Shown piece after piece: positions 1-64,000 of a stretch of 64,000 nucleotides of DNA (positions within the stretch are counted from its first letter, which is position 1; every line of letters begins with the position of its first letter). Both the position numbers and the translations under genes were made by a program. The notes under the pieces were generated by a model. It searched no databases and was not told the DNA's origin. It saw only the letters and a list, made by a program, of their open reading frames with translations. The DNA is from Alphaproteobacteria bacterium (GTDB lineage Bacteria; Pseudomonadota; Alphaproteobacteria; JAAEOK01), in the NCBI GenBank assembly GCA_024244705.1, contig JAAEOK010000060.1, forward strand, positions 27,146 through 91,145, in the 5' to 3' direction.

Positions 1-317
1 ATTCTGTTTTGGTTACCATCGATGCTCGCCACGAGGACGATCAGGTCCGTCTGCTGGCTCAGGGCTTCGAATCCCTGGATCATGCCGCGGCTCGCACCGC
101 CGCCGGTCTCGTCGTTTACCTCGACGATGAAGCGGTGCTGCCCAACCTGGCCAGCGTGATCGACCGACAGGAGCCGGGTCGCGGTCGTGTCCACCTAATC
201 CTCGATGCCGAGGGACGGGAAGTCGATCTGTTGTTGGAAAACACCTATCAGATCTCCGCCGCGACGCGGGCGGCGATTAAGTCGATACCTGGAATCGTCG
301 AGGTTCGCGATATCTAG
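1..317 (+). CDS. 3' fragment of a gene whose 5' end lies outside the window; the C-terminal ~100 aa look like an ACT/regulatory beta-alpha-beta domain (...IPGIVEVRDI*), possibly GlnD- or RelA/SpoT-like
   Basis: ORF 9..317 in frame to the window edge; stop TAG 315-317; followed immediately by a GC hairpin plus T-run. Confidence 0.35.
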   Translation, partial: SVLVTIDARHEDDQVRLLAQGFESLDHAAARTAAGLVVYLDDEAVLPNLASVIDRQEPGRGRVHLILDAEGREVDLLLENTYQISAATRAAIKSIPGIVEVRDI

Positions 318-343
318 CCGCCCGCCGAGCGGCGGCTTTCTCC
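317..343 (+). terminator. Rho-independent terminator candidate (stem GCCGCC/GGCGGC, then TTTCTCC)
   Basis: 6-bp GC stem 317-322 / 331-336 with 8-nt loop, T-rich tail 337-343, directly after the stop codon. Confidence 0.5.
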
Positions 344-498
344 TTGCAAATCGGCCCCCCAAGGGCTAACAAACGCGCCACTGAAATCTCACGCGGGATT
401 TGCGGCCAGCGGAGTCTAGTCCGTGCGGTCGATCCGGTGGCCGGGTGCGCCCGGTCCATGACGTCCCGCGGCGGCCAAACCGGAGAAAGGAACCGATT

Positions 499-1440
499 AT
501 GGCAGTGCCGACCGTTTCTATGCGCGAGCTTCTTGAGGCTGGCGTACATTTTGGGCACCACACCCGCCGCTGGAACCCGAAAATGGAGCCGTTCATTTTT
601 GGCGTTCGCAACAAAGTCCACATACTCGACCTCAGACAAACCGTGCCGATGCTGCAGCGCGGTCTCGATGCGGTCCGCGACGTCGTCTCGAACGGCGGCC
701 GTGTTCTCTATGTTGGAACCAAGCGGCAAGCCAGCGAGCGAATCGCGGAAGCGGCAGAGCGCTGTGGACAATACTATGTCAACCATCGCTGGCTCGGCGG
801 CATGTTGACCAATTGGAAGACGATGTCGAATTCCATTCGGCGTTTGCGTGAGGTCGAGGCCGAATTGCAGGAAGAGGAATCGGGCCGGACCAAAAAGGAA
901 CTCCTGCGCCTGATCCGCGAACGCGACAAGCTCGACCGCGCGTTGGGTGGGATCAAGGACATGGGCGGATTGCCCGATATCCTATTCGTCATTGATACCA
1001 ATAAGGAATCGATCGCCGTTGCCGAAGCGCGGAAGCTGAAGATTCCGGTGATCGCGGTCGTCGACAGCAACTCGGACCCGGAAGGGATCGAATATCCCGT
1101 GCCCGGCAACGACGATTCATTGCGGGCGATCAATCTTTACTGCGATCTGGTGTCGACGGCGGTTCTTGACGGCCTCCAGGAAGAGGCGGCGGCCGGCGGT
1201 GTCGATGTCGGCGAGGCCGAGGAACCGGTCGTCGAGGAACTGGTTGTCGCCCAGGCCGAGGACCAGCCCGCCGCGGCCGCCGGTGACGGCGAGGCCGCCT
1301 CCGGCAACGGGGCCAGCGAGGACGCTGCCGGTGACCCAGCGGCCGCTGAAGCGACGGCCGAGGTTGCCACCGAAACGGCCGCGGAGTCGGCGCCGGACCA
1401 GCCTGCCGTCGAGGAGACCGCGAAGGAAGCACCGGCCTAG
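499..1440 (+). CDS. rpsB: 30S ribosomal protein S2 with ~60-aa acidic Ala/Glu-rich C-terminal extension
   Basis: [29 protein letters not shown]... canonical S2 N-terminus; RBS GAGAAAGGA 8 nt upstream of ATG 499. Confidence 0.95.
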
Positions 1441-1473
1441 GGCAATTGCCACTCGAATAGGTCCATCCGACCG

Positions 1474-1507
1474 ATATCTGTAGAAATTAATATTATATTA
1501 CAGATAT
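1474..1507. promoter_or_regulatory. Perfect 9-bp inverted repeat ATATCTGTA-N16(all A/T)-TACAGATAT in the rpsB-tsf intergenic region
   Basis: Read directly: atatctgta gaaattaatattatat tacagatat; AT-only spacer in a 60% GC genome. Confidence 0.4.
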
Positions 1508-1540
1508 TTCAGGCGAAAAATTAGTGTGAAAGGTGAAGAA

Positions 1541-2428
1541 ATGGCGGAGATCACGGCCGGCCTTGTAAAGGAATTGCGGCAGCAGACCGGGGCCGGAATG
1601 ATGGATTGCAAGAAGGCGCTGACCGAATCCAGCGGCGATCTTGAGATGGCGGTCGATTGGCTGCGTAAGAAGGGCTTGTCGGCGGCGGCCAAGAAAGCGG
1701 GGCGCGTTGCCGCTGAAGGACTTGTCGCGGCGCTCGTCGATGGTCGTCGGGGTGTCTTGGTGGAAGTCAATTCAGAGACCGATTTCGTCGCCCGGAACGA
1801 AATTTTCCAGGAATTTGTGGCGTCGGTCGCGCAAATCGCGTTGGTGGAGGGTGGCGATCTCGAAAAGATCAAGGTGAGTAATTTTCCGGCCACCGGTCGA
1901 ACGGTCGAAGAAGAGCTGGCCCACCAAATCGCGACGATCGGGGAAAACATGACGTTGCGCCGTGTCGCTTCGGTGTCGGTCGATAGCGGGATCGTGGCGA
2001 GTTATGTCCACAATCAGGCGGCACCCGGACTGGGCAAGATCGGAGTCCTGGTCGGGTTGGAATCGACCGCCGACGAAAAGGCGCTGGCGCTCGTCGGTAA
2101 ACAGCTTGCGATGCATGTTGCGGCGGCCAATCCGCAGGCCATCGAGCGCACGAGCGTAGATTCCGTCGCGCTCGACCGTGAGCGGGAAGTCCTCGCGGAA
2201 CAGGCGCGGGCGTCCGGCAAGCCCGAGGAGATCATCGAGAAAATGGTCGAAGGACGGCTGCGCAAGTTCTACGAGGAAGTGGTGCTTCTCGAACAAACAT
2301 TCGTTGTCGATGGTGAATCCAAGGTGCAGGGGGTTCTCGACGTGGCCGGCGAGGAAGCCGGCGCACCGATCAATGTGGGCGGGTTTGTCCGCTTTGCCCT
2401 CGGCGAAGGCATCGAAAAGCCGGACTAG
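1541..2428 (+). CDS. tsf: Elongation factor Ts
   Basis: [29 protein letters not shown]... EF-Ts UBA-like N-terminus; ATG 1541 preceded by AGGTGAAGAA. Confidence 0.95.
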
Positions 2429-2504
2429 CGGCCAGCTCGTACTTTTTCATCCCGGCAAGCGGAAAAATACCCATCCGCGCAATAATTTAGTATGATCACC
2501 CCAG

Positions 2505-2529
2505 CGCCGCGCCCCTAACGGGCGCGGCG
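2505..2529 (+). other. 10-bp perfect GC hairpin (CGCCGCGCCC-ctaac-GGGCGCGGCG) with no T-tract, between tsf and pyrH
   Basis: Seen in sequence; could be a partial terminator/attenuator or an RNA processing element. Confidence 0.3.
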
Positions 2530-2561
2530 TGTAATCGTCTGCAACTGATCTCGGATCGTCC

Positions 2562-3287
2562 ATGGAAAGCGCGCCAAGATTTCGCCGCGTTCTTTTGAAG
2601 TTATCGGGTGAAGCGCTATTGGGCACGCGGGAATATGGTTTGTGCGCAAAGACCGTCGATCAGGTCGCAGCGGATATTGCGGCCGTCAGTCAAAGCGGCA
2701 TCGAAGTATGTGTCGTCGTTGGCGGCGGAAATATATTCCGCGGCATCTCCGGTGCGGCGGCGGGGCTGGAACGGGCGAGTGCGGATTACATGGGCATGCT
2801 GGCCACGGTCATCAATTCGTTGGCCCTTCAGAACGCGGTCGAACGCCATGGCATTGCGACCCGAGTGATGTCCGCGATCCGAATGGATACCGTTTGCGAG
2901 CCCTATATCCGGCGGCGCGCCCTGCGCCACTTGGACAAAGGACGTATCGTCATATTCGCCGCCGGGACCGGCAATCCGTTTTTCACGACCGATACCGCGG
3001 CAGCGCTGCGAGCGTCGGAAATGAGCTGCGACGGGCTGTTGAAGGGAACCAAGGTCGATGGCGTCTACAGCGCCGACCCTATGGTGGATAGCGGTGCGGA
3101 AAGATATGATCGGCTGAGCTACATGGATGTGCTGTCACGTGATCTGAAAGTCATGGATACCTCGGCTATCGCGCTGGCACGTGAGAACGGCATTCCGATT
3201 CTGGTGTTTTCAATACAGAATGCTGGGGCTTTTGCCGGGGTCGTCCGCGGCGAGGGGCAATTCACGTATGTCGGCAGCGAGGATTGA
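2562..3287 (+). CDS. pyrH: UMP kinase
   Basis: [28 protein letters not shown] motifs. Confidence 0.95.
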
Positions 3288-3290
3288 ATC

Positions 3291-3848
3291 GTGGCTAATC
3301 CAGACACCAAGGACCTAAAGCGAAGGATGCAGGGTGCGGTCGACGTGCTAGGGCAGGAATTCGCCGGACTTCGAACCGGGCGCGCGTCGACCAGCCTTCT
3401 CGATCCGTTGACCGTTGATGCATACGGTTCGCAACTACCGCTCAATCAGGCAGGGACCATCGGCGTACCCGAACCACGTATGCTGACAGTGCAAGTTTGG
3501 GACAAGAGCTTGGTCAAGGCCGTCGAATCGGCTATCCGGGAATCCGGGCTCGGGTTGAATCCGCAGTCGGATGGCACGCTGGTCCGGGTTCCGATCCCGG
3601 AACTCAGTGAAGAGCGCCGGGTCGAGCTGACCAAGATCGCCGGCAAATACGCGGAGCAGGGCAGGGTGGCGATAAGAAATGTCCGACGTGATGGTATGGA
3701 GACTCTAAAGCGAATGGAGAAGGATCACGAAATCTCCCAGGACGAACACCGGGCCTGGGCGGACGATATTCAAAAAATGACAGACGACTTCATTCGCCGG
3801 ATCGACGAAGCTTTGGCACATAAAGAAGAAGAGATTATGCAGGTTTGA
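3291..3848 (+). CDS. frr: Ribosome recycling factor
   Basis: 185 aa; RRF-like sequence throughout; GTG start. Confidence 0.93.
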
Positions 3849-3852
3849 GCGG

Positions 3853-4587
3853 ATGGGCGCGCTTCCGTCGAAAATCGAGAACGCCGAGGCTCCTACTCAC
3901 GTTGCCATAATTATGGACGGCAACGGGCGCTGGGCGCGCGCGCGCGGCTTGCCGCGCACCGCCGGTCACAGACGGGGCGCCGAATCGGTGCGACGCGCGG
4001 TCGAAACCGCGCGCACGATCGGAATTTCGTACCTTACGCTCTACGGCTTTTCATCCGAGAACTGGAAACGCCCACCGAATGAGGTCGACGACCTGATGGG
4101 CCTTCTGCGTCTTTATCTCCGGAGTGAGATCAAGGATTTAAGCCGCAACAGTGTCCGCGTGCGGGTCATCGGCGATCGAGGGAAACTGCCCACCGACATC
4201 GTGGATCTCATCGAGGACGCCGAGCAGACCACTGTCGGAAACAGTGCGCTGACATTGATCGTCGCGCTGAGTTATGGCGCACGGGCTGAAATCACCGCCG
4301 CCGCTCGTTGCGTGGCCCGCAAGGTCAAGAGCGGCGAGCTGGAACCGAACGATGTCGACGAGCATGTATTCGAGCGCTTCTTGTCGACCGATGGAATTCC
4401 CGATCCGGATCTCTTGATTCGCACCAGCGGTGAACAACGCCTCAGCAATTTCCTGCTGTGGCAATGCGCGTACGCCGAACTGGTCTTCGTCGATACGCTA
4501 TGGCCCGATTTCACTCGTGACGATTTCGAAGACGCGATCGATGAGTTTCGGCGTCGAGAACGCCGCTATGGCACAGCGGCAACCTAG
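3853..4587 (+). CDS. uppS: Undecaprenyl diphosphate synthase
   Basis: HVAIIMDGNGRWA and YGFSSENWKRP motifs. Confidence 0.95.
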   Translation: MGALPSKIENAEAPTHVAIIMDGNGRWARARGLPRTAGHRRGAESVRRAVETARTIGISYLTLYGFSSENWKRPPNEVDDLMGLLRLYLRSEIKDLSRNSVRVRVIGDRGKLPTDIVDLIEDAEQTTVGNSALTLIVALSYGARAEITAAARCVARKVKSGELEPNDVDEHVFERFLSTDGIPDPDLLIRTSGEQRLSNFLLWQCAYAELVFVDTLWPDFTRDDFEDAIDEFRRRERRYGTAAT

Positions 4588-5392
4588 GCGCCGACGGATG
4601 ACGAGACTACGCACGCTCTCCGCCCTTGTGCTCGCTCCGGTCACGCTGGCGGCGGTCTATGCCGGAAGTCCGGTATTTGATCTATTGGTCATCACAGCAG
4701 GCGTGATTATGGCCTGGGAATGGACGCGATTGACAGGAAACGGACGATTCGGTTTCGCCGGCGCGACCCTGATTGCCGTCATCTTTGTCGATATCCTGAT
4801 AGTCGCAGTTGGATGGCCGATCGCGGTGATTCCGATTGCGATTGGCGGTGCAGTCATTACCGCCGGAGTCGCGAACTGGGAAGGCAGCGAGCGACCGATT
4901 TGGATGGGTGCTGGCGCCCTCTATGTTGGCCTTCCGTCGGCCGCCTTGCTTTGGTTGCGTGATTATTCGGGCGACGGGCTGGTGATCGTGATATGGCTCC
5001 TCGTTGTGGTCTGGGCGACCGATATCGGAGCCTATTTCGCCGGGCGTACCATTGGCGGACCGAAGCTCGCCCCCGCCATCAGCCCCAACAAGACATGGGC
5101 CGGATTGGCGGGCGGAGTGTTGTTGGCGGGAGCGACCGGTGCTGTCATTGCGGGCCTTGTTGATGTAACCAATGCGACCATACCTGCGGTGGTTGGCGGC
5201 CTTATGGCCATCGTCGCTCAAGCGGGAGATCTTGTTGAGTCGAAGATAAAACGCATTTTCGGTGTCAAGGATACGAGCAATCTCATACCAGGGCACGGCG
5301 GATTGTTGGACCGACTCGACGGCGTTGTGGCCGTGGCACCGACGTTGGTCTTTATCAATTGGATTTGGGGAGGCGAAATCCTGACATGGTAG
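4568..5392 (+). CDS. cdsA: Phosphatidate cytidylyltransferase (start ATG 4568, or alternatively 4598)
   Basis: Multi-TM protein; C-terminal GHGGLLDRLDG signature. Confidence 0.88.
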   Translation: MAQRQPRRRRMTRLRTLSALVLAPVTLAAVYAGSPVFDLLVITAGVIMAWEWTRLTGNGRFGFAGATLIAVIFVDILIVAVGWPIAVIPIAIGGAVITAGVANWEGSERPIWMGAGALYVGLPSAALLWLRDYSGDGLVIVIWLLVVVWATDIGAYFAGRTIGGPKLAPAISPNKTWAGLAGGVLLAGATGAVIAGLVDVTNATIPAVVGGLMAIVAQAGDLVESKIKRIFGVKDTSNLIPGHGGLLDRLDGVVAVAPTLVFINWIWGGEILTW

Positions 5393-6615
5393 TTGGATCA
5401 AATGAGTCGGCGGCCAGCGGCGCGCGCAGTGTGACGATCCTTGGATCGACCGGTTCGATCGGAACCAATACCATTGACCTGATCGAGAATGGTGAAGGTT
5501 GCTATAGGATCGCCGCGCTGACCGCCCATCAAAGCGCGGAGACCCTGGTCGAGCAAGCGCGTCGACTCAAGCCCGAGATTGCGGTCATTGCTGATCCGGC
5601 GAAATACTCCGCTCTGAAGGAGGGACTGGCCGGTACCGACATCGAGATTGCCGCGGGACCCGAAGCGCTTGTCGAAGCCGCGCAACGCCCCAGCGACTTC
5701 GTCATGGCCGGAATCGTCGGATACGCGGGCTTGGCCCCGACTCTCGCCGCAGTTCGCCGCGGCGTGACAGTGGGCTTGGCAAACAAAGAGTGCCTGGTCT
5801 GCGCCGGCGATATCGTCATGGCTGAAGTAGAACAGGCGAATGGGACGCTATTGCCGGTGGACTCGGAACACAGCGCCATTTTTCAGGTATTTGAATTCGA
5901 TCAGGCGCATACCGTTTCGCGCGTGATTTTGACGGCATCAGGCGGGCCGTTTCTAAATCGGGCACGCGTCGAATTGACAAACGTCACTCCGGCGCAAGCG
6001 GTGGCGCATCCAAATTGGGATATGGGCGCAAAAATATCGGTTGATTCGGCGACCATGATGAACAAGGGTCTCGAAGTCATAGAGGCCCACCACTTGTTTC
6101 CGGTGGAGGACGAGAAGATCGAAATCGTTGTCCACCCACAATCCGTCATCCATAGCATGGTCGAATATGTCGACGGTTCCGTCCTGGCCCAACTTGGGAC
6201 GCCGGATATGCGAACGCCTATAGCCTATGCACTCGGATGGCCCAGTCGCATTTCGTCACCATCGGCGAAGATCGATTTCATGGCCGCCGGTGATTTGACC
6301 TTTCAGGCGCCGGACGACGAAAAATTTCCCGCCATAAGGTTGGCGCGAACAGCGCTCGAAGCGGGAGGGAGCATGCCGGTCACACTCAATGCTGCAAACG
6401 AAATAGCGGTGCGGGCGTTCTTGGATGGCGAAATTGGCTTCCTTGATATAACCGACGTTATTGACGCGACGCTCGACAATTCATCGAATACGGCACTCGA
6501 TTCGCTGGATACGGTCGTGGCAATGGACATCGAAGGACGGCGGCTCGCGACGGAACAGGTGAAGCGAATTTCAAATTCCGAATTCAATGGTTTGAGGAGC
6601 GCGGTATCGCAGTGA
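5386..6615 (+). CDS. dxr: 1-deoxy-D-xylulose 5-phosphate reductoisomerase
   Basis: SVTILGSTGSIGTNTIDLI NADPH-binding N-terminus; DSEHSAIFQ; 7-bp overlap with cdsA. Confidence 0.95.
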   Translation: MVVGSNESAASGARSVTILGSTGSIGTNTIDLIENGEGCYRIAALTAHQSAETLVEQARRLKPEIAVIADPAKYSALKEGLAGTDIEIAAGPEALVEAAQRPSDFVMAGIVGYAGLAPTLAAVRRGVTVGLANKECLVCAGDIVMAEVEQANGTLLPVDSEHSAIFQVFEFDQAHTVSRVILTASGGPFLNRARVELTNVTPAQAVAHPNWDMGAKISVDSATMMNKGLEVIEAHHLFPVEDEKIEIVVHPQSVIHSMVEYVDGSVLAQLGTPDMRTPIAYALGWPSRISSPSAKIDFMAAGDLTFQAPDDEKFPAIRLARTALEAGGSMPVTLNAANEIAVRAFLDGEIGFLDITDVIDATLDNSSNTALDSLDTVVAMDIEGRRLATEQVKRISNSEFNGLRSAVSQ

Positions 6616-7736
6616 TGGAAATTCTCACAGGAATTTGGGATTACGTCGTTCCCTTCGTGGTCGTTCTTACCGTGCTCGTCTACGTTCATGAAATGGGACA
6701 TTACCTGATCGCACGCCTCAACGGCGTGCGCGTCGAGGCATTCTCGATCGGCTTTGGCCCGGAATTGTTTGGCTGGACAAACCGCCATGAAACGCGGTGG
6801 AAGATCTGTGCGGTGCCCCTCGGCGGCTACGTTAAGATGTTCGGGGATAAGGACGGTTCAAGCGCACCGGATGCCGAATCTATCGCCGAGATGACGGCGC
6901 ACGAAAAGACTGTGTCTTTTTATCACAAACGGCTGTCGCAACGGACCGCGATCGTGGCTGCGGGACCAATCGCCAATTTCCTCTTTGCGATCGTTGTCTT
7001 CACCGGATTCTATATGACCTACGGTCAGCCCTCGACCGTTCCTGAAGTGGCCGCCGTCGTACCGGAAAGCGCCGCCGACCGCGGCGGCCTCAGCGTCGGT
7101 GACCTTATCGTCGATATCAACGGTCGAACCATCGATCGCTTCGAAGACGTCCAACTTCTCGTCCAATCCGGCCTCGGTTCGTCCGTGGATATAACTGTCG
7201 TCCGTGACGGCAAAGAAATGTCGCTCGTGGTTTTGCCGGAGGTGATCGACATTGTCGACCGTTTTGGCAACAAGGGACAGATTGGTAGGTTGGGGATTCG
7301 TAGCTCAAAGGTCGCAATGGAACCCCGCGATAACCCGTTCGATGCGCTTTGGCACGCGACGCTGTCGACCTATGACTACACGATGGTCACCCTCAGGGCG
7401 ATCGGCCAGTTCATTTCAGGCGCCCGATCGACCAAGGAGATGGCCGGACCGATCGGTATTGCGAAATTGTCCGGAGATATGGCGTCCAATGGTATTAGCG
7501 GCATGTTGCTGTTCATGGCCATTCTGTCGATCAATCTCGGTCTCATCAATCTGTTCCCAGTTCCGGTCTTGGACGGCGGTCATTTGCTGTTCTATTTGTT
7601 CGAGGCGGTACGAGGCCGCCCGCTCGGGCAAAAGGCACAGGAATACGGTTTTCGGTTCGGCCTCGGTCTGGTCCTATTGCTGATGATCTTCGTGACGTGG
7701 AACGACTTGGTGAATATCGTTAGCCGCCTCGTTTAG
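6612..7736 (+). CDS. rseP: RIP zinc metalloprotease RseP (site-2 protease) with PDZ domain; the start may be ATG 6615
   Basis: HEMGHYLIAR zinc motif, PDZ region, LDGGH motif. Confidence 0.9.
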   Translation: MMEILTGIWDYVVPFVVVLTVLVYVHEMGHYLIARLNGVRVEAFSIGFGPELFGWTNRHETRWKICAVPLGGYVKMFGDKDGSSAPDAESIAEMTAHEKTVSFYHKRLSQRTAIVAAGPIANFLFAIVVFTGFYMTYGQPSTVPEVAAVVPESAADRGGLSVGDLIVDINGRTIDRFEDVQLLVQSGLGSSVDITVVRDGKEMSLVVLPEVIDIVDRFGNKGQIGRLGIRSSKVAMEPRDNPFDALWHATLSTYDYTMVTLRAIGQFISGARSTKEMAGPIGIAKLSGDMASNGISGMLLFMAILSINLGLINLFPVPVLDGGHLLFYLFEAVRGRPLGQKAQEYGFRFGLGLVLLLMIFVTWNDLVNIVSRLV

Positions 7737-7767
7737 GCATCACGCAAAGTTGTAGTTCTGAATCGGT

Positions 7768-10083
7768 ATGGGAGGCGTTGTGCGAACAAAATTGGGGTCA
7801 CTGCTTATCGCCGCCGGTTTTATTTGGGCGCTGTTGGCGTCGGGACTGGCGACAGCTGGTGTCGCTACCGATGAATCGACGCGTATCGATATCGTCGAGG
7901 CGATCCGGATTGAGGGCGCGCAGCGGATTGAGAACGAAACCGTACTCTCATACATGGTCATTCGACCCGGCGATCCCTTCGACCCCTCGCGTATGGACCG
8001 CTCGCTCAAGAGCCTTTTTGCCACCGGATTGTTTTCCGATGTGACGCTCCGTCGAGAGGTCAATATTCTCGTCGTTCGCGTCGTCGAGAATCCGGTGATC
8101 AACCGCATTGCCTTTGAAGGTAACCGCAAGCTTTCCAACGATGATCTCTCAGCCGAGGTGCAACTCCGCCCGCGCGTCGTTTACACCAGAACGAAAGTTC
8201 AAAACGACGTCCGCAGAATTCTCGATCTGTATAAACGTAATGGCCGGTTCGGGGCCACGGTAGAACCCAAGGCCATTACCCTTCCGCAGAATCGCGTCGA
8301 CCTTATTTTTGAAATCAACGAGGGCGACACCACGGATATCGAACGGATCGTATTCATCGGCAACAAGCACTTCTCCGACGCCGAGCTGCGTGAGGTGATC
8401 ATCACCAGTGAATCGCAATGGTGGAATATCCTCAATAGCAATGACACCTACGATCCCGACCGGCTGACCTTTGATCGCGAACTTTTACGACGCTTCTATC
8501 TCTCGAAGGGCTATGCCGATTTCCGAATTATTTCGGCGGTTGCCGAGCTTTCGCCCGACCGCTCCGGGTTCTACATCACGTTCACCGTCGATGAAGGCGA
8601 ACGGTACAAATTCGGCAAGGGCGAGATAGTCAGCAATATCAAGAATTTGCCGCCGGAAGCATTGTTGGACAGCATCACCTTTGACGAGGGCGATTGGTAC
8701 AATGCGGAGGAGATCGAAAAGACCATCAATGCACTGACCGATGAGGTTGGCGTGCTGGGCTTCGCATTCGTCGAGATTCGCCCCGATGTCACGCGAGACC
8801 CCGATATCAGGACGATCTCGATAACGTTCATTATCCGGGAAGGGCCGCGTGTTTTCGTCGAGCGCATCGACATCATCGGCAACACGCGTACGCTCGACTA
8901 TGTGATCCGTCGGGAAATCCAATTGGTGGAGGGCGACGCCTTCAATACCCAAAAGGTCCAGCTAAGCCGACGGCGCATGGAGAACCTGAACTTTTTCGAG
9001 TCGGTGGAGATCGAAAATCTTCCCGGCACCGATGCGGATAAGACCATTCTCCAAGTCTCCGTTGTCGAGCAACCAACCGGCGAGCTGTCCCTGGGCGCCG
9101 GATTTTCGACGGACGAGGGACCTTTGGCCACGGTCGGGATTAGCGAGCGAAATTTCCTCGGGCGGGGCCAAGCGCTGAGGGCGAATTTCTCGATTTCAGG
9201 GCGCACCCAACAGGTCGATTTTGGTTTCACCCAACCTTATTTCCTTGGCTACAACATGGTGGCCGGGATTGACATCTTCCGCCTTGCCACGGACCTCGGT
9301 GACAACAATACGTTCTCGCAGGAATCGACTGGCGCCAACGTACGTGTCGGATACGAAATTACCGAGTCGCTGTCGCAATCATGGCGGTACACCTATCGGA
9401 CGGACAACATCACGGATGTTCAGCCGAATGCCTCGACGATCATCATGGAGCAGGAGGGGCGGACACAAACGTCCTCAATTTTCACCGAATTGACATACGA
9501 CAAGCGCAACAACCGGCAGTTCCCCACCGAAGGCTATTTCATCACGTTTGGAACGCAATACGCGGGACCCGGGGGATCGGAGTATTTTCTGAAACTGACG
9601 ACAAGCGGCGGCTATTACTTGCCGATTGCGGACGGCTGGAACATCGTCCTCTCCGGTGAAGCCGGAGCGGTCTCCGGCCTGAACAACAAGGACGTCAACA
9701 TCCAGACCCGGTTCTTCGTCGGCGGTAACGAATTGCGTGGCTTTTCGACATCGGGCATCGGCCCGAGGGATCCGGCATCCAACGACTCTCTGGGCGGCAA
9801 CTACTTTTATACCGGCACCGTGGAATTGGGTTTCCCGCTCGGGCTGCCGGAAAGCCTTGGCGTCGAAGGCAAGATCTTTACCGATTTCGGCAGCCTGTGG
9901 GGCATCGACAATCCGGACAATGATCCCATCCTCGATTCCAGTTCCCTACGGGCGTCGGTCGGTGTCGGTCTGCAGATCACCACGCCGTTCGGTCCGGTCC
10001 GCGTTGATTTAGCGCAAGCGTTGCTCAAGGAAAGTTTCGACGAAACCCAGGTGATTCATTTCTCCTTTGGCACGACATTCTAG
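7768..10083 (+). CDS. bamA: Outer membrane protein assembly factor BamA
   Basis: 771 aa; signal peptide; POTRA repeats; C-terminal beta-barrel ending ...FSFGTTF. Confidence 0.95.
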   Translation: MGGVVRTKLGSLLIAAGFIWALLASGLATAGVATDESTRIDIVEAIRIEGAQRIENETVLSYMVIRPGDPFDPSRMDRSLKSLFATGLFSDVTLRREVNILVVRVVENPVINRIAFEGNRKLSNDDLSAEVQLRPRVVYTRTKVQNDVRRILDLYKRNGRFGATVEPKAITLPQNRVDLIFEINEGDTTDIERIVFIGNKHFSDAELREVIITSESQWWNILNSNDTYDPDRLTFDRELLRRFYLSKGYADFRIISAVAELSPDRSGFYITFTVDEGERYKFGKGEIVSNIKNLPPEALLDSITFDEGDWYNAEEIEKTINALTDEVGVLGFAFVEIRPDVTRDPDIRTISITFIIREGPRVFVERIDIIGNTRTLDYVIRREIQLVEGDAFNTQKVQLSRRRMENLNFFESVEIENLPGTDADKTILQVSVVEQPTGELSLGAGFSTDEGPLATVGISERNFLGRGQALRANFSISGRTQQVDFGFTQPYFLGYNMVAGIDIFRLATDLGDNNTFSQESTGANVRVGYEITESLSQSWRYTYRTDNITDVQPNASTIIMEQEGRTQTSSIFTELTYDKRNNRQFPTEGYFITFGTQYAGPGGSEYFLKLTTSGGYYLPIADGWNIVLSGEAGAVSGLNNKDVNIQTRFFVGGNELRGFSTSGIGPRDPASNDSLGGNYFYTGTVELGFPLGLPESLGVEGKIFTDFGSLWGIDNPDNDPILDSSSLRASVGVGLQITTPFGPVRVDLAQALLKESFDETQVIHFSFGTTF

Positions 10084-10094
10084 GGGATCGGTTT

Positions 10095-10658
10095 GTGATT
10101 CGTTCCGTCGTCGCTCGACTCGCTTTGCTCGCACTATTGGCCGTTGCGTTTTGGTCTCCGCCCGGTGCCGGCGCACAACAATTGCCGTCGCCGACAATAG
10201 CGATAATTGATGTCGAAGCGTTGATGCGAGATTCTATGGCCTCGAAGAGTATCCGCGCCCAGCTCGAGGAGAGGCGGGCGTCCTATCAGGACGAAATCTC
10301 TAGCCGCGAGAGAGACCTCCGAACGGCGGACGAGGAATTGGCGAAACAGCGCTCGGTGCTTTCGGCGGAGGCATTCGCCGAACGCCAGCAGGAATTTCAG
10401 AAACAAGTCGCCGAAACACAACGGCATGTGCAGAACCGAAAACGGCAACTGGATCAGGGATTTGCCGAGGCGATGCGTAATGTGGAAGAGGCGATTTCGG
10501 AGGTCGCGCAGAACATTGCCGAGCAAACCGGGGTCAATCTCGTGCTGACCAAGAATATGGTGATTTACTCCGTGCCGGCGGTCGATATTACCGAGCAGGT
10601 GCTGTTGCAGATGGATCAGTCACTGCCGTCGGTCGAGGTCCTTATTCGAGATAACTAG
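10095..10658 (+). CDS. skp: OmpH/Skp family periplasmic chaperone
   Basis: Signal peptide then coiled-coil QQ/EE-rich body; immediately downstream of bamA. Confidence 0.85.
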   Translation: MIRSVVARLALLALLAVAFWSPPGAGAQQLPSPTIAIIDVEALMRDSMASKSIRAQLEERRASYQDEISSRERDLRTADEELAKQRSVLSAEAFAERQQEFQKQVAETQRHVQNRKRQLDQGFAEAMRNVEEAISEVAQNIAEQTGVNLVLTKNMVIYSVPAVDITEQVLLQMDQSLPSVEVLIRDN

Positions 10659-10849
10659 GACGTCATTTTGAAGCGATGCCTCGCTTCGCCTCCAGTCCCA
10701 AACCAATGTAGATTGATAATACGGATCGTCTGGGCAAAAATGCAGGCCAATGCCGATGTTGCATTACGCCGCCCAGGGATAAATTGCGAGCGCGTGGCGC
10801 GCGAGGGAAATAGACTTGGAATTAGGGACGCGGAGTGCGGGGGTAGCTA

Positions 10850-11350
10850 ATGCCGGAAACGAAGCCTAAACCGATGGATACGATATCGTCGATCGAAGGC
10901 GTTACGGAGATTGGCCTTGAGCGCATCAACGAGGTCCTGCCACACCGTCCGCCCTTCCTGTTTGTCGAGCGCCTCATTGACATCGTGCCTGGCGAAAGCG
11001 CCACCGGTGTAAAGACGGTTTCTTCCAACGAAGACTTTTTCCGCGGCCATTTCCCCAAAAAACCTGTGATGCCCGGCGTACTTATCGTAGAGGCAATGGC
11101 CCAGACCGCAGCAGCGCTCGTCATGCATTCGCTCGATTGGCCGATCGAACGATTGCGAACCTCGGTTGTCTATTTCATGTCAATGGACACCTGTCGATTT
11201 CGTCGCCCCGTGTTTCCAGGGTCGGTGCTTTATCTCCCGGTCACCCGAATCCACACCCGTGGCCGCGTATGGAAATTCCAGGGTTTGGCAAGAGTGGATG
11301 GCATTACGGTGGCCGAGGCGCGCTATACAGCGATGATCTCAGACCGATAA
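10850..11350 (+). CDS. fabZ: 3-hydroxyacyl-ACP dehydratase FabZ
   Basis: LPHRPPFLFVERL...FFRGHFPKKPVMPGVLIVEAMAQ hotdog motifs. Confidence 0.95.
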   Translation: MPETKPKPMDTISSIEGVTEIGLERINEVLPHRPPFLFVERLIDIVPGESATGVKTVSSNEDFFRGHFPKKPVMPGVLIVEAMAQTAAALVMHSLDWPIERLRTSVVYFMSMDTCRFRRPVFPGSVLYLPVTRIHTRGRVWKFQGLARVDGITVAEARYTAMISDR

Positions 11351-12162
11351 TGGCGGAAATCCACGCGACGGCATTGGTTCATCCGAATGCCGAACTAGCA
11401 GACGATGTCGTCATAGGCGCCTATGTGACGATCGGACCGACGGTCAGATTGGGTCGCTCCGTCGTCGTTGAATCCCATGCCGTCATCGACGGCGATACCG
11501 AGATCGGTGAAAGCACGCATATCTTTCCCCATGCGGTAATTGGCTTGGCACCCCAACACCGCCAAGACTCCGGTGCTCACGGTCGAGTAGTTATTGGAGG
11601 CAACTGCGTCATCCGCGAGCACGCCACCATTCATCGTGGCACCGAACGCGGTGGCGGGCTCACCTCCGTCGGCAATAACTGCTACCTGATGGTGGGCGTG
11701 CATGTTGCTCATGATTGTATCGTTGGCAACGACGTTACGATGGCCAACAACGCGACCCTCGGCGGCCACGTGACGGTCGGGGACCGCGCCTATCTTGGAG
11801 GGCTCGCAGGCATTCATCAACATGTTCGGATCGGCAGGTTGGCGATGATTCCGGCGGTGTCCTTGATAAAGGGCAACGTCGCACCGTTTGCGCTGGTCCT
11901 GCCGGGTGCCGAGCCGCTAGGTGGAGTATTACGCGGTCCGAACCTTGTCGGCCTTCGTCGCAACGGCTTCTCCCGCACAACGATACAGTGCATCGCCGGC
12001 GCGATGACGATGCTATTTTCAGCCGACGACAAATTGGCGGCCAACACGAACGAAGTGGAGTGCCGCTACCCCGACGAAGCTTGTGTTCAAGAAATGGTGC
12101 GATTTGTTCAGGACCGCCGCGGCCGAGGTTTTTTGAGGCTGGAAGCTCGCAATGGCGGGTAA
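11350..12162 (+). CDS. lpxA: Acyl-ACP--UDP-N-acetylglucosamine O-acyltransferase LpxA
   Basis: MAEIHATALVHPNAELADDVVIGAYVTIGP hexapeptide repeats; ATG shares 1 nt with the fabZ stop. Confidence 0.9.
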   Translation: MAEIHATALVHPNAELADDVVIGAYVTIGPTVRLGRSVVVESHAVIDGDTEIGESTHIFPHAVIGLAPQHRQDSGAHGRVVIGGNCVIREHATIHRGTERGGGLTSVGNNCYLMVGVHVAHDCIVGNDVTMANNATLGGHVTVGDRAYLGGLAGIHQHVRIGRLAMIPAVSLIKGNVAPFALVLPGAEPLGGVLRGPNLVGLRRNGFSRTTIQCIAGAMTMLFSADDKLAANTNEVECRYPDEACVQEMVRFVQDRRGRGFLRLEARNGG

Positions 12163-12976
12163 GCTCGGTGTCGTCGCCGGCGGCGGAGACTTGCCGATCG
12201 AGCTCTACAATGCGGCCGTAAAGCAGGGCAGGGACGCCCTTGTTCTTGCCATCGAAGGCCAGGCGGATGCAGCCAAGTTATCCGGCATTCCCCATAAATG
12301 GATCCAGCTGACGGCAATCGGCCGAACGATTGACCTCGCACGCGAGAATGATATCCGTGAGCTGGTCCTGACCGGAGATTTCCAGCCATGGCATTTGAAA
12401 GCTCAGGAGCCCGACGCTTGGCTCAGCAAGCGCATGCCGGAAATCATGAGCCGGATGCGGCTTGGTGAAAACGAAGTCGTTGCCTTCCTTATCCAAGAGA
12501 TAGAAAAGGACGGATTGGCGGTCGTTAGCGCCAGGGCGTTTGCCGCCGACTTGTTTGCGGAAAAGGGGCAGCTTGGAGCATTTGAACCGGACACCGAGGC
12601 ATGGATGGACATCGTTTTGGGCGTTGAGGCCGCCAAGGCGATCGGCGGTCTCGACATTGGCCAGGCGGTCGTGGTCCAGCGCAGAACGATCCTGGCCGTC
12701 GAAGGCGCCGAGGGCACCGATCAACTGATCAGACGATCCAAGGATTTGCAAATGGACGGTCCCGGCGCGGTTCTCGTCAAAATGCGGAAGCCGCAGCAGG
12801 AACTCCGCGCCGATCCGCCCACGATTGGCCCGCAGACCATGGTCAACGCTTCCGATGCTGGATTTCGTGGCATCGCGATCGAAGCCGGCGCCGCGGTCGT
12901 CGTCGATCGTGAACGGACGATTGCGGTTGCCGACAGCAGCGGATTGTTCCTCGTCGCGGTCCGCGGTGCCGAATGA
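12152..12976 (+). CDS. lpxI: UDP-2,3-diacylglucosamine pyrophosphatase LpxI (DUF1009)
   Basis: MAGKLGVVAGGGDLPIEL... LpxI-like, sits between lpxA and lpxB as in other alphaproteobacteria. Confidence 0.85.
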   Translation: MAGKLGVVAGGGDLPIELYNAAVKQGRDALVLAIEGQADAAKLSGIPHKWIQLTAIGRTIDLARENDIRELVLTGDFQPWHLKAQEPDAWLSKRMPEIMSRMRLGENEVVAFLIQEIEKDGLAVVSARAFAADLFAEKGQLGAFEPDTEAWMDIVLGVEAAKAIGGLDIGQAVVVQRRTILAVEGAEGTDQLIRRSKDLQMDGPGAVLVKMRKPQQELRADPPTIGPQTMVNASDAGFRGIAIEAGAAVVVDRERTIAVADSSGLFLVAVRGAE

Positions 12977-14166
12977 ACAGCATTTCCAAGCCCTCGACAC
13001 CAGATCCGCTCATTTTTTTGATTGCGGGCGAGCCTTCCGGAGATGCCATCGGCGGCGCCTTGATGACCGCGATGAAACGAAAGACGGGCGGGCGAATTCG
13101 GTTTGCCGGGATCGGCGGAGAAGCCATGCAGGCGGAAGGACTCGACAGTCTTTTTCCCATGAGCGAGTTGACGCTTTATGATCTTGGGGACGTCGCCGCG
13201 CGATATTGGTCATTGGTGAAAAGGTTGCGGGAGACCGAGAATACGGCCCGCAGCCTCCATCCGGCGGCGATTGTCACCATCGATTGTCCGATGTTTAGCC
13301 TTCGCGTTTCCCGTCGCCTGCGCGATCTCGGCGTACCGCTCATTCACTATGTGGCCCCGCGCGTTTACGCCTATCTGCCGGGACGTGCGGCGGCAATGGC
13401 AAAATTCCTCGATCATCTGCTGTTTCTGTTTCCCTTCGAGAAGCCCTATTTCGATGCGGTCGGGCTCGAATCGACCTATGTCGGCCCGAATATTCTCGAA
13501 CGGCCGGACAGTCCCGGTGATGGTCCCGGGTTTCGCCGCCGCCACGGTATCGCGGAAGATGCACGGGTCTTGGCGGTTCTGCCGGGAAGCCGTAACAGCG
13601 AACTCCGTCTTATATTGCCGATCTTCGATGCGGTGATAGGACGCTTGGCTCAGGAATTCCCGGATTTGGTGATCGTCGCGCCAACGACGACCCAGATGCG
13701 AAAGCGCGTGAGCGACTCGGCAAGCACGTGGCCTGCGCCAACAATTCTCGCCACCGATATCGCGGAAAAGCGGGACGCTTTTGCCGCCTGCGACGTTGCG
13801 CTCGCCGCCGCGGGCACGGTGACGTTGGAGTTGGCGGCCGCCGGCGTTCCTGCCGTCGTATGTGGACGAATTGCCGCCCTGAATTTGCTTCGCGTATTTC
13901 GCGGCCTGCGCGTTAAATACATCAGCATTCCGAATTGGATCCTCGATCGGGCCGCTATCCCGGAATTCCGCCAATATGGGTGCCGGCCAAAGGCCATCGC
14001 CGAGGCCGTCGGCCGTCTGTTGGCCGATCCCGCGGCGCGGGCGACTCAGTCGGCGGATCTCGAGGAAGTGGTCTCGCGCCTTAGGATCGGCGACAAGCGG
14101 CCAAGCGATCGTGCCGCCGAACGGATCATGGAGTTGGTTTCCGACGCCAAGATTGCATTAGAATAA
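12973..14166 (+). CDS. lpxB: Lipid-A-disaccharide synthase
   Basis: IFLIAGEPSGDAIGGALM N-terminus; 397 aa; ATGA overlap with lpxI. Confidence 0.9.
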   Translation: MNSISKPSTPDPLIFLIAGEPSGDAIGGALMTAMKRKTGGRIRFAGIGGEAMQAEGLDSLFPMSELTLYDLGDVAARYWSLVKRLRETENTARSLHPAAIVTIDCPMFSLRVSRRLRDLGVPLIHYVAPRVYAYLPGRAAAMAKFLDHLLFLFPFEKPYFDAVGLESTYVGPNILERPDSPGDGPGFRRRHGIAEDARVLAVLPGSRNSELRLILPIFDAVIGRLAQEFPDLVIVAPTTTQMRKRVSDSASTWPAPTILATDIAEKRDAFAACDVALAAAGTVTLELAAAGVPAVVCGRIAALNLLRVFRGLRVKYISIPNWILDRAAIPEFRQYGCRPKAIAEAVGRLLADPAARATQSADLEEVVSRLRIGDKRPSDRAAERIMELVSDAKIALE

Positions 14167-14202
14167 AGCGACCGCGAACGATCAAAAAGGGGTACTTGGG
14201 CG

Positions 14203-14619
14203 ATGAATGAACGGACGCCGGCAGAAACGCCCCACCGATTGCTTCACACGATGATTCGGGTGCGTGACCTCGATCGCTCGATTGATTTCTACACCCGCCA
14301 TTTGGGCATGGAGGTTTTGCGCAGAAGTGATTATGCAGCGGGCCGATTTACGCTGGCCTTCGTGGGTTACGGCGATGAGAAGGAACACACCGTCATCGAG
14401 CTGACCCACAACTGGGACCAGGAACAGGACTATGAACATGGGTCCGGATTCGGTCACTTGGCGATCGGCGTACCGGATATCTATGCGATTTGCGCCGACC
14501 TCGAAAAAGAGGGTGTCAGTATTCCGAGGCCGCCCGGTCCGATGAAACACGGCACCACGGTGATCGCATTCGTCGAGGACCCCGACGGCTACAAGATCGA
14601 ACTCATTGAGCGCAAGTAA
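14203..14619 (+). CDS. gloA: Lactoylglutathione lyase (glyoxalase I)
   Basis: LLHTMIRVRDLDRSIDFYT...HLAIGVPDIY...GYKIELIE VOC fold. Confidence 0.9.
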   Translation: MNERTPAETPHRLLHTMIRVRDLDRSIDFYTRHLGMEVLRRSDYAAGRFTLAFVGYGDEKEHTVIELTHNWDQEQDYEHGSGFGHLAIGVPDIYAICADLEKEGVSIPRPPGPMKHGTTVIAFVEDPDGYKIELIERK

Positions 14620-14634
14620 ACTAGATGGACGGCG

Positions 14635-15957
14635 CTAGGCGCGCTCATCGAGGGAGATGAAATTCCGCGCCGACTCCCCGGTATAGAGTTGACGCGGGCG
14701 CCCGATTTTTTGGCTGGGATCTTCAATCATCTCGTTCCACTGCGCGACCCAGCCGACGGTCCGCGCCAAAGCGAATATGACCGTAAACATCGACGTCGGT
14801 AAACCGATCGCATCCATGATGATGCCGGAATAGAAATCGACGTTGGGGAAGAGCTTCTTCTCGACGAAGTAATCGTCTTCGAGGGCAATGCGCTCAAGTT
14901 CAAGCGCTAGCTTGAGCATGGGCTCGTCCTTCTTGCCGAGGTCATCGAGCACCTCATGGCATGAGGCTCTCAGGACGGCAGCGCGGGGATCGTAATTCTT
15001 GTAGACGCGGTGGCCGAATCCCATCAATCGGAACGGATCGTCGTGATCCTTGGCCCGAGCGATATACTCCGGAATACGATCAGGATGCTCGATCTCGCGA
15101 AGCATGTTCAGCACGGCTTCGTTGGCACCGCCGTGGGCCGGGCCCCAAAGCGACGCGATCCCGGCGGCGATGCACGCGAAGGGGTTGGCGCCACTCGAGC
15201 CAGCCAATCTCACCGTGCTCGTCGACGCGTTCTGTTCATGGTCGGCATGGAGAATGAAAATACGATCGATGGCGCGCGCCACAACTGGATTGACCTTGTA
15301 GTCCTCGGCCGGCACGGCTTGCGTCATGTGGAGAAAATTCTCCGCATAGGCCAAGCGGTTCTGCGGGTACACAAAGGGCTGCCCAAGAGAATATTTGTAT
15401 GCCATGGCGGCGATTGTCGGCATCTTTGCGATCAACCGGTAGGACGCGATCATGCGTTGACGCGCGTCATGGATGTCGGTGCTGTCATGATAAAAAGCGG
15501 AAAGCGCGCCGACGACGCCAACCATGATCGCCATCGGGTGAGCATCACGCCGAAACCCGCGATAGAAATTCATCAGCTGCTCGTGCAGCATGGTATGCAT
15601 GGTAATGTCTTGGCTGAATTTCGTTTTCTGCTCGGGGGTCGGTAATTCGCCCTTGAGCAAGAGAAAGCAGACCTCCATGAAATCGCAATTCTCCGCCAGA
15701 TCTTCAATGCGATAACCGCGGTGGAGAAGGATACCCGCGTCGCCGTCGATGAAAGTGATGGCCGACTCGCAGCTGCCGGTGGCGGTAAACCCAGGATCGA
15801 AAGTGAAATACCCGGCGTCGGCATAAAGGCGGCGGACGTCAATCACGGCCGGGCCTTCGGTCCCATGTATTATGGGTAGCTCGTAGGCCTTGCCGGTCGA
15901 ATTGTCGGTCAGGGTTACGGTATCCGGGGAATCCTGCTTGGCTTGCGCGTCGGTCAT
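14635..15957 (-). CDS. gltA: Citrate synthase
   Basis: 440 aa; [14 protein letters not shown] active-site region. Confidence 0.95.
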
Positions 15958-16064
15958 CTAACCATCCGGTTAATTGAAAGGAGGGTAGGGGTCAATCTTG
16001 CCTCAACAGAATACTTGCCGGGCAACTGAATGGCAAATCGTGGATACGAAACCGAATCCCGCCT

Positions 16065-17465
16065 CTACGCCGCAATATCGTCGAAGCGGGCGAGGCACTC
16101 ATCCCGGCCGAGGATGGCCATGACCTCGAAGATGCTTGGTGACGCGGTCGCGCCGGTAAGGGCGGCACGCAACGGTTGGGCAAGTTTCCCCAAGCCAAGC
16201 TTTCGCGATGACGCGAATGCACGGGCCTCGGCCTCGAGACTTGCTTCAGACCAGTCTTCGAATACCGATAGCTGTGCGGCGAAGTCGGCAATCAATATTC
16301 GGGCCTCGTCGGTCAGCAAAAGTGCCGCCTTGCCGGAAATCCCTATCGGTCGTTTGGCGACATAAAATCTGGCGTTTTCAGCGAGTTCGACAATAGTCTT
16401 GGCACGTTTCTTCAGGCCCGGCAGGGCCCCCATAAGCCGCTTTCTGTCGCTTTCCGTCGGCCCTTCGTCGCTTCCGTCGAACAGGTGCGGATCCATGAGC
16501 GCGATCAACCGGGCATTGTCGGCATCGCGCAGGTAATGTCCGTTGAGGTTTTCGAGTTTGGCAAGATCGAAGCGCGCCGCCGATTTGCCGACCCCGTCGA
16601 GGTCGAACCAAGCGATCGCATGTTCGCGGTCGATGATTTCGTCGTCGCCATGGGCCCAGCCGAGACGGAGAAGATAGTTGCAGATCGCCTCCGGCAGATA
16701 GCCCATCTCGCGATAGGCCGCGACCCCGAGAGCGCCATGGCGCTTCGACAATTTCGCGCCATCGGACCCATGAATCAGGGGGATATGGACGAATCGCGGC
16801 GGTTCCCAACCGAGCGCCCGATAGAGCTGCGTTTGACGGAACGCGTTGGTCAGGTGATCGTCGCCGCGGATGACATCGGTGATTCCCATGTCATGGTCGT
16901 CGACGACGACCGACAGCATGTAAGTCGGCGATCCGTCGGCTCTCAGGAGCACCATGTCATCGAGCTGCTGATTGTCGATCTCGACAGATCCCTGGACGCC
17001 ATCGTCTATTGTTGTCGTGCCGCCGTTGGGAGCCTTGAACCTCACCGCTGGCGAAACACCTTCCGGCGCTTCGGCGGGGTCGCGGTCTCGCCACCGTCGG
17101 TCGTAAGTCGCCGGTCGGCCCTCGACCTTGGCCCGTTCCCGCATTTCGGCCAATTCCGCGGGTGAGGCATAGCAGTTGTACGCGTGTCCGCTCCGCAGCA
17201 ATTCCTGAGCGGCCTCGCTATGGCGACGGGCGCGTTCCGACTGAAAAACGACATCGCCGTCCCAGGTCAATTCGAGCCAGGACAATCCGTCAAGAATGGC
17301 TGCCTTTGCCTCTTCGGTGGATCGTGCCCGGTCCGTATCCTCGATGCGTAGTTGAAAAATGCCGCCATGGTGGCGGGCGAACAACCAGTTGAACAACGCC
17401 GTTCGCGCGCCACCGATATGCAAGAAACCCGTGGGCGAAGGGGCGAATCGAGTAACCACGCTCAT
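16065..17465 (-). CDS. gltX: Glutamyl-tRNA synthetase
   Basis: [23 protein letters not shown] (HIGH) and KLSKRHG (KMSKS) motifs. Confidence 0.95.
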
Positions 17466-17552
17466 GGCAATGAGAATCCTTGTTTTGGCCTGATCGGCGC
17501 GTGGTGTGTAGCATAAGGGGAAAATCCGCACAGCAGGCTTGATAGATCGATC

Positions 17553-19679
17553 ATGTTCAGCGGTCGGGTCGACGAGAGGAATGACGAAACCCGATGGGGT
17601 GCCATGGGGCCGGTTCGGTTGGCCATGTCCTTTCTGGCCGAGGAACGTGACCGATGGGTGCTGTGGATCCCGGTTGGTATCGCTACCGGAATCGCGATCT
17701 ATTTCTCGCTGCGCACGGAAGCTGCGCTTTGGGTTGGACCTACGCTCCTCATACTCGCCTTAGTGGTCTTGATCGCCAGCAGGCACCGCTCGGTGGCGAC
17801 GCCAATAGCAATGATCCTGATCGCCCCGGCTGCGGGGTTTGCCGCCGCGCAGGTAGCGACGTTCCTGACCGATGTCGAAACACTGGACGAGCGGATCGGC
17901 CCCCGCCAAATGATCGGGCAAATAAGGTCGGTTCAAGACGTCACCGGTGGTTACCGGTTCGTTCTGACGTCGGCGACAATGGATGACCTGGGTCAAGACG
18001 ACCTGCCACGACGGGTACGCGTTCGAACGCCGAAGGGCGACTGGTTGCCGCTGCCGGGCGATTGGGCCGCGGGCCTCGTCGTACTCAATCCGCCGCCGCC
18101 GTCGGTGGCACCGCATGCGTTCGATTTCGAACGTTACGCCTTCTTCAAGGGCATCGGAGCGATTGGGTACTCCCTCGGCAGAATGAAGCCCGCCGCAGAT
18201 TTCGAATCCGACCACGGCGGTGCAATGCTCTTGTTGTCGCGGATCCGGCGGTCGGTTTACCAGAGGATTGTCGCGGCTCTTCCCGGTCGGGAGGGTGCTG
18301 TTGCCGCTGCTTTGATCACCGGCGAACGTGGGTCCATCCCGGCGGGCACATTGCAGGCGATGAGAGATTCCGGGCTCGCTCATCTTCTCGCGATATCGGG
18401 ACTACATATCGGCCTGGTCGCCGGGCTTATTTTCTTCGCTACCCGCGCTTTGCTCGCTTTGTGGCCGACAATCGCGCTTCGCCATCCGATCAAGAAGTGG
18501 TCGGCAGTGGTCGCCCTGGTGGGGGCATTCTGCTATTTGCTGCTGTCCGGCATGACGGTTCCGACACAACGAGCGTTCTTGATGATAGCGCTCGTCCTCC
18601 TGGCGGTTATGACCGACCGCGAAGGCGTGTCGATGCGGCTCGTGGCATTCGCCGCGATCGTGGTCCTGTTGCTGGCCCCCCACACGCTGATGAGTGCCAG
18701 TTTTCAGCTTTCCTTCGCAGCCGTGATCGCGCTTGTTGCGGTCTATGAAGCGCTACGCGCCCGCTACGCCATCAATTTGCGAACCAGCTCCTGGTGGCGG
18801 CAACCGCTGCTCTATGTCGGCGGCGTCGCTTTGACGACCTTCGTCGCGAGTTTGGCGACCTTACCCTATGCCCTATTCCACTTCGGCCGAATAACCCTTT
18901 ACGGATTGGCCGCAAATATGATCGCGGTGCCGGTTACCGCTTTCTGGATCATGCCGTGGGGGCTGCTCGCCCTTTGCCTGATGCCCTTTGGATTGGAGAA
19001 AGTAGCGCTCGTGCCCATGGGTTGGGGCATCGGCGTCGTCCTCGGCGCCGCGGAATCAGTCGCAAGTTGGCCGGGAGCCGTCCTACTGATGCCGATGCCG
19101 CCGGCCTGGGCGATCGTTCTGGTCACTATCGGCGGCCTCTGGCTGTGCTTGTGGCGCCGGCGATGGAGGTGGCTCGGCTTACCCGTCATATTGATCGCGC
19201 TCATCGGCTTTGGTGCCGCGACCCCGCCAAGCCTTTTGGTCTCGCCCGACGCGCGGCTCGTCGCGGTCCGCGATCGCGACGAGGCTTGGCTATTTTCGTC
19301 GGCCCGTCGCGACGCCTTCGTCCGCGACTCGTGGCTGCGTCTGGTCGGTGCGGCGGAATGGCGACCGTGGCCCGAGGAGGGCCCCAGCGAAGGAGGCGCG
19401 CTGCAATGCGACACCATCGGCTGTCTCTATTCGATCGCCGGCCGGATCGTCGCGATTGTCAAGGACCCCCGCGCCGCCGCCGAGGATTGCGCCATCGCCG
19501 ACGTGGTTGTAGCGCTGGTGCCGCTCGATGATCGTTGTCGACCGCGAACCGGTCTGGCGATCGATCGCTTCGATCTATGGCGCAACGGCGCCTACGAAAT
19601 TCGGTTTGACGGAGGAGAAATTAGGGCGACCTCGTCACGGCAGGTGCGGGGCGATCGTCCGTGGGTGGGATTGCCGTGA
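17553..19679 (+). CDS. comEC: ComEC/Rec2 family DNA internalization channel protein (the start may be further downstream)
   Basis: Polytopic membrane protein; [17 protein letters not shown] competence-domain motif; found between gltX and lexA as in other alphaproteobacteria. Confidence 0.8.
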
Positions 19680-20384
19680 TCAATAGCGGCGGATAAGACC
19701 GACGAGTTTGCCTTGGACCTTGACTTGGTCCGGTCCAAAGATACGGGTTTCATACTTCGTGTTGGCGGGCTCCAGCGCTACAGAATTGCCCTTGCGGCGC
19801 AGCCGCTTCAGCGTCACTTCGTTGCCGGCAACCAAGGCCACGACAATGCTCCCGTTTTCCGCGGTTTCGCAGCGTTGAATGATTGCCGTGTCGCCGTCTT
19901 GAATGCCGGCGTCGACCATCGAATCGCCATCGATCTCCAGGGCATAGTGCTCGCCGCCGCCCAACAGGGTGGGCGGGACGGCAATCGAATTACCGGGTTC
20001 GCGTAAGGCCTCGATCGGTGTGCCGGCTGCGATACGGCCGTAGAGAGGCAATTCCACCACCTCGCCGCCGACCCGAACCGGCGTCGGACCGGATTTGAAA
20101 TCGGGACGGATGACATTCGACGGACGGCCCCTGCGGGCAGACCCGAGGGAACGATTATTCAGCGCCGCGTCTTGCGGCATTCGCAGGATTTCAAGCGCCC
20201 GGGCGCGGTGCGGCAGACGGCGTATGAACCCGCGCTCTTCGAGGCCGGTGATCAAACGATGGATGCCTGATTTGGACTTCAACCCGAGCGCTTCCTTCAT
20301 CTCGTCGAAGGATGGCGACACGCCCTTGCTGGTGATCCGCTCGTTGATGAATATCAGTAACTCGTGCTGCTTGCGGGTCAACAT
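19680..20384 (-). CDS. lexA: LexA repressor
   Basis: [17 protein letters not shown]... wHTH; GDSMVDAGI serine-protease motif; KRL lysine. Confidence 0.95.
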
Positions 20385-20443
20385 GTCTGATATCCCCCTC
20401 GAACGGACACAAAATGTAGAACAAAATGCCAACTTCTTATTAT

Positions 20444-20458
20444 GTTCTAGTTTAGTTC
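20444..20458. promoter_or_regulatory. Alphaproteobacterial SOS box GTTC-N7-GTTC (GTTCtagtttaGTTC), about 60 bp upstream of lexA
   Basis: Exact match to the GTTCN7GTTC LexA operator consensus; additional GAAC half-sites at 20401-20424. Confidence 0.7.
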
Positions 20459-20511
20459 CACTTTTTCGTCAACCCTTTTTGGCGTTCGATGCAGCGCCCC
20501 GGGCGGCCTTC

Positions 20512-21726
20512 CTAGACGCTGAAGAGGGAGCCGGATAGGTGAATGACTTCGACGCGATCGCCGGAGGCGGCCGACGGCGCATCGGGTGCCCTGACGATAA
20601 GGCAGTCCGCGTGGGCCAGTCCCGACAACACCGAGCTGTCCTGTTTGGTGAACGGGGTGGCCACCGGTTCTCCGGCGCCATCGTAGGAGAGTGTCGCGCG
20701 TAGATAGTCCTGCCGCCTATCGTTCGCCGGCAAATCGCGGCCGAGCGCCGCTGTCGCGGCCGGCGCCGTATCGACGCCGAGGCCCAGCATCTTGGCCAGT
20801 GCCGGGCGCAGGAATACAACCGCGCAAACCAGCGACGAGACCGGATTGCCGGGCAGTCCCAACAACGGCGTTTCGCCCAATTGGCCGAAAATCAATGGCT
20901 TCCCCGGCCGCATCGCGACCTTCCAGAAGTCGACCTGCAAGCCTTCCTTGCCGAGTGCCTTTTGCACAAGATCGTGGTCGCCAACGGAAGCGCCGCCGCT
21001 GGTCACCAGGAGATCGGCGCCACGCGCTCCGGCCGCCATCGCGGTCAGGACCCGCTCGTCATCGGCGGCGATACCAAGGTTTGACGGTGTGCCGCCGCAG
21101 GCGGTGACAAACGCGGCTAGAGAAATGCCGTTCGAACTGACGATCTGGTTCGGTCCTCGCAATTCTCCCGGGTTCACCAATTCGTCACCGGACGACATGA
21201 TGGCGATTCGCGGTCTCCGCCGCACGCGCAACCAGGGGACGTTCATGGCGGCGGCAAAACCGATGTCCCGCGCGGTCAGAACTCGGCCGGATTGAAGGCC
21301 GACATCGCCGGCGCGAAAGTCGAGCCCGGCGGGTCGAACGAAATCACCGGCCGGTCCGCAGGCGGCAATCGTCACCGTTTCGCCGTCGGACTCCGTGTCC
21401 TCCTGGATGACGATGGTATCCGCCGCGTCGGGAACGGGCCCGCCGGTGAAGATCCGAACCGCCGTGCCGGGTGTCACCGTTCCGTCGAACGCACCGCCGG
21501 CCGGCGCCGACCCGATCAATTGAAGCTTGGTTGGCAGCGACGACATGTCGGCGTGGCGTACCGCGTATCCGTCCATGGCCGAAACCGCCGCGGGAGGTTG
21601 TGTCACGCGCGCCACAACATCCTCCGCGAGGACGCGACCCAGACCCTCGGCCAGCGCTATTTGCTCGGCCGCCAGGGGCTCGAAAACCGACGTTATCCTC
21701 TCTAGCGCCTCGGCGACCGATATCAT
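20512..21726 (-). CDS. moeA: Molybdopterin molybdenumtransferase MoeA
   Basis: MISVAEAL...SAMDGYAV MoeA N-terminus; ATGA overlap with moaC. Confidence 0.9.
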
Positions 21727-22199
21727 GGCCTGTCGTAGGTTCCCGATTTTCCGCCACTCTTGTGGACGAGGCACATATCACCGATGCGCATTCCGCGGTC
21801 GATTGCCTTGCACATATCGTAAACGGTGAGGGCAGTCACCGAAACGGCGGTCAAGGCTTCCATCTCCACACCGGTCCGGCCAGTCGTTCGTACTGTCGCC
21901 GAAATGTCTATCGCGTCACGGCTCTCGTCGAATGACAAATCGACTTCGATAGATGTGATCGGCAATGGATGGCACAGGGGGATAAGGTCGGCGGTGCGCT
22001 TGGCGGCCATGATCCCAGCCAAGCGCGCGACGGCGACGACGTCACCCTTTTTCATCGCGCCTGCCTTTATCGCGGCCATCGTTTCCGGGTTCATATAGAC
22101 CGATCCCTTGGCGACGGCGACGCGCTCGGTGATGGCCTTCGCGGATACGTCGACCATACGCGCCTGGCCGTGGTCGTCGATATGCGTGAGTTTGCCCAT
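21723..22199 (-). CDS. moaC: Cyclic pyranopterin monophosphate synthase MoaC
   Basis: [21 protein letters not shown]...[20 protein letters not shown]. Confidence 0.9.
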
Positions 22200-22209
22200 T
22201 CCGTTGGCC

Positions 22210-23025
22210 TTATGCAGTGGCGCGCGCCGGCTCCGATTGATCAAGCAGCTTGCGGGTGGCGGATTCGATATCCGGTTGTGCCATGAGCGAGGTTCCAACC
22301 AGGAAGCTGTGGGCGCCGGCAGCGGCCATGCGCGCCAGATCGCGCGGATGGTCGAGACCGCTTTCACACACCAGCAGGCGGTCGGACGGCACCAGCGGCG
22401 CCAATTCCTCGGTCGTTGCGATATCGGTTTTCAGTGTCTTGAGGTTGCGATTGTTAATGCCGATCAAAGTTGACTGTAGTTTGAGCGCGCGTTCGAGTTC
22501 GGCGGCATCGTGCACTTCGATCAGTGCGTCCATCCCGAATTCCGCGGCGGCGGCCTCCAGATCCGCGGCTTGGTCATCATCCAGCACGGCCATGATGAGG
22601 AGGACACAATCGGCACCGATGACCCGCGATTCCACGATTTGATAGGGATCGAGCATGAAATCCTTTCGCAGTACCGGAAGATCGACGACGTCCCGAACCA
22701 CGGCCACGAAATCATCATGCCCGCCGAAATATTTTTCATCGGTCAACACCGATAGGCAGGCCGCGCCACCGCGCCGGTAGGCCTGCGCGATCGCCGGGGG
22801 ATCGAAATCTTCGCGGATCAGGCCGCGACTCGGCGAGGCCTTCTTGATCTCCGCGATCAGGCCGTATTTACCGGTCGCGATACGGGCGGCGAGGGCGGCG
22901 GCAAAGGGTCGTGCCGGTGACGCTGCGCGGGCATCGCGCTCAAGTGCCGGCTGCGGGTGCGTCAATTTGCGAACGCGAACGGCCTCGCGCTTGTCGCGGC
23001 AGATTTGGGCCAGCACGTCGCTCAA
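22210..23025 (-). CDS. trpC: Indole-3-glycerol phosphate synthase
   Basis: [13 protein letters not shown]...[12 protein letters not shown] motifs. Confidence 0.9.
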
Positions 23026-24077
23026 TTCTGTTCCTCCGCCTCGGCGGCGTTGCGGGAATTGGTGATCTCGACCATGCGATCGAGCGCGGCGCGCGCCCGG
23101 CCTTCGTCGATCGAGGCGGCGGCGAGCGTAGCACCTTCCCGGAGGCTTTGCGCCTTACCGGCGACGACGAGCCCGGCGGCCGTGGAAAGCAGAGTGAAAT
23201 CGCGATAGGGTGTCTTCTCACCGGCGAGAAGACCGCGCATTGCCTCGGCGTTGAACGCGGCATCGCCGCCTTTCAGCGCTTCGATCGGCGCCCGCTCCAG
23301 GCCGGCGTCCTCTGGAGTGATCTCGAACGTACGAACCTTGCCGTCCTCGTAGGCGGCGACATGGGTCGGTCCGGTCAGTGTGATCTCGTCGAGGCCATCC
23401 GAACCATGGACCACCCAGGCCCGTTCGTGGCCGAGCCGCCCGAGCACCTCGGCGATTGGCTCGACCCACTGTCGTGCGAAAACGCCAACCAAGAGGCGGC
23501 GAACATGAGCCGGGTTCGACAATGGACCGAGCAGGTTGAATATCGTCCTGGTGCCGAGTTCCACGCGCGGGCCGGCGACATGGCGCATGGCACTATGATG
23601 CCGCGGGGCCATCATGAACCCGATTTTTGCGTCGTGGATCGCCTGCTCGATGAGATCGAAATCCGCATCGATATTCACGCCCAATGCGGTCAGAACGTCG
23701 GCCGCTCCCGATTTCGATGAAATCGCCCGGTTGCCGTGTTTGGCGACCGCTACGCCGCATCCCGCGACCACCAACGCCGCGGTCGTGGAAACATTGAAGG
23801 TGCCGATTTCATCCCCGCCGGTACCGACAATATCGATGGCATCCGCCGGCGCTCGCATGCGGTGTACCTTGTTGCGCATGATGCGGGCCGCCCCGGCGAT
23901 CTCATCGACCGATTCGCCACGGACCCGGAGACCGAGCAGGAAACCGCCAATTTGCGCGGGCGTGGCGTCGCCCGACATCATAATGTCGAACGCCGCCTCG
24001 GCCTGATCCTGGGTTAGTCGCTTGCCTTGGGCGACGCATCCGATGAGCGATTTGAAACTAACGATTCCGCTTGTCAT
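23022..24077 (-). CDS. trpD: Anthranilate phosphoribosyltransferase
   Basis: [23 protein letters not shown] motif. Confidence 0.9.
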
Positions 24078-24679
24078 GCCGCCGCACTCTTGGCCGCCGG
24101 GTTCGGTTCATGGCCAGTGATCCGCAGGAAATTTGCGAGCAGGGCGTGGCCGTGTTCCGAGGCGATACTCTCGGGATGGAACTGGACGCCATAGACCGGG
24201 AATTCGGAATGCGCCAGCGCCATGACCAAGCCGTCATCGGTTTCGGCGGTCACGTGCAGGCAACTCGGTAGGGAGTCGCGGGTCACGATCAGGGAATGGT
24301 AGCGCGTGGCATCGAATGGATTGGGTAGTTCGGCAAATATACCCTGGCCCGTATGCCGGATAGAGCTGAGCTTGCCATGCATACACACCGGCGCACGCTC
24401 GACCCGGCCGCCGAAGGCCTGTCCGATGGCCTGATGACCGAGGCAAACCCCGAGAATTGGGATCGTACCGGCGGCCAACTCAATGAGGTCGAGGCAGATT
24501 CCCGCCTTGTCGGGATCGCACGGGCCCGGCGACAGCACGATGCCGCGCGGGTTCTTGGCCACCACCGCGGCGGCGCTCAGCGCGTCGTTGCGGTGGACCT
24601 CGACGTCGGCGTCCAACTCACCCAGAAAATGGACCAGGTTCCAAGTGAAGCTGTCATAGTTGTCAATGAGTACATACAT
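24074..24679 (-). CDS. trpG: Anthranilate synthase component II (glutamine amidotransferase); could alternatively serve PabA
   Basis: [15 protein letters not shown]...GVCLGHQ class-I GATase; sits between trpE and trpD. Confidence 0.85.
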
Positions 24680-24807
24680 CGCAGCAGTTTAGTTCTGTTC
24701 TCTTAAGATAATTGTTTAATTGCAATTGCCCCCTTATATCAGGTTCCGAGGGAACCGTAAAAGGCGGCGTTGAGGGCTTGTCGGGAGACCGCCTGAAGCA
24801 GCTTCAA

Positions 24808-26313
24808 TCAACGGCCGGCGGCGAACCGCACCGCTTCCTCGGCCGCTCGGATTAACGCCTTGGCCTTATTCAGGCTCTCCTGGTACTCGGCCTCCGGGTC
24901 GCTGTCGGCAACGATGCCACCGCCGGCCTGAATATAGGCAGTGCCATCCTTGACCAACGCGGTACGAAGCGCGATGCAGGTGTCCATCGATCCGTTGGCC
25001 GCGAAATAGCCGATCGCCCCGGCATAGGCGCCCCGCCGTTCGGTCTCCAATTCGTCGATGATCTCCATCGCCCGCACTTTGGGCGCACCACTGACTGTGC
25101 CGGCCGGAAATCCGCCAATCAATGCATCGACCGCGCTCATATCGGCGCGAATTCGGCCTTCGACGTTGGATGCGATGTGCATGACGTGGGAGTAGTACTC
25201 GATCGACATTTGCTCGGTAACCCGAACCGAACCGATTTCGGCGACCCGTCCAACGTCGTTGCGGCCGAGGTCGAGCAACATGAGATGCTCGGCGAGTTCC
25301 TTGGGATCGGCCAGCAAATCGGCGGCAAGGGCCTTGTCTTCTTCGCGGTCGGCGCCACGGCGGCGGGTGCCGGCGATGGGTCGGATCGTCACCGTCCCGT
25401 CGCGCAGCCTGACCAGGATTTCGGGGCTCGAGCCGACGATCGAGAAGCCGCCGAAATTGAAGAAAAACAAGAATGGCGACGGGTTGAGCCGACGCAACGA
25501 ACGATAGAGGGTGAAGGGGGGCAGGCGAAAGGGCAGACGGAACCGCTGCGATGCGACGACCTGAAAGATATCGCCGGCGCGAATATATTCCTTCGCGCGC
25601 TCCACCATCGCGTGGTAGGCGGCGCGGCTCACGTTCGATTCCGGTTCCGGCAGTGTTTGTAAATCGGCGGCCGGTTCGCGCCGGTAGGGAAGGTTTCGCT
25701 CGAGATCGGAAACAACGTCGGCAAGCCGCTCTCGAGCCATGTCGAATGCGCCCCGAACGTCGATGCCCGGCTCCGGCCACACCGGCGTAATGACGGTAAC
25801 CTGGTCCTCGATACTGTCGAAGACGGCGACCACGGTGGGCCGGATGAAGATGCTCTCGGGAATACCCAGGACATCGGGGTTGTTGTCGGGCAGCAATTCC
25901 ATCTGCCGGACCATGTCATATCCCATATAGCCGAAGAGCCCCGACGCCATCGGCGGTAACGATTCGGGAACCACGATGCGCGACTCTGCCAGCAGGTCGC
26001 GAAAAGAATCGAGCGGCGGGCCCGTGACAGGATCGAAGGCGTCGGGGTCATATCGCGCGCGGCGATTGACTTCGGCCCGGCCATTCACGCACCGCCAGAT
26101 CAGGTCCGGCTTAAGTCCGATCAGCGAATATCGGCCGCGGGCAGCGCCACCCTCGACGGATTCCAAAAGAAAACTGTTCGGACGTTCCTCGGCCAGCTTT
26201 AGCATCGCCGATACTGGAGTTTCCAAGTCGGCAACCAGGGTCGTCCAAACGACTTGCGGCCGACCTTTGCTGTAAGCCGTGGCGAAGCTGTCGTAGTCCG
26301 GCGAGGCGCGCAC
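24808..26313 (-). CDS. trpE: Anthranilate synthase component I
   Basis: 501 aa chorismate-binding enzyme; GAYAGAIGYF motif. Confidence 0.9.
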   Translation of the reverse strand: MRASPDYDSFATAYSKGRPQVVWTTLVADLETPVSAMLKLAEERPNSFLLESVEGGAARGRYSLIGLKPDLIWRCVNGRAEVNRRARYDPDAFDPVTGPPLDSFRDLLAESRIVVPESLPPMASGLFGYMGYDMVRQMELLPDNNPDVLGIPESIFIRPTVVAVFDSIEDQVTVITPVWPEPGIDVRGAFDMARERLADVVSDLERNLPYRREPAADLQTLPEPESNVSRAAYHAMVERAKEYIRAGDIFQVVASQRFRLPFRLPPFTLYRSLRRLNPSPFLFFFNFGGFSIVGSSPEILVRLRDGTVTIRPIAGTRRRGADREEDKALAADLLADPKELAEHLMLLDLGRNDVGRVAEIGSVRVTEQMSIEYYSHVMHIASNVEGRIRADMSAVDALIGGFPAGTVSGAPKVRAMEIIDELETERRGAYAGAIGYFAANGSMDTCIALRTALVKDGTAYIQAGGGIVADSDPEAEYQESLNKAKALIRAAEEAVRFAAGR

Positions 26314-26316
26314 GGA

Positions 26317-28191
26317 CTAGAGGATGCTCTCGATCACGGGCCGGTTTATCGTGACCTCGTGATCTTGCCGGATGGCGCGGTCGAGCTGCTCGAGAATGTC
26401 GGCCTTCACCGCATTCGTCGTCTGACCTTGCAGGCGCTGAACGGTCTCTTCGTCGTCGCCGGGTTCGGCGGGAATAATTTCTTTCAGCTCGATGATCGCG
26501 TAGCCGTCGTTCGAGGCGGCCATGGCCGGCTCACCGAAACCGACCTTGAACAGCTCAGCAGTTACCGCGGCCGAAACGCCGGCGCCGATATCTTGTTCCG
26601 TCCGCGTCACCGGTCGACTGGTCGCCACACGAAGATCCTGTTCTGTGCCCAAATCGACAAGGGTCCACGACCCCTTGGCCAGATTGAGCAGGTCCGAGGC
26701 ATACTCCTTGGCTGCCTCCCGCCGTCTTTCCTCGATGACAGCCTCCTTCACTGCATCCATGACGCTATCGAAGGGCCGCGGCGCCTCACCATCGATCGAA
26801 TCGACGCGCAACAGGAAATACCCCTCGGTCGTTTCGGTGAGGAAGCTGTCGAGCCCGGGCTCCGATTCGAAAGCGACCGACAAGAAGCTTGAATTGCCCG
26901 GTATGTCAGCGACCGGCTTTCCGTCGGGGTCCATGCCATTACCGTCCACGGCGGGGATTCGAAGGATATCGAGATTCAGGCCGGCCGCCGCCTCTTCGAG
27001 CGTTGCGCCGCCGCCCAACTCGTCCTCCAGGAGGTTCGCGAGATCGGCCAGCACATCGACGGACTGATCCCGCGCCAACGATTCGCGGAGCATTTCCCGA
27101 ACCTCGTCAAATTCGATTACGGCGCCTGGAACGATGGTCGTGACTTGAAGAATGTGCCAACCGAAGGGGCTCTGAACCGGCGTGCTGATTTCACCGTCGC
27201 CGAGCGCGAACGCCGCGTCGCCGAGTTCGGTGAAGGGAAGCTGGTCTTTGGTTATTTCGCCCAGTTCAATCGGGGATCCGTCGGCAATTTCCGTCGCAAC
27301 GGCATCCAATGAGCGCCCTTCCAGGAGGAGTGATTCGGCCTGTTTGGCTTTGTCCTCTTCGCGCAGGACGATCTGCCGAATACCACGTTTCTCCGGCGTC
27401 TCGAACTCTGCGCGGCGACTGTCGTAAGCGTCGCGAAGGGCCTCTTCGTCGACACCGATTTCGTCCAACACCGCCTCCGGCTCGAGCACGATGGCGGTTA
27501 TTTCCCGGTACTCGGGCGCCATGTAGTCGTCTGTGCGCGAGTCGTAATAGGCGCGGAGCTCGCTGTCGGTCGGGGTCGCCACGATTTGATCCTCCGCACG
27601 CACTTCAAGCACGTCGGCAACGCGTCGTTCGTTACGGTAGGCGTAAAGTCGATCGAACAGAAGACGCGGCGCCTCTTCGAGCATCGCGACGCTGCTCACC
27701 AATTGGCGGCGCGCCATGTCTTCGCGCAGAACTTCGACATAGGTCGCTTCGTCGAGGCCGTTATTGCGAAGAACCGCGAGAAACACGTTGGCATCGAATT
27801 GGCCGAACTGATTGCGGAACGCAGGATCCAATTGGATCGAACGCCTAATCAAATCCTCCGAAATCGTGACCCCCATCTCCTTCGCCTTGACGTCGAGCAA
27901 GGCCTCGGCGATCAAACGGTCGAGCGCTTGATCGACGAGACCGATCTGTTGCGCCTGCCTGGAATCGATTTGAACTCCTAGCTGTTGCTGCAACCGTTGG
28001 ACCGAAAGCTGAAATTCACGAGCCAGGGAAGCCGCATTTATCTCCATCGGCCCGACTTCGGCGACCACATCCGATTGAACGCCGGTACGAAGGATATCGC
28101 CGATGCCCCATACACCGAAGCTGAGGACCAGCAGCCCAAAGAGAATCTTTGCGAAAATCGAGGCCGTTTTCTTGCGTAGGGCCTGGAGCAT
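26317..28191 (-). CDS. ppiD: PpiD/SurA-N-domain periplasmic chaperone (peptidyl-prolyl isomerase D-like)
   Basis: N-terminal membrane anchor IFAKILFGLLVLSFGVWGI; 624 aa; upstream of trpE as in other alphaproteobacteria. Confidence 0.75.
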   Translation of the reverse strand: MLQALRKKTASIFAKILFGLLVLSFGVWGIGDILRTGVQSDVVAEVGPMEINAASLAREFQLSVQRLQQQLGVQIDSRQAQQIGLVDQALDRLIAEALLDVKAKEMGVTISEDLIRRSIQLDPAFRNQFGQFDANVFLAVLRNNGLDEATYVEVLREDMARRQLVSSVAMLEEAPRLLFDRLYAYRNERRVADVLEVRAEDQIVATPTDSELRAYYDSRTDDYMAPEYREITAIVLEPEAVLDEIGVDEEALRDAYDSRRAEFETPEKRGIRQIVLREEDKAKQAESLLLEGRSLDAVATEIADGSPIELGEITKDQLPFTELGDAAFALGDGEISTPVQSPFGWHILQVTTIVPGAVIEFDEVREMLRESLARDQSVDVLADLANLLEDELGGGATLEEAAAGLNLDILRIPAVDGNGMDPDGKPVADIPGNSSFLSVAFESEPGLDSFLTETTEGYFLLRVDSIDGEAPRPFDSVMDAVKEAVIEERRREAAKEYASDLLNLAKGSWTLVDLGTEQDLRVATSRPVTRTEQDIGAGVSAAVTAELFKVGFGEPAMAASNDGYAIIELKEIIPAEPGDDEETVQRLQGQTTNAVKADILEQLDRAIRQDHEVTINRPVIESIL

Positions 28192-28360
28192 TGCGAGCCT
28201 TTCCGTTTAGGGCGCGTACCGAATTTCTGGTCCGAGATTGGGCGCGGATAATATGAACGCGCGGTGGCCGCGGCAATAACGGATTCCGTCCTACCGCACT
28301 TTGATCCCGCCTGACCATGTGATAATTAGCGCCACCGACGGCAAGCTAGCGAAATTACCG

Positions 28361-29119
28361 ATGCCCCCATTAGACCGTACTTTGATTGCCGGCAATTGGA
28401 AAATGAACGGCAATCGGGAAATGACCCGCGGCTTTGTCACGGGCCTGCGCGCCGTCTTGGATACGGTCGGGCGATCGCCCTGCGATGTTGTGATCTGCCC
28501 GCCGGCACATCTTATCGGGATAATGGCGGATTTGGCCGACGGCAGTTCGATCGCCATCGGCGGACAAGATTGCCACGTCGAGGAATCGGGGGCGCACACC
28601 GGTGACATTGCGGCGGAAATGTTGGCCGACGCCGGCGCCGAATTGGTTATCGTCGGGCATTCGGAACGTCGCACAGACCACAACGAGACGAGCGATCTGG
28701 TGCGAAACAAGGCCGCCGCCGCACACCGAGCCGGCCTGACCGCGATCGTCTGCCTCGGCGAAACCGAATCCGAGCGCGATTCCGGGGCGGCGCTATCCGT
28801 CGTCGAGGAACAGCTGGCGGTATCCGTTCCGCATTCCTGCGACGCGACGAACACGGTGGTCGCCTATGAGCCGGTGTGGGCGATCGGTACCGGGCGCACC
28901 CCGACCCTCGATGACGTTGCCGAAATTCACGCCCAGCTTCGGCGCCAGCTTAGTGAGCGGTTCCCCAGCGGTCCGGCCGTTCGGTTGCTCTATGGGGGCT
29001 CCGTCAAACCGAACAACGCCGCCAAACTGCTGGCGATCGACAATGTCGACGGCGCACTCGTCGGCGGCGCCAGCCTCGACCTCCGGGATTTCCTAGCCAT
29101 CATTGACAGTTGTCCCTAG
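28361..29119 (+). CDS. tpiA: Triosephosphate isomerase
   Basis: [10 protein letters not shown]...[11 protein letters not shown] motifs. Confidence 0.9.
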
Positions 29120-29196
29120 CGCAACGATCTAAGAGTGGGTAAAAGACGCTCAGTTTGGAGAGCCCGCCTCAAGGTGGGCTTCGGAGAGACGAGTTC

Positions 29197-29529
29197 ATGA
29201 CAGCGGTTTTGCTAGCTATTCACATTTTGATCACGGTCGCGCTGGTCGCATCGGTTCTGTTGCAGCGAAGTGAGGGCGGCGCCTTGGGAATTGGCGGTGG
29301 CGGCGGCGGTGGTGGCCTTATGAGTGGGCGCGCGGCCGGCAACGTGTTGACGAAAACGACGGCGATCTTGGCCGCGGGGTTCATGTTGACCAGCATATTA
29401 TTGGCAATCCTGGCTGGCGGTCGCGATGGCGGGTCCATTCTTGACGGACCTGTCGCGCCGATCGAGGCACCCGCTGCGCCCTCGGAACCGGCGCAGCCGG
29501 CGACGCCAAGCGCCCCGATCAGCGACTGA
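29197..29529 (+). CDS. secG: Preprotein translocase subunit SecG
   Basis: MTAVLLAIHILITVALVASVLLQRSEGG plus poly-Gly loop. Confidence 0.85.
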   Translation: MTAVLLAIHILITVALVASVLLQRSEGGALGIGGGGGGGGLMSGRAAGNVLTKTTAILAAGFMLTSILLAILAGGRDGGSILDGPVAPIEAPAAPSEPAQPATPSAPISD

Positions 29530-29558
29530 TCATATGATCGAATACCGTTAAGATTCGT

Positions 29559-29588
29559 GAGGCGGCACATTAGCCGCCTCTTCTTCTT
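29559..29588 (+). terminator. Terminator-like hairpin GAGGCGGC-acatta-GCCGCCTC then TTCTTCTT
   Basis: 8-bp perfect stem with 6-nt loop followed by a T-rich tract, between secG and pyrG. Confidence 0.45.
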
Positions 29589-29623
29589 GGGAATGCAACA
29601 AAGTTCGTTTAAGGTGGAGGTCC

Positions 29624-31252
29624 ATGACGCGGTTCATCTTTATCACCGGCGGCGTGGTCTCCTCTCTCGGTAAAGGTCTGTCGGCGGCGGCGCTCGGCGC
29701 GTTGCTCCAGGCGCGCGGTTTTTCGGTCAGGCTGCGAAAGCTTGATCCCTATCTGAACGTCGATCCGGGAACGATGAGCCCTTACCAGCATGGCGAGGTC
29801 TATGTCACCGACGATGGCGCGGAGACCGACCTCGACCTCGGCCACTACGAGCGTTACACCGGGGTCGCGGCCCGCCAGTCCGACAACGTGACCTCCGGCC
29901 GCATTTATCGGGACGTGATAAGCCGCGAACGCCACGGCGATTATCTGGGGGCGACGGTTCAAGTCATTCCCCACGTCACCGATGCGATAAAGGAGTTTGT
30001 GCGGGCCGATTCCGACGAAACCGACTTCTTGCTATGCGAAATCGGCGGAACCGTCGGCGACATCGAGGGGTTGCCATTTACCGAGGCAATCCGGCAACTC
30101 GGCAACGAGCTCGGGCGCGAGCGTGCCTGTTATGTGCATCTGACGCTGCTGCCCTATATCCCCGCCGCGGGCGAGCTAAAGACCAAACCGACGCAGCATT
30201 CGGTCAAGGAATTGCTTAATGTCGGAATTCAGCCAGATGTCCTGCTGTGCCGCAGCGACCGCACGATTCCGGCGGACGCTCGGCGCAAGATTGCCTTGTT
30301 CTGTAATATCCCCGAACCGGCCGTTATTCCTGCTCTCGACGTGGCGAATATCTATGAGGTGCCGCTGCGCTACCACGACGAAGGGTTCGACGACGCGGTC
30401 TTTGCCCATTTCAAGATGACGCCACCGGAACCCGATCTGTCGCGGTGGGAGGATATCGTCGAGCGGCTCGACAAACCGGAAGGCGAGGTCACTATTGCCG
30501 TTGTCGGTAAATACACCGGGCTCCCCGATGCCTACAAATCGCTGGCCGAGGCCTTGGCGCATGGCGGAATCGCCAATCGGGTCAGTGTCAATCTCGATTG
30601 GATCGAATCGGAGATATTCGAGGATGGTGGTGCCGTCCATCAGCTCGACGGTGTCCACGGGATCTTGGTGCCAGGTGGATTTGGTGAACGCGGCGCCGAA
30701 GGGAAGGTCGAGGCGGCCCGATTCGCGCGGGAGAAAAAGGTGCCATATTTCGGAATCTGCTTCGGCATGCAGATGGCGGTAATAGAAGCGGCACGAAACC
30801 TGGCCGGGCTTCCGGCCGCCAGTTCGACGGAATTCGGCAAGACCAACGAACCGGTCGTCGCGCTGATGACCGAGTGGATGCGCGGCAACGCGCTCGAAAA
30901 ACGGTCCGCCGACGGCAATCTCGGCGGTACGATGCGGCTCGGAGCCTACGAGGCGGTTTTGACGCCGGATAGCAAGGTCAGCGAGATCTATGGCGGCGCG
31001 CCTACGATCAGCGAGCGGCACCGTCATCGCTGGGAAGTCAACAACACCTATGCCGAACGCCTCGAGCAGGCCGGACTACGGTTTTCCGGCATGTCGCCGG
31101 ATGGCGAGTTGCCTGAAATCGTCGAGCTGCCCGATCATCCTTGGTATGTGGGTGTGCAATTCCATCCCGAGCTCAAATCAAAGCCGTTTGAGCCGCACCC
31201 GCTTTTTGCGTCCTTCGTCGAAGCCGCCGTCAAGCAATCTAGGCTCGTCTAG
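29624..31252 (+). CDS. pyrG: CTP synthase
   Basis: [19 protein letters not shown]-terminus; GATase domain GICFGMQ. Confidence 0.95.
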
Positions 31253-31256
31253 CGCC

Positions 31257-32084
31257 ATGAGCGCACTGCACCACGTTGCCGTTGGCGGCCTCGAAATCGG
31301 TAACGATCTGCCGTTGACGTTGATCGCCGGTCCCTGTGCATTGGAGAGCCGGGCCCATGCCTTGGAAACGTCGTCTGCACTTCGCGAGATCGCCGGCAAG
31401 CTCGGCATCGGTCTGATATACAAAACCTCGTTCGACAAGGCCAATCGAACCAGTTTGCAGAGTCCTCGTGGCCTCGGCTTGGCCGAATCCCTTCCGATCC
31501 TGGCGGAAATTAGGGACAGCGTCGGCGTCCCGGTGTTGACCGATGTGCACGAGTCCGGCCAGTGCGCGGCGACCGCAGAAGCGGTCGATGTTCTGCAAAT
31601 ACCCGCCTTCCTCTGCCGTCAGACCGATCTTCTGGTCGCCGCCGGCGAAACCGGCAGCGCCATAAACGTCAAAAAGGGTCAGTTTCTTGCGCCCTGGGAT
31701 ATGACGAATGTGGTGTCGAAGATCGAAGCAACCGGAAATCGCCGCATTTTGCTGACCGAACGCGGCGCCAGTTTCGGCTACAACACGTTGGTTTCGGATC
31801 TGCGGTCGCTACCGATCATGTCGGCGACCGGCTACCCGGTCGTGTTCGACGCGACACACAGCGTGCAACAGCCAGGCGGACAAGGCGCCAGGAGCGGTGG
31901 CGAGCGTGAATTTGTACCGGTTTTGGCGCGAGCCGCGGTCGCCGTCGGCGTTGCCGCCGTTTTTCTCGAAACCCACCAAGATCCCGATGCCGCGCCAAGT
32001 GACGGGCCGAACATGATCCCGCTGTCGGCACTCCAGACGCTACTCGAGAAGTTGATCGCTTTCGATCGCGTGGCCAAGATTTAG
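31257..32084 (+). CDS. kdsA: 3-deoxy-8-phosphooctulonate synthase
   Basis: [16 protein letters not shown]...[12 protein letters not shown] motifs. Confidence 0.9.
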
Positions 32085-32412
32085 AGAACCTCCCGCACGG
32101 GCAAGAATTGACGCGGAATACAGGGGCCGGTCATTTCTCCCGGTAAATTTACCGAATCTAAAAACTTGAACGGCAGGATCGCCTGACGACGGCGCACGCG
32201 AGCGTTCATTGTTCCGAACCTTGTGGAAGGCGCCTAGCGAGAAGGTGGATCGGGGTCGCGGCGAATCGCCGCCTCCTTACCTTCGTTGAAGGTGAGGATT
32301 CCCGGATCGACTTGATTATTGGAGGCATCGGGCGCGGACCACGCGGCGACCCGACTGCCGCCCGGCGACCTCAAGAGTTGCGGGGCCGGGTACTGACGCA
32401 TGGAGCGGTCGA

Positions 32413-33852
32413 GTGCGGCTAAGTGATGTTCTGCTCGCAAAGGGTATTGTAACTACCGAAGAGGTCGCAAGCGCGATTGCGCGCCAGCGCAGTCATGGTG
32501 GGCCCCTTACCGATAACTTGCTGGCATTGGGATTAATCTCGATCGTCGATCTCGATGCGATCCTGAAGCAGGTGCCGATCGCGCCGTCGACGATCGCCGA
32601 TACCGGCCTCAAAACAGAATATTTGATCACCTTGTTGGCGAAATCCATTCGCGTCCTCAATCTGACCGCGATTGGCGAAATCCGGGATGCGATGAAACTT
32701 CCGACCTCGGTTCTGGAGAACGTGCTGCAGGAAGGCGTCACGCGCGGACTTTGGGAAGTATCCGGACACGAGGGCGGAGACGGAAGTTCCGGTGCGCGTT
32801 ACCGTCTTACACAATCGGGCAGGAAGTTCGCCGACGAGGTTTTCGACCAGAATCAGTATGTCGGGCCGGCGCCAGTTTCGCTAGGTGCGTATCATGCCCA
32901 GGTCCGCAAACAGGCCATCGGCGGCGAGCGCGTTGCGCCGGAGCGGGTGGCGAAGGTGTTTTCGGATCTTGTGGTTTCGGAAAAGTGCCTGCGACGACTT
33001 GGACCCGCGCTCAATTCCGGCAAATCATTGCTCCTCTACGGGCCGCCCGGAAACGGAAAGACCACAATCGCCCAGCAGATCGGAAAAGTGTTCGAGGACA
33101 TCATCTTCATTCCCTACTGCATCGAAGTGGGCGGGGAGATCATCCGGGTGCTCGATCCCAGTCTCCACGAAATCGTGGCGACCGACGATGCCAGTGCCCA
33201 CGCGACTCTGGTTCGCCGCGAGGGGATAGATGCGCGCTGGATCGCGTGTCACCGTCCTTTCATCGTCACCGGTGGCGAGTTGAGCCTGGAAATGCTCGAT
33301 CTGAGCTTCAACAGCATTTCCAAGTTTTACGAGATGCCGGTGCACCTCAAGGCCCAGGGCGGCACGTTCGTCGTTGACGATTTCGGCCGCCAGTTGGTCA
33401 AGCCCGAAGAGCTTCTTAACCGTTGGATCGTGCCGCTCGAGCAGGGCGTGGATTACCTCAAATTACATACCGGTAAGACGTTGCAGGTGCCGTTCGATCA
33501 GCTGACGATTTTCTCGACCAACCTGACGCCTGAGAATCTGATGGATGCGGCGTTCTTGCGTCGGATCCCCTACAAAATGCTGATCGGAGAACCGAGCGTG
33601 GATGAGTTCAAGGAAATATTCCGCCGTGTTTGCCAAGGCCGCGATATCGCCTGGTCGGACGAGGATGCGGACAGGATTATCGCGCATATGAACGCAATCC
33701 CCGGGCATCAATTGGCCCGCTACCAGGCCAAGTTCCTCACCGATCAAATCGCGACCGCGGCACGCTTCGCTGGCGCGCCAATAGAATTCCATCCGGATAT
33801 GATCGACGATGCCATTTCGAATCTGTACGCGCAGGATTCCGAGGGTTCATGA
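32413..33852 (+). CDS. AAA+ ATPase with N-terminal MshEN (T2SSE_N) cyclic-di-GMP-binding motif pair; function unknown
   Basis: Residues 2-25 RLSDVLLAKGIVTTEEVASAIARQ, a 5-aa spacer RSHGG, then PLTDNLLALGLISIVDLDAILKQ (24-5-24 MshEN architecture). Walker A LLLYGPPGNGKTT, Walker B-like TFVVDDFGRQ, sensor region IFSTNLTPENLMDAAFLRRI resembling classical FtsH-type AAA. GTG start. Confidence 0.7.
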   Translation: MRLSDVLLAKGIVTTEEVASAIARQRSHGGPLTDNLLALGLISIVDLDAILKQVPIAPSTIADTGLKTEYLITLLAKSIRVLNLTAIGEIRDAMKLPTSVLENVLQEGVTRGLWEVSGHEGGDGSSGARYRLTQSGRKFADEVFDQNQYVGPAPVSLGAYHAQVRKQAIGGERVAPERVAKVFSDLVVSEKCLRRLGPALNSGKSLLLYGPPGNGKTTIAQQIGKVFEDIIFIPYCIEVGGEIIRVLDPSLHEIVATDDASAHATLVRREGIDARWIACHRPFIVTGGELSLEMLDLSFNSISKFYEMPVHLKAQGGTFVVDDFGRQLVKPEELLNRWIVPLEQGVDYLKLHTGKTLQVPFDQLTIFSTNLTPENLMDAAFLRRIPYKMLIGEPSVDEFKEIFRRVCQGRDIAWSDEDADRIIAHMNAIPGHQLARYQAKFLTDQIATAARFAGAPIEFHPDMIDDAISNLYAQDSEGS

Positions 33853-33979
33853 GCGTGCTGATTTCCCGGGATCGTGTTCAAATGTCTGTACTCCTGCCCG
33901 TGGTGAATTTCGGGACTCGATCCGATCGACGGGGTTTTGAAAACGATCGATCGAAGTTGACACGAAAGGTGTGATTGCG

Positions 33980-34351
33980 ATGCCTAGAACACTGTTAGTC
34001 TATGACGACGAACCCAATGTATTGCAAATGGTGTCGATGGTCGCGCGGCAGGAGGGATTCGAGACCGTCGAAGCTCAGAACGACGAAGACTTTTGGAGCT
34101 GTTACGACGACAGGCAGCCTTCGGCAATTTTGCTCGATATCGTGGTCCCGGGGACCAGCGGCATTGAAATGCTTGGCCAGCTGGCGGGCAAAAAATGCTC
34201 CACGCCGATATTGATGATGAGCGGGTATCACCGCGAGATCCTGGGCAGCGCGCGGCGACTCGGAGGGTCTTACGGCCTCGACGTCCGGGATATCCTGGTC
34301 AAGCCCTTCTCTGTGGACGACCTCAAGTCAAAGCTGCGCGAGATCGAATAA
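33980..34351 (+). CDS. Single-domain CheY-like response regulator receiver
   Basis: LLVYDDEP acidic pocket, LLDIVVPG phospho-Asp, MMSGY, VKPF lysine; no output domain. Confidence 0.8.
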   Translation: MPRTLLVYDDEPNVLQMVSMVARQEGFETVEAQNDEDFWSCYDDRQPSAILLDIVVPGTSGIEMLGQLAGKKCSTPILMMSGYHREILGSARRLGGSYGLDVRDILVKPFSVDDLKSKLREIE

Positions 34352-34525
34352 ACGGTCATCCGCGCGGTCCGCCCCGCACTGTCCAAGCCTTCGCTTGAGC
34401 CTCGCGTCGTTGAGTTTCTTGGACGTTTTTTCTTTGTCGGGGTCGCCGCATCCGGCCAAAACGACTAGCATGACCGCGACGCGGTGGGCGGATCGCCATT
34501 CACGGCGGCATAGTGATTTCGATAG

Positions 34526-35947
<1,422 letters not shown>

Positions 35948-36039
35948 GTATCTCGGATTCAAAGTTAGGACTCATTGTTAACATACAGATTCTCAATAAT
36001 TATATTGACGATCTACATATTTGGTGATTCCATCGGGCC

Positions 36040-36348
36040 ATGACGCTTGTACGCGAAATACGGGCGCGGGGACGCCATATCGCAACGCCGGTAATTGCCG
36101 TCACGGTGTTGTTCTATTTTGCCTACCACGCCATCCAGGGCGAGCGCGGCCTGGTCACGCGGTGGCATTTGAGCCAGCAGCTGTCAGCGGCCGATGCTCA
36201 GGTTACGGCGCTCAAGGCCGAACACGATGCGCTGCAGCACAAGGTTCGCCTGTTGCGGCCCGAATCCCTCGACCGCGATCTGCTCGACGAGAGAGCGCGC
36301 GAAATGCTCGGACTGATTGGCCAGGACGAAGTTGTTATTCGCGATTGA
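36040..36348 (+). CDS. ftsB: Cell division protein FtsB/DivIC family (septum formation initiator)
   Basis: 102 aa, single TM then coiled coil; conserved position between eno and pdhA. Confidence 0.75.
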   Translation: MTLVREIRARGRHIATPVIAVTVLFYFAYHAIQGERGLVTRWHLSQQLSAADAQVTALKAEHDALQHKVRLLRPESLDRDLLDERAREMLGLIGQDEVVIRD

Positions 36349-36374
36349 GCGCCGAGGATCTGTTCCATCGCGAG

Positions 36375-36412
36375 AGTTCACCGCGATTAACCATTTTTAG
36401 GTTAATCATATA
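36375..36412. promoter_or_regulatory. Palindrome cluster upstream of pdhA: GATTAACC-N7-GGTTAATC followed by the 10-bp palindrome ATTACGTAAT
   Basis: Read directly in the AT-rich island 36360-36440 between ftsB and pdhA. Confidence 0.35.
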
Positions 36413-36544
36413 ATTACGTAATCATTTCATAAGCTTATCGATGATCACGAAATGCGCAATTTTGTTGCGTGGGCCGATCATTCCGGATACATCTAACGCC
36501 TTCCGGCCACCATGGGATGCACGCACCCAGGCTTGTCAATTGCG

Positions 36545-37582
36545 ATGGGGGAGGGAGGAGTGCCAGCCAAGAAAACCGCGACCCGGCGAAAATCGCGCCG
36601 CGCTGCCCGTTCACCCAAAATTTCACCTGAGACTTTGCTGCAACATTATCGCGACATGCTGTTGATTCGGCGTTTCGAGGAGAAGGCCGGTCAACTCTAT
36701 GGCATGGGACTCATCGGCGGATTCTGCCACCTCTATATCGGCCAGGAAGCTGTTATCGTCGGCATTCAGTCCGTGCTTCGCGAGGGCGATACCGTCATAA
36801 CCAGCTATCGCGATCATGGCCATATGCTGGCCGCCGGCATGGACCCGCGCGGCGTCATGGCGGAGCTGACCGGCCGCTCCGGCGGATATTCGCGGGGTAA
36901 GGGCGGTTCGATGCACATGTTCAGCAAGGAGAAGGGATTCTATGGCGGTCATGGGATCGTCGGCGCCCAAGTTCCGTTGGGCACCGGCATCGCCTTCGCC
37001 CACAAGTACAAGGGCCAGGGTGACGTCAGCGTGACGTTTCTCGGCGATGGCGCCGTAAACCAGGGCCAGGTCTACGAATCCTTCAACATGGCGTCGCTGT
37101 GGAAGTTGCCGGTGGTCTATGTCATCGAGAACAACCGTTACGGCATGGGGACATCGATCGAACGCGCCTCCGCGACGACCGACCTTCATCAGCGCGGCGC
37201 CGCCTACGGCATACCCGGCGAGCAGGTGGACGGTATGGACGTGCTCGCGGTTCAGGAGGCCGCCGGCCGCGCTATCGATCATGCGCGCGGCGGCGCAGGG
37301 CCTTACATCCTCGAAAAGAAGACCTATCGCTATCGTGGCCATTCGATGTCCGACCCGGCGAAGTACCGCACCAAGGAGGAGGTCAATCGGATGCGGCAGG
37401 AACATGATCCCATCGACCACGTCAAGGATCGCCTGATGAAGGAAAAGATCGTCGACGAGGCTCAGCTGAAGGAGATCGACCGGGAGGTCAAATCCGTCAT
37501 CACCGAGGCGGCGGAATTTGCCCAGAACAGCCCCGAGCCGGATCCCTCCGAGCTTTACACCGATATCCTCATTGAAGCCTAA
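36545..37582 (+). CDS. pdhA: Pyruvate dehydrogenase E1 component alpha subunit
   Basis: TPP motif GDGAVNQG and phosphorylation-loop YRYRGHSMSDP. Confidence 0.9.
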   Translation: MGEGGVPAKKTATRRKSRRAARSPKISPETLLQHYRDMLLIRRFEEKAGQLYGMGLIGGFCHLYIGQEAVIVGIQSVLREGDTVITSYRDHGHMLAAGMDPRGVMAELTGRSGGYSRGKGGSMHMFSKEKGFYGGHGIVGAQVPLGTGIAFAHKYKGQGDVSVTFLGDGAVNQGQVYESFNMASLWKLPVVYVIENNRYGMGTSIERASATTDLHQRGAAYGIPGEQVDGMDVLAVQEAAGRAIDHARGGAGPYILEKKTYRYRGHSMSDPAKYRTKEEVNRMRQEHDPIDHVKDRLMKEKIVDEAQLKEIDREVKSVITEAAEFAQNSPEPDPSELYTDILIEA

Positions 37583-37609
37583 GGTGAGATACGCGATGGG
37601 AAACCGGTC

Positions 37610-37880
37610 ATGACTATTCAGGTCTTGATGCCCGCGCTCTCGCCGACCATGACCGAGGGGACGGTGGCCAAATGGCTGAAGGCGGAGGGCGACGCGGTCA
37701 CTGCCGGCGATGTCCTGGCCGAGATCGAGACCGATAAAGCCACCATGGAGATTGAGGCCGTCGACGAAGGCGTGCTCGGCAAGATCCTGGTCCCCGCCGG
37801 AGCCGAAAATGTGGCAATCAACACGCCGATCGCGGTCCTTCTTGAAGACGGCGAGGAGCCATCGGCCATTGCCGATGTCA
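37610..37880 (+). repeat. Lipoyl-domain coding repeat, copy 1 (pdhB N-terminus)
   Basis: ~75% nucleotide and ~80% amino-acid identity to 39010-39280. Confidence 0.6.
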
Positions 37881-38998
37881 CCGCAGAGCCGGCGCCGTTG
37901 CCACCTTCCGCGGATCAAGCGACCGCCGCACCACCCCCTGCGGCAGCCGTGACGCCGTCCGCGCCATCCACGGTCGTTCCCGCTGCGACCTCCGTCGAGG
38001 CCTATGATGGAGAAACCCAATCGCTGACGGTGCGCGAGGCGCTGCGGGACGCCATGGCAGAAGAAATGCGCCGCGACCCGGCGGTTTTCCTGATGGGCGA
38101 GGAGGTCGCTCAGTATCAGGGCGCCTACAAGGTCAGCCAGGGCCTGTTGGACGAATTCGGTGACAAACGGGTCATCGACACCCCGATTACCGAGCACGGT
38201 TTCGCCGGTCTCGGTGTAGGTGCTGCGTTTGTCGGATTGCGGCCCATCGTCGAGTTCATGACGTTCAACTTCGCCATGCAGGCGATCGACCAGATCATCA
38301 ACTCGGCCGCGAAGACGCTCTATATGTCCGGCGGCCAAATGGGCGCGCCGATCGTGTTTCGCGGACCCAACGGGGCGGCAGCCCGCGTCGCCGCTCAGCA
38401 TTCTCAGTGCTACGCCAGCTGGTACGGCCATTGTCCCGGCCTGAAGGTGATATCGCCCTATACCGCCGCCGATGCGAAGGGCCTTTTGAAATCCGCCATT
38501 CGCGACCCGAATCCGGTCGTTTTTCTCGAGAATGAAATCCTCTATGGGCAAAGTTTCGATGTGCCAACCGATCCCGACTTTACGGTCTCGATCGGCCGTG
38601 CGCGTATCTGCCGGAATGGCGACGATGTCACGCTGGTGGCCTTTTCGCTGATGGTCGGTAAGGCGATTGAAGCGGCCAACCTGCTGGCGGCCGAGGGCAT
38701 CGAGGCCGAAGTGATCGATCTGCGCACGATTCGCCCGCTGGACACCGCCACCATCGTCGCATCGGTAAAAAGAACCAATCGTCTCGTCAGCATCGAGGAA
38801 GGTTGGCCGTTTGCCGGCATTGGATCGGAAATGGCGGCGCTGATGATGGAGCAGGCGTTCGACTATCTTGACGCACCTGTGGCGCGGGTCAGCGGCGAGG
38901 ATGTGCCGATGCCATACGCGGCCAACCTTGAGCAGTTGGCAATCCCGCAGGTTGATCGCATCGTCGCGGCCGCCAAGGCCGTCTGTTACCGGTCCTAG
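37610..38998 (+). CDS. pdhB: Pyruvate dehydrogenase E1 beta subunit with N-terminal lipoyl domain fusion
   Basis: N-terminal [24 protein letters not shown]...[13 protein letters not shown] lipoyl domain, Ala/Pro linker, then transketolase-like E1-beta. Confidence 0.9.
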
Positions 38999-39009
38999 GG
39001 GGACGGCAC

Positions 39010-39280
39010 ATGACAATCCAGATTCTGATGCCGGCGCTGTCGCCCACGATGACCGAAGGATCGGTGTCGGCTTGGCTCAAATCGGTGGGCGATTCGGTCA
39101 CCGCGGGCGACGTCATAGCTGAAATCGAGACCGACAAGGCAACGATGGAGATCGAGGCGGTCGATGAAGGTGTCCTCGGCAGGATCTTGATTCCGGCCGG
39201 AACCGAGGGCATCGCCGTCAATACGCCAATCGCTGTATTGCTGGAGGAGGGAGAGGACGAATCGGCGCTGGCCGCAAGCG
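39010..39280 (+). repeat. Lipoyl-domain coding repeat, copy 2 (pdhC N-terminus)
   Basis: Paralogous to 37610-37880. Confidence 0.6.
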
Positions 39281-40311
39281 CGGCACCTGCCGCACCAGTG
39301 TCACCGGGCCCGACGCCGGCCGCCGTGCCTCCAATCCCGCCCGCCGCACTCACAGCGCCACCAACCGGGGCGGCGACCACGGTTCAAAAAGCCATGCCGA
39401 CTGAGGAGGGTCGTATTTTCGCCAGTCCATTGGCCCGCCGCATGGCGGCGCAAGCCGGTCTCGATCTGTCGGCGATCGCCGGATCGGGCCCCCACGGGCG
39501 CATTGTCAGGGCGGATATCGAAGCGGCGATTTCCGGTGGCGTCGCCGCGCCGGCGGCGAAATCGGCTGCCGCGCTATCCGCCGCGCCCGCGGCAACCGTT
39601 GAAATCCCTGGTTTGCCTGAATTCGAGCTGCAACCGCTCAACAATATGCGCAAGACAATCGCCCGCCGCCTCGTCGAGGCCAAGCAGACGATTCCGCATT
39701 TCTATCTTTCGATCGACTGCGAGGTGGATCGTCTGTTGCAAATCCGCGAGGACCTCAACGAACGGTCACCGGATGGCGGCGGCGCCTACAAGCTGTCGGT
39801 AAACGACTTCGTCATTCGCGCGGCGGCGCTGGCGCTGCGGCAGGTGCCCGGCGCCAATGCGTCTTTCGCGGAAGACGGAATACGGCTCTATCGATGGGTG
39901 GACATCTCGGTCGCCGTCGCGATCGATGGCGGCCTGATTACGCCCATTATTCACCGCGCCGACGGTAAGGGTTTGGCACAGATTTCGAACGAGATGAAGG
40001 ATCTGGCGGCCAAGGCACGCGACGGCAAACTGATGCCAGAGGAATACCAGGGTGGAACGTTTTCCGTGTCCAACCTCGGCATGTTCGGAATCAAGCACTT
40101 CGAGGCGGTCATCAACTCGCCCCAAGGATGTATCCTCGCCGTCGGGGCCGGTGAGCAGCGACCGGTCGTCAAGGATGGCGCGCTCGCCGTCGCGACCGTA
40201 ATGACCTGCACGCTGTCGGTCGATCATCGCGTGGTCGACGGTGCGCTCGGCGCACAGTTTCTCGCCGCGTTCAAGCAATTGATCGAAGATCCTGTGCGGA
40301 TGCTGTTGTGA
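39010..40311 (+). CDS. pdhC: Dihydrolipoamide acetyltransferase (E2) of pyruvate dehydrogenase
   Basis: Lipoyl domain, E3-binding domain, catalytic DHRVVDG motif. Confidence 0.9.
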   Translation: MTIQILMPALSPTMTEGSVSAWLKSVGDSVTAGDVIAEIETDKATMEIEAVDEGVLGRILIPAGTEGIAVNTPIAVLLEEGEDESALAASAAPAAPVSPGPTPAAVPPIPPAALTAPPTGAATTVQKAMPTEEGRIFASPLARRMAAQAGLDLSAIAGSGPHGRIVRADIEAAISGGVAAPAAKSAAALSAAPAATVEIPGLPEFELQPLNNMRKTIARRLVEAKQTIPHFYLSIDCEVDRLLQIREDLNERSPDGGGAYKLSVNDFVIRAAALALRQVPGANASFAEDGIRLYRWVDISVAVAIDGGLITPIIHRADGKGLAQISNEMKDLAAKARDGKLMPEEYQGGTFSVSNLGMFGIKHFEAVINSPQGCILAVGAGEQRPVVKDGALAVATVMTCTLSVDHRVVDGALGAQFLAAFKQLIEDPVRMLL

Positions 40312-40363
40312 TCGGATGCGGCGTCGACGAGGTCGGCGAAAAACACTTGGGGGCAAGAATGCG

Positions 40364-40780
40364 ATGAACGCGCGCACCGGAATCATAGCAATTGCCTTGC
40401 TCGCGGTCACCGTTCTGGTCATTGCCGGCATCCTAATGCTCGGTGACAGCGAACCCCAGGTCGAACCGGGAACTGAGCTCGATCAGAGCAGCGCGTTTCG
40501 AAAAGGTGACACGATCTACACGAAAGAAACCTATATCGGCATGTATGACAGCTGCATGACGGTCGCCATCCGGACCGCGAGCGAAAAACTCGGCGAAGCC
40601 ACCCTGCCGGATCAAATCACCGGCAAGATCGGCTCGTATTGCAAATGCGCGACCGACGGTGCGCGAGACAAGCTGACCGAGGTCAACCTCGCGGCCTTTT
40701 CGCGCGATCAGGCGGCGGAACCGGCGGCCTCGGTCTTGAAGCAGTTGATCGCCGATTGCACGGCCAAGTGGCTGAAATAG
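40364..40780 (+). CDS. Hypothetical small membrane-anchored protein with 4 Cys (ORF could start at 40316)
   Basis: N-terminal TM IIAIALLAVTVLVIAGILML; no recognizable domain; ORF between pdhC and lpdA. Confidence 0.5.
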   Translation: MNARTGIIAIALLAVTVLVIAGILMLGDSEPQVEPGTELDQSSAFRKGDTIYTKETYIGMYDSCMTVAIRTASEKLGEATLPDQITGKIGSYCKCATDGARDKLTEVNLAAFSRDQAAEPAASVLKQLIADCTAKWLK

Positions 40781-40829
40781 TGTCATCCAAACTGGGCGCA
40801 CAGCGCTAGAACAAACCGGAGACCCCCGG

Positions 40830-42230
40830 ATGGTTGAGACCAACTTCGATCTTGTCGTCATCGGCGCCGGACCCGGCGGGTATGTGGCGGCTATTCGATC
40901 GGCGCAGCTCGGCATGAAGACCGCCGTGGTCGAGGACGAGCATCTCGGCGGTATCTGCCTCAATTGGGGCTGTATCCCGACCAAGGCGTTGTTGCGGTCA
41001 TCGGAAATCTACCACCTGCTCCATCACCTCGATGAATTCGGCTTCGCCGCCAAAGACATCACCATCGACATGAAGAAATTGGTCAAGCGCTCGCGCACCA
41101 TTGCCGGACAATTGTCCAAAGGCGTGGCCCATTTGCTCAAGAAGAACAAGGTCACGGTGTTCGACGGACGGGGACGTCTCGCCGGTAAAGGCAACGTCCA
41201 TGTCGAGAAGGATGGCGATAGCGTCGCGGACCTTGCGGCCAAGCACATCATCCTCGCCACCGGTGCACGGGCCCGGACCCTGCCCGGCCTCGAGCCTGAC
41301 GGCAAATTGATCTGGACTTACAAGGAAGCCATGGTTCCGGACCTGCTGCCGAAGTCGCTTCTGGTCGTCGGATCGGGTGCCATCGGCATCGAGTTCGCCA
41401 GCTTCTATCGGACGCTCGGCGCTGAAGTTACCGTGGTCGAAGTTCTCGACCGTATCCTCCCTGTCGAGGACGAGGAGATCTCGGCGCTGGCCCAAAAGGC
41501 CTTCGAGCGCCAGGGAATGAAGATCATCACCGGTGCCCAGGTCAAGGCGTTGACCAAGGGCAAGAATGATGTCACGGCGACGATCGAACGCGACGGCAAG
41601 ACTGTCAATCTCGGGGTCGAGCGTGTGATTCTTGCCGTGGGTATCGCCGGAAATGTCGAGAACCTCGGACTCGAGGGAACAAAGATCGTCGTCGATCGGA
41701 CGCATGTCGCGGTCAACGAATGGCTCGAAACCGGCGAGCCCGGCGTTTACGCAATCGGAGATCTGGTCGGACCGCCGTGGCTCGCGCACAAGGCCAGTCA
41801 CGAGGGCGTCATTTGCGTCGAGCGGATCGCCAAGGTCGAAGGCGTGCATCCGCTCGACACGACGAACATCCCGGGCTGCACCTATTGCACGCCGCAGGTC
41901 GCCAGTGTCGGCCTGACCGAGGCGCGGGCAAAGGAAATCGGGCACAAAGTTCGCGTCGGTCGATTCCCTTACATCGGCAATGGCAAGGCGATTGCGCTCG
42001 GTGAGCCGGAGGGCTTGGTCAAGACGGTCTTCGACGCCGATAGCGGAGAATTGCTCGGAGCCCACATGATCGGCGCCGAGGTCACAGAACTGATCCAGGG
42101 CTATATGGTGGCGCGCACCCTGGAAACGACGGAGGCGGAGTTGATGCGCGCCGTCTTCCCGCACCCGACCTTGTCCGAGATGATGCATGAATCGGTGCTT
42201 GACGCGTACGGGCGCGCCATTCACTTCTAG
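40830..42230 (+). CDS. lpdA: Dihydrolipoyl dehydrogenase (E3)
   Basis: [13 protein letters not shown] redox-active disulfide; FAD/NAD Rossmann motifs. Confidence 0.95.
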
Positions 42231-42252
42231 GGGGCCAATCAGGAACGGGCCA

Positions 42253-43173
42253 ATGGTTGCCGCCGAGAAATCCATGACAAAATCGGGCCTGCCGCGCAAA
42301 CCGAAATGGATTCGCGTCAAAGCACCGACGTCGAGCACCTATCAAGAAACCCGCAAATTGATGCGCCGGCTCGACCTCAACACCGTGTGCGAGGAGGCGG
42401 CGTGCCCCAATATCGGTGAGTGTTGGTCGAAGAAGCATGCCACCGTGATGATCATGGGCGACACCTGCACGCGGGCCTGCGCGTTCTGCAATGTGAAGAC
42501 CGGACTGCCAGGCGCGCTCGATGCGCTCGAACCCGACAACGTGGCGATCGCGGTCGCTGAGATGGGGCTGAGCCATGTCGTGATCACGTCGGTGGATCGG
42601 GACGACTTGGACGACGGCGGCGGTGCTCATTTCGCCAAGGTCATTCGCGCCATTCGCCGCGAATCTCCGACCACGACGATCGAAGTTCTGACGCCGGATT
42701 TCTTGCGCAAGCCAGGGGCTGCCGAGGCGGTGATCGACGCCAAACCGGATGTCTACAATCACAACCTCGAAACCGTGCCCAGGCTCTATGCGACCATTCG
42801 GCCGGGCGCGCGATACTTCCACTCGCTTCGCCTTTTGTCCCGGGTCAAGGAGCGCGATCCGTCGAATTTCACGAAATCGGGCATCATGGTCGGTTTGGGC
42901 GAGACCAAGGAGGAGGTCTATCAGGTCATGGACGACCTGCGCGCCGCCGAAGTCGATTTCCTGACCATCGGCCAGTATTTGCAGCCGACTCCGCGCCACG
43001 CGGCGATTGACCGGTTCGTGACGCCGGAGGAATTCGAGTCCTATGCCGCCATGGCCAAGGGCAAGGGATTTCTCCTTGTTTCCGCATCGCCGTTGACGCG
43101 CTCATCCTATCATGCCGGCGACGACTTCGCCCGTCTCCGCGCGGCGCGGCAGGCGCAGTTGGCCACCGCCTAG
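42253..43173 (+). CDS. lipA: Lipoyl synthase
   Basis: [13 protein letters not shown] and CTRACAFC radical-SAM cysteine clusters. Confidence 0.95.
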
Positions 43174-43184
43174 ACGAAGGTCCA

Positions 43185-43622
43185 ATGCCGACCCATGCGG
43201 AAAAACGGATGCTGCCGTACACGCCGGAGCAGATGTTCGACCTCGTCGCCGACGTGGAAAAATATCCGGATTTCTTGCCCTGGTGTATCGGTGCGCGCAT
43301 TCGAAAGCGCGACGGCAATATTATCCATGCCGATCTGATCATCGGCTTCAAGATGTTCCGCGAACGCTATACGTCGCGGATCACGCTCAATCAGCCGCGG
43401 CGGATCGACGTTCAGTATGTCCAAGGACCGCTCAAATATCTGAACAATCATTGGGTCTTCGACCCGCATCCCGACGGCTGTCAAATCGATTTCTTTGTCG
43501 ATTTCGAATTTCGCTCGCGGCTCTTGGAAAAATTGATCGGGACGCTCTTCAACGAGGCGTTTCGCCGGATGGTCGGGGCATTCGAAAGGCGTGCGCAGGT
43601 CCTTTACGGCAAGACCCGATAA
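43185..43622 (+). CDS. SRPBCC (polyketide cyclase/START-like) protein, RatA/COQ10-like
   Basis: 145 aa; conserved position after lipA in alphaproteobacteria. Confidence 0.75.
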   Translation: MPTHAEKRMLPYTPEQMFDLVADVEKYPDFLPWCIGARIRKRDGNIIHADLIIGFKMFRERYTSRITLNQPRRIDVQYVQGPLKYLNNHWVFDPHPDGCQIDFFVDFEFRSRLLEKLIGTLFNEAFRRMVGAFERRAQVLYGKTR

Positions 43623-43640
43623 TCACCCACCTTGCGCGCT

Positions 43641-44444
43641 TCAAATCGCGCGGATGTCCTCGCCGGCGGCCAGCAATCCGAACATGATCGTGAACATCGC
43701 CGTATTATGAATCGAATGAAACAGTATCGGCGCCCATAGAGATTCGCTCCATTCGCGCAGAAGCGCCATCATGATGCCGAGCGCGAGGATCGGAGCGAGA
43801 ATGGCCGGATGCAGATGGAGCAGGCTGAATAGTATCGAGCTGCCGATCAGACCGGTCAGGAAGCCCCACCGTGATTTGAGCCACGGGTAGAGAAGCCCGC
43901 GAAACAAGAACTCTTCGGAAATCGGAACCAGGACACCGCCGAGGATGATGATGGTGATCACGAGCCCCGGCGTAACCGGCCCCAGCGCCTCGAAGGTATC
44001 GGCATAGGGGTTGGAACCCGGCGTGCCGAGCAGGAAATCGGATATCCATTTCAATACGCGGATAACCGGAAGAAAAAGAAGCCAGATCAGCGGTACCAAT
44101 CCAACCCACCTCCACTTCATGGCGACGAAACCGAAGTCGCGCCAGTCGAGCCCCCAGAGCCGGATTGCCAACAAGTATCCGACGCCGATGAACACGATCG
44201 GTTGGGCCGCCATGAGCAAAACGAAAGTCGTTCCGGAGGTCGGATCCTCGGTGGCGCCGGGGCCTTGGGCAAGAAACGAGACAATCATCGCGCCGATGAG
44301 GATGACGACAAACAGGGCCACCGTCACCGCCAGCAACAGAACGACCCGGCCTCCGGACAAACTCGCCACACCGGTCCGGCTGGACGATCGAATTGCTACG
44401 GGCGGGGCACTTTCGCCGGGGCCCTGGGACTCAAGGTAAGGCAT
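43641..44444 (-). CDS. CPBP family intramembrane glutamic endopeptidase (CAAX protease-like)
   Basis: ISEEFLFRGLL and FSLLH motifs; polytopic membrane protein. Confidence 0.8.
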   Translation of the reverse strand: MPYLESQGPGESAPPVAIRSSSRTGVASLSGGRVVLLLAVTVALFVVILIGAMIVSFLAQGPGATEDPTSGTTFVLLMAAQPIVFIGVGYLLAIRLWGLDWRDFGFVAMKWRWVGLVPLIWLLFLPVIRVLKWISDFLLGTPGSNPYADTFEALGPVTPGLVITIIILGGVLVPISEEFLFRGLLYPWLKSRWGFLTGLIGSSILFSLLHLHPAILAPILALGIMMALLREWSESLWAPILFHSIHNTAMFTIMFGLLAAGEDIRAI

Positions 44445-44940
44445 CTGTAGCCAGTATTTCGATCTGATTCAGCGCCGCCACCAGGGCTTGTTCACGAACC
44501 GCGTTGCGATCGCCGGCAAACCGATGGCCAATCGCCGCCGCTGTCCCGCCGCTTCGCGCTCCGCCGACAAAAACAAGGCCGACCGGCTTGGTTGGTGTCG
44601 CCCCGCCGGGACCCGCGACGCCGGTCACCGAGACGGCAATATCCGCCGCGGAATTGGCCAGTGCGCCGGCCGCCATGGCCTCTGCCACCTCGCGGCTGAC
44701 AGCGCCGTGCCGACTGATGAGGTCGGCGGGCACGCCAAGCATCTCGCTCTTGGCCTCGTTGGAGTAGGTGACGAAACCTCGGTCGACGACGTCCGACGAT
44801 CCGGCGATCTCGGTCAACGTCGCGGCGATCAGTCCGCCGGTGCAGGATTCCGCCGTGGCGAGGCGGAGACCGGACTGGCGGCAGGTTATCAAGGCCCCGG
44901 TTGCTTTTTCGATTAATGTATTAGAAAGAGAATATAACAT
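44431..44940 (-). CDS. CinA C-terminal domain protein (PncC-like nicotinamide-nucleotide amidohydrolase)
   Basis: LATAESCTGGLIAATLTEIAGSS...GFVTYSNEAK motifs; start ATG 44940 (ORF track begins at TTG 44955). Confidence 0.8.
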   Translation of the reverse strand: MLYSLSNTLIEKATGALITCRQSGLRLATAESCTGGLIAATLTEIAGSSDVVDRGFVTYSNEAKSEMLGVPADLISRHGAVSREVAEAMAAGALANSAADIAVSVTGVAGPGGATPTKPVGLVFVGGARSGGTAAAIGHRFAGDRNAVREQALVAALNQIEILATDALP

Positions 44941-45424
44941 AATATAAATAAACAATAAGTGCGAGTGAAATGAATGCGTAGAGACCCGCGAATACGTCGT
45001 CCAGCATCACACCCAGGCCGGCCGCGAAACGACGTTCCGCCCAATCCACCGGCCACGGTTTGAGAATGTCGAAGACGCGGAACAGCAGGAAGGCAAGGAC
45101 GAATTCCCACCACGCGCCGGTATGTATCGCCATCAGGCAGAGCCACTGGCCAACGACCTCGTCGACGACGACCGGTCCCGGGTCCTCGTCGCCGGATAGC
45201 CTCACGTAAACATCGGCCGCCCATTTGCCGACGAAGAAAAGCACCACGGCGGCGGCGAACAATCCGGCGGCGCCTGTATACACCAACAGCAGGATGCCGA
45301 ATGGAAGGGCGGCCAGCGACCCCCAAGTCCCTGGAATGCCCGGCAGGAGACCGGCGCCGAACCATGTCGCAATCAGCGCCGAAGGGTCACGAAATCGCAT
45401 TCCCGGAGGCAGAGGGGTCAGCAC
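44921..45424 (-). CDS. pgpA: Phosphatidylglycerophosphatase A
   Basis: IATWFGAGLLPGIPGTWGSLAALP...VVVDEVVGQW PgpA signature; AT-rich 3' end overlaps the cinA start. Confidence 0.85.
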   Translation of the reverse strand: MLTPLPPGMRFRDPSALIATWFGAGLLPGIPGTWGSLAALPFGILLLVYTGAAGLFAAAVVLFFVGKWAADVYVRLSGDEDPGPVVVDEVVGQWLCLMAIHTGAWWEFVLAFLLFRVFDILKPWPVDWAERRFAAGLGVMLDDVFAGLYAFISLALIVYLYYVIFSF

Positions 45425-45430
45425 CGTTCG

Positions 45431-46582
45431 TTATCCGCCGAGGGCAACGGTGGCGATGGCTTGTGCTGCGAGGCCTTCGCCGCGGCCGGTGAAGCCAAGC
45501 CTTTCGGTCGTCGTCGCCTTGACGCTGATACGATCGGCCGCAAGGCTCAGAATTTCACCGACTCGGGCCGCCATGGCGTCGGCGTGCGGCCGAATCCGGG
45601 GCGCTTCACAGATCAATGTAAGGTCGAGGTTGAGAATATGTCCGCCTCGCCGGCGCACCAATTCGCCGGCGTGTTGAAGAAAGATCGACGACGGCGCGTT
45701 CGCCCATTTCTCGTCGGAGGGAGGAAAATGGGCGCCGATGTCGCCGGCGCCGATGGCTCCGAGAAGAGCATCGGTCAACGCATGAAGGCCGGCATCGGCG
45801 TCGGAATGACCGACGAGGCCCTGATCGTGCGGGATTTCGACCCCGCAGAGCCAAATCCGGTCCCCGGGGCCGAAGCGGTGGACGTCGAAACCCATACCTG
45901 TCCGTATTTCCATCGAACCCGAAATCATTCGGGCGGCGCGATCAAGATCATCGTCGGTCGTTACCTTAAAATTATCGTCGACCGACTCGATAAGCGTAAC
46001 GGCAAGCCCAGCGCATTCGGCTACCGCCGCGTCATCGGTCAGATCCTGACCGGCGGCGGCTTCGTGCGCGCGGAGGATCGCCTCGTAATGAAATCCCTGC
46101 GGGGTCTGGGCCCGCCACAGGGCCGAGCGATCGACGGTGTCGGCGATCGCGCCGTCCCGTTCCCGCTTCAGGGTATCGACGACCGGCACCGCGGCAATGG
46201 CGCCCGGAAACTCATCGAGACCGGCGACGACCGCTGAAATCGTCGCCGTGGAAACGAACGGGCGCGCCGCATCGTGGATCAGTACCGTATCCGGCTGGAA
46301 ATCGCGGAGGCTGCGGAGTCCGAACAATACCGATTCCTGGCGGGTGCGGCCCCCCGATACCGGCGGCAGAAGATCGACCCGCCGTGTCGCCCTATGGTAT
46401 CGGTCCAGATCGTCGTCGTGGATCACGACCCTGACGCCGTCTATTTCGGCATGGGTTACGAAAGCGCCGGCACTGCGCGCCAGTAACGAGCGTCCCCCGA
46501 TTTCACGATATTGCTTTGGTACGTCACCGCCGAGCCGGGTCCCGCGGCCGGCCGCAACCACGATCGCAAAACACCCGCCCAT
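45431..46582 (-). CDS. ispDF: Bifunctional IspD/IspF (MEP cytidylyltransferase / MEcPP synthase)
   Basis: N-terminal IVVAAGRGTRLG (IspD); C-terminal RTGMGFDVHRF...GHSDADAGLHA (IspF). Confidence 0.9.
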   Translation of the reverse strand: MGGCFAIVVAAGRGTRLGGDVPKQYREIGGRSLLARSAGAFVTHAEIDGVRVVIHDDDLDRYHRATRRVDLLPPVSGGRTRQESVLFGLRSLRDFQPDTVLIHDAARPFVSTATISAVVAGLDEFPGAIAAVPVVDTLKRERDGAIADTVDRSALWRAQTPQGFHYEAILRAHEAAAGQDLTDDAAVAECAGLAVTLIESVDDNFKVTTDDDLDRAARMISGSMEIRTGMGFDVHRFGPGDRIWLCGVEIPHDQGLVGHSDADAGLHALTDALLGAIGAGDIGAHFPPSDEKWANAPSSIFLQHAGELVRRRGGHILNLDLTLICEAPRIRPHADAMAARVGEILSLAADRISVKATTTERLGFTGRGEGLAAQAIATVALGG

Positions 46583-46701
46583 GCGCTCCCACAACTGATT
46601 TTCGTGCTTCGAATTGGCGGCCAACCTAGACCGCGTGACGCGCCCTGCCAAGGCCTTTGGAAGCAATGGTTGGGCGAGGCAATGCCTGATATATAGGGCT
46701 C

Positions 46702-47505
46702 ATGATTGTGGTTCTCGGCATCGGCTTGGCGTCCCTGGTGGCGCTGTTTCCGGCAGCGGTATATGTCGCCGGCGGAAAGGCGCGCCGAGACGACGGGCTC
46801 TATTTGCTGCTCCTCGCGGTGGCGGTAATCGGACCGGTGGGTTGGGCCTACATGTTGTTCCGCGATGGTTGGCACAGCGGCATCGCGGCCGCGCTTTGGA
46901 TTACGGTCGCCGCCACCATCGTATTGTTCGCGGTTCTTGTCGTAACCACGCGGATGGCTTGGCGGCTTACGCCACTGCTTCTACCCTATCTCGCGGTCGT
47001 AGGTGTGATGGCGCTCGTTCTGCAGATGGCCCTTGGACGGCCGTTAGTGAGTTCGATCTCGGGCACTTGGCTGATCGCCCATATCGGTATTTCGGTTGCC
47101 GCCTATGGCCTCCTCACCGTCGCCGCGGTGGCCGGACTCAGTGTGATCCTGCAGGAGCGGGCGCTGAAACGTAAGCGGCCAAACGCTTTGACTCACGTTT
47201 TGCCCTCGGTGGCCGACGGCGAGGCGCTGCAGGTGGGGCTGTTGATCGGCTGCGAAGTTATTCTTTTCCTTGGCATTCTGAGCGGCATCGCCGCCGAGTA
47301 CCAGGGCTCGGGCGGGCTGCTCGCGTTCGACCACAAGACCCTGCTTTCTCTCCTCGCTTTCTTTGTCGTCGGGTTGTTGCTGGCGATGCATTACCGCGCC
47401 GGAATTCACGGGCGCGGCGCGGCGCGATGGGCACTTATGGCCTACCTGCTGCTTAGCTTGGCCTATCCCGGCGTTAAATTCGTCACCGACGTTCTGTTGG
47501 TATAG
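46702..47505 (+). CDS. Cytochrome c assembly family (CcsA/YpjD-like) polytopic membrane protein
   Basis: 8 predicted TM helices; resembles YpjD; divergent from ispDF. Confidence 0.55.
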   Translation: MIVVLGIGLASLVALFPAAVYVAGGKARRDDGLYLLLLAVAVIGPVGWAYMLFRDGWHSGIAAALWITVAATIVLFAVLVVTTRMAWRLTPLLLPYLAVVGVMALVLQMALGRPLVSSISGTWLIAHIGISVAAYGLLTVAAVAGLSVILQERALKRKRPNALTHVLPSVADGEALQVGLLIGCEVILFLGILSGIAAEYQGSGGLLAFDHKTLLSLLAFFVVGLLLAMHYRAGIHGRGAARWALMAYLLLSLAYPGVKFVTDVLLV

Positions 47506-47601
47506 AGCCCACACTTTACAGTAGCGGTAAATTGGTCTATCGCCTCGACCGCGGGCGCATTTTGATGAAATTTCGTGCAGCGAAGTTGGAGTGCCTGAAC
47601 T

Positions 47602-48588
47602 TTGGGCATTTGTATCGGCAACATCGTTCTGGATGATCCGGTCATTCTGGCACCGATGTCGGGAGTGACGGACATGCCGTTCCGTCGCCTGGTCAAAAAG
47701 ATGGGTGCCAGCTTGGTGGTTTCCGAAATGATCGCCAGCCAGGCGATGATTCGTCAGACCCGTCAATCGATGAAGATGTCGACGAATTGTGCCGAGGAAT
47801 TTCCCATGTCGGTGCAGCTTGCGGGCTGCGATCCGGAGGTGATGGCGGACGCGGCACGGCTGAACGCGGACCGCGGTGCGGCGATCATCGACATCAATTT
47901 TGGCTGTCCGGTCAAGAAAGTGGTCAAAGGCTACGCCGGCTCGGCACTGATGCGGGACGAGCGCCTGGCATCGCGGATACTCGAAGCAACGGTCGAGGCG
48001 GTCGACTTGCCGGTAACCCTCAAGATGCGGACCGGCTGGGACGAAACCAACCGCAATGCGCCGCAATTGGCTCGGATCGCCGAATCCTGCGGCATCGAGA
48101 TGATCACGATCCACGGCCGCACCCGCTGCCAGATGTACACTGGACGCGCCGACTGGTCATTCATCGGGGAGGTCAAGGCGGCGGTCGGGATTCCGGTTGT
48201 CGCCAACGGCGACATTACGACGCTTGACGAGGCCAGCGATGCCCTCGACCTGTCCGGCGCCGACGGTATCATGATCGGACGGGGGTGCTATGGCCGGCCA
48301 TGGTTCATTAGCCAGGTTGCGGAGTTTCTCCGCAGCGGCGTGCGGCGGCCGGATCCCTCGTTGCCGGAGCAAATGGCGATCGTTCTCGCCCATCTCGACG
48401 CCTTGCTTAGCCATTATGGCGTGCGGACCGGCGTTCGCATCGGCCGGAAACATCTCGCGTGGTATTCTCGCGGGTGGCCGGGTTCGGCGGAGTTCAGGTC
48501 GTCGATCAACAAGCTCTGCGACCCCGATCAGGTGCGCGACCGGGTGCGGTGGTTCTATGAGCCGATCATCGATGATTTGGCTGCTTGA
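47602..48588 (+). CDS. dusB: tRNA-dihydrouridine synthase B
   Basis: [15 protein letters not shown]...[11 protein letters not shown] motifs; followed by ntrBC as in the nifR3-ntrB-ntrC arrangement. Confidence 0.9.
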
Positions 48589-49709
48589 TGGCGAGAGCCG
48601 CAATCAGTGAAGCGGTCACGGCGCCGATCCAAGAACAGGCCACGAGAGCTATCCTTGACGCATTACCGTTACCGGTCGTTGTCGTGGCGCCGGCGGCTGA
48701 AATCGCCTTTGTCAACATGGCGGCGGAGCAATTCTTCGGCGTTGGCGCAAACCACCTCGACGGGCGCGGCCTGAGCGAGTTCATCCCCCAAGACAGTCCC
48801 ATATTCGACTTGATCGATCACGTTCGTGCAACCGGAGCCACGGTTGCCGAGTATGAAATCACCTTGGAAAGTCCGCGCATCAAAGGGCGGCCCGTGACGA
48901 TACAAGTCGCGCCGATGGGAGATTCCGCCAACAATATTGTCTTCGTCATTCAAGAGCAATCGATCGCCCGGCGTATTGGCCGCCAACTCGGCCATCGCGG
49001 CGCGGCGCGGTCGATCACCGCGATGGCGGCGATGCTGGCCCACGAAGTCAAGAACCCGCTATCGGGAATTCGCGGCGCCGCGCAATTGCTGGAAGGAGAG
49101 CTCGATGAAGGCGGGCGGCGATTGACCACGTTGATCTGCAACGAGACCGACCGAATATGCGCGTTGCTCGATCGGATGGACGTTTTCGACCTGCCAATCC
49201 CCGCCGATCGTGATTCGACCAATATCTATCGCGTCCTCGAATACGCGCGCCAAGTCGCGGAATCGGGGTTCGCGCGTCACGTGCGGTTCACCGAATCGTA
49301 CGATCCTTCTTTGCCGGCGGTCCTCGGCAATCGCGACCTCCTGATCCAGGTTTTCCTGAATTTGATCAAGAACGCCGCCGAAGCCGTTCCCAAAGTCGGC
49401 GGTGAAATAGGTCTGGCGACGGCCTACCGGCATGGTGTCCGGCTGGCCGTGCCGGGCCGGGGCAGTCGCGTTCATCTGCCGCTCCTGGTCACCGTAAGCG
49501 ACAACGGCTCGGGTATTCCGCCCGATTTTGGCGATCATCTATTCGATCCGTTCATAACGACGAAGCCGGGTGGAACGGGCCTCGGTCTGGCTCTCGTGGG
49601 GAAGATCATCAATGACCACGGTGGTGTCGTCGAATATACGAGCGAACCGGGAAAGACCGTGTTCAAAATCATGTTGCCGGTTCATCCGGACGGAACGGTG
49701 GACGAATGA
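48585..49709 (+). CDS. ntrB: Nitrogen regulation sensor histidine kinase NtrB
   Basis: [18 protein letters not shown]-box; HATPase G-boxes. Confidence 0.9.
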
Positions 49710-51154
49710 GCAATGCGACGATCTTGGTCGCCGACGACGACGGCGCGATCCGCGTGGTTCTGAATCAGGCGCTCGGACGTTCGGGCTATCACGTCCGGAC
49801 AACTGGTAACGCCGCGACCCTGTGGCGTTGGATCGCCGACGGGGAGGGTGATGTCGTGATCACCGATGTCGTAATGCCCGACGAAGACGGGCTCGATCTC
49901 CTGCCCCGCATCCGCAAGCTGCGTCCGGAGCTTCGGGTGATTGTCATGAGTGCCCAAAACACGCTCCTGACGGCGCTTAAGGCGAACGAGAGAGGGGCTT
50001 TCGAATACCTGCCGAAGCCGTTCGATCTCAAGGAGCTTATCAATGTGGTGCAGCGCGCGCTCGCGACGCCCTATGAAAGTCCTTCCGGCGGACCGGCACC
50101 CCTGGACGATGCAGACGATGACCTGCCGCTGATCGGCCGGTCGCCGCCGATGCAGGATATCTATCGCATTCTGGCGCGGCTCATGGGAACCGATCTCACC
50201 GCGCTGATTGTGGGCGATTCGGGGACCGGAAAAGAACTCGTCGCGCGAGCACTTCACGATTACGGCAAGCGTCGTAAGGGGCCTTTCGTCGCGATAAACA
50301 TGGCGGCGATTCCGCGGGAATTGATAGAAAGCGAATTGTTCGGGCACGAAAAAGGCGCCTTCACCGGCGCGTCGGCACGAATGGCCGGGCGTTTCGAGCA
50401 GGCCGATGGCGGAACCCTCTTTCTCGATGAAATCGGCGACATGCCGCCGGAGGCCCAGACCCGACTACTCCGGGTGCTGCAGGAGGGGGAATTTACCACT
50501 GTCGGTGGGCGCCACCCGATTCGCGCGAATGTCCGCATCATTGCCGCCACCCATCGCGACCTGCGTCAATTAATCGGCCAGGGGTTGTTCAGAGAAGACC
50601 TCTACTATCGTCTCAATGTGGTCCCGATTCGATTGCCCTCGCTACGCGAACGAACGGCCGATATTCCGGATCTGGTCCGCCATTTCCTGCATCAGGCGAC
50701 GGTTCGCGGGCTCCCCCTCAAGCGCATCGATCAAGACGGCCTGACCCGCCTCATGGCTCATAGGTGGCCTGGAAATGTGCGGGAACTGGAAAACCTCGTG
50801 CAGCGTCTCGCCGCCCTCTACACCCAGGAAACGATATCGCTCGATATTATCGAGGCCGAACTGGCGGACGCCGCAATCGAGCCGGTACAGGTCGAAAATC
50901 GAGCCGACGAAAGCATGACGGCGGCGGTGGCCCGGCATTTGGCCGAGTACTTCTCCGCCCATGGCGATTCCCTCCCGCCGGCGGGGTTGTACCATCGGGT
51001 CATTCGGGAGGTCGAACGGCCATTGATCGAGCTGTGCCTACAATCGACCGGTGGCAATCAGCTGCGGGCGGCGGATTTGCTCGGCTTGAATAGGAATACA
51101 CTGCGCAAGAAAATCCGCGAGTTAGACATCGATATTGGCAAAGGGGTAAAATGA
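49706..51154 (+). CDS. ntrC: Nitrogen regulation protein NR(I), sigma-54 activator
   Basis: REC domain, then [11 protein letters not shown] and GAFTGA motifs, then HTH. Confidence 0.9.
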
Positions 51155-51208
51155 TACGAATCTCTAAATCCCATCCAGGAGCGCTCGCAAATTGAACCGG
51201 CACGGGAT

Positions 51209-53449
51209 ATGACCGCGGAATCGGCGTCGAGGCAGGATGGCGTGCTCCGGCAGACGCTGAGTTGGGCTACGCGGTTCGGGCTTGGCCGGCGGCTTGCATA
51301 CGTTCTCGCGGGTTCGGCAATTGTCAGCGGCCTCATTACCTATGTCGCGCTGACCAGTTCGACACCGCTTGGACCCGACCCGAGGACCGTTTTCCTCCTC
51401 CTCAACATCGACCTGGTGCTGCTGCTGGCGCTCGGCGCGGTGATCGCACGCAAGGTCGCATTGATGTGGGGGGAGCGTCGCCGCGGCATCGCCGGCGCGC
51501 GACTTCAGACACGGCTGGTCGCTCTGTTTAGTCTGATTGCGGTGACGCCGGCGATCATTCTGGCGGTGTTTTCGACGCTGTTCTTCAATTTCGGCATTCA
51601 AGCCTGGTTCAGCGAGAGGGTCCAGACGGCGCTTTCGGAATCATTGGCCGTGACCGAGGCCTATCTCGACGAGCATCAGCAGAATATTCGCGCCGACGTC
51701 CTCGCGATCGCGGACGATCTCGAGCATGATTGGTCGTTGCTATTGAACAATCCCAATCTGTTAACGAAATTCCTGGCCACGCAGGCGGCGATTCGCGGCC
51801 TCCCCGAGGCCGTCGTCTTCGACCGCTTCGGCCGCGTGATGGCGAGTTCCGGCTTTACCTTTTCCCTGCAAATCGAAAACCTCCCGCAATGGGCGCTCGA
51901 ACGCGCCCGGGGGGGAGAGATCCCGATCCTGACCAATGAGGACGGCGACCGCGTCCGTGCGCTGGTACTCGTCGATTCGCTCGCCGAGATTTATCTCTAT
52001 GTCGGGCGGTTCGTCGACCCGAGCGTCCTGCTCCATGTGAGCCGAACCGAGCAAGCGGTCGAAGCCTATCAAAAATTGGAGGGCCAGCATTCCGGCTTGC
52101 AAATTACGTTTGCGCTCATATTCGGCATTGTCGCGCTCTTGCTGCTGATGGCGTCGGTGTGGGTTGGACTGACTTTTGCGACGCGTCTGTCGAGTCCCAT
52201 CATCGGGCTCATTACGGCGGCGGAAAAGGTGCGCGAAGGAGACCTTTCGGTTCGAGTCCCAGAGGGCCCGGAGGGCGACGAGTTCGGGACCCTGGGACGG
52301 GCCTTCAATCGGATGACCGAGCGTCTCCTGTCGCAACAGCGCGAGTTGATGACCGCGAGTGAACAGATCGACGACCGGCGACGATTTACGGAGGCGGTGC
52401 TTTCCGGCGTGTCGGCCGGCGTCATCGGTCTGGATGCTCGCGGCCGAATCGATCTCCCCAATCGATCAGCGTGCAATTTGCTCAACACGCGGGCCGAGGA
52501 TCTTTTTGGCAAGCCTATCGGCAAAGCAGTACCCGAAATGGCCCACCTGTTCTCGGCCGTTCGACGCAGCCCGAGCCGTCTCGCCGAGGCCCAGATCCAG
52601 ATCGATCGCGGTGGTCGCCGCTGCACGCTTCTGGTGCGGATCGGAGCCGAACGGGAGGGGGGCCAAGTGCGTGGTTATGTGGCGACATTCGATGACATCT
52701 CGGCGCTTCTATCGGCGCAGCGCAAGGCGGCATGGGCGGACGTAGCCCGGCGAATCGCGCACGAAATCAGAAATCCGTTGACTCCAATTCAGCTGTCGGC
52801 GGAACGCTTGAAACGCAAATATGCGGACGAGATTACCACCGACCCGGATGTCTTCAAGACTTGCACCGATACGATCATTCGGCAGGTCGAGGATATCGGC
52901 CGTATGGTCGAGGAGTTCTCGTCCTTTGCCAAAATGCCGGCCCCGGTGATGAAAGATGAGAACGTTACCGAGCTTGTCCGCCAGCAGGTGTTTTTGCAAC
53001 GGAATGCCCATCCTGAGGTTACCTATGCGTTCAATCTTCCAGATACCCCGGTGACGTTGCGTTGCGACGGCCGTCAGGTCAGCCAGGCTCTGACGAATCT
53101 CTTGCAAAACGCGGCTGAGGCCATAATGGAGCGTGGCACCGCCAATGACATGGCGCGGCAGATAAACGTCCTGTTGGATGATGGCGATGAGGCGATCGTA
53201 ATCGCGGTCGAAGATAACGGACGCGGCCTGCCGAGCGAATTGAAGGGTCAGTTGACCGAGCCCTACGTGACGACGCGGGACAAAGGCACCGGTCTGGGCC
53301 TCGCCATCGTCAAGAAGATCATGGAAGATCACTCCGGTGATCTGGTAATAGAAGATCGTCCCGGCGGCGGCGCGCGAGTAGCACTTGTCTTTCGCGTGTC
53401 GGACGACGGCGAGCAGCAGCCCAACGATCGCCGCTCCGCGGCAGTCTAA
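51209..53449 (+). CDS. ntrY: Sensor histidine kinase NtrY
   Basis: 746 aa; N-terminal TM helices, HAMP, PAS, HisKA (AHEIRNPLTPIQL), HATPase. Confidence 0.85.
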   Translation: MTAESASRQDGVLRQTLSWATRFGLGRRLAYVLAGSAIVSGLITYVALTSSTPLGPDPRTVFLLLNIDLVLLLALGAVIARKVALMWGERRRGIAGARLQTRLVALFSLIAVTPAIILAVFSTLFFNFGIQAWFSERVQTALSESLAVTEAYLDEHQQNIRADVLAIADDLEHDWSLLLNNPNLLTKFLATQAAIRGLPEAVVFDRFGRVMASSGFTFSLQIENLPQWALERARGGEIPILTNEDGDRVRALVLVDSLAEIYLYVGRFVDPSVLLHVSRTEQAVEAYQKLEGQHSGLQITFALIFGIVALLLLMASVWVGLTFATRLSSPIIGLITAAEKVREGDLSVRVPEGPEGDEFGTLGRAFNRMTERLLSQQRELMTASEQIDDRRRFTEAVLSGVSAGVIGLDARGRIDLPNRSACNLLNTRAEDLFGKPIGKAVPEMAHLFSAVRRSPSRLAEAQIQIDRGGRRCTLLVRIGAEREGGQVRGYVATFDDISALLSAQRKAAWADVARRIAHEIRNPLTPIQLSAERLKRKYADEITTDPDVFKTCTDTIIRQVEDIGRMVEEFSSFAKMPAPVMKDENVTELVRQQVFLQRNAHPEVTYAFNLPDTPVTLRCDGRQVSQALTNLLQNAAEAIMERGTANDMARQINVLLDDGDEAIVIAVEDNGRGLPSELKGQLTEPYVTTRDKGTGLGLAIVKKIMEDHSGDLVIEDRPGGGARVALVFRVSDDGEQQPNDRRSAAV

Positions 53450-53463
53450 TCGAACGGAATAGC

Positions 53464-54864
53464 ATGGCGCGCGACATACTCATTGTCGATGATGAAGCGG
53501 ATATTCGTATGCTCGTATCCGGTATCCTTGAAGATGAAGGATACGAGGCGCGCACCGCCAGCACGGCGCGGGAGGCCCTGAAATCGGTCGCCCGGCGGCG
53601 GCCCACCCTGGTGGTCCTGGATGTATGGCTGCAAGGCAGCGACATGGACGGCCTCGAGGTCTTGGAACGGATCAAGGCCGATCATCCGGACCTGCCGGTG
53701 ATTGTTGTCAGCGGTCACGGCAATATCGAAACAGCCGTCGCCGCTATTCGGAAAGGGGCCTACGACTATATCGAGAAACCTTTCAAATCCGATCGCTTGT
53801 TGCTCTGCGTCGATCGCACGATCGAGGCGGCACGGCTGAAGCGCGAAAACGACGAGCTGCGCGTGCGATCGGACAGCGACGGCGAACTGATCGGAAATTC
53901 CCAGTCCATCAGTAATCTGCGCCAGGTCGTCAAAAAGATCGCGCCAACGAGCAGTCGAATACTTGTCGAAGGCCCCCCCGGGTCGGGAAAGGAACTATTG
54001 GCCCGTCTTATTCATCGGCAATCGGCAAGATCGAATGGGCCTTTCGTAGTTCTCAACTGCGCCAACATGCAGCCCGATCGGCTGGAAGCACAATTGTTTG
54101 GATCGGAAGGAGGGGAAAAGGGTGCGCCGCGCATTGTCGGTACGCTTGAGGCCGCGCACGGGGGCACCTTACTGCTCGACGAAGTCGGCGATATGCCGAT
54201 GGAAACTCAAAGCAAAATGCTGCGCGTGCTCCAGGATCACAGCTTCGACCGAGTAGGGGGCGAGGAGAACGTCGAGATCGACGTGCGAATCATTGCATCG
54301 ACGAGCCGCGATTTGCCGTTCGAGATTGCCCACGGACGATTTCGCGAAGACTTGTACTATCGCCTGAATGTGGTGCCATTGCAGATTCCGCCCCTGCGCG
54401 AACGGCGAGAAGACGTGAGGGAATTGGTCGAGTATTTCATGGACGTCTGCGCGAAGAACGCCAATCTGGCGCCGTGCGCCCTGAACGAAGACGCGATCGC
54501 CGCGTTGCAAGCCTACGAGTGGCCCGGCAATGTCCGCGAGGTCAAGAACCTCGTCGAGCGACTCCTGATCATGACCCGCGGCGAAGAGGGGAACGAAATT
54601 CGCAGCGAAATGCTGCCCCCCGAGGTCAACGGCTCGTCACCGGCTGCAACGGGTTTGGATCACGGTTCCGAAGTGATGGGCTTGCCTTTGCGGGAGGCGC
54701 GCGAGGCCTTCGAGCGCCACTATCTCCTGGCGCAAATCACCCGCTTTGGCGGAAATATTTCGCGTACCGCGGGGTTTATCGGTATGGAGCGATCGGCGCT
54801 TCATCGCAAGCTGAAGATTCTCGGCGTCTACAACGTCGAGAAACGACGCGGCTACGACGCCTGA
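53464..54864 (+). CDS. ntrX: Sigma-54-dependent response regulator NtrX
   Basis: REC plus AAA GPPGSGKE plus C-terminal HTH. Confidence 0.85.
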   Translation: MARDILIVDDEADIRMLVSGILEDEGYEARTASTAREALKSVARRRPTLVVLDVWLQGSDMDGLEVLERIKADHPDLPVIVVSGHGNIETAVAAIRKGAYDYIEKPFKSDRLLLCVDRTIEAARLKRENDELRVRSDSDGELIGNSQSISNLRQVVKKIAPTSSRILVEGPPGSGKELLARLIHRQSARSNGPFVVLNCANMQPDRLEAQLFGSEGGEKGAPRIVGTLEAAHGGTLLLDEVGDMPMETQSKMLRVLQDHSFDRVGGEENVEIDVRIIASTSRDLPFEIAHGRFREDLYYRLNVVPLQIPPLRERREDVRELVEYFMDVCAKNANLAPCALNEDAIAALQAYEWPGNVREVKNLVERLLIMTRGEEGNEIRSEMLPPEVNGSSPAATGLDHGSEVMGLPLREAREAFERHYLLAQITRFGGNISRTAGFIGMERSALHRKLKILGVYNVEKRRGYDA

Positions 54865-54894
54865 CCGCGACCGAACCGTATCGCGAGATTTGAT

Positions 54895-56271
54895 ATGAGA
54901 GTCATTGTCTGTGGCGCCGGCCAAGTGGGATCGAACATCGCCCGCCAACTATCGACCGAGAACAACCATGTAACGGTGATAGATCAGTCGCCTGAACTGA
55001 TCCGCAAGGTCTCCGATTCGCTCGACGTGACGGCGTTGGTGGGATTTGCGTCCTATCCCAACGTGCTCGAACGGGCAGGGGCGGCGGAAGCCGACATGTT
55101 GATCGCGGTGACGTTCGCCGACGAGGTCAATATGGTCGCTTGCCAGGTCGCCCATTCATTGTTCAACCTTCCGACCAAAATCGCCCGCGTTCGAAATCCA
55201 AGCTATCTCGAGCCGATCTGGGCCGATTTGTTTTCCCGCGACAATCTCCCGATCGACGTGATCATCTCCCCCGAGATTGAGGTCGCCCGAGCGATTCACC
55301 ATAGGCTGGCGGTACCGGGTGCGTTTGACATGATTCCGCTCGCCGGCGGCCGAATACGGGTGGTCGGAGTCCGGTGCGGTGAAGACTGCCCGATATTGGA
55401 TACGCCGCTCCGCCAACTGACGGAGTTGTTTCCCGAGCTGCACATGGTGATCGTCGCGATCGTGCGCGGCAATAAGCCGTTCATCCCGTCGAGCGATGAG
55501 GTGCTAATGCCCGGTGACGATGTCTATTTCGTCGCCGACAGCGAGCATGTCGGGCGCGCCCTTGCGACGATGGGGCACGAGGAAGATCAAGCCCACCGGC
55601 ACGTCATTATCGGCGGCGGCAATATCGGGCTCAACTTGTCGCGCCAGATCAACGAAGACGATTCCGATGCCGCGATCAAGATCATCGAATTCAAGGCGGC
55701 GCGAGCCCGCGAAGTCGCGCAGATGGTGCCGGAGGTGACGGTCATCAACGGTGATGCGCTCGATCCTGAGATTCTCGAGGAGGCAGCGGTCGAAAAGGCG
55801 GAGACGGTGATCGCGGTGACCAACGACGATGAGGTCAATGTTTTGTCATCGTTGCTCGCCAAGCGATCGGGCGCGAAACGAATCATAACATTGGTGAACA
55901 ACATCACCTATGAGCCCTTGATCAGTACGCTCGGCGTCGATGTCGTGGTCAATCCGCGCGCCATCACGGTTTCGACCATTCTTCAGCATGTGCGAAGGGG
56001 CCGAATTCGGTCGGTACATTCCCTCGGCGACGGGTTCGGCGAAATCATCGAGGCCGAAGCCCTCGAGACGTCCGGTATGGTCGGCCGGCCGCTCAAGGAT
56101 ATCAAGTTCGGCAAGGGCATCATCGTCGGCGCGATATTGCGAGAGGGAAACATCATAATGCCCAGACCTTCAGCGGTCATCCAGGCCGGCGACATGGTGG
56201 TCCTCCTGGCGGCGGCGGAATCCGTCAAAAGGGTCGAGAAAATGTTCTCGGTACGGCTGGAGTACTTTTGA
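54895..56271 (+). CDS. trkA: Trk potassium uptake system protein TrkA
   Basis: Two RCK/NAD-binding tandem domains: VCGAGQVGSNIA and IIGGGNIGLNL. Confidence 0.9.
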   Translation: MRVIVCGAGQVGSNIARQLSTENNHVTVIDQSPELIRKVSDSLDVTALVGFASYPNVLERAGAAEADMLIAVTFADEVNMVACQVAHSLFNLPTKIARVRNPSYLEPIWADLFSRDNLPIDVIISPEIEVARAIHHRLAVPGAFDMIPLAGGRIRVVGVRCGEDCPILDTPLRQLTELFPELHMVIVAIVRGNKPFIPSSDEVLMPGDDVYFVADSEHVGRALATMGHEEDQAHRHVIIGGGNIGLNLSRQINEDDSDAAIKIIEFKAARAREVAQMVPEVTVINGDALDPEILEEAAVEKAETVIAVTNDDEVNVLSSLLAKRSGAKRIITLVNNITYEPLISTLGVDVVVNPRAITVSTILQHVRRGRIRSVHSLGDGFGEIIEAEALETSGMVGRPLKDIKFGKGIIVGAILREGNIIMPRPSAVIQAGDMVVLLAAAESVKRVEKMFSVRLEYF

Positions 56272-57023
56272 GCCACGACACGCCGCGTGCAATCCTCTTC
56301 GATTGGGACAAGACCCTCGTCGATAATTGGGCCGCAATCCATCTGGCCGTCAACGCGACCATGGAAGCGATGGGGCAGGCGCCTTGGACTCTCGAGGAGA
56401 CCCATGACAGGGTCCGCGAATCGATGGGGGACAGTTTTCCGCGAATGTTTGGCGCCGAGTGGCCCCGCGCGCGTGACGTCTTTTACAAGGCTTTTCGGAA
56501 GCATCATTTGCGAGCGCTGCGACCGTTGCCGGGCGCGGAATCGGCGCTGCAGGCACTGCGGCGGGACGGATACTATCTCGGCATCGTCAGCAACAAGCAG
56601 GGCGATCTTCTTAGGAGCGAAATCGCTCATCTCGAGTGGCGGACGCTCTTCGATGGGGTCGTTGGCGCGAGCGATGCCGCTCGCGACAAGCCGGCACGAG
56701 AACCGGTGGAGTTGGCGCTTGCAGGTGGTCCGCCGCCGGGCCCCGCCGTTTGGTTCGTTGGTGACGCCGGCATCGATATGGCGTGCGCCCGGGCCGCCGG
56801 ATGCGTTCCGGTCCTGATCGGCGGGGCCGACCCCGGGACCGCGGAATTCTCATATGCGCAGCCGATTCATCACATACCTGACTTTGAGGCCTTGTTGATG
56901 CTTGTTCGAAGGCCCCAAAACACCATATTTTGTGGTGTCGCTCCGCGCGTTGGTGGGAACTGCGACAACACGGTACGGGCCCGTTCGGACAGGGTCCCAA
57001 CAAATCAGCAAAAGAAAGGATAA
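56268..57023 (+). CDS. HAD superfamily hydrolase (phosphoglycolate-phosphatase-like) with a low-complexity C-terminal tail reading into the hfq leader
   Basis: [11 protein letters not shown] (DxDxT), SNKQ, GDAGIDM motifs; ATGA overlap with trkA. Confidence 0.7.
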
Positions 57024-57027
57024 GAAA

Positions 57028-57294
57028 ATGCCTTCGGAAAAAAGCCAGAATGTCCAGGATGTGTTCCTGAACCATGTCCGCAAGAACAAGACCCCGGTTA
57101 CGGTCTTTTTGATCAACGGCGTAAAACTTCAGGGTATCATTACGTGGTTCGATAATTTCTGCGTCCTCCTGCGCCGCGACCAACATTCGCAACTGGTCTA
57201 CAAGCACGCAATTTCGACGGTGATGCCGGCATCGGCGATCCAGCTGTTCGAAGCCGACAAGGAAGCCGCCGCCGCCGGAGCCGACGGCGAATGA
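57028..57294 (+). CDS. hfq: RNA chaperone Hfq
   Basis: [39 protein letters not shown] Sm1/Sm2; RBS AAAGAAAGGA. Confidence 0.95.
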
Positions 57295-57301
57295 TCGAGG
57301 C

Positions 57302-58663
57302 TTGACCGAGCGCAGGCCAGCCGTAGGCGCGAATGGGAGCGATATAGAATCCGCTCTAGTCCTGCACCCGCTTATTCGTTCGACCTCAGCGGAGGATAAT
57401 CGGAGCGCCGAAGCTCGCCTCGACGAGGCGGTCGGTCTCGCGCAAGCGATTGAGCTTGTTGTTCCCCATGCCGAAATCGTTTCGGTGAGGCGTCCGCGTC
57501 CGGCGACATTGTTTGGTGCGGGGGCGGTGTCGGATCTTGCGTCGACGGTGACCGCCTTGGACATCGACGTGGTCATTGTCGACGCCGCCTTGAGCCCGGT
57601 TCAGCAGCGCAATTTGGAGCGCGCTTGGGAAGCAAAGGTGATCGACCGTACGGCGCTGATCCTTGAGATTTTCGGTGCCCGGGCGCGGTCCCGGGAGGGT
57701 TCGTTACAGGTCGAGCTTGCCCATCTCACCTACCAGCGCAGCAGACTGGTGCGAAGTTGGACTCATCTCGAACGGCAACGCGGCGGCCTCGGCTTCGTCG
57801 GCGGACCCGGCGAAACCCAAATCGAAATCGACCGCCGCCTGATCGGCGAACGGATCATTCGAATCAAGCGTGAATTGAAGACGGTAACGCGGACCCGCGG
57901 TATTCATCGCGCGGCGCGGCGGCGGGTCCCGTTCCCCGTAGTCGCCCTCGTCGGCTATACCAATGCCGGCAAGTCGACATTGTTCAATCGCCTCACCGGG
58001 GCCGATGTCCGCGCGCAGGATATGTTGTTTGCCACCCTCGACCCGACCATGCGGCGGATTGAATTGCGGTCGGGACGCGAGGCCATCCTGTCCGATACGG
58101 TTGGCTTCATATCCGATCTGCCGACCGATTTGATCGCGGCTTTTCGGGCAACCCTCGAGGAGGTCGTCGAGGCGGACCTGGTGGTCCATGTCCGCGACAT
58201 CTCCCATCCCGATGCCGAGGCGCAGAAAGAGGACGTCCAGACGATCCTCGAGGATCTTGGTCGCAACGACCTGTCCGATGGACGGGGCATCGAAGCCCTG
58301 AACAAGGCCGATCGGCTCGATGATTCTGTTCGCTCTGCCATAATGGCGCGGCTTTTGGGCGGCAATTGGCCGGCGGTGCTGGTTTCGGCGCTGACCGGCG
58401 AAGGCTGCGTCGAGTTGATCGACCGCATCGACGCCACGTTCGACTCGGCGCGATGCGCGGTCGAGATCTCCATCGCGCCGTCCGAGGGCGCCAAGCTCGC
58501 TTGGCTGTATCAGAATGGTACCGTGCTGAGCCGTGAAGACGGGCCCGACGAAATTCGCCTGTTGGTTCGCCTCGATGAGGCGGATATCGGTCGTTTCGAG
58601 CGCCTCAAATCGGGCCCGGAAAGCACGAAAGAGGAGGCTGACGTCTCACGTTCGATGCGTTGA
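57302..58663 (+). CDS. hflX: GTPase HflX
   Basis: VALVGYTNAGKSTLFNRLT G1 and DTVGF motifs; TTG start. Confidence 0.9.
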   Translation: MTERRPAVGANGSDIESALVLHPLIRSTSAEDNRSAEARLDEAVGLAQAIELVVPHAEIVSVRRPRPATLFGAGAVSDLASTVTALDIDVVIVDAALSPVQQRNLERAWEAKVIDRTALILEIFGARARSREGSLQVELAHLTYQRSRLVRSWTHLERQRGGLGFVGGPGETQIEIDRRLIGERIIRIKRELKTVTRTRGIHRAARRRVPFPVVALVGYTNAGKSTLFNRLTGADVRAQDMLFATLDPTMRRIELRSGREAILSDTVGFISDLPTDLIAAFRATLEEVVEADLVVHVRDISHPDAEAQKEDVQTILEDLGRNDLSDGRGIEALNKADRLDDSVRSAIMARLLGGNWPAVLVSALTGEGCVELIDRIDATFDSARCAVEISIAPSEGAKLAWLYQNGTVLSREDGPDEIRLLVRLDEADIGRFERLKSGPESTKEEADVSRSMR

Positions 58664-58749
58664 TCGGCGGCGTCGGAACGATGGCTTGGCCGCAAATCCT
58701 CCATCATCCGGTCCGTTGTTCACCTTCTCCCTGAATTTGCTCAGGTTTT

Positions 58750-58780
58750 TCTTGACCGCAGCGTAATTCTGCCCACATAG
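58750..58780 (+). promoter_or_regulatory. Candidate groESL promoter (CTTGAC-N16-CCACATAG, sigma32/sigma70-like)
   Basis: Seen immediately upstream of CIRCE; imperfect match to CTTG-N17-CCCCATNT. Confidence 0.3.
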
Positions 58781-58782
58781 GA

Positions 58783-58809
58783 CTTGGCACTCCTGAATGG
58801 CGAGTGCTA
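58783..58809. promoter_or_regulatory. CIRCE (HrcA operator) TTGGCACTC-N9-GAGTGCTAA
   Basis: Near-perfect match to TTAGCACTC-N9-GAGTGCTAA, 57 bp upstream of groES. Confidence 0.8.
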
Positions 58810-58865
58810 ATAGTTGGAATTTTCGAATCAGGACCAGATTTACCGTTACCTAGTGGGGGAATGCT

Positions 58866-60813
<1,948 letters not shown>

Positions 60814-60839
60814 CGCGCCGTCCACAAGCCGAATTCGAA

Positions 60840-60868
60840 GGGCCGCCCGACAAGGCGGCCCTTTTTTT
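60840..60868 (+). terminator. Rho-independent terminator GGGCCGCC-cgacaa-GGCGGCCC then TTTTTTT
   Basis: 8-bp GC stem plus 7 T's, 27 bp after the groEL stop. Confidence 0.75.
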
Positions 60869-61011
60869 GGCGACTAGCCAGCGGGATTAATCTGGCGGCC
60901 GCGATCATGGCAACAGGGCGACCCGAGCCCACCAATGAGAATATTTCATGCTGATCGGATGAGAATTAGTAATATAAATAAATATCAAATACTTAAAACC
61001 TATCTCTCAAC

Positions 61012-61767
61012 TTAATCCTCGCGATGAATGCTCAGCGGCGCGAACGATTGAGTCAACGGCATCACTTCCAACCGGTTGATATTGATGCGGTTCGGAAGCG
61101 ACGTGATCCAAAATATCAATTCCGCAATATCTTCTGCCGGCAGCGCCCCCGAATTCTCGTAAACCGCCGCGGCGCGCTCGGAGTCTCCCTTAAAACGGGT
61201 CTCCGAAAAATCGGTTTCACACAGTCCCGGTTCGAGGCTGGTGGCGCGAATCCCCTTGCCGAGAAGATCGGCGCGGAGCTGCAGCGAGAAGAAATTCACG
61301 AAGGCTTTCGTCGCGCCATAGATGTTTCCGCCGGGATAGGCATAGGTTCCGGCAACGGAGCCGAGGTTGACGATATGGCCATGACGGCGCGCGACCATGC
61401 CCGGAAGGACGGCATGGGTGGCATACAGCAGGCCCTTGATATTGGTGTCGATCATGACTTCCCAGTCTTCGATGTCCGCGTCTTGCACTTTGTCCAACCC
61501 GAGGGCCAGGCCGGCGTTATTGATCAGGACATCGATCTCGTCGAACGGTGCGGGGAGGGATCTGACGCCGTCGTAAACGGCGTCGCGGTCGCGGACATCG
61601 ACATTGAGGACATGGACCGGGGTCTCGAGCTCTTCCTGCAACGTGGTGAGCCGGTCCATGCGCCGCGCCAGCAGCACCAGCGTAGCCCCGGCCTTGGCGT
61701 AGCGACGCGCGCTGGCGGCGCCGAATCCGGAGGTGGCGCCGGTAATGAAGACGACCTGGTCGTTCAT
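61012..61767 (-). CDS. SDR family NADP-dependent oxidoreductase (YdfG-like)
   Basis: VFITGATSGFGAA...YGATKAF (YxxxK) motifs. Confidence 0.8.
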   Translation of the reverse strand: MNDQVVFITGATSGFGAASARRYAKAGATLVLLARRMDRLTTLQEELETPVHVLNVDVRDRDAVYDGVRSLPAPFDEIDVLINNAGLALGLDKVQDADIEDWEVMIDTNIKGLLYATHAVLPGMVARRHGHIVNLGSVAGTYAYPGGNIYGATKAFVNFFSLQLRADLLGKGIRATSLEPGLCETDFSETRFKGDSERAAAVYENSGALPAEDIAELIFWITSLPNRININRLEVMPLTQSFAPLSIHRED

Positions 61768-61803
61768 CAAAACTCTCCTTCGGAAGAATGGGTCGCGGGC
61801 GAC

Positions 61804-62634
61804 CTAAGACGCGCCGTTGCGGCGTTCCCGTTCCTTGGCTTCGATCCAGAGCTTTTCCATTTCCTCGAGCCCGGCATCGCCCACTGCTGTACCACGCGCC
61901 TCGAGCCCGGTTTCAATCGCTTCAAAACGGCGGACAAATTTCGCATTGGTGCGGCGCAGGGCATCCTCGGGGTCGACCCCAAGGTGACGCGCCAGGTTGG
62001 CGCAGGCAAACAAAAGGTCGCCGATTTCATCGGCCAGCCGATCGTGATCGCCTGACGAAAGTTCCGCTTTGATTTCAGCGACTTCTTCATCGATCTTGTC
62101 AAAAACCGGCTTCGCATCGGGCCAGTCGAAGCCGACCCGCGCCGCGCGCTTCTGAAGTTTGTAGGCGCGAAGCAGCGCCGGCAATGCCGCCGGAAGTCCG
62201 CCCAGGACGCCGCCGGCGCGGGATTTCTCCCCATCCGAGGCTGCCTTGACGGCGCGTTCGGCGGCCTTTTGCTCTTCCCAGGCTCGGGTTTGCGATTCGG
62301 CGTCGTCGACGGTGGCGCCACCGAAGACGTGGGGATGACGACGCACCATTTTGTCCGATATGCCGGCGGCGACGTCGTCGAAGTCGAATTCGCCTTGCTC
62401 CTCCGCCATCCGCGCATGAAACACGACCTGCAGCAAAAGATCGCCTAATTCCTCGCGCAACTCGGTCAGATCGTTGCGTTCGATGGCATCGGCAACCTCG
62501 TAGGCTTCCTCGATCGTGTAGGGTGCGATCGTTGCGAAGTTCTGCTCGACATCCCACGGACAACCAGACACCGGGTCGCGCAGGCGTGCCATGATATCGA
62601 GGAGACGGTCGATCGGGGCGGGGACAGTCGACAT
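61804..62634 (-). CDS. mazG: Nucleoside triphosphate pyrophosphohydrolase MazG
   Basis: Two EExGDLLF-type MazG repeats (EELGDLLLQVVFH; DEIGDLLFACANL). Confidence 0.85.
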   Translation of the reverse strand: MSTVPAPIDRLLDIMARLRDPVSGCPWDVEQNFATIAPYTIEEAYEVADAIERNDLTELREELGDLLLQVVFHARMAEEQGEFDFDDVAAGISDKMVRRHPHVFGGATVDDAESQTRAWEEQKAAERAVKAASDGEKSRAGGVLGGLPAALPALLRAYKLQKRAARVGFDWPDAKPVFDKIDEEVAEIKAELSSGDHDRLADEIGDLLFACANLARHLGVDPEDALRRTNAKFVRRFEAIETGLEARGTAVGDAGLEEMEKLWIEAKERERRNGAS

Positions 62635-62948
62635 GACGGGCTAGCACGGTTTGAAGTGGGCTCTGAAGGCCGGCACGGTACACCAAGGTCACGGAACGTG
62701 GAAAGGTCGCGTGAGCGCCGAGACTGCGCGTGGAGCGGCCTGGAAAGGGCCGGGCCGTTTGGGGGAGTCGGTCCATGCAGCATCGCCCGAGTAGTATCAG
62801 AAAGTCGCATAATGTATATTATGGAAAATATCGATTGCGATAGGCAAGGCAGCGCTTCGGTTCCGTCAAATGGTCACGCCGCACGTTAACGCCGGTCCGC
62901 ACCCAATTGATTTCACGGGATAACATCCGCTTTCCGGTACACACGCAC

Positions 62949-63893
62949 CTAGCGATAGGCCGATCGCACGGAGGGTGCGCCGCGGAGGGCTCGGGCCATC
63001 CCCGGTACCTCGAGCAAATGGACGCCCAGTGCGACAACGGGCGTAATCGGCAACACATACCACGGCACGCGATAAGCGACGTGGAAGCGAATACAATTGA
63101 TCGTGCTCTTGATCGTTCGAAAGGCGACGATCAAAGGGATCCCCGCATAACCGAGACGCAACAGCCAAGCCCGCGGTAAGGAGCGATCGATCTGCCGCGA
63201 GCGGATCGAAGCGAACCCGGTTTGGGTCCGAACTGCATACTCGAACCGCCAACCGTCATGGGAGTGCACGACATGGGCGGCCGGCTCGTGATAGAGGCGG
63301 TAGCCGGCGCTTCGCACCCTCTTTCCATGAAGGCCGGTTCCGAATGGGCCGACCTCGTTGGTCAACGGATGGCGGAAAAACACGGAGCGCTGGAAGATCG
63401 CGTTGTTGTTCGTCACATAGGTCATCTCACCAGGCGGAAAAGCTTCCAGCGGAGCACGTTGGAGGATGGCGAGAATTCGAAAGATGAAGCCCCGGTTGCC
63501 ATAGGTCGTGCGACCGCACACGGCTGCGGCATCCGGTCGTGCCCGAATCGCTGCGACCAGATAACGCAGCCACGACGGGTCGGGCACCGAGTCTGCATCG
63601 AGAGTGGCGAATAGCTCCGTGTTCGCTTCGCGAGCACCGTCGAGCACCAGATCATAGGCGGTGGTCCCGTCCGAAATCAGAATCCGTAGCGCAGGAAGAA
63701 TTTCGACCAGATCGTCGGGAATGCGCTCGGCATGGGCCCGGCTTTCCACGAAAAACACGTCAAAATGCTCTTCGATGTCCTGCGCCGCGATGCCCCTCAG
63801 GCTGCGCCGAAGATCGGCCCATGCCGCCGCCTGATCGACCCCATAGTCGATGACGACAACAACCGTGACCGCCGCCTCTTTCAGGGCTTCCAC
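62949..63893 (-). CDS. Family 2 glycosyltransferase
   Basis: VTVVVVIDYG N-terminus; DADSVPD DxD motif. Confidence 0.65.
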   Translation of the reverse strand: MEALKEAAVTVVVVIDYGVDQAAAWADLRRSLRGIAAQDIEEHFDVFFVESRAHAERIPDDLVEILPALRILISDGTTAYDLVLDGAREANTELFATLDADSVPDPSWLRYLVAAIRARPDAAAVCGRTTYGNRGFIFRILAILQRAPLEAFPPGEMTYVTNNNAIFQRSVFFRHPLTNEVGPFGTGLHGKRVRSAGYRLYHEPAAHVVHSHDGWRFEYAVRTQTGFASIRSRQIDRSLPRAWLLRLGYAGIPLIVAFRTIKSTINCIRFHVAYRVPWYVLPITPVVALGVHLLEVPGMARALRGAPSVRSAYR

Positions 63894-64000
63894 CAGCCAT
63901 ACTCCTCGATTCGAATCAACGCATGCGGCATCTTATCAAGGTTGACCGAGACACCCCACGTCCCTCCTCTTTCGGACAGCGAGATCGATTTGACGATCGA

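Follow-up and report, generated by a model that had tools for sequence, protein, structure and literature searches.

The 64-kb window, the whole stretch of DNA analysed, encodes a 479-residue ATPase in which an MshEN_N-type head is fused to an AAA+ core, and a stand-alone receiver (REC) is encoded downstream. Three modules are predicted: a four-helix MshEN_N-type head, then a winged helix resembling those of MarR and PadR, and finally a divergent AAA+ core that bears a pre-sensor-1 β-hairpin. We propose that the protein serves the Tad pilus system as an accessory ATPase gated by a signal, its c-di-GMP input having been replaced or supplemented by a phospho-receiver; our belief and our doubt in this reading are about equal. 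A bolder version, in which the family is a third Tad/Flp ATPase, a hexameric AAA+ accessory motor or regulator with heads swapped repeatedly between c-di-GMP (MshEN_N), phospho-threonine (FHA), PAS, and HDOD inputs, and c-di-GMP sensing is here replaced by a phospho-receiver partner, is tentative and somewhat unlikely.

The ATPase ORF is found again with the length given in the original prediction, and its product is identical to the hypothetical protein GY791_10405 of the NCBI Alphaproteobacteria MAG (Table 1). The homologues all start with M-[R/F/L]-[LI]-, indicating that the sensor motif begins at residue 2. The ATPase-REC pair lies between kdsA and eno. The distance from the kdsA stop (32084) to the eno start (34658) is 2573 bp, consistent with the 2.5-kb interval in housekeeping synteny described from the sequence earlier. 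In the interval, the GC content falls to 0.54-0.58, versus 0.60-0.65 in the flanks, and the same gene pair is also present elsewhere in unrelated genomic contexts. Therefore, an insertion between kdsA and eno is plausible. A scan around the pair reveals no promoter-like sites and two terminator-like sites, which are at or below chance expectation. The spacer between the two genes contains neither a terminator-like site nor an Rfam match, and an Rfam scan of 31900-34750 gives zero matches, including no c-di-GMP riboswitch.

Table 1 Features of the ATPase-REC locus (positions in the window; residues of the ATPase).
Feature	Positions	Strand	Residues	Basis or remark
GGAG, Shine-Dalgarno-like	32402..32405	+		8 nt 5' of the ATPase GTG; direct sequence reading
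ATPase gene (MshEN_N-like head, winged helix, divergent AAA+ core)	32413..33852	+	1-479	GTG start; AF2 model
MshEN_N motif 1, RLSDVLLAKGIVTTEEVASAIARQ	32416..32487	+	2-25	In-register alignment to MshE residues 9-32
Spacer RSHGG	32488..32502	+	26-30	Alignment to MshE; direct reading
MshEN_N motif 2, PLTDNLLALGLISIVDLDAILKQV	32503..32574	+	31-54	Alignment to MshE
Linker P-x-x-P-x-[ST]-[IV]-x-x-T-G-L	32575..32610	+	55-66	Conserved in family
MarR/PadR-like winged helix	32614..32850	+	68-146	Predicted model
AAA+ α/β core	32881..33597	+	157-395	
Walker A GPPGNGKTT (K216)	33040..33066	+	210-218	G210, G213, N214, G215, and K216 family-invariant
β-rich insertion between β2 and Walker B strand	33118..33351	+	236-313	Model and conservation
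Walker B FVVDDFGRQ, atypical	33367..33393	+	319-327	Asp-Asp for Asp-Glu
Predicted pre-sensor-1 β-hairpin	33448..33492	+	346-360	Strands 346-350 and 356-360 in model
Sensor 1 FSTN and Arg-finger region DAAFLRRIPYK	33511..33576	+	367-370; 378-388	R383 and R384 invariant
C-terminal helical lid	33598..33825	+	396-471	Helices 396-409, 416-427, 436-453, and 461-471
ATPase-REC spacer, 127 nt	33853..33979	+		ATPase stop to probable REC start
Single-domain receiver, 123 aa	33980..34351	+		ATG start; PF00072 59.3 bits

Sequence comparison shows homology of residues 2-54 with the MshEN_N c-di-GMP receptor, far beyond chance. The NCBIfam model NF053729 (cutoff, 38 bits) matches residues 2-53 of the full-length protein with 34.9 bits (E 1e-8) and the isolated head with 39.6 bits (E 3.2e-10). 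On this model, isolated heads of the window protein's clade score 34-40 bits, whereas those of canonical relatives score 49-56 bits. The match expected for the first 60 residues is thus borderline with NF053729, and PF05157 (T2SSE_N) gives no match on the ATPase protein at E up to 1. Both motifs and the spacer align gap-free to residues 9-61 of V. cholerae MshE (5htl), and the family profile scores 4e-13 against PilF, in register with its GSPII domains, and 3.5e-7 against MshE. Motif 1 and the five-residue spacer are present as originally quoted, and the tandem layout stands; motif 2 as quoted has 23 residues, and the 24th is V54. In the MshE register, Q53 pairs with Q60 and not with the key residue Q61. 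Spacer residue G29 does not vary in the family alignment, and G30 hardly does. In the AF2 model of the 479-residue protein (pLDDT 82.1, pTM 0.81), the head is predicted to form four helices (residues 3-9, 15-28, 32-38, and 44-53; pLDDT 80-88). The NF053729 match and the in-register alignment thus bear out the central claim of the original prediction, that an AAA+ ATPase carries a fused module of the MshEN_N type. The fusion is missing from the published table of MshEN architectures (Wang et al. 2016, Supplementary Table 4), and our search of the literature for an MshEN-AAA+ protein found no description, in accordance with the earlier statement that no characterized MshEN-AAA/REC module was known.

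Receptor domains of the MshEN_N type have an affinity in the nM to low-µM range for monomeric c-di-GMP. In the extended consensus, motif position 1 is R, K, or L, stacking on guanine (the relaxed pattern allows [RKPN]); position 3 is a Gly whose backbone NH bonds guanine and for which the relaxed pattern, too, allows no substitute; and position 24 is Gln in both motifs. The window head retains R2, Q25, and the hydrophobic triad positions. However, S4 and T33 occupy position 3 of motifs 1 and 2, where the signature has Gly, and motif 2 has P31 at position 1, outside the extended consensus but within the relaxed pattern, and V54 at position 24, which is Gln in MshE. The Ser and Thr went unseen in the original prediction because position 3 was written there as 'x'. 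A practical caution follows: ligand binding cannot be read off a match at motif level, and it is the positions written as 'x' that decide. In PilF, a single Gly-to-Ala substitution, the Ala methyl of which points into the pocket, costs ~10-fold affinity, and the terminal Gln is required (PMC12002112). In XpsE of Xanthomonas, Q61V is among the changes blamed for lost c-di-GMP binding (Wang et al. 2016, PMC5013675). Pro or Leu is tolerated at position 1, and Pro occurs in motif 2 of the binding-competent PilF GSPII-C (PMC11731258).

Both signature Gly residues are kept in 179 of the 220 unique headed sequences, in which position-3 Gly is invariant; 11 sequences have lost one and 30 have lost both. 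With S4 and T33 replacing both Gly residues, V54 in place of Gln, and a cost of ~10-fold for one Gly-to-Ala change, the claimed c-di-GMP gating is doubtful for the window protein; it is plausible for the canonical relatives. The motif-2 terminal Gln is missing family-wide, canonical members included (A, I, T, S, or V instead), and c-di-GMP binding is thus only putative for the family as a whole. It is unlikely that physiological c-di-GMP levels still suffice for binding to the window head and for gating of the ATPase by it, with the receiver serving as a CpdR-like adaptor or second input. The isolated head does score above the NF053729 cutoff, its contact residues are partly retained, its motif-2 Pro is shared with GSPII-C, and it is conserved rather than decaying. 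However, both signature Gly residues have given way to the bulkier Ser and Thr, one Ala in such a position already impairs PilF, V54 mirrors the change implicated in XpsE, and the contact positions, invariant outside the degenerate clade, vary inside it (motif 1, S/E/A/D/N; motif 2, T/A/I/L/S/V/R). In addition, no protease or ClpX-like gene is linked to the pair that would support a CpdR-type role.

In the linker that follows the head, P55 is invariant and P58, T64, and G65 are nearly invariant. Homology with head-less and with FHA-, PAS-, and HDOD-headed relatives begins at this linker (representative matches start at query residues 50-58). The winged helix is predicted to consist of three helices and a β-wing (residues 114-117 and 129-132), the wing loop being modelled with low confidence. 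Combined with a ComM/MCM/NtrC-like AAA+ core, it could make the protein a DNA-directed machine or a transcription regulator, e.g. of tad genes, whose substrate would be DNA rather than the pilus apparatus, but we consider this quite improbable. The helicases ComM and MCM are indeed among the AAA+ neighbours, as are, at greater distance, NtrX and PspF; two relatives have weak Sigma54_activat matches; and regulators are often encoded within operons under their control. With a mean net charge of -1.1, however, the winged helix is slightly acidic; its recognition helix is neutral and hydrophobic and its wing rich in Gly and acidic residues, so that charge gives no support for DNA binding. Neither a GAFTGA-like motif nor a significant match to a DNA-binding family HMM is present.

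The core contains the motifs named in the original prediction, namely Walker A, the atypical Walker B, and TN...AFLRR (AAFLRR, residues 379-384). Walker B is invariant, Tad-embedded relatives included (DD[FL]GRQ). Model confidence is low over residues 378-390. The hairpin tip, H352-T-G-K355, is nearly invariant among MshEN_N-headed members and less so in the β- and γ-proteobacterial head-less ones. The β-rich insertion has a set of invariant residues (D248, H252, D273, R275, W276, C279, R281, P282, GGEL at 287-290, Y306, P309, and K313), and a PDB sequence search with it returns only chance-level matches. The invariant residues of the lid are L434, A435, Q438, F441, and N470; there is no invariant sensor-2 arginine. 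Structure comparison of the model identifies the P. furiosus Q8U0N8 hexamer (8p49), ComM, BchI, RavA, and MCM as the closest structures. The model places the ATPase in the pre-sensor-1 β-hairpin group of AAA+ proteins (ComM, BchI, MoxR, MCM, RuvB, and NtrC), with the defining hairpin between helix α3 and the strand of sensor 1.

Membership in the classical AAA clade (FtsH, p97, or NSF type), as originally proposed, does not hold. Walker A and SRH sequences resemble those of NSF, p97, and Msp1, but PF00004 stays below its gathering score (20.1 versus 21.2 bits), aligning to residues 206-227 only, and the hairpin, the insertion, the Asp-Asp Walker B, and the structural neighbours all disagree. 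A DnaA/IstB/DnaC type, raised in the original prediction as a competing identity, is rejected as well: the only family match, to PRK08181, is negligible (13.6 bits versus 317), and none is among the structural neighbours.

At E ≤ 1e-30, the family comprises 673 clusters at 50% identity. An MshEN_N head is present on 29 of the 150 top representatives, and other relatives have an FHA, PAS, or HDOD head, or none. The family is thus a constant core with an exchangeable sensory head. By full-length core homology, the window ATPase belongs to a family of Tad-operon-associated winged-helix AAA+ proteins. Rhizobium etli RHE_RS25680 is 43% identical over query residues 44-475 (E 1e-106), Burkholderia and Photobacterium homologues are 34-36% identical, and the motifs GPAPV, GGEL, DD[FL]GRQ, LNRW..P, FS.N, and RR are common to the window protein and the Tad-embedded proteins. 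Head-less homologues are encoded in or beside Tad/Flp operons in all nine replicons sampled among α-, β-, and γ-proteobacteria (R. etli, R. sullae, S. fredii, Ensifer, Salipiger, Pseudorhodobacter, Burkholderia, Paraburkholderia, and Photobacterium). No Tad protein is found in the window at E < 1e-8, and tad genes are likewise missing from the vicinity of most MshEN_N-headed loci; the Tad link of the window protein is therefore one of orthology. The target, unknown in the original prediction, may be narrowed to the Tad/Flp pilus by the operon-embedded head-less orthologues and by two REC-linked members that sit within tad operons. Our search of the Tad literature found no description of an operon AAA+ ATPase of this type.

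The downstream gene encodes a single-domain receiver, as claimed, with a PF00072 score well above the cutoff of 30.2 bits. The gap to the ATPase, originally given as 128 bp, is 127 nt for a start at ATG 33980 or 118 nt for the alternative start at GTG 33971. The ATG is the better start because AAGG lies 10 nt upstream and the NCBI product has 123 residues. The acidic pair is canonical, the codons of the phospho-acceptor Asp, the Ser, and the Lys are at 34136, 34220, and 34301, and D12, D13, D56, S84, and K111 (126-aa numbering) are kept in orthologues. Judged by these residues, the receiver is a canonical phospho-acceptor. It forms its own small orthologous group.

An adjacent downstream REC is present at 8 of 14 degenerate-clade loci versus 0 of 72 loci keeping at least one of the two Gly residues. 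A strong REC ortholog lies directly 3' at the window locus, L007-L010, L059, L091, and the P0044 locus, the contexts of which are otherwise unrelated; no REC adjoins the ATPase gene at the remaining six loci of this clade. At one canonical locus (L023), a related REC lies 731 bp upstream. REC is the sole neighbour conserved across contexts, as MshEN_N-headed loci show no other conserved neighbour beyond the local synteny of close relatives. The pairing across genomes is thus conserved in the degenerate subclade only, the 72 other loci having no such downstream gene. In an NJ tree, the sequences that have lost both Gly residues form one clade, so that the association between motif degeneracy and REC linkage represents essentially one evolutionary event and its Fisher p of 8e-8 overstates independence. 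Fusions of REC to the core are found neither by a Pfam scan of 20 extended representatives nor by a REC HMM among the top 150, and the six homologues of REC itself obtained by a word-indexed search are all single-domain proteins. Combinations of REC with MshEN are a known theme (Wang et al. 2016, Supplementary Table 4). Bdellovibrio Bd2402 ('REC-MshEN_N-UNK') is rejected as a relative, the stretch after its MshEN_N being unlike the conserved linker.

The hydrophobic scaffold positions are still conserved in the group lacking both Gly residues (n = 30), and its motif 1 partly conserves R-L-S-E (Ser in 17 of 30, Glu in 22 of 30). The prevalence of Ser at position 3 could reflect a retuned pocket rather than a dead one. 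A head retuned to a different small ligand (e.g. a nucleotide or a cyclic dinucleotide other than c-di-GMP) is nevertheless very unlikely: position 3 of motif 2 is variable, indicating relaxed constraint and not a new pocket, and we know of no precedent for altered ligand specificity in MshEN_N. An anti-phage defence ATPase related to IetA/IteA can be dismissed almost entirely, since these best annotated HMMs (IteA, NCBIfam, E 3.3e-9; IetA, PADLOC, E 5.6e-10) reach 36-37 bits versus an equivalog cutoff of 510, all matches to defence families are weak and best at Walker A (residues 189-226), no IetS-like protease is a neighbour, the neighbourhoods are housekeeping regions or tad operons and not defence islands, and 50,697 phage records contain no homologue.

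In the accessory Tad ATPase that we favour, the core would probably be hexameric, since the closest solved structure is a hexamer, and the invariant Asp-Asp of Walker B suggests slow, switch-like hydrolysis. Most likely, it would operate on the machinery of the Tad pilus or control it, given that head-less members are encoded inside Tad/Flp operons; the window ATPase would do so in trans, as the 64-kb window is devoid of tad genes. In most MshEN_N-headed members the motif pair is canonical, and c-di-GMP therefore probably gates the ATPase much as in MshE and PilB. Loss of Gly in both motifs is expected to lower the affinity for c-di-GMP by one to two orders of magnitude. The receiver, phosphorylated by some kinase, would then bind the ATPase and supply or supplement the regulatory input that c-di-GMP gives in canonical relatives.

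MshEN is one of two truly widespread c-di-GMP receptor modules, and a large family of MshEN_N-headed AAA+ proteins in Alphaproteobacteria and Acidobacteria would extend the known c-di-GMP effectors by a new class. Regulation of the Tad pilus, and its extension and retraction by the single motor CpaF, are active questions; the operon context points to an unstudied ATPase in this system. The REC-linked clade with a degenerate head is a natural experiment in which an effector's change of input signal can be followed. Under the bolder version, one effector would have passed from second-messenger to two-component control, a natural case of rewiring.

The closest known heads are those of MshE, PilB, and PilF (5HTL, 6F8L; Wang et al. 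2016, PMC5013675), which have in common with the window protein the tandem 24-residue motifs with a 5-residue spacer, a four-helix head at the N-terminus of an ATPase, and a link to a type IV filament system, which for the window protein is one of orthology. Their output is a PilT/GspE-type ATPase, whereas that of the window protein is an AAA+ core with a winged helix, and the window protein lacks the MshEN_C (T2SSE_N1) subdomain of MshE-type MshEN. The GSPII-A domain of PilF (PMC12002112) and XpsE (Wang et al. 2016) are degenerate MshEN domains that do not bind c-di-GMP; they keep the fold and, like the window head, are altered at position 1 of motif 2, the position-3 Gly, and the terminal Gln. 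These are extra or vestigial domains of secretion ATPases, whereas the degenerate head in the window is the only head, and its emergence coincides with a linked receiver gene. EpsG-type MshEN_N-AAA_31 proteins (Wang et al. 2016, Supplementary Table 4) also carry MshEN_N without MshEN_C on a P-loop NTPase, but AAA_31 has a MinD/ParA-type tyrosine-kinase-like fold, unlike the AAA+ core here. FleQ resembles the window ATPase as a c-di-GMP-responsive AAA+ protein, controlling surface-behaviour genes; it binds c-di-GMP on its AAA+ domain (Wang et al. 2016), whereas the candidate site in the window protein is a separate MshEN_N module.

On the side of the core, P. furiosus Q8U0N8 (8P49) is an archaeal, hexameric, uncharacterised ATPase with 16-21% identity and no MshEN_N head. 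Compared with ComM, BchI (Mg chelatase), RavA (MoxR), and MCM, the window protein has the Asp-Asp Walker B, a unique 78-residue β-rich insertion, and a winged helix N-terminal to the core. In CpdR-ClpXP, a single-domain receiver acts as an adaptor of an AAA+ machine, binding the unfoldase of a protease and priming the delivery of substrates. The window pair likewise combines a stand-alone receiver with an AAA+ protein, but without a protease partner and with an AAA+ core of another clade. Finally, CpaF/TadA and TadZ/CpaE share their operons with head-less members of the family. CpaF is of the PilT/VirB11 type and TadZ is of the ParA/MinD type with an atypical receiver, and the family described here represents a third, unrelated type of ATPase.

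In the window, the plus strand carries, in order, tpiA, secG, pyrG, kdsA, a 479-aa ORF, a small receiver ORF, eno, ftsB, pdhA, and pdhB. The kdsA-to-eno interval is 2573 bp and contains no Rfam family, no promoter-like site, and no convincing terminator. The original prediction proposed a c-di-GMP-gated AAA protein of the classical clade paired with a standalone CheY-like receiver, and all motifs that it quoted are found in the 479-aa ORF. The start used by NCBI is most likely that of the receiver, leaving a 127-nt gap to the ATPase gene; the alternative is a GTG at 33971. The GC content is 0.54-0.58 at 33250-34250, a stretch spanning the second half of the ATPase gene plus the receiver gene, whereas it is 0.60-0.65 in the kdsA and eno flanks. 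This dip fits a two-gene cassette acquired later. An antisense 68-aa ORF (32234-32440) overlaps the untranslated region upstream of the ATPase gene and is probably spurious.

Coordinates of the features in the window, and gene orders around the ATPase gene in Tad loci of other genomes
Feature or genome	Position	Strand	Details
Untranslated region, kdsA to ATPase gene, 328 nt	32085-32412		no Rfam match, no promoter-like consensus site
ATPase ORF, 479 aa	32413-33852	+	GTG start, GGAG 8 nt upstream
β-rich insertion, residues 236-313	33118-33351		between Walker A and Walker B
Receiver ORF, 123 aa	ATG at 33980	+	NCBI's start for identical protein
R. etli CFN42 p42e, R. sullae, S. fredii NGR234, Ensifer adhaerens			…CpaE-like, L,D-transpeptidase, CpaF, TadB, TadC, ATPase
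Salipiger			ATPase and tadC convergent
Pseudorhodobacter			ATPase ~2 kb 3' of tadC
Burkholderia pyrrocinia, Paraburkholderia terrae			Flp pilins, prepilin peptidase, ATPase, CpaB, secretin, TadG/E, TadZ, CpaF
Photobacterium			gene order as in Burkholderia
Two REC-linked tad operons			TadZ, CpaF, TadB, TadC, …, prepilin peptidase, ATPase, REC, unknown gene, FlgO, M23 peptidase

The window's ATPase comprises three modules, an MshEN_N-like head, a MarR/PadR-like winged helix, and an AAA+ core. Sequence comparison identifies its N-terminus as an MshEN module at the level of homology. The NCBIfam model NF053729 ('c-di-GMP_motif, MshE-related'; 53 positions, cutoff 38 bits) spans residues 2-53 end to end, scoring the full-length protein at 34.9 bits (E 1e-8) and the isolated head at 39.6 bits. 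The Pfam T2SSE_N model has no match in the ATPase. A phmmer search of PDB sequences with the first 66 residues retrieves PilF (E 3.4e-7) as well as V. cholerae MshE (5HTL), and residues 2-53 pair with MshE residues 9-60 without a gap. A profile built from 54 family members finds PilF at 4e-13 and MshE at 3.5e-7. In the AlphaFold model, residues 3-53 form four helices.

In the MshE register, the window's protein deviates at G11 (S4), R38 (P31), G40 (T33), and Q61 (V54). The second motif as originally quoted is 23 residues long; its final Q53 aligns with MshE Q60, while the Q61 position is occupied by V54. The glycine at position 3 is retained even in a relaxed search pattern, and loss of binding by XpsE has been ascribed to changes including G11V, R38G, G40L, and Q61V (Wang et al., PMC5013675). 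In PilF, Lys, Leu, or Pro at position 1 allows binding (PMC11731258). Reversion of the position-3 glycine to alanine in one PilF motif raises the KD 10-fold because the methyl group is directed into the pocket, and measurable binding requires the terminal glutamines (PMC12002112). Since both signature glycines of the window's protein are replaced by residues bulkier than alanine (S4 and T33), the c-di-GMP affinity of its head should, by analogy with PilF, be one to two orders of magnitude lower.

An alphaproteobacterial MAG encodes a hypothetical protein identical to the window's. Full-length, unannotated relatives number in the thousands (Rhizomicrobium, Sneathiella, Bauldia, Dongiaceae, Acidobacteriaceae, and others), with 673 clusters at E <= 1e-30 in a 50%-identity representative library. 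The majority of those with an MshEN_N head carry a textbook motif pair, M-[R/L/F]-[LI]-G-D…Q-xxxGG-R-L-G-[DE]. Among 220 unique headed sequences, both position-3 glycines are present in 179, one is lost in 11, and both are lost in 30. Canonical heads, which have both glycines, score 49-56 bits on NF053729, whereas the window's relatives score 34-40 bits. The Sneathiella limimaris protein P0077 and the Rhizomicrobium protein P0022 are examples of canonical relatives. The group lacking both glycines still conserves the hydrophobic scaffold positions; its contact positions are diversified (S/E/A/D/N in motif 1, T/A/I/L in motif 2), and the glycine at motif-2 position 10 is frequently absent too. 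Neighbour-joining on the core places these members in a single clade with one exception (L071). The neighbourhood of a Rhizomicrobium homologue contains a PhdYeFM/PIN toxin-antitoxin pair and a Gp49/HTH pair (L002:745-1514, L002:13016-13470), which are unrelated to the finding but illustrate that the canonical-head genes are located in variable regions.

The receiver is a canonical phosphorylatable REC domain (PF00072, 59.3 bits), with the acidic pair, acceptor Asp, Ser, and Lys all present; in the 123-aa numbering the acceptor is D53. As predicted, it is paired with the ATPase at the level of gene linkage: a close orthologue lies directly 3' of the ATPase gene in eight loci whose wider neighbourhoods are otherwise unrelated (the window, L007, L008, L009, L010, L059, L091, and the P0044 locus). 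When all neighbouring ORFs are compared with one another, the receiver is the sole neighbour conserved across contexts. All eight REC-linked loci belong to the degenerate clade, in which six further loci have no adjacent REC, and none of the 72 loci that keep one or both glycines has such an orthologue downstream. The association of degenerate head and REC gives a Fisher p of 8e-8, a value that refers to the seven-locus count before the P0044 locus joined and in which relatedness within one clade inflates independence. Because the degenerate sequences are one clade, the association is essentially one evolutionary event, a coincidence in time rather than replicated evidence. In locus L023, an ATPase gene with a canonical head (4001-5437) has a receiver of the same subfamily (2815-3258) on its upstream side, at a distance of 731 bp and with 78.6 bits against the window's REC; this locus may represent an intermediate state or may break the rule that ties degenerate heads to the REC. 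Few receivers belong to the subfamily, every member found is single-domain, and no fusion of REC to the core was found among the ATPase-family representatives scanned. Separately, a canonical-head subclade ('MAIGELLLAKG…': L067, L074, L075, L077, L079, L081, L090) has conserved plus-strand ORFs downstream, one of which starts receiver-like and lacks the acidic pocket (…LALIIQSNEG…FIFAELAV…).

The AlphaFold model of the ATPase (pLDDT 82, pTM 0.81) contains an AAA+ core, in which a β-rich insertion of 78 residues follows β2 and a β-hairpin precedes sensor 1, plus a helical lid. Assignment to the classical clade does not hold, with PF00004 below threshold and a non-classical modelled topology. 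The Walker A segment and the second region of homology are similar in sequence to those of NSF, p97, and Msp1, which explains the earlier comparison with FtsH. The Walker B motif is Asp-Asp in all members, distant ones included, with D323 as the second residue of the pair in the window's protein. Judging by AAA+ proteins such as DnaA, hydrolysis is possible with such a motif, and slow, switch-like behaviour is suggested. The β-rich insertion is dense in family-invariant residues (D248, H252, R275, W276, C279, R281, GGEL, Y306, and K313), has no sequence relative detected in the PDB, and is likely a family-specific functional surface.

Many relatives align only from residue ~54, at a conserved linker (P-x-x-P-x-[ST]-[IV]-x-x-T-G-L), and have FHA, PAS, HDOD, or unassigned extensions, or nothing, at the N-terminus. 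Among annotated plasmids and chromids, a protein search finds head-less homologues in 76 records; the head-less proteins retain the full set of core signatures. In all nine of these records that were examined, drawn from different genera across α-, β- and γ-proteobacteria, a Tad/Flp pilus locus contains or adjoins the gene. Two REC-linked members with degenerate heads also lie inside tad operons. There are no tad genes in the 64-kb window, so the Tad link of the window's protein is by orthology only. In the Dongiaceae-like tad operons (L091:5545-8290 and the P0044 locus), a conserved gene (254-267 aa), an FlgO-domain protein, and an M23 peptidase follow the ATPase-REC pair and may be more parts of the module. 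The TadZ/CpaE proteins at L094:15836-17044 and L095:15152-16387, labelled 'AAA family ATPase' by PGAP, are AAA_31 (ParA-like) with a receiver-like N-terminus and are unrelated to this family; two unrelated 'AAA' genes per tad operon are easily mixed up in annotation-based surveys. Our search of the literature on Tad and MshEN turned up no description of the family's ATPase.

The reading we prefer, at about even confidence, combines a hexameric, Tad-directed core with c-di-GMP gating in canonical members and receiver control in the window's clade. The hexamer would act on, or regulate, the Tad pilus apparatus. In the window's clade, the c-di-GMP input would be reduced or absent, with control supplied by docking of the phosphorylated receiver on the ATPase. 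That c-di-GMP gating is kept and REC serves as a second input seems unlikely to us. We are more doubtful that the protein acts on DNA through its winged helix. A head retuned to another ligand is improbable, and a defence ATPase is highly improbable.

Two results are of more interest: a large AAA+ family, unannotated and associated with Tad loci, whose sensory heads are exchangeable, and a clade in which degeneration of the c-di-GMP head coincided with the arrival of a receiver partner. Both derive from outside the region that the original prediction covered. The observation behind that prediction is real, and it shows a known receptor module in an architecture new to it, but the label 'c-di-GMP-gated classical AAA' is ill-suited to this particular protein. 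In the canonical members of our preferred, Tad-directed reading, c-di-GMP bound at the extreme N-terminus would move the head and gate ATPase activity or assembly, by analogy with MshE-type ATPases.
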